From Candidatus Woesearchaeota archaeon (lineage in GTDB: Archaea; Nanobdellota; Nanobdellia; Woesearchaeales; BM511): 34,438 nucleotides of DNA. The notes beneath the pieces are model-generated. The model saw only the letters and a program-made list of their open reading frames with translations, had not been told where the DNA came from and ran no database searches. The translations under genes and the position numbers were made by a program. Position 1 is the first letter of the stretch. Each line of letters starts with the position of its first letter. The stretch covers positions 1 to 34,438 of the forward strand of contig JAHFPP010000006.1 of NCBI GenBank assembly GCA_023266675.1, read 5' to 3'. Of the stretch, positions 1-34,438 are shown one piece after another.

Positions 1-577
1 AATGCTTGTTTTCCACGCCATAAACATCTCTGATAACTGTTCCACTTTTATCCATTAATCCATTATACTCTCCACTGCCAATTAAAAGACATCTTACTGC
101 TGAAAGTAAAACAGCGTCATTTGCTGCAGGGATATCATTATCTCTTCTTACCTCGTGGAAAGAAAGCCGGTCGTTATAATTGGAAATAGGGATTGTGTCT
201 TTATTAATGTCAAAATAAACAGACTTGACAAAGTTTGTCCTTTCTTCAGCATCTTTCTCTTCTTTGTCAGTTATTAAAATTTGGGACACTCCATAAATTC
301 CTCTAAAAATATCTTCATAAAACGACATCATTTTGTGCTGTCCAATTCCTGCAAGCCAAATAAGATCATCAGTTGGAATCGCGCTGTTTTGGCGTTTGTC
401 ATTTTTTAGCTTTTTTGCAATTGCAACAGCGCCAGATGCTTTGATATAAGTTTTCACGCCAGTCTCTTCTTCGTGTCTTTTAAACTGAAGGGCCCAGTTA
501 TTTCTCAGTATATCATAATTTAATCCGTCTCCTTCAAACAGGCAGTTTGAGCCGAATTTTACAACTTGAATCTTCAT
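1..577 (-). CDS. Glutamate 5-kinase (ProB)-like amino acid kinase, 3' end runs off the window
   Basis: Not in ORF track. Hand translation from ATG 577: MKIQVVKFGSN...ASGAVA...LAGIGQ...QILIT...IPISNYND...DNDIPAA, matching ProB motifs (VVKxGS, SSGA, AAxGQ, QxLLT, PIINEND, DND). GGTGA SD upstream. Confidence 0.75.
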   Translation of the reverse strand, partial: MKIQVVKFGSNCLFEGDGLNYDILRNNWALQFKRHEEETGVKTYIKASGAVAIAKKLKNDKRQNSAIPTDDLIWLAGIGQHKMMSFYEDIFRGIYGVSQILITDKEEKDAEERTNFVKSVYFDINKDTIPISNYNDRLSFHEVRRDNDIPAANDAVLLSAVRCLLIGSGEYNGLMDKSGTVIRDVYGVENKH

Positions 578-783
578 GAAAGTCACCTTGGTTATTTTAT
601 TTATTAAATAGTCTTATTTTATTATCATAACTTTTAAATTAGAAATATTTTTTTAACCCCTAACGGGAAATATGATTATGCTGAAACTGCTTTTTTGATT
701 ATTAAAAATATTAGAAGCTTTATCTTTTACAAGGAATATAACCACAACTTGTGTTTGACATGATAACAGTTAAACGTGTGAAA

Positions 784-791
784 TATATAAA
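784..791 (-). promoter_or_regulatory. Putative archaeal TATA box upstream of the proB-like gene and its uORF
   Basis: AAAGA-TTTATATA on the minus strand, 22 nt before the ATG at 761. Confidence 0.5.
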
Positions 792-805
792 TCTTTAGAT
801 ATCAA

Positions 806-1327
806 TCAATAAAACTCTTTTCTCATAATCAATCCGTTTTCTTTATCAAAGAACTTAATTATCTCGCGCTGAATTGCAAAACCTGTCCTCTGATAAAGAT
901 TTATTGCGTTTTTCCATCCTTCTGAAACTATAAGTTCTGCATTTGTAACCTTGGCGTACTTGGTTTTTATATCTTCTATTAATCCTTCAAGAAGCATATT
1001 ACCAAGACCGTTACGGCGACACTCAGGCAATACCACAATGGAGGATATATAAAGCGTATCACCTAAAACAGTGTGGTTGTCTTTTATTGAATGGTTGATT
1101 GCATAATGAGTATCTCTTATCTTTTTAGAATCCCATATCTCTGATGATATATATCCAACTAATCGATTGTTATCTTTTACAACAAGAAAACCATCTCTAA
1201 ATACACTTGCTCTTTCAAGCAATATCCCCTCGCTTTCTTTCACTTCATCAGAAAATGATTTGCTTTCTACTTTAATCATCTCATCTAAATCTTCAGATGA
1301 TATATTCTTAATTGAAAAATTAACCAT
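806..1327 (-). CDS. GNAT-family N-acetyltransferase
   Basis: Acetyl-CoA motif LYISSIVVLPECRRNGLG and AINLYQRTGF. Start set at ATG 1327 after a GAGGT SD. Confidence 0.85.
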   Translation of the reverse strand: MVNFSIKNISSEDLDEMIKVESKSFSDEVKESEGILLERASVFRDGFLVVKDNNRLVGYISSEIWDSKKIRDTHYAINHSIKDNHTVLGDTLYISSIVVLPECRRNGLGNMLLEGLIEDIKTKYAKVTNAELIVSEGWKNAINLYQRTGFAIQREIIKFFDKENGLIMRKEFY

Positions 1328-1350
1328 TTTATACCTCAATTCTAATCAGA

Positions 1351-2835
1351 TTATACTAAAGGCCTCATAAAAGGGAAATAGATTACGTCCCGTATCGACT
1401 TCTGATTTGTCAAAAGCATAACCATCCTGTCAATACCAAGTCCAAGCCCGCCTGTTGGCGGCATGCCGTATTCTATTGCTTCAAGAAATGGTTCGTCAAA
1501 TGGGTGGGCTTCCTCATTTCCAAGGCTTTTTGCTCTGTCCTGCTCTTCAAGAAGTCTTCGCTGAATTATCGGATTATTCAGTTCTGAGTAAGCATTTCCA
1601 ATTTCCATCCCGCAGACAAACGGCTCAAAACGTTCGATAAGATCAGGATTTTTCCTGTGTGTTTTGCAAAGAGGGGTTGTTTCTTTTGGATGGTCAATAA
1701 CAAATGTTGGAGAGACTAAATTTTTCTCTGAATATTCCTCAAAAAGTTTTTGTACAAGTTCTCCTTTGTTTGTATATTCGCCTGCGTTTATTTTACTGTT
1801 ATAACCTCTTCGCATTACCTCCTCTTTGATATCATCAAGTGACATTTTCTCGACTTCTATTCCCAAATTTTCAAGAACAGAGTCATACATTGTCACTTTT
1901 TTCCACGGTGGCTTAAACTCAAGCATCTTCCCTTGGTATTCTACTCTTGTCGTTCCATTCACTGCTTCACATATGCTTGAATACATATTCTCGGTCAATG
2001 ACATCATATCTTCATAATCCTGATAAGTTGCATAACACTCCATCATTGTAAATTCAGGATTGTGTGTTGCATCAATCCCTTCATTCCTAAAATTTTTGCT
2101 TATTGTGTAAACTCTTTCGATTCCACCGACAATTAATCTTTTCAGATATAGTTCTGGTGAAATGCTCAGATACATCGGAATCTTTAGGGCGTTAAGCTCG
2201 GTTATGAACGGTCTTGCATTTGCTCCACCATAAATTGGCTGAAGAAGCGGAGTTTCAACTTCCAAATATCCGTCTCTATTCAAGAAGTCTCTAACACCTT
2301 CAATTATTTTTGTTCTTTTAATCAAAACCTCTTTTACTTTTGGATTCATGATGAGGTCAACGCTACGTTGCCTGTACCGAAGTTCCGGATCTTTAAATCC
2401 TGCGCGTTCGTCAGGAAGAGGTCTTATTGACTTGCTTAGTATCATATACTTATCAACATTTATTGACAGCTCCCCGCTTCTTGTCCTGATAATTTCTCCA
2501 TCTGCACCAAATATGTCGCCAATATCTACTTTTTTTAAGAGCGAATAATTCTCTCTTCCTAATTTTGATTCAAAAAGACAAAGCTGCATTCTCCCTTTTG
2601 AATCTTCTACATCCATAAACGTGACTTTTCCCATATCTCTTATAGCGCGAATTCTTCCTGCAACAGATTCATTTCTTCTTGTTGATTCTCCTTTTTCAAC
2701 GGTTCTATACCTCTCACGCAATTCTGCGGATTTATGCGTTACCTCAAAATTATGAGGATACGGGTTTATTCCTAACCCTAATAACTCTTCAAGTTTCTTT
2801 TTCCTTTCATTAATCAATGAATTTTCGTCTGCCAT
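1351..2835 (-). CDS. lysS: Lysyl-tRNA synthetase, class II
   Basis: N-terminal OB anticodon domain (VAGRI...MGKVTFMD), RYRQRSVDL, motif 2 FRNEGIDATHNPEFT, motif 3 YGMPPTGGLGLGIDR. Confidence 0.97.
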   Translation of the reverse strand: MADENSLINERKKKLEELLGLGINPYPHNFEVTHKSAELRERYRTVEKGESTRRNESVAGRIRAIRDMGKVTFMDVEDSKGRMQLCLFESKLGRENYSLLKKVDIGDIFGADGEIIRTRSGELSINVDKYMILSKSIRPLPDERAGFKDPELRYRQRSVDLIMNPKVKEVLIKRTKIIEGVRDFLNRDGYLEVETPLLQPIYGGANARPFITELNALKIPMYLSISPELYLKRLIVGGIERVYTISKNFRNEGIDATHNPEFTMMECYATYQDYEDMMSLTENMYSSICEAVNGTTRVEYQGKMLEFKPPWKKVTMYDSVLENLGIEVEKMSLDDIKEEVMRRGYNSKINAGEYTNKGELVQKLFEEYSEKNLVSPTFVIDHPKETTPLCKTHRKNPDLIERFEPFVCGMEIGNAYSELNNPIIQRRLLEEQDRAKSLGNEEAHPFDEPFLEAIEYGMPPTGGLGLGIDRMVMLLTNQKSIRDVIYFPFMRPLV

Positions 2836-2844
2836 TTTTTCACT

Positions 2845-3117
2845 TTATTCTCTAATTATTCTTACAATATCTCTCCTTGCTTCAAAACCGCCTTTTGGCA
2901 AACATAAATCATCTATACCAATATTTGCAATCTGCTCTTCTGAGATTTTTGATGCTGATTCGGGAAGCAGGCATCTTGAGTATTCAACAAACCTTGACGT
3001 TCCTTCCGGTACTTTTCTCATTTCTTGCTTTATCATGGTGTAATCCTGCTTTCTGCATTCAAATGCCAAAGTGCAGTAATTCATCACTCCGTCTTTCTTT
3101 CTGTATTCACAATCCAT
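2845..3117 (-). CDS. Small hypothetical protein with several Cys (possible metal binding)
   Basis: Tightly packed between the decarboxylase and lysS. GGAG SD before ATG 3117. CEY-x9-C-x5-C N-terminus. Confidence 0.65.
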   Translation of the reverse strand: MDCEYRKKDGVMNYCTLAFECRKQDYTMIKQEMRKVPEGTSRFVEYSRCLLPESASKISEEQIANIGIDDLCLPKGGFEARRDIVRIIRE

Positions 3118-3136
3118 TTTTCTCAACTCCTTGTTT

Positions 3137-4594
3137 TCATTTTTTCATATCTACTGTTTTGACATATTTATTGTTATGATCACACATATGCAGAGAGCCG
3201 TCTCGAGATCTTTGTTCAATCAGGTATTCAACAGTTATTTTATCAAAAACTTCACCCATTTGCACAACATAAATCCCCGGAGGGTAGCATTTGATGTTTT
3301 CTCCGGATACTTTCCCAACAAGTGATTTAATATCAAATGGAGTATCTTCTTTTTTCATAGTCTGGACTTCAAATGATTCATATGCCCTCTCAACGCGTCT
3401 TGGCAATGGCGCGTAATTTTTTCTTGAAGAAGAAGCTGAATCATCTCTCCTTCCTTCTTGAATTATTCCTCTGATTTTATCTGCGGTGTATTCAATGTCT
3501 CCTGGGTTTAATGCAAAATTCATTATGAATGTTAATGACCCAATCTCATCTTTCTCAGGGATTATCTTGTATCTCTCCTGTAGCAGATTAGAAATTTCAC
3601 CACCAGTCATTCCTGTTTTTCTAACATCAATGTTTACTTTTGTTAAATCTGAATCAACAATGCTTGGATACTTTTCAAATGTCATCACTTCAACGCCATC
3701 TATACTGCTCAAGTATTGTCTAAACCTGCTTGCATATTCTATTAATGTTTCAATCCTTTCTTTTCCATGCTCTTGCATAACCTGGCGAGTAACATCCATC
3801 GATGCAAGTAAGGGGTATGATGGGCTTGTTGTGTGAGTTACGTTAAATGAATTGTAAAACTCATTTCTGTGGTCTTTCATTCTTTTCCCAAAATGGGTTA
3901 TATTTGACGGATTAATTCCGCCTCCCTGTTTGTGCATACTTTGCGTAGCGATATCTGCTCCAAGCTCAATTGCGGATGTAGGGAGATTTGGATTAAATGC
4001 TAAATGAGCGCCCCATGCTTCATCAACATAAACAAAGGATCTGTTATCTCTAACTTTAAGCTCTTTAATCAGTCTTTCAAGGTCAAAGCATCCTCCTTCA
4101 TAGTTTGGACGAGTTATGAGTACTACTTTGGTATCCGAATTCATTTCTTTTAGTACGTCGTCAACTGTTGGCGGTAAAAATAACCCTGAACTTGAATCAA
4201 AATTAGTATCAACATACCTAACGGGAACTTTTGAGTTCATTGCACCTTCGACAACGGACTGGTGCACATTTCTTGCAGCAAGCACATGAGGTTTGGAGTC
4301 ATACTTTGTAAACATGTTCCCTATAAGATTAAAAATCGCCATATTCGCACCGCTTGTTCCGCCATACCCAAAATGCGAAAATCCATCACTATTCTTGTAT
4401 GCTATTCTGGCAAGTTCACTCATTTCTCCAAATACGCCTGTACTGTCTTGTGGCTTTCCAAATTTAGCTACAGAGACTGACGCTTCAAGATTGGAATTAT
4501 ATGACTTTTTTACTTCTTCAAAAACTGAAGGTGTGCAGAATAATCTGCTGTCCTTTAAATCTTTAAATTTTTCACTTGGTAGTTTTCTTTCCAT
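3137..4594 (-). CDS. PLP-dependent Orn/Lys/Arg decarboxylase (fold type I)
   Basis: GGTSGAN, ARNVHQS, TRPNYEG, VDEAWGAH, PLP-lysine motif TQSMHK, TTSPSYPLLASMD, C-terminal YPPGI. Confidence 0.9.
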   Translation of the reverse strand: MERKLPSEKFKDLKDSRLFCTPSVFEEVKKSYNSNLEASVSVAKFGKPQDSTGVFGEMSELARIAYKNSDGFSHFGYGGTSGANMAIFNLIGNMFTKYDSKPHVLAARNVHQSVVEGAMNSKVPVRYVDTNFDSSSGLFLPPTVDDVLKEMNSDTKVVLITRPNYEGGCFDLERLIKELKVRDNRSFVYVDEAWGAHLAFNPNLPTSAIELGADIATQSMHKQGGGINPSNITHFGKRMKDHRNEFYNSFNVTHTTSPSYPLLASMDVTRQVMQEHGKERIETLIEYASRFRQYLSSIDGVEVMTFEKYPSIVDSDLTKVNIDVRKTGMTGGEISNLLQERYKIIPEKDEIGSLTFIMNFALNPGDIEYTADKIRGIIQEGRRDDSASSSRKNYAPLPRRVERAYESFEVQTMKKEDTPFDIKSLVGKVSGENIKCYPPGIYVVQMGEVFDKITVEYLIEQRSRDGSLHMCDHNNKYVKTVDMKK

Positions 4595-4635
4595 TTTTGC
4601 ATAGCTCCCGCTATATTGATTTTAATCACCGCTCT

Positions 4636-5085
4636 TTAAATCGACAAAAATTTCTCTCTGTCTATATCTTCAATGATGTTGAATGTTTTGATATCATTTA
4701 TCCGAAAAGTGTTTTGAAGCACTTCAAGGAAATGCTGAGTTTCTCTCTGATTCCTAAACACTGTTTCAGCAAGGTAATCATATCCTGAATTTGTAAGATA
4801 CAAGTTGTTCACATTTGGGTGCGCCTGAAGGTATTCTTTTATCAATTCCCGGTTTTCAGGAAGCACACTCATCACATGGACATTTTTTGAATTGTATCCA
4901 ACCTTTTCAAAATTTATCAGCGCAGTATGTTTTATCATACAGTCCTCATTTGATTTTATTCTATCAAATACTGTCGATATCGGGATTTGTGTGTTTTCTG
5001 ATATCTCTTTTAGTGATGCTCTTGCATCTTTTCTTAAGTGTGAAATAATTTGAATGTCTTTTTCTTTCATTTTGGCATATCTCAT
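4636..5085 (-). CDS. Lrp/AsnC-family transcriptional regulator
   Basis: wHTH DIQIISHLRKDARASLKEIS...ISTVFDRIK plus RAM domain (HPNV...SGYDYL). Confidence 0.9.
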   Translation of the reverse strand: MRYAKMKEKDIQIISHLRKDARASLKEISENTQIPISTVFDRIKSNEDCMIKHTALINFEKVGYNSKNVHVMSVLPENRELIKEYLQAHPNVNNLYLTNSGYDYLAETVFRNQRETQHFLEVLQNTFRINDIKTFNIIEDIDREKFLSI

Positions 5086-5522
5086 TTATTTAATGGAAAT
5101 ATAGTCATATCCACTAGATATCGAGAATCGTTCTTACTGTCAAAAAACAAAGTCCTTTTGTTGTACTCTGCAGCAGATGATACAATATCTTCTCTTGAGA
5201 CGTGTCTTGGCAAGCCTAAAATCAGTGTGCCTACATCTGCATGCAGAGGTGAATGTATCAATTCATCAATACGCCTTAACGCGTTTTCAGTTTGGTCATC
5301 AAGAGGAGTTACATAAACTTCAAATTTAATTCCTTTAAATGCGTTATATTCTTCAAGTGACGTGGCTCCTTTCATAAATCCCTCTTTTAGTTTTACAGGG
5401 CCATAAACCTGATTTCCTTCTCTGCATAGATAGCGGGTATCAACTGAAGATACTGAACTGCAATCGATGATTATGGCGACTTTATTGTCTATTGTTTCAT
5501 TATCATTAATTTTTCCTGCCAT
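5082..5522 (-). CDS. Hypothetical protein, first gene of the Lrp operon
   Basis: GGAGG SD before ATG 5522. Stop overlaps the Lrp start. Confidence 0.65.
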   Translation of the reverse strand: MAGKINDNETIDNKVAIIIDCSSVSSVDTRYLCREGNQVYGPVKLKEGFMKGATSLEEYNAFKGIKFEVYVTPLDDQTENALRRIDELIHSPLHADVGTLILGLPRHVSREDIVSSAAEYNKRTLFFDSKNDSRYLVDMTIFPLNK

Positions 5523-5556
5523 TTTTTGTCCTCCCAAAAAACATTTTTTCGTTAAT

Positions 5557-5573
5557 TTCGTAATATCTACGAA
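5557..5573. promoter_or_regulatory. Palindromic operator candidate TTCGTA-ATATC-TACGAA
   Basis: Perfect 6-5-6 inverted repeat between the minus-strand TATA-like box (~5586-5593) and the operon start. Confidence 0.45.
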
Positions 5574-5675
5574 TAAGCCGGAATATTATATATACTTTTG
5601 GCAATTATAATTATTACATATAATTATATAATTACTTTTAGAAAAGTATTTATATTAAATGAATATTTTGACGTT

Positions 5676-6590
5676 ATGAAGAGAAAAATAAATAGAGTCG
5701 GACAGAACACTTTGACTGTAAGCCTCCCAACCAAATGGGCTCAAAAACACGGATTAAAACAGGGAGATGAGGTTGAGGTTGAGGAAGAGGGGTCTTCAAT
5801 TATAATCGGCACAGCACATAAGCCGCAGAAATTGGATATCACAATTGACTTGTCTGATGCTGGCGTAATGTTAAACAGAACTATTGCAGCAATATACAAA
5901 GCAGGGTATGACAGGGCAAACATCTCATACAAAACTCCGTCTGAATTGGAAGTTATACAAAATACTGTGTATAGGGCATGTCACGTTTATGAAATTATGA
6001 ATATTAAAAAAAATGTTGTTGAAATCAAATCTATTTCAGAGCTTAACCATCTTGATTTCAATTCTGTTTTTAGAAAGATGGCTCATGCTATTTTAACCAT
6101 CTCCCAAGAAACTTATGAAGCTGCTAAAAACCAGAATTATGAAGAGCTTTCAGTAATAATTCTAAAAGACAAGGTTGTAGATAGACACGCCGATTTTTGC
6201 AGAAGAGTAATAAATAAAAATCATGAACTTGATTATGAACGAATTGGGCCTCTATATGTAATTGCTGAGCAAACAGAGATTGCAGCTGACATATTTAAAA
6301 TAATCAGTAAAGAGCTAATAAAAAATAGAATAAAACTTTCTCCTGCAATGTTACATCTGTTTAGCGAGGTTCATATGATAATGGAACAGTTATATGATAT
6401 GATTCACGATTTCAATATAGATAAAATCAGGAAAATTGGTCATCAAGAAGTTAAGCTTAGGGAAGAAATAGATGAACTTTGTAAGACGCAAAAGAAAGAC
6501 ATAAAAGTTTTAGCTTACCTAATAAACATGTTTGAAACATTGTTTGAGATGAAAAGCGCAGTTATAACTCTGCACATAGGAATAAAATAA
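5676..6590 (+). CDS. AbrB/MazE-domain, PhoU-like phosphate uptake regulator (archaeal type)
   Basis: MKRKINRVGQNTLTVSLPTKW...GLKQGDEV (AbrB), IAAIYKAGYD, helical PhoU-like repeats (DKVVDRHADFCRR). Start moved to ATG 5676, 21 nt after TTTATA. Confidence 0.85.
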   Translation: MKRKINRVGQNTLTVSLPTKWAQKHGLKQGDEVEVEEEGSSIIIGTAHKPQKLDITIDLSDAGVMLNRTIAAIYKAGYDRANISYKTPSELEVIQNTVYRACHVYEIMNIKKNVVEIKSISELNHLDFNSVFRKMAHAILTISQETYEAAKNQNYEELSVIILKDKVVDRHADFCRRVINKNHELDYERIGPLYVIAEQTEIAADIFKIISKELIKNRIKLSPAMLHLFSEVHMIMEQLYDMIHDFNIDKIRKIGHQEVKLREEIDELCKTQKKDIKVLAYLINMFETLFEMKSAVITLHIGIK

Positions 6591-6619
6591 TTACTATTAA
6601 GTAGTTATTAATAGCAACA

Positions 6620-6627
6620 TTTATAAA
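6620..6627 (+). promoter_or_regulatory. Putative TATA box for the NUDIX/kinase-like operon
   Basis: TTTATAAA 22 nt before ATG 6650, preceded by an imperfect inverted repeat CTATTAA-N7-TTAATAG. Confidence 0.55.
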
Positions 6628-6649
6628 TCTAATATGCATACTGTCCTCT

Positions 6650-7324
6650 ATGATATGCTCAAAAGAACAGCTTGAGGGAATTGTTAATAAGTCATTAAGT
6701 TTTAAACCTCTTACTGAGATACCTGCAATTTTAGCGTATACTTCTAACTCAAGCGGATTTAATGAGGGTGAGAGAGAGTTCTTTCAGATATTTGATAAAA
6801 AGGACAATCCTATCATTGTTGATGATAAACCGCTTGTTTTATATCGCGGAGAATGCCATGGTGAAAACAGGATAAAAGGATTATATCACCGTGGCGTTAA
6901 TATATTATTCTTAAAAGACGGAGAAGCGTATGTCTCCACAAGAACACTTGATAAAGATACTTACCCAGGATATACTGAATTTAGCGCTTCAGAGCATTCC
7001 AAATTCGGTGAAGATTATCTAACTGCTGCAGTAAGAGGGTGCATGGAAGAACTTAAACAAAAAGTCAGTCCAAAACAACTTATGCCTTTCTTGCACACTA
7101 AATTTGACAATGAAACCCAGTCAGAGCAAGTCACGTACTATCTTTTACGCCATGACGGCAGTGAAATAAAACCAGACACAACTGAAATTGCAAAAGGCGA
7201 ATGGGTTGACCTAGCATATCTCAAAAACACGCTTAAAGAGGATGAATCAATGGCAAAACTTCATTTTAGAGATGATCATTTACCGGCATTGAAATACTTC
7301 TTAAGGTGTTATGATGGTGGATAA
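6650..7324 (+). CDS. NUDIX hydrolase (IDI type 1/YfcD-like branch)
   Basis: GLYHRGVNILF, R-x3-KDTYPG, Nudix-like box SEHSKFGEDYLTAAVRGCMEELK, EIAKGEW. Confidence 0.8.
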   Translation: MICSKEQLEGIVNKSLSFKPLTEIPAILAYTSNSSGFNEGEREFFQIFDKKDNPIIVDDKPLVLYRGECHGENRIKGLYHRGVNILFLKDGEAYVSTRTLDKDTYPGYTEFSASEHSKFGEDYLTAAVRGCMEELKQKVSPKQLMPFLHTKFDNETQSEQVTYYLLRHDGSEIKPDTTEIAKGEWVDLAYLKNTLKEDESMAKLHFRDDHLPALKYFLRCYDGG

Positions 7325-8537
7325 TTCTGACTATAACGAGATAGTGCATGTTTATCCCGATGATACACATAGTTTTGATCCATTTTATACTTTAAATGAA
7401 TTGACTAATAAACTGATTAAACATACTTTCTGGAAAATTTCTTCCTCATCTACTTCTAAAGGCATGCCTCCAACAAAAATCGATGCAGTAGAACTTGCAA
7501 GGTATACCCTTAATAATCCCTCTGTAAAATCTATATTTTCTATACATTCAGGATCACCATTATTTCTTAATAAAAACCGTTTAACTAATTTATTTTATCA
7601 ATTAAATGATACCAATCCGGGTGTCCTTAAATTAACATCCCATAACCTGCTCCCTTATATTTATCAGGGGGATAATGAAACAAGACGAATAGCATATAAA
7701 TTAAAATTTTCAAAAGTAACGGTTATGTCTTTATATGAACCTACACCCAGGTATTCATCTTCATTACCTTTTATAGATATCTTTAACTTTGATAAATTAA
7801 CTGATACAATTATTGGTGTTGGTTTTGATGGCTCTTTATCAAAACGCACATTTTCATTATCTCCTTCTTTTGAGACTAATCCCTTAATTAATCTATTAAT
7901 TAGTGATGCAACTCCTAAACTTTATGTTGTTGTTGCACCTACGGGATTTGGCAAGAGCACGCTTATTGATGAGATGCGATATTTGTGTGTTAAACCGATG
8001 CCAAAGGTTACAACAAGGCCAAATAGAAATTTAGCTGAATTGCGAGATGATTCTATTGAATTTGTTTCTAGAGACACGTTTACTGAAGGGGTTAAAGAAG
8101 ATTTTATTGTTGGGGGACACGCATATAATAGCCATCTTTATGGTTTAAAAAGAGATAAAATAAAATGCATTCCTTCTACACATAGGAATTATATCGTCGA
8201 TTCTTGTGATGTTGAGTCTGCGCTTAGATTAAGGCAAGAATTTCCTGATTTGGTCAGACTTGTAACTCTCTTTCCTTCAGTAACTTATTCAGGATTTGGT
8301 CTGGAAGAACGATTAAAAGATTTATCAAAACCTTCTTCTGGTTTTGATTCATTTCAAGAAGAATTAGACTACCTAAAAAGAAATAAGATTGCAAAAACAG
8401 ATACAAAAGCGCGCTTGGAGTATGTGGTCTCAGAATCAATAAAGTTTGAGAAATATTTACCGCACTTTGATATTGTACTTAAAGGTTATGACCTGCAATC
8501 AAATGTCAACCAATTACTTTTGGAGATGGCAAAATGA
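7311..8537 (+). CDS. Unknown N-terminal domain + C-terminal guanylate-kinase-like P-loop domain (paralog 1)
   Basis: LYVVVAPTGFGKSTL, KVTTRPNR, EFVS, YNSHLYG resemble the GK P-loop and NMP-binding motifs. Confidence 0.75.
   Translation: MMVDNSDYNEIVHVYPDDTHSFDPFYTLNELTNKLIKHTFWKISSSSTSKGMPPTKIDAVELARYTLNNPSVKSIFSIHSGSPLFLNKNRLTNLFYQLNDTNPGVLKLTSHNLLPYIYQGDNETRRIAYKLKFSKVTVMSLYEPTPRYSSSLPFIDIFNFDKLTDTIIGVGFDGSLSKRTFSLSPSFETNPLINLLISDATPKLYVVVAPTGFGKSTLIDEMRYLCVKPMPKVTTRPNRNLAELRDDSIEFVSRDTFTEGVKEDFIVGGHAYNSHLYGLKRDKIKCIPSTHRNYIVDSCDVESALRLRQEFPDLVRLVTLFPSVTYSGFGLEERLKDLSKPSSGFDSFQEELDYLKRNKIAKTDTKARLEYVVSESIKFEKYLPHFDIVLKGYDLQSNVNQLLLEMAK
7917..8537 (+). repeat. 621-bp duplicated kinase-like domain, copy 1
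   Basis: Equal-length counterpart at 9113-9733. In the conserved motifs most differences are at third codon positions. Confidence 0.85.
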
Positions 8538-9733
8538 AACATTCCAAAATTAAAAAAGAGGTAAGGACAAACGTGGATAAGAAAGATGATTCTGAATATG
8601 ATGAGATATTTACAATTCGGTTTCAAAATTCTTCCTTTGTTAAAATTACTTTTAAATATGTTCCTTATATTGTACAAAATAAAAATTTTATTAGATTTGA
8701 ATCATACTGGCTTGAAGAATTACCTAAGAATCAAAATTTTTTAATTCATGAACTTAATGAATATATTTCAACTAAAGAAAGTTTAAGCGTCCTAATCCAT
8801 CCATCAATTAATAACTTAAGGTCTTCTGCAAGAAAAGTTATTTCACATTTAATAAATTCAACAAAAAAACCACAATTATTTTATAGTAATACTACTTTTT
8901 CCAGATACACATTAAACGATATATCTCATGCCCTATACGAATTTGATAACTCTATGAGTTTGCCGTTATTTAATAACAACTCGGATAGAAATTCTTCTTC
9001 TTACATTACATTAATCCCTTACTCAAAATTTAATGCTGTAATTGACATCAATGCAGTTCTAACATATCCTAACAACAATTTTATAAACTTATTTACCACC
9101 GATACACATACCAAACTTTATGTTCTTGTTGCTCCAACAGGTTTTGGCAAAAGCACGCTTATTAATGAAATGAGGTATTTATGTGTTAAACCAATGCCTA
9201 AAGTTACAACTAGACCTATTCGGAATTTGGCTGAATTGCAAGATACTACTATCGAATTTGTTTCTGAAGATATGTTTACTAAATTATCAAAAGATGAAGT
9301 AATTATTGGTAGTCATTTATATAACTCTCATCTTTACGGTTTAAAAAAAGCAAAAATACTCAATATTCCCAATTCATACATAAACTATGTTGTGGATTCT
9401 TGCGATGTTGATTCTGCATTCAGGTTAAAACAAGAATTTCCAGATATAATAAGGCTTGTAACTTTGTTTCCCTCCTTAACTTATGCAGGGTTTGGTTTAG
9501 AAGAACGATTAAAAGACTTATCAAAACCTTCTTCTGGTTTTGATTCATTTCAGGAAGAACTTGATTATTTACATAAAAATAAGATTGCACTAACTGACAC
9601 AAAAGCGCGCTTGGAGCATGTAGTTTCAGAATCAAGAAAGTTTGAGAAATATCTGCCTCACTTTGACATCGTGCTAAAAGGATATGACATGCAAGCAAAT
9701 GTAAATCAATTATTATTGGAGATGGCGAAGTGA
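8534..9733 (+). CDS. Unknown N-terminal domain + C-terminal guanylate-kinase-like domain (paralog 2)
   Basis: Same motifs as paralog 1 and the same C-terminus NQLLLEMAK. ATGA overlap with the upstream gene. Confidence 0.75.
   Translation: MKHSKIKKEVRTNVDKKDDSEYDEIFTIRFQNSSFVKITFKYVPYIVQNKNFIRFESYWLEELPKNQNFLIHELNEYISTKESLSVLIHPSINNLRSSARKVISHLINSTKKPQLFYSNTTFSRYTLNDISHALYEFDNSMSLPLFNNNSDRNSSSYITLIPYSKFNAVIDINAVLTYPNNNFINLFTTDTHTKLYVLVAPTGFGKSTLINEMRYLCVKPMPKVTTRPIRNLAELQDTTIEFVSEDMFTKLSKDEVIIGSHLYNSHLYGLKKAKILNIPNSYINYVVDSCDVDSAFRLKQEFPDIIRLVTLFPSLTYAGFGLEERLKDLSKPSSGFDSFQEELDYLHKNKIALTDTKARLEHVVSESRKFEKYLPHFDIVLKGYDMQANVNQLLLEMAK
9113..9733 (+). repeat. 621-bp duplicated kinase-like domain, copy 2
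   Basis: See copy 1; shared run TTATCAAAACCTTCTTCTGGTTTTGATTCATTTCA. Confidence 0.85.
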
Positions 9734-9739
9734 TTGTGA

Positions 9740-11581
9740 ATGGGGGAAAGTATTGATGACTTAATTGAGGAAAGTGAAGGTAAGTTACTTACTGAAACAA
9801 GATTAGAATTAACCCCTGAAATTACAAACATAACAGGTATTGAGAGATTAACAAGATTAGGTGAACTTTATGTTAAAGGTGATGTTCCTTCTGAATTATT
9901 AGCTTCTTTACTAGCTCATTCGACTCAGCTATCATCTTCTTTAAAAAAAGTTGAGATTTCTGAAAATTATGTCATTGGAAGTTTATCCTTCTTAGAAAAT
10001 TGTAAATCTCTTGAAATAATCTCTCTTCCCGATTATTGTCATTTAACAGATTTCTCTTTCCTTATGTCTACTAATTTGGCAGCAACCTTAAAAGAATTGA
10101 CTTTGAGGAACTGCGGCATCGAAGATATCTCTTTTTTAAGACAATATACCTCACTTGAACGGGTAAAACTTGGTAATTGCGAGCATATCCCTAATATTTC
10201 CTTATTAAGCTCTAATGTGCTTTCTTATACACTTCATGACTTGGATTTAACCGGTCTTAATTATTCAGTGAAAGATCTTAATTTTCTTGAAAGATATGCG
10301 TCCCTCAGAAAATTAAGGATTAGTATTTGTGATGGTGTTGAGGATTTCTCAATATTGGGTTCCAGAAATTTAGCTAAAACTCTAAACGAATTAGATTTAC
10401 AAACTGTTTTTCCAAAAGATATATCATTCTTAGAAAAGTATGAGTCTCTTGAAAAGTTATCATTACATCTTTCACGTATTGATTCTGGTTTCTCAGTGTT
10501 AAGTTCAAAAAATCTGTCCAGCACATTAAAAAGTTTGCGTGTGTCTGGAGGTATTAAGGATATTTCTTTTTTAGAAGGATATACTTCCCTTGAAGAATTG
10601 ACAATTAAAGGGGGTGTCTCTATATCTGATTTTTCAGTATTAAATTCTAAAAATTTAATTGAAAACCTCAAAAAGATTCGCCTTGAAACAATTGGTATAG
10701 CTGACGTTTCTTTTTTGGAATATCCATTATCTCTTGAAGAATTAACATTATCTTCTTGCGTCTTTATTCAAGATTTATCGGTTTTAAATAGCTCTAATTT
10801 AAAAGACAACATAAAAAAGTTGAATTTAACTTTTACTCCTCATTTAGAGGATATCACTTTATTTTTAGATTATAAAAACTTAAGGTCTTTACTTTTATCA
10901 CACCAAAACCTAAACTGGTTCAAAGTTGTGGATGGAAAGTTTATTAATCAGGAAACAATCCAAACACTTAGAGAAAAAGGAGTTAATGTTGATATTCAAG
11001 GGGATATTAAATCTCCTGATTTTGAACAACAGCCTTGTTTGTATCTGGTTTGTGGTCCTTCTGGTTCTGGAAAATCAACTTTAATCAAAGATTTGAGAAA
11101 AGAGATGAATGTTAAACAGTTAGTCAAATCCACTTCAAGAGAATTAAGAAATGGTGAAACTCCAATAAATGGGGCAATATTTCATAGAAGTTTAGATGAG
11201 ATGACAAGACTATATCAAGATAAAAAATTATTATTTTTTCATGAATACGTTGGCAACCTTTATGGTATCGGGTTATCTGATTTCTCAGGTTCAAAACAAT
11301 CCAATAATAAACATCTCTTTGATACATGTGATATTGACGCAGCATATCGTTTAAGAGAATTGTATCCTGGGTTTGTTAAAGTAATTGCCTTAATACCAAC
11401 AATTTCAGAGATTGAACAAGGATTGCAAAGACGAAATAGTTATGATAAACAAAACAGGCTTCCCAGAATAAAAGACGAGTTAAATCTAACACTTGCCTAC
11501 TCACAAGATGCAGATTATGTTGTTCATGGAAACAGTTGGAAAGAACGAAAAGATAAGATTAAAGAAATATTAAAGACTTAG
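9740..11581 (+). CDS. Leucine-rich-repeat protein with C-terminal guanylate-kinase-like domain
   Basis: Repeats of DISFLxxYxSLExL alternating with DFSvLxSxNLxxxLKxL, then LYLVCGPSGSGKSTL, KSTSRELRNGE, HEYVGNLYG. Confidence 0.85.
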   Translation: MGESIDDLIEESEGKLLTETRLELTPEITNITGIERLTRLGELYVKGDVPSELLASLLAHSTQLSSSLKKVEISENYVIGSLSFLENCKSLEIISLPDYCHLTDFSFLMSTNLAATLKELTLRNCGIEDISFLRQYTSLERVKLGNCEHIPNISLLSSNVLSYTLHDLDLTGLNYSVKDLNFLERYASLRKLRISICDGVEDFSILGSRNLAKTLNELDLQTVFPKDISFLEKYESLEKLSLHLSRIDSGFSVLSSKNLSSTLKSLRVSGGIKDISFLEGYTSLEELTIKGGVSISDFSVLNSKNLIENLKKIRLETIGIADVSFLEYPLSLEELTLSSCVFIQDLSVLNSSNLKDNIKKLNLTFTPHLEDITLFLDYKNLRSLLLSHQNLNWFKVVDGKFINQETIQTLREKGVNVDIQGDIKSPDFEQQPCLYLVCGPSGSGKSTLIKDLRKEMNVKQLVKSTSRELRNGETPINGAIFHRSLDEMTRLYQDKKLLFFHEYVGNLYGIGLSDFSGSKQSNNKHLFDTCDIDAAYRLRELYPGFVKVIALIPTISEIEQGLQRRNSYDKQNRLPRIKDELNLTLAYSQDADYVVHGNSWKERKDKIKEILKT

Positions 11582-11667
11582 TTATTCCCTACGTATCCGC
11601 TTTGCTTGTTGTACATCATGTACGGCAAAAGCGCTTTTTTTATTCTTTTTCTGAAAAAAAACATCAT
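11578..11667 (-). CDS. Putative 28-29 aa small protein (M)MFFFRKRIKKALLPYMMYNKQSGYVGNN
   Basis: Not in ORF track. GAGGTG SD and AAAAG-TTTATATA upstream. Stop overlaps the convergent stop of the LRR gene. Confidence 0.45.
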   Translation of the reverse strand: MMFFFRKRIKKALLPYMMYNKQSGYVGNN

Positions 11668-11747
11668 AACACCTCTTTAGTTTGTTATCGTCTATAGTAT
11701 AGATAAACGTATACTAGTATATAAACTTTTTTATTTCTTAGAAAAAT

Positions 11748-12407
11748 CTAATAAAACTCTATTTCTCCATCCATGTAAACTCCTTTCTTGAGCTTTACCG
11801 GTCGCCACGAGTCCTCTACAAGCGTTGCATCAAGCCACTCTGCAAGCTCCTTTGGGTTGCCAATAGTTGCAGAGAGTCCGATTAGCTGCATTTTTCTTAA
11901 GACTTTTTTTAGAACTGTAATTATGACTTCAAGCGTTGGCCCGCGCGACGCGTCGTTTAATAAGTGGATTTCGTCAATAATAACAACACTTACAAATCTT
12001 AGCCATGGCGTATGGTGTCTTATGAGTGAATCAAGCTTTTCGCTTGTCGTGACAATCAAATCGTATTTTTCAAGGTAAGAGTCGTTTGAATCTGTGTCTC
12101 CAACTGAAAGCGCAACTTTGATGTCAGGATACCTTTCCTTGAATTCTTTGTATTTCTCTGATGCCAAAGCTTTTAGCGGCACAATATAAACAGCTTTGCC
12201 TATCTGATTATATATAGAGTTTAATGATGCAAGCTCTGCAATCAGCGTTTTTCCGCTAGCTGTTGGCGTGCAGACTAAAAGATTTTTGTTTTCAAAAAGC
12301 CCAGCTTTTATTGATTTTTCCTGTGAAGGCCTAAGTTCAGTAATCTTTGACTCAAGCTTCTCATAAAGCTTTGGGTGAATCTCATTTTTTATATCTAATA
12401 GTTTCAT
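11748..12407 (-). CDS. Hel308/Ski2-like SF2 helicase, N-terminal RecA domain only
   Basis: Q motif LRPSQ, PTASGKT, PLKALA, TSEKLD, DEIH, RGPTLE, LSAT. Ends shortly after WRPVKL. Confidence 0.85.
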   Translation of the reverse strand: MKLLDIKNEIHPKLYEKLESKITELRPSQEKSIKAGLFENKNLLVCTPTASGKTLIAELASLNSIYNQIGKAVYIVPLKALASEKYKEFKERYPDIKVALSVGDTDSNDSYLEKYDLIVTTSEKLDSLIRHHTPWLRFVSVVIIDEIHLLNDASRGPTLEVIITVLKKVLRKMQLIGLSATIGNPKELAEWLDATLVEDSWRPVKLKKGVYMDGEIEFY

Positions 12408-12432
12408 AATCAATTTAGAAATCCGTTCTTTA

Positions 12433-13104
12433 TTAAATCTTATTCTTTTTTACAAGCTTTCCTTTCTCAAACTTGTAAACAATCGGTTTTCCTGTAGGCA
12501 CTTCAAGCGAAGCTATTTTGTAATTGGAAATGTTTTCAATGTGTTTTATTATTCCCCTTAAACTGTTTCCGTGCGCAGATACTATCACATTTTTTCCTGA
12601 TTTTACATCTTTCATTATATTTTTCTTAAAATATGGAAGCGTTCGTTTGATTGTGTCTTTCAGTGACTCACCATTAGGCGGCCTTATATCATAGCTTCGT
12701 CTCCACTCAAAAACCTGTTCTTTGCCGTACTTTTTTCTTGCCTGGCTTTTGTTTACTCCTTGAAGTGCTCCGTAATACCTTTCGTTAAGCGCGACATTAG
12801 AATAAATTGGGATTTCCCTGTTTTCAAGTTCTGGTGTGTGAAAGCTCCATCGTTTTTCTTTTCCTTCATTATGTAAAAATATTCCTGTGTGGTTTTGTTT
12901 TGAAAGAATTATGAGTAATGTTTCTGTAGCTCTCTGGAGTTTTGAAGTGTAAGCAACGTCAAATGATATCTTTTCTAGCTGCTTTGCGCATATTAACGCT
13001 TCTTTTATGCCTTTCTCGCTTAATGGTACATCAACCCATCCTGTAAACTTATCCTGCTTATTCCAGCGTGATTCTCCATGCCTTACAAGTATCAAGTAAC
13101 CCAT
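12433..13104 (-). CDS. gpmA: 2,3-bisphosphoglycerate-dependent phosphoglycerate mutase
   Basis: LVRHGES-WN...FTGWVDVPL, LNERYYGALQG, WRRSYD, GESLKDT, AHGNSLR. Confidence 0.95.
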   Translation of the reverse strand: MGYLILVRHGESRWNKQDKFTGWVDVPLSEKGIKEALICAKQLEKISFDVAYTSKLQRATETLLIILSKQNHTGIFLHNEGKEKRWSFHTPELENREIPIYSNVALNERYYGALQGVNKSQARKKYGKEQVFEWRRSYDIRPPNGESLKDTIKRTLPYFKKNIMKDVKSGKNVIVSAHGNSLRGIIKHIENISNYKIASLEVPTGKPIVYKFEKGKLVKKNKI

Positions 13105-13133
13105 TTTATCTCCTTCTTTATCAGTTTATTCCT

Positions 13134-13631
13134 TTATTTTACTTTTGCGTATAAATACATATCGAAATACTTATCCTTTAATTTAATTGATTTTCTGCTT
13201 ATTCCTTCTTTTTTATATAGGTTCTTTATGGCAACTTTCTCGCTTGCTTTATTTCTTACATCCATCATTATCTCAATTCTTGCAATACCTAATTTCTTAA
13301 AGCATATCTTTTCCAGATGTTTAACAACTTTAGATGCAATGCCTTTATTCCAATGTGTTTCATCAACAAAGTATCCTATCTCTGCAATGTGTTTTCTTCT
13401 CGGGTGGATATGGATTCCTGCGCCGCCAACTATTTTTCCATCAATTATTATTGCAAGCCCGTAATCTGTCTTGTTCTTTCTTAATTTTAAACTGTTTTTT
13501 AGGTAATCAATTTCTCCTTTAAGGCTTTTTGGCTTTGTACTAAAATACTTAAAATTCGGGTTATTTAATATTTCAAAAAAGCGTTTTGCGTCCGTTATCC
13601 TATAATCACGAAGTGAAATTTCATTTTCTAT
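13134..13631 (-). CDS. RimJ/RimL-family GNAT acetyltransferase, non-canonical (ATA) start or start-proximal frameshift
   Basis: Not in ORF track. Open 166-codon frame: ENEISLRDY...IIIDGKIVGGAGI...AEIGYFVDETHWNKGIAS...RIEI...NKASEKVA...YKKEG. Confidence 0.75.
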   Translation of the reverse strand: MENEISLRDYRITDAKRFFEILNNPNFKYFSTKPKSLKGEIDYLKNSLKLRKNKTDYGLAIIIDGKIVGGAGIHIHPRRKHIAEIGYFVDETHWNKGIASKVVKHLEKICFKKLGIARIEIMMDVRNKASEKVAIKNLYKKEGISRKSIKLKDKYFDMYLYAKVK

Positions 13632-13635
13632 AATT

Positions 13636-14898
13636 CTATTTCACCTTCATTTTTGAGTATTTTGCGCGTCCTTCAAGCTCCTCTTCAATCCTTAAGAGCT
13701 GATTGTATTTGCATGTACGCTCGCCACGGGCAGGTGCGCCGATTTTTATCTGGCCGCAGCCAAGAGCCACAGATAAGTCTGCGATGAACGGGTCTTCTGA
13801 TTCTCCGCTTCGGTGGCTTACCATTATGTTCCACTTGTTTTCGTTTGCAATTCTTGCAGCGTCAAACGCCTGCGTAAGTGTTCCTATCTGGTTGACTTTT
13901 AATAAAAGAGCGTTACACATCTTTTTTTCAGCTGCTTTCTTGATTCTTTCAATGTTTGTGACGAGTAGGTCGTCGCCGACAACCTGAAGCTTTGATCTTC
14001 TCATGAAGCTTGACCATGATTCAAAATCATCCTGCTCAAATGGGTCCTCAATTGAGATTATTGGGTAATTCTTTGCAAGCTTGTTGTAATAATCTATGAG
14101 TTTTGCCGATTCAAATATCTTGTCTTCGTCAACAGTGTATTTTTTGTTGTTGTAAAACGTTGATGACGCAACATCAATTGCTATCTTCATCTTTGAGCTG
14201 TAGCCCGCTTTGTTGATAGCTTTTGTCAGGATGTCAAGCGCGTCTTCAGGGTTTCTTAAAGGGGGTGCAAATCCTCCTTCGTCGCCTACATTGATTGCGT
14301 TTTTCCCGAATCTATCAAGTAAAATTCCCCTTAGGGAGTAATATGTTTCTGAAACCATCATTGTGGCTTCCCTGAAATCTTTTGCTTTAACTGGCGCTAC
14401 CATAAACTCTTGAAACGAGAGTCCGTTTCCTGCGTGTGAACCGCCGTTAATTATGTTTGAGAAAGGAACCGGCATCTTCATCTTATAGCCAAGGCTCTTG
14501 TTTAGATGCTCATACAGGTTTTTATCATTAGCCATAGCAGCAGCGCGACACACTGCCATTGACACGCCAAGTATAGCGTTTGCGCCTAAATTCTTCTTGC
14601 TTTCAGTGCCGTCAAGGTCAATCATTGTCTGGTCGATTAACAGCTGGTCAGAAACATCCATTCCTATAATTGATTTTGAGATTCTATTGTTAACATTATT
14701 GACTGCATTCAAAACTCCTCGTCCGTGATACCTTTGCCCGCCGTCTTTAAGCTCTAACGCTTCATAAACGCCTGTTGACGCGCCTGACGGAACAATTGCT
14801 CGTCCCCAAGCCTTCTCTGCGATGATATCAACTTCCACTGTTGGATTGCCTCTTGAGTCCAACACCTCTCTTGCTACAACTTTTTCAATTTTTGCCAT
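13636..14898 (-). CDS. eno: Enolase
   Basis: DSRGNPTVEV, VPSGASTG, VGDEGGFAP, LLKVNQIGT, SHRSGE. Confidence 0.98.
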   Translation of the reverse strand: MAKIEKVVAREVLDSRGNPTVEVDIIAEKAWGRAIVPSGASTGVYEALELKDGGQRYHGRGVLNAVNNVNNRISKSIIGMDVSDQLLIDQTMIDLDGTESKKNLGANAILGVSMAVCRAAAMANDKNLYEHLNKSLGYKMKMPVPFSNIINGGSHAGNGLSFQEFMVAPVKAKDFREATMMVSETYYSLRGILLDRFGKNAINVGDEGGFAPPLRNPEDALDILTKAINKAGYSSKMKIAIDVASSTFYNNKKYTVDEDKIFESAKLIDYYNKLAKNYPIISIEDPFEQDDFESWSSFMRRSKLQVVGDDLLVTNIERIKKAAEKKMCNALLLKVNQIGTLTQAFDAARIANENKWNIMVSHRSGESEDPFIADLSVALGCGQIKIGAPARGERTCKYNQLLRIEEELEGRAKYSKMKVK

Positions 14899-15045
14899 AA
14901 CACCACAATCAAAAATAGTAGAATATAAACTTTTCTCTTAATTGGGCGGTGTAAATTCTTTTTTTGAGTTAATATTAAATTTAAAACTGTTTTTTATTAG
15001 AATTTCTTTTCTATAAATTTTATTTTGGTATATCTTTCTTATTAA

Positions 15046-15423
15046 TCAAAGCCCTAAACCTGGTTTTATATCAAATTGATATGTTTCTAACATTCTTCTT
15101 GCATATGGTAAGTCATCACTTAACTTTAGAATAGAATTTCCTACCCACCACCTTTTTGTTTCTCCTATTTTTATGAACCTCATTCTTTCTGATTCGGGTG
15201 AATTTGCAATGTGTTCAAGCGCTTCAATAGGAGTATGACCCGCTGTGTTGCCATTTTCATAATTTACATGCAGCTTGTGTATTGCCCTAATGGCAGATAT
15301 GTCCTCTGGGGAATAGTTCTTGGCAGCGCAATAATCATTAAATTTCTTTATTTCTCTCCCTTCTTCAATCATTTCTTGGATATGTTCTGAAATAAAATCA
15401 GATATGTCTACTTCTTCATCCAT
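15046..15423 (-). CDS. Hypothetical protein
   Basis: 125-aa ORF with an upstream TTTATATA box. No recognised motif. Confidence 0.6.
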   Translation of the reverse strand: MDEEVDISDFISEHIQEMIEEGREIKKFNDYCAAKNYSPEDISAIRAIHKLHVNYENGNTAGHTPIEALEHIANSPESERMRFIKIGETKRWWVGNSILKLSDDLPYARRMLETYQFDIKPGLGL

Positions 15424-15576
15424 ATTCTTTTATTTTATCATTTTATATATAAATCTTATTAAAATATCCTACCTTCATAATAGTAACTAAATAAAATTTA
15501 ACTTTTTAGTGGTTTTTGAAAATAATTCGTGTATTCTATAAGAAATCTTTTTAAATGAAGTTTAGATTCTGCTCTT

Positions 15577-16605
15577 ATGAGCGACACATTTCTACCGTTT
15601 GAGAAGACAAAAAGGCAGGTTCTAGTTAAAAAACCTGCTGAGACGTCAGATAAGTTTGGTCGCTCGCCAGACAAAAGAAGCGTTGAGGAGCTCATAAATT
15701 ATGGAATAATCAACGTTGACAAGCCAGAAGGTCCAACATCCCACCAGGTGTCAGCTTACGTCCAGAAGATTCTTCATATCAAAAAGTCTGGGCACTCAGG
15801 AACGCTTGACCCGGGTGTAACAGGATGCCTTCCTGTAGCAACAGGCATTGCTACAAGGATTGTTCAGACTCTTTTACCATCAGGAAAAGAGTATATCTGC
15901 ATGATGCACCTTCATAAAGAAGTTGATGAGTACGAGCTTAGAAAGGTCATTACAACATTCATTGGAAAGATTAAGCAGCTTCCGCCAATAAAATCCGCTG
16001 TAAAAAGACAGTGGAGATTTCGAAAAATATATTATATTGATATTCTTGACATGGACGGCAAAGATGTTTTATTCAAAGTTGGGTGCCAGGCAGGAACATA
16101 TATCCGAAAGCTTGTGCACGACATAGGAAAAACTTTAGGCTGCGGCGCTCACATGGCAGAGCTTCGGCGAACAAAAGCAGGACCGTTCAATGAAGACACA
16201 TTAGTCACACTTCAGGACTTGCATGATGCATACCATTATTGGAAGGAAGAAGGAAACGACAAATACATCAGGCACTGCATAAAACCTGTTGAGTTTGGAG
16301 TTTCGCATCTTGCAAAGATATGGGTCTTTGACACGACAGTTGATTCACTGTGCCACGGAATAAACCTCAAGGTGCCTGGAATCTCCAAAGTTGAGTCAGA
16401 CATTCAGGTAGATGACCTGGTCGCAGTAATGTCCTTAAAAGACGAGCTAATCGCCATTGGCAGTGCAAAAATGATAACAAATGATATACTAAAAAATGAA
16501 CGAGGGGTTGCTGTAATGATTGACAAAGTATTTATGCAACCTAATATTTACCCGCGAATCGAAAAAAAACCAGATAAGATAGCGATTCCAAATGAATACA
16601 AATGA
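15577..16605 (+). CDS. cbf5: H/ACA RNA-guided pseudouridine synthase Cbf5 (TruB family)
   Basis: DKPEGPTSHQV, GHSGTLDP, QLPPIKSAVKR, GTYIRKL, ELRRT, C-terminal PUA domain. Confidence 0.95.
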   Translation: MSDTFLPFEKTKRQVLVKKPAETSDKFGRSPDKRSVEELINYGIINVDKPEGPTSHQVSAYVQKILHIKKSGHSGTLDPGVTGCLPVATGIATRIVQTLLPSGKEYICMMHLHKEVDEYELRKVITTFIGKIKQLPPIKSAVKRQWRFRKIYYIDILDMDGKDVLFKVGCQAGTYIRKLVHDIGKTLGCGAHMAELRRTKAGPFNEDTLVTLQDLHDAYHYWKEEGNDKYIRHCIKPVEFGVSHLAKIWVFDTTVDSLCHGINLKVPGISKVESDIQVDDLVAVMSLKDELIAIGSAKMITNDILKNERGVAVMIDKVFMQPNIYPRIEKKPDKIAIPNEYK

Positions 16606-17206
16606 TGACCCCGACGCGGACGGCGAGAAGCATTTCTCACAGGATTTCTTCTTAAAAATAATCGATAAATTTGTTGAAAACGAAAAAAAAATATACATCT
16701 TTCTTGCAATATTCCTCTCTTTTATCATTGTTCTTGCATTCTTTGACATGATAAACATAAAAAAGATTTTCGCATTCATACTGTTTGTGATAATAGGAGG
16801 GACTTTCAAGTATCTCATCACCAATTACAAGCTTGGAGTTGAGTTCACACCAATAGTTTTCTTTTGTGTGCTTATAGGAAAATATTTCGGAATATTCTGG
16901 GTGATACCCTATATTCTTATAGCTGATATAATGGCAGAAGTTATAGCAGGAGACGGGCCAACTGGAGGGTCAGTTCCTTACTGGATTTGGATGTTTTTAA
17001 TAGCAATAATTGCAAAGCCATTTGACCTTCTTGGAGTTGGCATGGTTCTTATACCTCTAATCCACTTTCTAGGAAGCCTAGCAATAGATCAATTTCTTAA
17101 AGGCGGCATTAATGCATGGAGGTTCTCGTCTGCACTTGCAAATCTTGTAATCCTCTTATATTTTTTTATAAGACTCTCCGGGTTTTTTATTGGGATTGCG
17201 ACTTAA
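16592..17206 (+). CDS. Multi-pass membrane protein of unknown function
   Basis: About 6-7 hydrophobic segments. Overlaps the cbf5 end. Confidence 0.7.
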   Translation: MNTNDDPDADGEKHFSQDFFLKIIDKFVENEKKIYIFLAIFLSFIIVLAFFDMINIKKIFAFILFVIIGGTFKYLITNYKLGVEFTPIVFFCVLIGKYFGIFWVIPYILIADIMAEVIAGDGPTGGSVPYWIWMFLIAIIAKPFDLLGVGMVLIPLIHFLGSLAIDQFLKGGINAWRFSSALANLVILLYFFIRLSGFFIGIAT

Positions 17207-17286
17207 CTTTTTCCGATAAACTAGATTAGAAAATATTTTTTTCGATAGTTTTAAATAGTTTTTTTTTATAATTTTTAAAAGCGTGG

Positions 17287-19068
17287 GTGAATATGAGTAA
17301 AAATAGGTTTTATGATAAGAATAAAAGGGAGTTTATTAAGAAAGGACTCCTCGCAATTGGTCTTGGTGGGGCAGCAGCACTTTTAAGTAAAGTCGGATTT
17401 GTTGATGCTGATAGAAGACCATCTGTTCCTACTCCTGTAGCCTCTGGAGGAACAGGTGTTTGTACTATCACAGGTATTGTAAAAGGTAATGGGGCATCAG
17501 CTATGACTGCAGCAACTGCAGGTGTTGATTATGCCGCACCCTTACCTGCAAATGCTGCTGGAGCATTAACTAATAATGGTTCTGGAAGTCTATCTTGGGC
17601 AGCTAGTTTACCTATCCTTAAAACAGTTGCTCGTTCATCAAATACTCAACTAACTTCAGCACATTCAGGATATTATTTGCGAGCAACCGGGTCATGGACA
17701 CAAACATTTGATGCTGCCTCTTCATTAACAGATTCTTTCTTTTGTTATATTGAAAATACATCAACAGGTGAAATTACAGTTGATCCTAATGGAACAGAAT
17801 TAATTGATGGTGTAAGTACTTTCGTAATGTATCCTGGTGAAATTAGGATAATACATTGCGATGGTTCTGCTCTTTATTCTAAACTAGTTAGAGGTGGTTA
17901 TAAAGTATATAATACTCCCGGAGCATATACCTTTTGTACTCCTCCAAATTATAACTGTATATTAATCGACGTGCTTGGTGGTGGTGGTGGTGGCGGTGGA
18001 GGGGCCAAGACACATTGCTCTATTCGTTGTAGTAATTGTTTTGGATGTAGCTGTGGAGAACTATCCTATAATAGTTCCATGCATGGTGGAGCAGGAGGAG
18101 GTAGCGCTGCTAGATTATGTGCTTGGTTCGATACACAATGTTATACTGTTTCTGGTGCAATTAATGTTTGTGTTGGTTGTGGTGGTAGTGGTGGTAAAAA
18201 TGGTTGTTTAGGTACAGTTATTTGTTGCGGTTGTTGTGGTGGTAGTGGACAAAATTCCTATTTTGGTACATATTGTGCATATGGTGGTGGTGGCGGCATG
18301 GGTGGATGTCAAAATACGTGTCGTTGTTGCAATATAGCAGGCGGTTCTGGCGCTGGAATTTGTGGCCCTGGTTGTACTACAACTTGTGGCACATGTGTAG
18401 ATGGTGGGGCAGGTCTAACTGCTAACATGTCTTGTAATGGTTGTTCTAATATATGTGCATTTTTAATTCCTCCATTATCATATTGTTCTGCTGGGTCTTT
18501 GAATTGCTGTGTTTTTAATTCCTCTTCTTGTTATGCGTATGTCAATACTTTAGGATGCGGAGCTCCATCATACCAACTATATGGTAATTCTGTGTTTAAT
18601 TGGAGACAACAAATTATATGTATAAATAATAAAAAAGTAATTACCGGCATGGCAGGGGCTCGTGGAGGAGCATATCTATGTTCTGCAGCACAGGGATGTA
18701 ATTGGCCAGGTGTTTCTGGTCCTGCCTGTTATATTGATATTGCTGGTGGTACAATAGGTGGCGGTTCTGGCGGCGGAGTAAGCTGGGGAGCGGATCAGCC
18801 AGGTAATGCACCGGATGGTGGCTGTTGTATATCTAATAATCCCACTAACTGTATTTGGGGTGGATCAGGTGGATGTGGTATGCGACAACATCCTTGGGGA
18901 AATTTAACAGATTGTTGTTGTGGCTGGGTAGGGTGTTATTGTAATCCTGCATCAACAGCCGGTGGATGTGGTAGTGGTGGCGGTGGAGGTGGTTCTGCTT
19001 CCGAAAGTTGTGCTGCAGGGGATGGTTCTGCAGGCGGTAATGGTTGGGTTTGCATAACTTATTTCTAA
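17287..19068 (+). CDS. Putative exported Gly/Cys-rich fibre/adhesin-like protein with Tat-like signal
   Basis: N-terminal NKREFIKK + hydrophobic core + VDA. Phage-fibre-like motifs (VASGGTG, LTNNGSGSLSW, ITVDPNGTELIDG). Gly-rich C-terminal domain ending GGNGWVCITYF. About 50 Cys by hand count. Start may be ATG 17293. Confidence 0.7.
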   Translation: MNMSKNRFYDKNKREFIKKGLLAIGLGGAAALLSKVGFVDADRRPSVPTPVASGGTGVCTITGIVKGNGASAMTAATAGVDYAAPLPANAAGALTNNGSGSLSWAASLPILKTVARSSNTQLTSAHSGYYLRATGSWTQTFDAASSLTDSFFCYIENTSTGEITVDPNGTELIDGVSTFVMYPGEIRIIHCDGSALYSKLVRGGYKVYNTPGAYTFCTPPNYNCILIDVLGGGGGGGGGAKTHCSIRCSNCFGCSCGELSYNSSMHGGAGGGSAARLCAWFDTQCYTVSGAINVCVGCGGSGGKNGCLGTVICCGCCGGSGQNSYFGTYCAYGGGGGMGGCQNTCRCCNIAGGSGAGICGPGCTTTCGTCVDGGAGLTANMSCNGCSNICAFLIPPLSYCSAGSLNCCVFNSSSCYAYVNTLGCGAPSYQLYGNSVFNWRQQIICINNKKVITGMAGARGGAYLCSAAQGCNWPGVSGPACYIDIAGGTIGGGSGGGVSWGADQPGNAPDGGCCISNNPTNCIWGGSGGCGMRQHPWGNLTDCCCGWVGCYCNPASTAGGCGSGGGGGGSASESCAAGDGSAGGNGWVCITYF

Positions 19069-19247
19069 TATTACTAACACTCCTCTGAATTACACACACA
19101 ACCATCAAAAAATCGACTATGATTAATTTTTTACAAATATCTTTTTTGCATACTAATTTGATTATTTCTAATAATCAAAATTAATCTCGTTTACACTTAA
19201 ATATTTATATACTACTTAATTATTTTGTGTTGTTAGGGTGAGAATGA

Positions 19248-20162
19248 ATGAAGAAGGTTATTATGATTGATGGTGGTGCTGGCAGAATTATTGCAGCGAT
19301 TCCGGCGCTTGAGAAGCATTTAAGGCTTTTTCCAAACGATGACACTAAAATAGTTATTTTTGGATTTGATAATTTTCTGTGGGGAAACCCTAAATTTCAG
19401 GATATTACTTTTGGTGCGGACACAAAAGGAATATTTGACCAATTCATAAAAGATACAGATAAAGTTATAACTCCTGAGCCTTATCGTGTTCCAGGATATT
19501 TCAGACAGGAACTTTCGCTTGCAGAAGCATTTGATGAAGAAATAAATAATACTATTGATCATTCTGACCTATCTAAACCAGTTTTATTCACGTCTAAGAC
19601 TGAAGAAAAGTTTGCTGCAAACATGTGGGCAGACTGCATGGCTTCGCAAAAGAAGAAGAAAAATATAGTAATCCAGCCTTATGGTCGTGGCGTGAAAATG
19701 GATAGAAATGATATTATAGATGACGCTTCACGTTCAATTAATTCATCAGATTACTTAAAAATTGTTAAAAAGCTTTCAACCAAATACAATCTTGTGCTGA
19801 TGTGTGAAAAACAATTTCATCAATCTGAAGATATATACACGGTAAAACCCGAGGTTGATCCTCGTATGTGGTTTGCAATAATTGAAGCGGCTGATTATTT
19901 TATCGGTTGCGATTCCCTTGGTCAGCATATTGCCTACGCAATGGATACACCAGGAACAGTCATTCTTGGATCAACATTTGCAAAGAATACCTCTTATCCG
20001 GATTATTTTCAGATAATAGAGAAAGAGGGAGTTGAAAAAAAATACTCGCCAATACNNNNNNNNNNTGACAGATATAATGACCGGTGCATGGATTTCTCAG
20101 AGAAAGAGCTTAACAAAATAATTGATAAAATAATTGATGACGTGGAGAAAAAAACTAAATGA
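19248..20162 (+). CDS. GT9-like (heptosyltransferase-fold) glycosyltransferase; spans an N gap
   Basis: IDGGAGRIIAAIPAL N-terminus, IVIQPYG, and ADYFIGCDSLGQHIAYAMDTPGTVILGST resembling the GT9 motif FIGNDSGxxHLAAALxxP. Confidence 0.7.
   Translation: MKKVIMIDGGAGRIIAAIPALEKHLRLFPNDDTKIVIFGFDNFLWGNPKFQDITFGADTKGIFDQFIKDTDKVITPEPYRVPGYFRQELSLAEAFDEEINNTIDHSDLSKPVLFTSKTEEKFAANMWADCMASQKKKKNIVIQPYGRGVKMDRNDIIDDASRSINSSDYLKIVKKLSTKYNLVLMCEKQFHQSEDIYTVKPEVDPRMWFAIIEAADYFIGCDSLGQHIAYAMDTPGTVILGSTFAKNTSYPDYFQIIEKEGVEKKYSPIXXXXDRYNDRCMDFSEKELNKIIDKIIDDVEKKTK
20056..20065. other. Assembly gap (10 N)
   Basis: Run of N in the sequence. Confidence 1.
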
Positions 20163-21919
20163 GCTATCAGATACTTGGAGTAAACCCCGGACACAATGGA
20201 AGCGTTGCATTGATTCGTGACGGTGAATTGATATATTATGCTGAGGAGGAACGGTTATCCAAAGTCAAATATGACGGTAATCCATTAAAAGGAATTCTTG
20301 AAGCCATAGAGAGTTACGGACAAATTGATGAAATAGTAATTGCAGGCACAGCTGAGCTTCCAAAAATGACTTGGTCTGGAGAAGACCCATATACAACTTT
20401 AGTCAGGAAGTTTTATCCAAACGTAAAAGTCACAGTGATAAATAATGAGCATCATCTCACTCATGCAGCAACGGCGTTTTATAATTCGGGTTTTAATAAA
20501 GCAGTCGTTGTCGTAGTAGACGGTGCAGGCTCGTTTAAACGAGAAAAAATTGATGAACAAGACAATTATATTGAAGGATACGAAGCAGAATCAATCTGGA
20601 TTTGTGAATACCCATCAAAATTCAGTTTAGTTTACAAAACATACGGTCAAAACATTGGTGTTAAAGTAATAACTGAAAAATTTGAGATGGATAACGCTGT
20701 TAATATTACTAAAGCGTATGAAGCGGTGTCTCATTATCTTGGATTTGGGTTCATTGAAGCAGGTAAAACAATGGGCCTTTCATCATATGGAAAGCAGGAT
20801 GATACTCTTCCTAAATTGTTTGTTGGTAACCGCGGTTCAAAGGACGTTTTTGTGCCAAGTTATCCTGCAGGAGCATTTGTTGATGTAATCAGATTACCTC
20901 AATTAAGACAGCAGCATGACCCTAAAGAATGGCATTATAACCAGTTAAAATTGTCAGATATTGAAAAAAATTTGGCATTTCAGATTCAGCAAGATTCTCA
21001 AAAATTAGTTGCAGGAATGATTACGCGAGCAGTTAAATCTATAGGGATTAACCAAGTCGCTTTAGTTGGAGGATATGGTTTGAACTGTGTTGCAAACTAT
21101 TTTTTCAAAAAAACACTTCCGGAAGTTGAGTTGTATAATGAACCGGTATCTCACGACGGAGGAACTTCAATTGGTGCTGCAAAGTTTATATGGCACTCTC
21201 AAAAAGAAGATATGACTATTCGCAAGCAAGAATCAATCTACTATGGAAAAAAATATGCAAATGAGATAATAACGTCTGCTTTAGAAAAAAATAAGGATAA
21301 AATTAAATTCTCAAAAACAACATCTGCAGCGATTGCTAAGTTAATATCAAATAAAAACATTGTGGCAATATATCAAGGAAAATCAGAAGCGGGGCCTAGG
21401 GCTCTTGGCAATCGTTCAATCCTTTATGACCCTCGAGACGAAAACGGGAAAAATTTTGTTAATCAGGTTAAAGGAAGAGAATGGTTTAGGCCATTTGCAG
21501 GAACAGTTCTTGAAGAACATGCAAATGACTGGTTTGACATGGCAGGAATGAAAGAATCTCCGTTCATGATGTACGCAGTTAATGTAGTGTGTGACAAGGT
21601 CAAACAGATACCTGCGATTACGCATGTAGACGAAACATGCAGAGTCCAAACAGTTAACAAGACTCAAAATGCGAAGTATTACGAATTAATTGTTGAATTC
21701 AATAAACTTACCAAGGTACCTATACTTTTAAACACTTCTTTTAATTTGGCAGGAAAACCGCTTGTAGAAACAATTGATGACGCATTAAACACCTTATACA
21801 TGAGTAAACTAAAATATTTGTATCTTCCTGAGTTGGAGATACTTATTACAAAGACGATTCCTGACTTTGAAAAAATTGTATGTGAAACTACTGATTGTAA
21901 GAACTGTGAGATAGAATAG
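20159..21919 (+). CDS. Carbamoyltransferase, NodU/CmcH/TobZ family
   Basis: EEERLSKVK, EHHLTHA, VDGAG, GKTMGLSSYG, GGYGLNCVAN, DGGTSIGAA, EAGPRALGNRS, KGREWFRPFA, HVDETCRVQTV, LNTSFN. Confidence 0.93.
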   Translation: MSYQILGVNPGHNGSVALIRDGELIYYAEEERLSKVKYDGNPLKGILEAIESYGQIDEIVIAGTAELPKMTWSGEDPYTTLVRKFYPNVKVTVINNEHHLTHAATAFYNSGFNKAVVVVVDGAGSFKREKIDEQDNYIEGYEAESIWICEYPSKFSLVYKTYGQNIGVKVITEKFEMDNAVNITKAYEAVSHYLGFGFIEAGKTMGLSSYGKQDDTLPKLFVGNRGSKDVFVPSYPAGAFVDVIRLPQLRQQHDPKEWHYNQLKLSDIEKNLAFQIQQDSQKLVAGMITRAVKSIGINQVALVGGYGLNCVANYFFKKTLPEVELYNEPVSHDGGTSIGAAKFIWHSQKEDMTIRKQESIYYGKKYANEIITSALEKNKDKIKFSKTTSAAIAKLISNKNIVAIYQGKSEAGPRALGNRSILYDPRDENGKNFVNQVKGREWFRPFAGTVLEEHANDWFDMAGMKESPFMMYAVNVVCDKVKQIPAITHVDETCRVQTVNKTQNAKYYELIVEFNKLTKVPILLNTSFNLAGKPLVETIDDALNTLYMSKLKYLYLPELEILITKTIPDFEKIVCETTDCKNCEIE

Positions 21920-21922
21920 ATT

Positions 21923-22564
21923 ATGGGAAGATTTAAAATTTCACCAGTTGAGAATGCAGCACCATCGATTATACCACAAACAGAATCCTCTGCAAATCCA
22001 ACTATCTGGCCAAAATCATTTCCAAAAGCAGTAATAGGAATTGAACGAGATGGTATCTTAATACAGGATAACAATTTTCTAAAATACCCCGACCAAGTAG
22101 TTCCTTACATGGATGCACTTCTAGCTGTAAGAGACATGAGAAAAAAAGGTTATCGCGTTATAATATTTACTAATCAGCCGGGGTTAATGCTTGGTAAATT
22201 GTCATCTAAAGATGTTGACGCAGTTAATTCCAGATTAATGCAATATCTTGGGCAAGTCGGATGCTTCAGCATTGACGGATTATTTTATTCAGGGTCTTCA
22301 ATGTCTAATGACGAGTACGCAATGCCAAACCCAGGTATGCTTCAAAAAGCAGAAAGAGAACTAGGAGTTGATTTTTCTAAAGGATATTTTGTGGGAAATC
22401 GTTTATCAAACATGAAAGCAGGGGCAAAAATGAAGTCTAAAATGATTTTTATCAAAACAGGAGAATATGAGCACGAGCTTAGGTCTGTTAAAAAAGCAGT
22501 CGGCATTGGCGGAAGAGTATCAGAATTTAATTCATTGACTGATTTTGCAAAGATTCTGGAATAA
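21923..22564 (+). CDS. GmhB/HisB-N-like HAD IIIA protein with degenerate catalytic motifs
   Basis: IGIERDGIL, IFTNQPG, PNPGML, YFVGNRLSNMKAG. Confidence 0.75.
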   Translation: MGRFKISPVENAAPSIIPQTESSANPTIWPKSFPKAVIGIERDGILIQDNNFLKYPDQVVPYMDALLAVRDMRKKGYRVIIFTNQPGLMLGKLSSKDVDAVNSRLMQYLGQVGCFSIDGLFYSGSSMSNDEYAMPNPGMLQKAERELGVDFSKGYFVGNRLSNMKAGAKMKSKMIFIKTGEYEHELRSVKKAVGIGGRVSEFNSLTDFAKILE

Positions 22565-22569
22565 CTTAT

Positions 22570-23226
22570 TTATCTTGTCTTATTAACATTTATCTTGTTG
22601 CAGTATTTTTCTATTTTGCACGTCGAACACTTTGGAGAAATAGGTCGGCAGATGTGTTGTCCGTGCGCAACGAGTATGCTGTTTATTGTTGTCCAGTATT
22701 TCTCGGGAAGAATTTTTCGAAGCTTCATTTCAGTCTCAAGCGGCGTTTTTGTTTTTATATATCCAAGGCGGTTCATTATTTTGTGAACATGTGTGTCAAC
22801 GCATATCGCGGGCTTGTCAAATGCTACTGCAACAACGAGGTTAGCGGTTTTTCGACCAACACCTGGCAGCTTTAACAGCTCGTCTATTGTTGACGGCACA
22901 ACTCCGCCAAACTCTTTTTCAAGAATTTTAGGCAATTCTTTCAGATGAATTGCTTTTGTATGGTAAAACCCGACAGGGTAAATCAGTTTTTCAATCTCCT
23001 TAACATCCAGTTTCTCAAGATCTTTGTATTTGTTTACCTTTAAAAAAAGATTTTTGCAGGCATTTGCTGTTGTCCTGTCGCCTGTTCTTGCAGAGAGTAT
23101 TGTTGCTATAAGAACCTTAAATGGGTCTTTTGTCTGTATTTGTATCAGGTCAACTATAGGTGTATTATGATTTTTGAATTCTTCAGACAGAATTTTAAAT
23201 ACTTTGGAAATATCAACTTCTTTCAT
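22570..23226 (-). CDS. nth: Endonuclease III
   Basis: PFKVLIATILSART, HhH LPGVGRKTAN, VDTHV, 4Fe-4S motif CRPISPKCSTCKIEKYC. Confidence 0.95.
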   Translation of the reverse strand: MKEVDISKVFKILSEEFKNHNTPIVDLIQIQTKDPFKVLIATILSARTGDRTTANACKNLFLKVNKYKDLEKLDVKEIEKLIYPVGFYHTKAIHLKELPKILEKEFGGVVPSTIDELLKLPGVGRKTANLVVAVAFDKPAICVDTHVHKIMNRLGYIKTKTPLETEMKLRKILPEKYWTTINSILVAHGQHICRPISPKCSTCKIEKYCNKINVNKTR

Positions 23227-23303
23227 TATATCTGCTCTCTGCTCAGAATAAAAATTTATAAAAAAACAATAAAATAAGATTTATTATTTAAAAAAATAAT
23301 AAT

Positions 23304-23402
23304 CTAATCTTCTTCGTCATCCATACCGTGTAACTTCTTAACGACTTTTTTCTGAGTTTCAGATAAATCGCCGCATCCACAGCATCCGCCGCATCCTCCC
23401 AT
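23304..23402 (-). CDS. Putative 32-aa Cys-rich small protein MGGCGGCCGCGDLSETQKKVVKKLHGMDDEED
   Basis: Not in ORF track. GAGGTGA SD 5 nt before ATG. GC-richer island within an AT-rich intergenic region. Confidence 0.7.
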   Translation of the reverse strand: MGGCGGCCGCGDLSETQKKVVKKLHGMDDEED

Positions 23403-23529
23403 AATATTCACCTCGTCCAGTTTTTTTTAAACTATAATTATGTTCTTATAATTGGTATTACTAACATCCGCCTTTTAAACTTTATCTTTAATGAATGGAA
23501 AATTATTATATTTAACAATAAAGAATGTT

Positions 23530-24033
23530 TTATGTGAATCTGTGAAGGTTTAGGAATGATTCAATCTCTCCCTTAAGCATTTTGACGTCATTTTTTAATG
23601 TCCCTGCAGAGCTTTGATTTTGCATCTTATAGATGAATGTGTCAAAAATAGTTCTTAGGAAAAAATATTCTGCACGCTGCTCCCATCGTCCTTCGTAATC
23701 TGTTACTAGATAACCATAAAATGTTATCTCCACAACGCCGTTTGTAAGCTTCTTTTTTATGCCATCAATTTCCCTGATTTCATCTTTTGCATGATGAACT
23801 GTTATTACCATCTTAATCTCATGTTTTATATAATCTGTTATCTTTTTCCATGGCTGCATTATCACATTAACGTATTTGCCGTCAGTAGAAACCTGTTCCT
23901 CATTCTTTCTTACTCTCTTATCAAAACCTTTTTGCCATAGGTACGCATCAACTACGTTGTAAAGCTCTTTAAAGTCAAAAAGTCCTTTATATGAAATCTT
24001 TTCGCCGTCAATAATTGTTGTTCTTTCAGCCAT
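23530..24033 (-). CDS. Hypothetical protein, paralog of the upstream gene
   Basis: YKGLFDFKELY, KKITDYIK, DYEGRWE shared in pattern with 24062-24601. Confidence 0.75.
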   Translation of the reverse strand: MAERTTIIDGEKISYKGLFDFKELYNVVDAYLWQKGFDKRVRKNEEQVSTDGKYVNVIMQPWKKITDYIKHEIKMVITVHHAKDEIREIDGIKKKLTNGVVEITFYGYLVTDYEGRWEQRAEYFFLRTIFDTFIYKMQNQSSAGTLKNDVKMLKGEIESFLNLHRFT

Positions 24034-24061
24034 GCTTATCTTTTGTCAATTTTTTGTTTTT

Positions 24062-24601
24062 TTAATGGTATGGTGATCCTATTGTGGAGGTCTCCATCTT
24101 TAAGTGAGCTTCTATCTCATTTTTAAATCTGTTCATTTCATAATATAATCCATCCCAATGAATGGAATTTATTTCTTCCTGCAATATCCTGTTTTTTAAA
24201 AATTCATACATTTTGTGGTAAAATTCAGATTTTTCAAAATGACCTTCATAGTCAACTTCAACAACAGTATTTATTTTTATCCTTATTCTGCCATCATCCA
24301 TCATGACTTTTCTTCCGTCTTTTATGACTTCAACAGGTATCTGGTCCCATATCCTTAAATCCCATTTTATCCTGTACTTATAAAATCCGTCAACCTTTTT
24401 CTCGGTGTCAACAGACCATTCTATCTCTACTCCGTAGTTGCCTGGTTTTTCCTTAAATTTGGTCTCAAAAAATGTGTAATTGTTTGTTTCAACCCATCCC
24501 CTCATAAATTTCATCAATGCTTTCCAGTTATAAGTTCCCTTATATTTTAGATAGGTATGCGCGTGTGCATTCGCATTATCCCATGAGCTTGCATCTGCCA
24601 T
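24062..24601 (-). CDS. Hypothetical protein, paralog of the downstream gene
   Basis: YKGTYNWKALM, KKVDGFYK, DYEGHFE. Start placed at ATG 24601, ~22 nt after TTTAAATA. Confidence 0.75.
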   Translation of the reverse strand: MADASSWDNANAHAHTYLKYKGTYNWKALMKFMRGWVETNNYTFFETKFKEKPGNYGVEIEWSVDTEKKVDGFYKYRIKWDLRIWDQIPVEVIKDGRKVMMDDGRIRIKINTVVEVDYEGHFEKSEFYHKMYEFLKNRILQEEINSIHWDGLYYEMNRFKNEIEAHLKMETSTIGSPYH

Positions 24602-24724
24602 GAGATTATTTTGGATATAGAGGTATTTAAACTTTACTACATCGCCTTTTATCAATTGTCTTCGTTCTTGGAATTGGTTTTTTAAATCATAACCTATTTA
24701 TACTTATAGAACTAAAATAGGTGT

Positions 24725-25915
24725 ATGGGAAAATTATTTGATTTGGTAAGGCTTTCAAGGCCGCTTTTTCCAAAGGAAAGGGAAAAATTTAATGAGCTTG
24801 AAAAATATATTGACTTAAAAAACATAAAAAAAGTTAAACGCCTATTAAAAAAAGGGTGTATCTTATTTGGTTATTCATCGCTTGCATTATCAGGTGATGT
24901 TCTTTTCAATACAGATTATCCAATTATTTATACCACGCAAAAGTCAAAAGATGACAAAGATTTGAAAGACTTTGTTAAAACAATAACTCTTGAAATTGAA
25001 AAAACAGCGAAAGTTAATGCATATGAGCGGTTTTCAAAAAATGCAGATGAAGTTATCCCTAAACTTATTGCACCAGGAATCATAGGAATGGACCTTGTAA
25101 AAAAAGCAGTCTCACTTCAGCTATTTTCAACTGAGAAAGTTCATATACTTCTTTTAGGCGACCCTGGAACAGGAAAAACCGATGTTATCAGGTCAGCGTC
25201 TGAGCTTGCTCCGGTGTCAAGCATTGGTCTTGGTTCAGGAACGTCTGGAGTTGGCCTTTCAGTGATGGTTAAAGGTGGGAAAGTTATAAAAGGGTTATTG
25301 CCTTTGGCTGACAAGGGACTCTGCTGCATTGACGAATTAAATCTCATGAAAGGTGAAGATATGGCAGCACTTTATTCTGCAATGGAAAAAGGGTTTATTG
25401 CTTATGACAAGGGAGAAACACATATCACTCTTGACGCACGGATAAATGTTCTTGCAACTGCAAACCCTAAAGGTGATAAATTCTCTGGTTGGATGAAAGA
25501 AACAATAAAAAAACAGATACCTTTTGATTCGGCTTTAATGACGCGGTTTCATTTATTATTCTTAGTCAAGAAGTCAAGCGTTGGTGAGTTTGAGGCGATT
25601 GCTAAAAAAATAGTTGGGCATGGTAATTCAGAGTTTAATCCTCATGACGTCAAATTTGTCAAAGAATACATTGATTATCTAAAAGATTTCAAAGTTGAGA
25701 TACCAGAAAAATTAGAGCACAAAATAACAAATTTTGCAAAGGGGCTTAAAGAAAGAGAAGACGAATTCATTACTGAGATTAATCCGCGAATCGTTCACGG
25801 CATCATGAGACTTTCAAAGGCATCAGCCAAAATGAATATGCGTCACGAAGTTAATTCTGAGGATATTGAGAAAGTCATAAACATCGTTGAACGAAGCTTA
25901 AAGATTGAGAGATAA
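24725..25915 (+). CDS. MCM-family AAA+ ATPase, short form
   Basis: IAPGIIG...VKKAVSLQLF, HILLLGDPGTGKT, TSGVGL, GLLPLADKGLCCIDE, AME, VLATANP, LMTRF, PR-x6-RLS. Confidence 0.85.
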   Translation: MGKLFDLVRLSRPLFPKEREKFNELEKYIDLKNIKKVKRLLKKGCILFGYSSLALSGDVLFNTDYPIIYTTQKSKDDKDLKDFVKTITLEIEKTAKVNAYERFSKNADEVIPKLIAPGIIGMDLVKKAVSLQLFSTEKVHILLLGDPGTGKTDVIRSASELAPVSSIGLGSGTSGVGLSVMVKGGKVIKGLLPLADKGLCCIDELNLMKGEDMAALYSAMEKGFIAYDKGETHITLDARINVLATANPKGDKFSGWMKETIKKQIPFDSALMTRFHLLFLVKKSSVGEFEAIAKKIVGHGNSEFNPHDVKFVKEYIDYLKDFKVEIPEKLEHKITNFAKGLKEREDEFITEINPRIVHGIMRLSKASAKMNMRHEVNSEDIEKVINIVERSLKIER

Positions 25916-25960
25916 ATTTAACTTATCACCAATCTTATAACTTAATTTAGAAAAAATAAT

Positions 25961-26500
25961 TTATACTGCTGCTTTATTATCTCTTTTGATAACCTTTATC
26001 AGGTATTGGTTTGAGAACTTTGAGATTGCCCTGTGAACTGCTTTTCGCGCATGTTCAATATTGTTATCATTAACTTCTACTCGCAAAACAGTCTTTCCTT
26101 CGTACACTCTTGCTGCTAGGCTTATTGATTTTCCAAATGACTTCTGCATACCAGTACTCATCCTGTCTGCGCCTGCTCCTGATGCCAGAGGGTTTTCTCG
26201 AAGTATGTGATGAGGGTAAACCATTACTCTAAAACAGTATCCGCTTTTACCTAAATTTTTTTCAAGGTATCTGATAACTGTCAGTCTTGCTGACTCTATA
26301 GAATTATGTCTTAACTGAATATCGGTTTTTGACACAAGGTCAACGTAATAATCATATTTTTTCTGAGATTCGCCCATAACATATCTGACTATCTTGTTTG
26401 CTGGGACTGCTCTAACGTATGATTTTGCCTGATATTTTGATTTTCTTGTGTAAGGTCTTTCAAGCCTTCTGTATGCAACTGCTTTTCTTAATCTTGCCAT
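25961..26500 (-). CDS. rpl10e: 50S ribosomal protein uL16 (L10e)
   Basis: QLRHNSIESAR, YPHHILRENPLASGAGADRMSTGMQKSFGK. Confidence 0.96.
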   Translation of the reverse strand: MARLRKAVAYRRLERPYTRKSKYQAKSYVRAVPANKIVRYVMGESQKKYDYYVDLVSKTDIQLRHNSIESARLTVIRYLEKNLGKSGYCFRVMVYPHHILRENPLASGAGADRMSTGMQKSFGKSISLAARVYEGKTVLRVEVNDNNIEHARKAVHRAISKFSNQYLIKVIKRDNKAAV

Positions 26501-26643
26501 AGGCTAAAAGAAAAAAGGGTTCATTTATAAACATTTCGAAATATTACTTTACGACAATATTTTTAAGTAGCTTTTTGCTAAATAATATTAAAATATTACA
26601 ATATATACTCAATTTTACTTTTATAGTTATTAGACAAATGTTT

Positions 26644-27195
26644 TTACAATACAGATTTGCAGTGTGCACAGAGTTCTTCTGCGTCTTCTGTTTCAAAAAG
26701 GTTTATTGAGTAGTCTCCGCATACCGAGCACACTCCTTCATTCTGTTTTGAGATGAATACGGGCTTTCTACCTTCTTCTTTGATGTTGTACGTCTCGTAT
26801 ATTAGTCCAAAAAGCTGAGGCTGAACCCTCATTATATCCTTAAACGTTAATAGTCCAAGCAATTTATCGTGTTCAACTACAGGAAGCTGTGTTTGGCCTG
26901 ATTTTGCTATTGTTTTTACGGCATCTCTCATCTCGTCTTTAGGTGAAATTGTGTGGACATCAGTTGACATGGCGTCTTTAACTTTTGTTTTTACTGTGTC
27001 AAGGTTTTTTAATGCGACTTTTCGCGTCACATCTCTTTCAGTCAGGAGGCCGATAAATTTTTCTCCGTCTTTTATCACAAGGCTAGCAACTTTATGCTCT
27101 GCCATCAGTTTTGCCGCGTCCTGAATGGAAGATTCTTTAGAAATTACTACTGGACTTGAAGTCATTGCGTCATAAACCTTATAACTTAAATTCAT
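26644..27195 (-). CDS. Tandem CBS-domain protein with C-terminal CxxC...CxxC zinc ribbon
   Basis: VYDAMT...GLLTERD, VKDAMS...GLLTFKDI, GVCSVCG...LCAHC. Confidence 0.88.
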   Translation of the reverse strand: MNLSYKVYDAMTSSPVVISKESSIQDAAKLMAEHKVASLVIKDGEKFIGLLTERDVTRKVALKNLDTVKTKVKDAMSTDVHTISPKDEMRDAVKTIAKSGQTQLPVVEHDKLLGLLTFKDIMRVQPQLFGLIYETYNIKEEGRKPVFISKQNEGVCSVCGDYSINLFETEDAEELCAHCKSVL

Positions 27196-27374
27196 GTAAA
27201 CCACCCACTAAAATTTATTGAGTTTTACTAGGCAAATCTCATATATAAAACTTTGGAGGAAGCTTTAAATAAAAGATACAAATAAAATTTATAAAATTTT
27301 ATTGTACAGATAAAGTCTTACTTTATCTTGTAGAAAAAAGAATATATAGACATAAAAAAATAAATAATAAAAAA

Positions 27375-29228
27375 CTAATAGTTAAGCAAAACTTCTACAT
27401 CTTTTCCAAAGATTTCTTTTAAGTCATTGAATATCGGTTGCTTGATGAAGACTTTTGGAGCGATGGTTACTTTTGATATTGCGTGCTCAAACGCTTCAAG
27501 TGTTGTTTTTCTTATATTCTTTAAGCTTCCATCGTCTGCTAAGTCCGCAACTGAGAGCTCTTTGTCCGTGTTGTCAATATCATGAATGATATAAGCTTCT
27601 TTCTCAAGAAGTATCACTTCGCCATACCTGTCTCCATGTTTTACTCGGATTTTTGTTTTTTCAAGCTCTTTTCCTCTCTTTCGCTGGATGTACTCAATCA
27701 TCACTTTCATGAATCCCTGGGCTTCTTTCTTTATTTTTGTGATTTCAGTCTTTGAAAGCTTTCCCTTGTCATACTCCTTTTTTGCTTTTATTATCTGTGT
27801 AAGCACTCGGTGGTATTTTTGAGGTAGCGCGCCTTTTGAAATCACATCTTTTTCAAACATGTTTATTATCTCAGTTTCAGGAATCTCTGTTTTTCCTTCA
27901 AGCGTCAATATATCCCTTATTATTGTAACAGTTGATTCATAGACATGAACAATTGATTCCTTCTCTTTTATTTTGTCTATCTCTGTGAAGAGTTGGTTTA
28001 TTCGCTTAAGGTAATCCTCTGCATCTTTCAAAAGATTGTCAAGCTCCGTTCCTGAAATGTTTTTCTTTGTCTGGTGTTCAAGCTCTTTACGAACAAGTAT
28101 CGTTTTTTCAAGCACTTTAACCCATTTATCCTCAAGAAGTTTCTCCTTCTCAACAAATATCTCTCTTAGCATATGAGGTGTTTCTTTAGGAGTTGGTGGT
28201 GGCAATCCATAAAGCATTATTGCTGCCTGTGACGGCGTTAATATCGCGTAGAATATGTCTTCCATTCCTATTTCGTTTATTCTGTACTGCACTCGCTTTA
28301 GCATCTGGTCGCCTGAACTCATGAACATGTCTATTGCTTCAGGTGACGGCTTTATCTTTCCCATCTTGAGTAGCTGTTTCCATGGCATGAAGATTCCCCT
28401 GTCATAAAATGGGATTCCATCTCTTAGGAATGTGAATATTATTGGGTTTGCTTCTTTGATGTTGTCCCAGAAGTCAGTAAGTATATAGACCTGGATGTTA
28501 ATCTTGTTTTTAATTCCGGTCAGCTCTCCTGCTTCGGCGCCCATTCCTATTATTATTGCTCGTAACTTGTCCTTGAGTTCTGCCCGAGTCATCTTTTTCA
28601 CGTCGGTGTCATCAATGACGACAAAAACATCGATGTCGGATTCTGGCGTTGCTTTTCCCTGCACAAGTGAGCCTGCAAGGACGTATGAAACAATGTATTT
28701 CTCAAATTTCTTTAAAGCCATTTGCTTGTGGATTTCAGAAATCTTGACCGCTGCAATCATTCCTCTGTCAAAAACTATTGCGCTTTGCGCTATTGCCTCA
28801 AGCATATCATATTTTGCATCGTAGCAACTTTGCCATAGTTCTGATAATATAACAGCCTGCACATCAAAATTCGGCTCTATGTCCTTTGCTGTCTGAATTA
28901 TTATTGCTCCAAGCTTTTCCTTAAGCTCATGTTTTGGCATCTTTTTTGAGTCAGAATCATCAACAAGCACAAGAAGGTTTATTGCATCCTTATTTACTGT
29001 CTCTCCTTCTTTTGGCTTAGAAGGCGGAAGAAGCGTTATGCCCATTATGTAATTGTCAAACTTTTTGACGACTTCCTTCTGGAATTTGTCAAGTTTTCCT
29101 TTCAAGTGCTTAAGTTTCTCCTCGGCTTCCTTTGAAAGTCCTTCAGGTATCTTGAATTCTGAGACTTCTTGTTTTGCCTCTTTTTTATCTTCTTTCTTGT
29201 CGTCTTTTTTATTCTCTTTCTTAGCCAT
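27375..29228 (-). CDS. Pol-beta-superfamily nucleotidyltransferase-domain protein with internal duplication and helical C-terminus
   Basis: VLAGSLVQGKATPESDIDVFVVIDD (GS...DxD). Degenerate earlier copy INLLVLVDDSDSKKM. GGTGA SD before ATG 29228. Confidence 0.8.
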   Translation of the reverse strand: MAKKENKKDDKKEDKKEAKQEVSEFKIPEGLSKEAEEKLKHLKGKLDKFQKEVVKKFDNYIMGITLLPPSKPKEGETVNKDAINLLVLVDDSDSKKMPKHELKEKLGAIIIQTAKDIEPNFDVQAVILSELWQSCYDAKYDMLEAIAQSAIVFDRGMIAAVKISEIHKQMALKKFEKYIVSYVLAGSLVQGKATPESDIDVFVVIDDTDVKKMTRAELKDKLRAIIIGMGAEAGELTGIKNKINIQVYILTDFWDNIKEANPIIFTFLRDGIPFYDRGIFMPWKQLLKMGKIKPSPEAIDMFMSSGDQMLKRVQYRINEIGMEDIFYAILTPSQAAIMLYGLPPPTPKETPHMLREIFVEKEKLLEDKWVKVLEKTILVRKELEHQTKKNISGTELDNLLKDAEDYLKRINQLFTEIDKIKEKESIVHVYESTVTIIRDILTLEGKTEIPETEIINMFEKDVISKGALPQKYHRVLTQIIKAKKEYDKGKLSKTEITKIKKEAQGFMKVMIEYIQRKRGKELEKTKIRVKHGDRYGEVILLEKEAYIIHDIDNTDKELSVADLADDGSLKNIRKTTLEAFEHAISKVTIAPKVFIKQPIFNDLKEIFGKDVEVLLNY

Positions 29229-29392
29229 TTGTGTCACCTTTGAAATATTAATTTAAATCTTAATTTTTTGTATATTTTTTTAATATTTTTTACTTATATC
29301 CTCTTAATATTGGCTTATTTTTAAATAAATTTGTCATGCAAACATCATTACTGAGACATATTTGTCAATTCATGTAAACCTCTGGTTTATAC

Positions 29393-29526
29393 CGAGTTAT
29401 TGAAAAGTTAAACGTCTGTGCCTACAAATGCTGAAATTTGCGTAGCAAATGTAGGCATGACCAGACGGAATCGAGTGAAGTGTTTTTACGTAACGAGATG
29501 TAGTAGGGTAACTTTTCAATAACGCC
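29393..29526. mobile_element. MITE-like element, 134 bp
   Basis: Perfect 15-bp inverted repeats GTTATTGAAAAGTTA (29396-29410) / TAACTTTTCAATAAC (29509-29523). Flanking 8-bp direct repeat GTTTATAC (29385-29392, 29527-29534). Internal nested stems. Confidence 0.65.
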
Positions 29527-29570
29527 GTTTATACAATAATTTTATTAATACACTTTTTTTACAATACCAA

Positions 29571-31127
29571 ATGATAAATTTAAATTCACTTCCTGAGGAC
29601 CCTGGATGCTATCTTTTTAAAAACAAGAATAATGACATAATTTATATTGGAAAGGCCAAATCTCTTAAAAAACGGGTTAGTTCATATTTCCGGGAAACAA
29701 ATAAGGATGAAAAAACAAAGAGTTTAGTCAAAGAAATATCTTATGTTGAGTTTTTTGCAACAACAAATGAAGTTGAGGCGCTCGTTCTAGAAAACAATCT
29801 TATTCAAAAGCATAAACCATTCTACAATATTGATCTTAAAGATTCAAGAAGATATGCTTATATTATTATGACTGATGAAGATTATCCTCGGCTTTTAGTT
29901 GCGCGAGACAAATCACTTAAAGGAAGATATTATGGTCCTTTTGTTTCTGCAAAGTACCGACATCATGTCATAAAAGTTCTGCTTCAGGCTTTTTCTATCA
30001 GAACTTGCAGCAAGCTTCCAAAAAAGGCATGCCTTCGCTTTCATATAGGACTGTGCTCTGCGCCGTGCATAAACAATATTTCCAAAGAAGATTATGCTTT
30101 GTCAATAAAAAACGCAGAGAAATTTCTTAAAGGAGATACAAAAGAACTTATTAATCGTTTGACGACTGAAATGGAACTAAATTCAAAAAAGCTTTTTTAT
30201 GAAAAAGCAAAGACGCTTCGCGATCAGCTGAATGCAATAAATTTTCTAAGCGAAAAACAGAAATTTGAAGTCGAAAAAAGATATGATGAGGACATAATAA
30301 ACTATGTTGTTGAGAAGGAGAAAGTGTATCTTATAGTGTTTAATATCTCACGAGGAATTCTTGCAACAAAAAGCGAATTCTCATTTGATTACAAAGAAGA
30401 TTTTTTTGAAGAATTTTTGATACAGTATTACTACAAAAACAGCGTTCCTAAAGAAGTGATACTGCCTCACAAATTAAATGATGAATCAATAATCCCTTAT
30501 CTTGAAAAGATGAGAGGGGCAAAAGTTGATATTGTTATTCCTAAAATTGGGGATAAATTCTCTTTGTTGAATCTTGTCAAAAGAAATATAGAAATAAGTT
30601 TCTTGTCGGAGAATAAGAAAATAAACGCGCTAAAAGATGCTTTAAACATCAATTCAACTCCGCGGGTGATTGAATGTTTTGATATATCACATATCTCAGG
30701 AACAAATGTGATTGGCTCAATGGTGCGCTTTGACAACGCGCACCCTGATAAATCAAATTATCGTCGATTCAAGATAAAGACGGTTGTTGGAAGCGATGAT
30801 TTTGCCTCTATAAATGAGATTGTAATGCGAAGATACAAAAGATTGAAAAACGAACAAAAAGATATGCCTGACCTTATAGTTATTGATGGCGGAAAAGGAC
30901 AGCTTTCAGCAGCAATAGATGCTCTTAAAACACTTGAGCTTAAAATTCCGATTATTTCACTTGCAAAAAAATTTGAGGAGATTTACACGCCATACCGTGA
31001 TGTGCCAATAAGACTTTTAAAAACATCTGAAGGATTAAAACTTTTGATGCAGATAAGAGACGAAGCGCACAGGTTTGGGATAAAATACCACCGGCTTCTT
31101 CGAAGCAAAGAAATGATTAAAGAATGA
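29571..31127 (+). CDS. uvrC: Excinuclease ABC subunit C (no C-terminal HhH domain)
   Basis: GIY-YIG (PGCYLF...IYIGKAKSLKKRVSSYF), Cys cluster, UVR domain, IECFDISH, PDLIVIDGGKGQL, RDEAHRF. Confidence 0.95.
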   Translation: MINLNSLPEDPGCYLFKNKNNDIIYIGKAKSLKKRVSSYFRETNKDEKTKSLVKEISYVEFFATTNEVEALVLENNLIQKHKPFYNIDLKDSRRYAYIIMTDEDYPRLLVARDKSLKGRYYGPFVSAKYRHHVIKVLLQAFSIRTCSKLPKKACLRFHIGLCSAPCINNISKEDYALSIKNAEKFLKGDTKELINRLTTEMELNSKKLFYEKAKTLRDQLNAINFLSEKQKFEVEKRYDEDIINYVVEKEKVYLIVFNISRGILATKSEFSFDYKEDFFEEFLIQYYYKNSVPKEVILPHKLNDESIIPYLEKMRGAKVDIVIPKIGDKFSLLNLVKRNIEISFLSENKKINALKDALNINSTPRVIECFDISHISGTNVIGSMVRFDNAHPDKSNYRRFKIKTVVGSDDFASINEIVMRRYKRLKNEQKDMPDLIVIDGGKGQLSAAIDALKTLELKIPIISLAKKFEEIYTPYRDVPIRLLKTSEGLKLLMQIRDEAHRFGIKYHRLLRSKEMIKE

Positions 31128-31163
31128 TTGGGTTTTAAAGTAATAACCGCCACTTAACTTTAT

Positions 31164-31448
31164 CTAAGGTCTATAATTTGCAGGTGAATATTGATGCATC
31201 CTAATTGTTCTGTTATCTACAGTATAGCATGACTCAAGATTTCTAAGTACCTGTCCAAGACATCTTTTATCATCAATTGAACCAAGTGATGCAATTACAT
31301 CAAACTCAAGCGTGTTTGGGTTTATCTGGGCTTTTGATACTTTCACGCCTTCGATTTTTCTGCCGTATTCTTTGTGTCCTTTTAATGTTCGCTCTAAACC
31401 AAAACGAATATCTTCTCTAATTTTAATAAATGTATCCTGTTCTGTCAT
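31164..31448 (-). CDS. Hypothetical protein
   Basis: 94-aa ORF with an upstream TTTAAA box. Confidence 0.55.
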   Translation of the reverse strand: MTEQDTFIKIREDIRFGLERTLKGHKEYGRKIEGVKVSKAQINPNTLEFDVIASLGSIDDKRCLGQVLRNLESCYTVDNRTIRMHQYSPANYRP

Positions 31449-31547
31449 AATCTCATGTTAACTAAAACTATTTTAAATATCTTTCTATTGTGCGGTGGTA
31501 ACTAAAATTGAGGAGGGGTATTATCTAACTAAACTTGTATTAAATCT

Positions 31548-31943
31548 TTACGCTTTCAATAATTTTTCTATCTCTGAAAGGATTTCAGACTGGTTAAAAT
31601 TCATTAGGGAGGTTTGTATTCCATGCGACTTTGTTAATATCTTTTTTGCGTTATCTAAGAATTCAGCTTTAATATGCGGGGTATCGCCTTCATATGATTT
31701 TGTTTCAAAATCCTCAAACCATTTTCGTGGAACAGGCGTAACCATTCCTGATGACTCATCTTTTCCTTGTTTGTATATTACAGGAACAAAATATGAGTCA
31801 TTAATCCCTGTCGGCTTTTGATTGTATCTCGATTGGAAAATTCCTATTACAATTGCAACTGAAGAAAATGACTCCCCTGTTGTAGGAATCCGGTAGGTTA
31901 AAGTCAGTAAATCGTTCTGTTTTAGCGCGTTGTATTCAACCAT
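31548..31943 (-). CDS. Hypothetical protein
   Basis: ORF in track (TTG 31958). In-frame ATG 31943 is the more likely start. Confidence 0.55.
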   Translation of the reverse strand: MVEYNALKQNDLLTLTYRIPTTGESFSSVAIVIGIFQSRYNQKPTGINDSYFVPVIYKQGKDESSGMVTPVPRKWFEDFETKSYEGDTPHIKAEFLDNAKKILTKSHGIQTSLMNFNQSEILSEIEKLLKA

Positions 31944-32053
31944 ACCTAAGTAAAACAATGAATATTAATAAAGTTTACGTTTATGATACTACTTTTGTAT
32001 GATTACTATCTTAAAACATTAACTTTATAATTATTTTAAAACTCTTTAAATAC

Positions 32054-33988
32054 ATGGATAAATTTAAGCTAGTTTCAACCTTCTCGCCACGTGGGGACCA
32101 AATTAAAGCAATAGAGAAACTTGTTGACGGAATAAAAAAAGGTTACGACAAGCAGGTTCTACTGGGAGTTACAGGGTCAGGTAAAACTTTCACAATATCA
32201 AATGTTATAACTCAAATAAACAGGCCAACACTTGTTGTTGCACATAACAAAACACTTGCAGCGCAGCTTTACAGGGAGTTCAAAGAATTCTTCCCAAATA
32301 ACCGAGTTGAATATTTTGTTTCATATTACGATTATTTCCAGCCTGAAAGTTATCTTCCTTCAACAGATACTTACATAGAAAAAGATATGTCAATCAATCC
32401 GAAAATTGAGCAGATGAGGCTTTCAGCAAATCAAGGAGTATTAACAAGAAAAGATGTCATAATCGTCGCGTCAGTTTCATGCATTTACTCACTTGGAGAC
32501 CCAAAAAATTATGACAGCATGTCCCTTGAACTGCGAAAAAATATGAAGTTGTCACGAAAGGAACTCATATTGAAACTTTTGGGACAGCAGTATGAACGAA
32601 ATGACAAAGAAATAGTCTCCGGACGATTTAGAGTCCGAGGTGATGTTATAGACGTTGTACCAGGATATTCAGACGATGTGCTTCGAATAGAGCTTAATGG
32701 AGACAAAATTGAAAAACTTTCCTTTCTTGACAAAAATGATTTTACATTAAAAGAAAGTCCTGAATATTATTTTCTTTTTCCGGCTAGGCACTTCGTTGTT
32801 GAAGACGAGTCGAAAAAAGACGCAGTTGAACTCATAAAACAGGAGCTTGCAGAAGAATTGCCAAAAATACAGGACCCGCTAATTGCTCACAGGCTTAAGC
32901 AAAGGGTTACAAATGATATAGAAATGATTGAGCAGGTAGGGTATTGCAAAGGAATAGAGAATTATTCTAGACATTTTGACAAAAGACTCACCGGTCAGCC
33001 GCCATATTCACTTTTGGATTATTTTCCTAAAGATTTTCTTCTAATAGTTGACGAGTCTCACCAGATGATTCCTCAAATTCATGGAATGTATAAAGGTGAC
33101 CGTTCACGAAAAGCGAATCTTATTGAATACGGATTTAGGTTGCCGTCAGCATTTGACAACCGTCCTTTAAAGTTTGAAGAGTTCAAGAAATACATGACAA
33201 GTACCATTTTTGTTTCAGCAACGCCGGCAGAGTATGAAAAGGATATTTCAAAGCAGATTGTTGAGCAGATAATCAGGCCAACTGGTCTACTTGACCCTGA
33301 AGTTTTCACTCATCCAATAAAAGGACAAATAACTCACTTAATTTCTGAGATTGAAAAAGTTGTTAAGAAAAATTTTAGGGCACTAGTCACAACGCTCACA
33401 AAAAGAATGGCAGAAGAATTATCTGAGTTTTTGAGTGAAAAAGGAATTAAAGTTCGTTATTTACATTCTGAAGTTGATACACTTGAACGAAATGAGATTT
33501 TACGACAGCTTAGACTTGGAAAATTTGATGTATTAATCGGGATAAATTTACTTCGAGAAGGAATTGACATACCTGAAGTAGCGCTTGTTGCAATACTTGA
33601 TGCTGATAAAGAAGGATTTTTACGAAACGACAAATCATTAATACAAATAATAGGACGAGCCGCGCGAAATTCAGACTCAAAAGTATTTTTGTATATGGAT
33701 AAAGAAACAGATTCAATTAAAAAAGCGTTAAGTGAAACATTAAGGAGAAGAAAAATACAAATAGAATACAACACCAAAAACCACATAACTCCAACAACAA
33801 TAATTAAACCAATACATGATGACGGAATAGAACTAAAAGACATAAAACACATACCTAAAAATGATGTTCCTAAAATGATTAAAGAATTAGATATTAAAAT
33901 GAAAAAGGCTGCTGACGACCTGGACTTTGAGTCAGCGATATTACTGCGGGATAAGATTGAACAGCTGAAGAAGCGAGGAGAAAAATAA
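32054..33988 (+). CDS. uvrB: Excinuclease ABC subunit B
   Basis: LGVTGSGKT, HNKTLAAQLY, YFVSYYDYFQPESY, DESH, GFRLPSAFDNRPL, INLLREG, GRAARN, C-terminal UVR domain. Confidence 0.98.
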   Translation: MDKFKLVSTFSPRGDQIKAIEKLVDGIKKGYDKQVLLGVTGSGKTFTISNVITQINRPTLVVAHNKTLAAQLYREFKEFFPNNRVEYFVSYYDYFQPESYLPSTDTYIEKDMSINPKIEQMRLSANQGVLTRKDVIIVASVSCIYSLGDPKNYDSMSLELRKNMKLSRKELILKLLGQQYERNDKEIVSGRFRVRGDVIDVVPGYSDDVLRIELNGDKIEKLSFLDKNDFTLKESPEYYFLFPARHFVVEDESKKDAVELIKQELAEELPKIQDPLIAHRLKQRVTNDIEMIEQVGYCKGIENYSRHFDKRLTGQPPYSLLDYFPKDFLLIVDESHQMIPQIHGMYKGDRSRKANLIEYGFRLPSAFDNRPLKFEEFKKYMTSTIFVSATPAEYEKDISKQIVEQIIRPTGLLDPEVFTHPIKGQITHLISEIEKVVKKNFRALVTTLTKRMAEELSEFLSEKGIKVRYLHSEVDTLERNEILRQLRLGKFDVLIGINLLREGIDIPEVALVAILDADKEGFLRNDKSLIQIIGRAARNSDSKVFLYMDKETDSIKKALSETLRRRKIQIEYNTKNHITPTTIIKPIHDDGIELKDIKHIPKNDVPKMIKELDIKMKKAADDLDFESAILLRDKIEQLKKRGEK

Positions 33989-34008
33989 GGATTATACAGT
34001 TAATTATT

Positions 34009-34275
34009 TTATTCAAATTTCTTTATCTTTGAATCATAAAAAACAGATGGTGACACATAGCATGCTTTGCTGTCAGGACAAAAGATAAGAGGAGAATATG
34101 CTCTGTTAAAGAACTGTCCCGTATCAGTCTCGCCAATTTGTCTGACTTTCTGAGAGATATAATCTGTTGAATTGCCAATTATTTTTTTTGTATAATCCTG
34201 AACTTGAGGATTAAGAGTGAGTGCTAATGCAAAAGCTGCTAAAACTGTTGTTTCTAACGCTTTGTCTCGTATCAT
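34009..34275 (-). CDS. Small protein with N-terminal hydrophobic segment
   Basis: TVLAAFALALTL. TATA-like box upstream. Confidence 0.55.
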   Translation of the reverse strand: MIRDKALETTVLAAFALALTLNPQVQDYTKKIIGNSTDYISQKVRQIGETDTGQFFNRAYSPLIFCPDSKACYVSPSVFYDSKIKKFE

Positions 34276-34311
34276 ATCAACTTAGTTGGTGATATTATAT
34301 ATAATTCTTTA

Positions 34312-34346
34312 GGTAAACCAATTAGTTTACCATTATTTAATGGTAA
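34312..34346. promoter_or_regulatory. Overlapping palindromes GGTAA-N10-TTACC-N10-GGTAA, operator candidate
   Basis: GGTAAAC-N6-GTTTACC (34312-34331) and TTACCATTA-TT-TAATGGTAA (34327-34346). Confidence 0.45.
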
Positions 34347-34438
34347 TATTTAAATAAGAATTAGTTATTTTCAAATCATGCAAATATCAAGAGCAAATGA
34401 GTTTAGCGGCATATATTTTAATTCTTTGGAAGAAGCAT

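Follow-up and report, generated by a model that had tools for sequence, protein, structure and literature searches.

What do a NUDIX protein and three consecutive proteins with guanylate kinase (GK)-like domains do together at one locus of a tiny, symbiotic-type archaeon? The original prediction, made from the window (the whole stretch of 34,438 nucleotides that was analyzed), was a set of variable sensors coupled to a nucleotide kinase for defense or host manipulation. The locus looks instead like an undescribed signaling module rather than virus defense or a set of ordinary GMP kinases. In our preferred explanation, which we consider about evenly balanced between right and wrong, it is a two-gene module that is restricted to a lineage of Nanoarchaeota-type (DPANN) archaea and has expanded threefold here, in which an AbrB-PhoU protein is paired with a long-form GK-like phosphotransferase fused to an input domain. 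The features are as follows.

4636 to 5085, minus strand: Lrp/AsnC-family transcription factor (Pfam HTH_24, HTH_AsnC-type, and AsnC_trans_reg)
5676 to 6590, plus strand: AbrB-PhoU transcription factor (MazE/AbrB match; orthologue profile against PhoU structures)
6620 to 6627, plus strand: TATA-box-like TTTATAAA, read from the sequence, ∼23 nt upstream of the NUDIX ATG
6650 to 7324, plus strand: NUDIX-fold protein of the IDI/YfcD-like branch with an N-terminal extension of ∼75 aa (Pfam, NCBIfam)
7311 to 8537, plus strand: P2, with a predicted CheY-like (degenerate receiver) N-terminal domain (aa ∼7 to 195) and a GK-fold kinase domain (aa ∼199 to 408; 7905 to 8537)
8534 to 9733, plus strand: P3, sister paralogue of P2, with ∼185 N-terminal aa of uncertain fold and a GK-fold domain (aa ∼190 to 399; 9101 to 9733)
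9740 to 11581, plus strand: P4, with a leucine-rich repeat (LRR) solenoid (aa ∼20 to 400) and a GK-fold kinase domain (aa ∼430 to 613; 11027 to 11581)
11635 to 11652, plus strand: T-rich run after P4, read from the sequence

The four ORFs from NUDIX to P4, as read, encode proteins of 224, 408, 399, and 613 aa. NUDIX and P2 overlap by 14 nt, P2 and P3 overlap by 4 nt, and 6 nt separate P3 from P4. These coordinates and TTTATAAA, which is TATA-like by the archaeal promoter consensus, agree with the predicted four overlapping or abutting genes behind one promoter-like site. The T-rich run plausibly marks the end of the transcription unit. The ORF of the AbrB-PhoU gene is open from a TTG at 5598, with a likely start at ATG 5676 and a TATA-like ATTTATATTAAA upstream of it at 5648 to 5659. 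This gene lies just upstream of the region covered by the original prediction and was overlooked there.

All three proteins after NUDIX do end in a GK-like P-loop domain. Each matches Pfam Guanylate_kin over the cut-off of 25.2 bits (P2, 31.2; P3, 30.3; P4, 42.0), and the domains have the guanylate kinase fold. As anticipated, none of them is an ordinary Gmk: their scores against the Gmk equivalog TIGR03263 (P2, 44.1; P3, 40.4; P4, 68.8 bits) are all far below the cut-off of 160.45, and we rejected this identity for all three. P4 is the least diverged from Gmk, both by this score and by its match to Staphylococcus aureus Gmk (4qrh; E, 1.4e-11). Among 35 family members, the columns that are invariant or at least 90% conserved fall in the P-loop (P210, G212, G214, and K215), in T235-R236-x-x-R239, at Y277-G278, in G328/G330-L331-E332-x-R334, and at R368 and D387. 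No variation occurs at K215, R236, R239, Y277, or R334, and conservation of R368 is at least 90%. The P-loop, TTRxxR, and YG motifs align with the same motifs of 4qrh, and we take the conserved residues to be the P-loop Lys, the NMP phosphate-binding Arg, Arg, and Tyr, and the lid Arg. This conservation bears on the idea that the GK-like domain has become a noncatalytic protein-binding module and the proteins adaptors, as in eukaryotic MAGUK proteins. MAGUK-type domains have a degenerate P-loop and have lost nucleotide-binding residues, whereas the family here keeps both G-x-G-K-[ST] and the arginines, and we regard a scaffold as very unlikely.

The base pocket is another matter. At three columns of 4qrh that we take to contact guanine in Gmk, namely, a Ser before TTR and a Glu and a Ser/Thr around YG, HMMER alignments give K, G, and L in P3 and K, F, and I in P4; P2 has the same residues as P3, as read through the P2/P3 BLASTP alignment. 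In addition, the lid is ∼20 residues longer in P2 and P3 than in Gmk. The changes at the three columns count against a possible, though less probable, alternative of regulated nucleotide salvage, in which the proteins are true NMP kinases with a diverged base pocket, possibly the cell's only GMP kinase; the NUDIX protein would cleave NDP-X to NMP, the kinases would rephosphorylate it, and AbrB-PhoU would be a mere local regulator. The conserved catalytic-type residues and the relative closeness of P4 to Gmk fit this alternative, as does the fact that Nudix products are NMPs; the distance of all three proteins from the Gmk equivalog cut-off does not. Receiver or LRR inputs and three paralogues would also be needless for a housekeeping enzyme.

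The distribution of the family bears on the same alternative. In the window's own genome, which is 96% complete, PF00625 matches P2, P3, and P4 and nothing else, as expected if they were its only GMP kinases. Across the order, however, PF00625 is patchy (matches in 23 of 151 genomes at E ≤0.001), and it had no match in any archaeal control genome at the same threshold. With 128 of 151 genomes lacking a match, the family is not the order's general GMP kinase. The long-form family is rare: at E ≤1e-10, it accounts for 63 of 1.84 billion representatives and occurs in 3 of 401 class genomes. In the tree, long forms make up a clade apart from canonical or short Gmk (support, 98/96; 55 of 68 tree rows). 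Because the receiver (REC)-GK domains of two genomes (G002 and G044) group with canonical Gmk, the long forms may fall into more than one clade. P2 groups with P3 as its sister (100/94), P4 falls within an LRR-GK clade (100/94), and three paralogues on another contig (P0003-5) form their own clade (94/78), which indicates that the expansions were parallel.

The input modules differ far more than the kinase domains. P2 and P3 share 77% identity over their last 223 residues, and upstream of these BLASTP finds no similarity between them; aligned globally, the N-terminal halves are 19% identical, and leave-one-out profiles on these N termini scored within the range of shuffled controls. The original prediction had called the two N termini unrelated. 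They are indeed unalignable by sequence, but this description is too strong, given a predicted structure with a CheY-like fold for P2 and a receiver-seeded profile that reaches the N termini of clade-mates. The model of the P3 N terminus, which has low confidence, shows the same beta-alpha order as P2, and none of its top 50 matches lay in the N-terminal part. By the strand order of the model and the sequence, the acceptor Asp seems to be missing from P2. Pfam REC (PF00072) matched none of P2, P3, and P4 at E ≤0.1, and the receiver-seeded profile itself gave E 2.6 for P3 and nothing for P2 within the reporting limit of E 10. The predicted LRR N terminus of P4 is borne out by LRR_4 (52 bits; cut-off, 27), and its LRR unit is repeated as direct DNA repeats.

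Across the family, N termini are Pfam receiver domains, LRRs, or unrecognized regions of ∼150 to 230 aa, in line with the proposal of a constant GK-fold P-loop domain with interchangeable input modules. Pfam REC is fused to the GK-like domain in G002, G044, and G047 and in P0023, P0029, P0030, and P0031. Five of these (P0023, P0029, P0030, P0031, and G047) keep the DD, D, S/T, and K receiver set, and the G002 receiver lacks the acceptor Asp and Lys. LRRs score above the Pfam cut-off in six representatives (P0038, P0039, P0046, which is P4, P0047, P0049, and P0062) and match more weakly in three (P0056, P0036, and P0028). We identified no histidine kinase as a partner; HATPase_c matches two ORFs of the window's own genome (637 and 612 aa).

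A constant enzymatic half with diverged inputs could also belong to a conflict system, in which recognition of a virus or host factor by variable sensors would switch on a nucleotide-modifying kinase, and NUDIX would act as an eraser or supply the precursor. The contrast between the 78% identical enzymatic halves and the 19% identical N-terminal halves of P2 and P3, parallel tandem expansions in two lineages, LRR sensors, the patchy distribution (23 of 151 genomes), and the co-transcribed NUDIX gene are all in keeping with this. However, in PADLOC-DB 2.0 the NUDIX protein gave PDC-S07 at 17.2 bits (E, 7e-4), P4 gave P-loop-only matches of ≤17.7 bits, and P2 and P3 gave none; PHROGs returned generic families only. 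Among 15 related loci, we found no Pfam match to restriction, CRISPR, or abortive-infection families, and the sole hint of a mobile element was a Phage_integrase match beside the short GK of G009, at 20.8 bits, below the cut-off of 27.1. The neighbors in these loci are transcription factors, nucleotide metabolism genes, and repair genes. The position beside AsnC and AbrB-PhoU regulators is conserved across families and two orders, genuine receiver domains as inputs suggest two-component-type signaling, and only 3 of the 15 loci have a linked NUDIX gene. The claim of defense or host manipulation is not supported by these results, and we judge a conflict system unlikely.

The preferred two-gene module depends on the AbrB-PhoU partner. 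The MazE/AbrB domain of the window's protein scores 39.8 bits (cut-off, 24.7), and 10 of 10 orthologues have an N-terminal AbrB/MazE swapped-hairpin domain. A profile of the 10 GK-adjacent orthologues matches the PhoU structures 2i0m (E, 1.6e-6), 1t72 (2.1e-6), and 4q25 (3.5e-5); Pfam PhoU at E ≤0.01 matches 3 of the 10 and does not match the window's own protein. One article (PMC6316755) gives the AbrB and PhoU fusion as a known architecture among archaeal transcription factors. In all 10 loci examined, from two orders (G000, G037, G058, G008, G079, G044, G047, G002, MAG014, and G414), the AbrB-PhoU gene is at most two genes from a long-form GK gene. The compared loci come from related genomes with partly common synteny (AsnC; Rad50/Mre11), and therefore this adjacency may partly be inherited gene order. 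Moreover, AbrB-PhoU is a large multicopy family (414 matches in 129 of 151 genomes), and in four loci (G002, G047, G044, and G079) another copy matches the window's protein better than the one next to the GK gene does.

In 6 of the 10 loci (the same four, MAG014, and G414), the two genes converge, a layout unlike the classic regulator-target arrangement. AsnC homologues adjoin the AbrB-PhoU gene in three genomes by BLASTP (G037, G058, and G022), and the MAG014 gene at this position matches AsnC_trans_reg at 20.9 bits, below the cut-off of 25 (E, 3.3e-4). GTP cyclohydrolase II (including in MAG014), OMP decarboxylase, thymidylate synthase, and adenylosuccinate synthetase lie beside the triad in related loci. 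Such neighbors would suit a plain salvage role equally well, and they add to the case for regulated salvage.

The MazE/AbrB domain of the upstream protein also suggests a toxin-antitoxin pair, with an AbrB/MazE-type antitoxin and a zeta-like P-loop kinase as toxin. The same protein has a weak doc_partner match (27.2 bits; cut-off, 55.9), and P4 has a subthreshold Zeta_toxin match (18.2 bits; cut-off, 22.3), which spans the P-loop only. The supposed antitoxin, however, is not small, being an AbrB-PhoU protein of ∼300 aa from a large transcription factor family, and convergent genes in 6 of 10 loci are unlike a co-transcribed pair. We consider this pairing highly improbable.

The NUDIX protein appears to be an accessory. 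It matches Pfam NUDIX (PF00293) at 32.6 bits over aa 79 to 200 (cut-off, 21.1), and its best NCBIfam matches are IPP isomerase (32.9 bits; cut-off, 127) and YfcD (22.7; cut-off, 152). A type 1 IPP isomerase was rejected on this score, on that of a second IPP isomerase model (22.5 against a cut-off of 105.8 bits), and on Ser112, in the SxSEH motif, which we take to stand at the position of the IDI catalytic Cys. Three orthologues share 37 to 39% identity (G037, G064, and G024), with C69, H70, H80, R81, S112, H116, E121, R129, E133, and E134 invariant. The Nudix box consensus is GX5EX7REUXEEXGU; here, the box reads E-x7-R-G-C-M-E-E with an invariant EE pair, a residue other than Gly at the position six before the first Glu, and Gly as the second residue of REUxEE in the window's protein and the three close orthologues. 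The predicted association of NUDIX with GK-like genes holds at this locus and in G037 and G010, the 3 of 15 loci where the two adjoin (this locus being G000), but as an obligate partner NUDIX is weak, with an orthologue in G024, where PF00625 has no match.

Under our preferred explanation, an input domain (receiver, degenerate receiver, or LRR) would gate the GK-fold kinase domain, which would move the ATP gamma-phosphate to a phosphomonoester acceptor, probably not GMP. The altered nucleotide or phosphate pool, or direct contact, may then be sensed by the PhoU domain of the neighboring DNA-binding protein; this chain from gating to PhoU readout we infer, whereas the analysis itself shows the folds and architectures of the domains, conservation of catalytic-type residues, pairing of the genes, and how they duplicated. 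In this genome, a putative pseudo-receiver form was duplicated into P2 and P3, whose N-terminal halves then diverged past recognition, and with the LRR form P4 alongside them, a single output chemistry could serve several cues. A plausible role of the IDI/YfcD-like NUDIX protein, co-transcribed here, is to provide NMP-type acceptors or to clear the product. A more specific version seems doubtful to us: a novel archaeal circuit in which a receiver-, pseudo-receiver-, or LRR-gated kinase of GK descent produces or uses up a phosphorylated nucleotide-type ligand, PhoU reads it and sets transcription, the threefold expansion, whose input domains diverge fast, gives a host-dependent DPANN cell a way to combine several protein-level cues, possibly host derived, in a single output, and the Nudix enzyme resets the signal.

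To our knowledge, hardly any signal transduction has been charted in DPANN archaea. Their reduced genomes retain few regulators, so a module conserved across two orders likely matters for host-dependent life. If our explanation is true, the response regulator repertoire would gain a new output domain, and the prokaryotic GK fold would have been recruited into signaling in parallel to, but independently of, eukaryotic GK-like domains. P2 and P3, in which the catalytic half is conserved and the input half has diverged past recognition, are a natural experiment on the evolution of input specificity. If the proteins are plain NMP kinases, they bear on GDP synthesis in archaea without canonical Gmk.

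Several known systems resemble parts of this locus. LRR plus GK architectures exist in eukaryotes, but at E ≤0.001 the window's GK-like proteins matched only true Gmk chains and no eukaryotic LRR-plus-GK or MAGUK protein, and unlike MAGUK domains they belong to a family with an intact P-loop and arginines. The NUDIX protein resembles type 1 IPP isomerase and YfcD in its best NCBIfam matches and in a conserved His/His/His/Glu pattern like the IDI metal site, whose roles we assume for it, yet it is far below both cut-offs and has the extra ∼75-aa extension. In the bacterial Pst-PhoR-PhoB system, too, a PhoU domain protein is genomically linked to a protein with a receiver and an enzyme with a P-loop, and by analogy with bacterial PhoU, the function may be similar; here, the PhoU domain shares one protein with an AbrB DNA-binding domain, and no pst, phoR, or phoB gene lies within the window. 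The atypical receiver of TadZ (PDB 4lda) has only its fold in common with the P2 N terminus (10% sequence identity), and TadZ fuses it to a ParA/MinD-type ATPase, not a GK domain. Response regulators that join REC to an enzyme are echoed by the REC and GK-like relatives with a full acceptor site set and by the CheY-like model of P2, although P2 and P3 differ in having no Pfam REC match; our literature searches found no GK-like output domain on a response regulator in print. Compared with Gmk/Guk1 (PF00625, TIGR03263), the window's proteins add input domains of 190 to 430 aa, occur in three copies, and belong to a separate clade.

The NUDIX gene and the three genes for P2, P3, and P4, proteins with a guanylate-kinase-like (GK-like) domain, lie in close succession downstream of an AbrB-PhoU regulator gene.

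Features of the locus
5598-6590, + strand: AbrB-PhoU ORF (likely start, 5676), with a Pfam AbrB/MazE domain, just upstream of the NUDIX gene
6620-6627, + strand: TATA-like TTTATAAA, read from the sequence
6650-7324, + strand: NUDIX ORF (Pfam NUDIX, 32.6 bits)
7311-8537, + strand: P2 ORF; Pfam Guanylate_kin in its C-terminal part, 31.2 bits (cut-off, 25.2)
8534-9733, + strand: P3 ORF; Pfam Guanylate_kin in its C-terminal part, 30.3 bits (cut-off, 25.2)
9740-11581, + strand: P4 ORF; Pfam Guanylate_kin in its C-terminal part, 42.0 bits (cut-off, 25.2), and LRR_4, 52 bits
11635-11652, + strand: T-run 3' of P4, read from the sequence

The four ORFs from NUDIX to P4 are separated, in order, by a 14-nt overlap, a 4-nt overlap, and a 6-nt gap, and this spacing, together with the TATA-like site and the T-run, makes a single transcription unit plausible. 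The original prediction described a promoter-like site with four overlapping or abutting genes, three consecutive proteins ending in a GK-like P-loop domain, and a leucine-rich repeat (LRR) solenoid as the third N terminus; the ORF coordinates, the TATA-like site, and the Pfam matches agree with each of these. The source genome is archaeal (1.22 Mb, 96% complete); the window, its contig C20, contains the archaeal markers Cbf5/DKCLD, MCM, and L10e (Pfam), and GC content around the locus is ∼30 to 37%.

Three other ORFs in the window are unusual. A 221-aa ORF (11748-12413, - strand), whose stop lies 166 nt beyond P4, has the DEAD/ResIII N-terminal helicase domain only (116 bits), without Helicase_C; this suggests a truncated or split helicase gene bordering the GK cluster and possibly marking a rearrangement. 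A 593-aa ORF (17287-19068, + strand) without a Pfam match includes, at 18001-19000, the GC-richest stretch of the window (0.44), with a strong GC skew of +0.345. The MCM ORF (24725-25915, + strand) is only 396 aa, short for an archaeal MCM; Pfam assigns to it an MCM P-loop domain that starts at residue 105 and a lid domain but no N-terminal or OB-domain family.

P2, P3, and P4 scored 44.1, 40.4, and 68.8 bits against the NCBIfam equivalog TIGR03263, far under its cut-off of 160.45, which upholds their earlier separation from housekeeping guanylate kinase (Gmk). Though they are the sole PF00625 matches in their genome, they are not thereby its housekeeping enzyme, because a PF00625 match at an E value of ≤0.001 occurs in only 23 of the 151 genomes sampled from the order (the PF00625, NUDIX-orthologue, and AbrB-PhoU tallies take in the unpublished genomes G123, G134, and G114, on which no individual conclusion depends). 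The control genomes with a PF00625 match, ten in number, were all bacterial. Invariant or nearly invariant columns in a 35-member alignment comprise the P-loop, T-R-x-x-R, Y-G, G-x-G-L-E-x-R, a second lid-region Arg, and an Asp. In HMMER alignments, the first three coincide with the P-loop, TTRxxR, and YG of Staphylococcus aureus Gmk (4qrh), with which the lid arginines of P4 also align. The guanine contacts of Gmk are a Ser preceding TTR, a Glu, and a Ser or Thr that follows YG; at these columns of the 4qrh alignments, P2 and P3 have K, G, and L, and P4 has K, F, and I. Given the kept catalytic motifs and these changed columns, the phosphoryl-transfer machinery looks intact but the base pocket looks different in all three proteins. 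Set beside these motifs and replacements, a non-catalytic scaffold would be a very unlikely role, and regulated nucleotide salvage a possible, if doubtful, one.

A search of 1.84 billion representatives with a profile built from P2, P3, and five homologues from metagenomes matched 63 proteins at an E value of ≤1e-10, nearly all 330 to 650 aa long with a C-terminal GK-like domain; ordinary ∼190-aa Gmk proteins appeared from about 1e-9. Among the 62 representatives scanned with Pfam, a receiver domain (REC, PF00072) precedes the GK-like domain in four (P0023, P0029, P0030, and P0031), and LRRs exceed the cut-off in six (P0038, P0039, P0046 [P4 itself], P0047, P0049, and P0062). P0056 has a weaker LRR_4 match (23.5 bits; cut-off, 27), two further representatives have weak LRR matches, and the rest have no N-terminal domain recognised by Pfam. 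In the genome sample, REC-GK proteins occur in G002 (from the window's GTDB family), G044, and G047. A profile search of genome contigs yielded one true relative of the locus, a close one in MAG014 (a "Nanoarchaeota archaeon" MAG), and seven bacterial P-loop-only matches that were set aside; the relative in MAG014 makes the DPANN affiliation assumed in the original prediction reasonable. The "GK" match in G028 was discarded as a NOG1-type GTPase, and a 676-aa ORF of G123, in which the GK domain is central, was left out of the counts because the locus boundary truncates its neighbour.

A maximum-likelihood tree was built from 68 GK domains, leaving out rows without a regex-defined P-loop (G047, G079b, G022, G141, G009, P0008, and some fragments). 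It split 55 long forms, in which the GK-like domain is fused to an input domain, from canonical and short forms (support, 98/96). P4 fell within an LRR-GK clade (100/94), while P2 and P3 were sisters (100/94) inside an 18-row "unknown N-terminus" clade, the sister of which contains the four Pfam-REC forms. Three paralogues that share a 7484-bp metagenomic contig, P0003-5, made up a separate clade (94/78); thus, tandem expansion occurred twice. The long forms look like an uncommon family of their own whose input domains are interchangeable. The reverse order, an N-terminal GK-like domain followed by 130 to 250 aa without a Pfam match, is found in G079 (L075:7902-9206 and 9316-10629) and G008 (L079:7787-8710), in genes that still adjoin AbrB-PhoU. 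In G037, two long GK-like genes are followed by a third, 135-aa GK-like ORF (L013:10776-11183) with a canonical-looking P-loop and TTRxxR and no Pfam match at an E value of ≤0.001, probably a truncated paralogue.

The N termini of P2 and P3 had been described as unrelated, and by direct comparison they are unalignable. BLASTP found no match between them, and global identity was 19% for the N-terminal halves but reached 78% in the C-terminal ones, where a DNA identity of only 73% led to the rejection of recent gene conversion as the source of the similarity. Leave-one-out N-terminal HMM scores (6.3 and -3.4 bits for P3; 11.8 and 2.8 bits for P2) were within the shuffled controls (best of 1000, 7.4 to 10.7), so sequence homology is not demonstrable. 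Profile comparisons by hhalign, of the mid with the REC N-terminal alignments (probability, 64%; E value, 6.5e-5; 50 columns) and of the P2/P3 group with the REC group (E value, 0.068) and the mid group (0.011), are too weak alone. The predicted beta-alpha-beta order is the same in both N termini. An iterated profile that started from receivers confirmed by Pfam did not reach P2 or P3 themselves but did reach P0013 (E value, 2.1e-5), P0006 (2.3e-4), and then P0007, all from the P2/P3 GK clade, with 0 of 250 shuffled decoys below 1e-3. The model of the P3 N terminus was poor, and the best 50 VIA matches to this P3 model were without exception to the GK domain; an atlas look-up of P2 residues 1-190 gave no usable match. 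The acidic pair, acceptor Asp, Ser/Thr, and Lys are kept in five REC-GK relatives, and Asp and Lys are lost in G002, a pattern that would fit drift from receiver to pseudo-receiver. The receiver-seeded matches to clade-mates thus count against unrelated N termini, and the results point to a degenerate receiver in P2/P3-type proteins, which for P3 we infer. The only strong stand-alone receiver of this genome (L084:1501-1836; C11:6421-6756, - strand; 76 bits) has Glu instead of Asp in the acceptor column (alignment A4) and, depending on that alignment, may be a phosphomimetic pseudo-receiver.

The AbrB-PhoU regulator is a partner absent from the original prediction. A profile of ten orthologues matched the solved PhoU proteins 2i0m, 1t72, and 4q25 (E values, 1.6e-6 to 3.5e-5), and Pfam PhoU was found in three of the ten. 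AbrB and PhoU are both on record among archaeal transcription-factor families (PMC6316755). The gene lies at most two genes from a GK-like gene in 10 of 10 long-form loci examined, and near only one of five short-form loci (G022, three genes off). NUDIX stands between AbrB-PhoU and the GK genes here and in G037, and a 189-aa ORF separates the pair in G008. The two genes are immediately adjacent in the same direction in G058, tail-to-tail with a 4- to 23-nt overlap in G079, G047, G044, and G414 (from another order of the class), and tail-to-tail across a 12- to 16-nt gap in G002 and MAG014. AbrB-PhoU is multicopy, with 414 matches in 129 of 151 genomes, or ∼2.7 copies per genome of an estimated ∼1,300 genes, and an immediate neighbour would be expected by chance at <1% of loci. 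The count of 10 of 10 overstates independence because the genomes are related and some synteny is common: AsnC homologues occur in three further loci by BLASTP (and as a sub-threshold match in MAG014), and Rad50, Mre11, or HerA occurs in three. A predicted complex of AbrB-PhoU with P2 had a score of 0.00 and a mark of 0.32, values that speak neither for nor against an interaction. That the pair forms a toxin-antitoxin system is, in our judgment, extremely improbable.

Genes resembling Rad50/SbcC, Mre11 (Metallophos), and HerA border GK or NUDIX genes in G002 (L074), G058 (L077), and G064 (L071), which suggests a conserved chromosomal neighbourhood in these three genomes. Nucleotide-metabolism genes lie beside the AsnC/AbrB-PhoU/GK triad in G022 (L082), MAG014 (L088), and G079 (L075): GTP cyclohydrolase II-like genes in the first two, orotidine monophosphate (OMP) decarboxylase and thymidylate synthase in G022, and adenylosuccinate synthetase in G079.

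The proposed role in antiviral defence or host manipulation was not borne out. PADLOC gave nothing usable on the locus proteins, PHROGs returned generic families only, and no restriction, CRISPR, or abortive-infection family was matched by Pfam among the scanned neighbour genes of the window and related loci. The sole mobile-element hint was a below-cut-off Phage_integrase match next to the G009 short GK, and by eye P2, P3, and P4 have no signal-peptide-like hydrophobic N-terminal stretch. Only the rapid divergence of the input halves and the parallel tandem expansions would suit a conflict or defence system, which we consider unlikely. We give an even chance to a family of GK-fold phosphotransferases that are gated by their input domains, have a functional tie to the AbrB-PhoU regulator, and have expanded to three genes here. 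This ranks as the most likely reading, with salvage as its main rival and defence, scaffold, and toxin-antitoxin less likely. Literature searches, in which some candidates were judged by title, found no description of this architecture, in keeping with the earlier statement that it matches no recognised named system.

The NUDIX-GK linkage recurs in part. Close NUDIX orthologues with the same N-terminal extension (37 to 39% identity) occur in G037, G064, and G024. In G037 the gene overlaps AbrB-PhoU by 4 nt on one side and faces a tandem GK-like array on the opposite strand on the other, and in G010 a short GK has an ordinary NUDIX beside it; however, G024, reported as 100% complete, has the orthologue and no PF00625 match. 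We treat the NUDIX protein as accessory. It belongs to an IDI/YfcD-like branch, far under both NCBIfam cut-offs, and differs from isopentenyl diphosphate (IPP) isomerase in having Ser at the position of the isomerase Cys.
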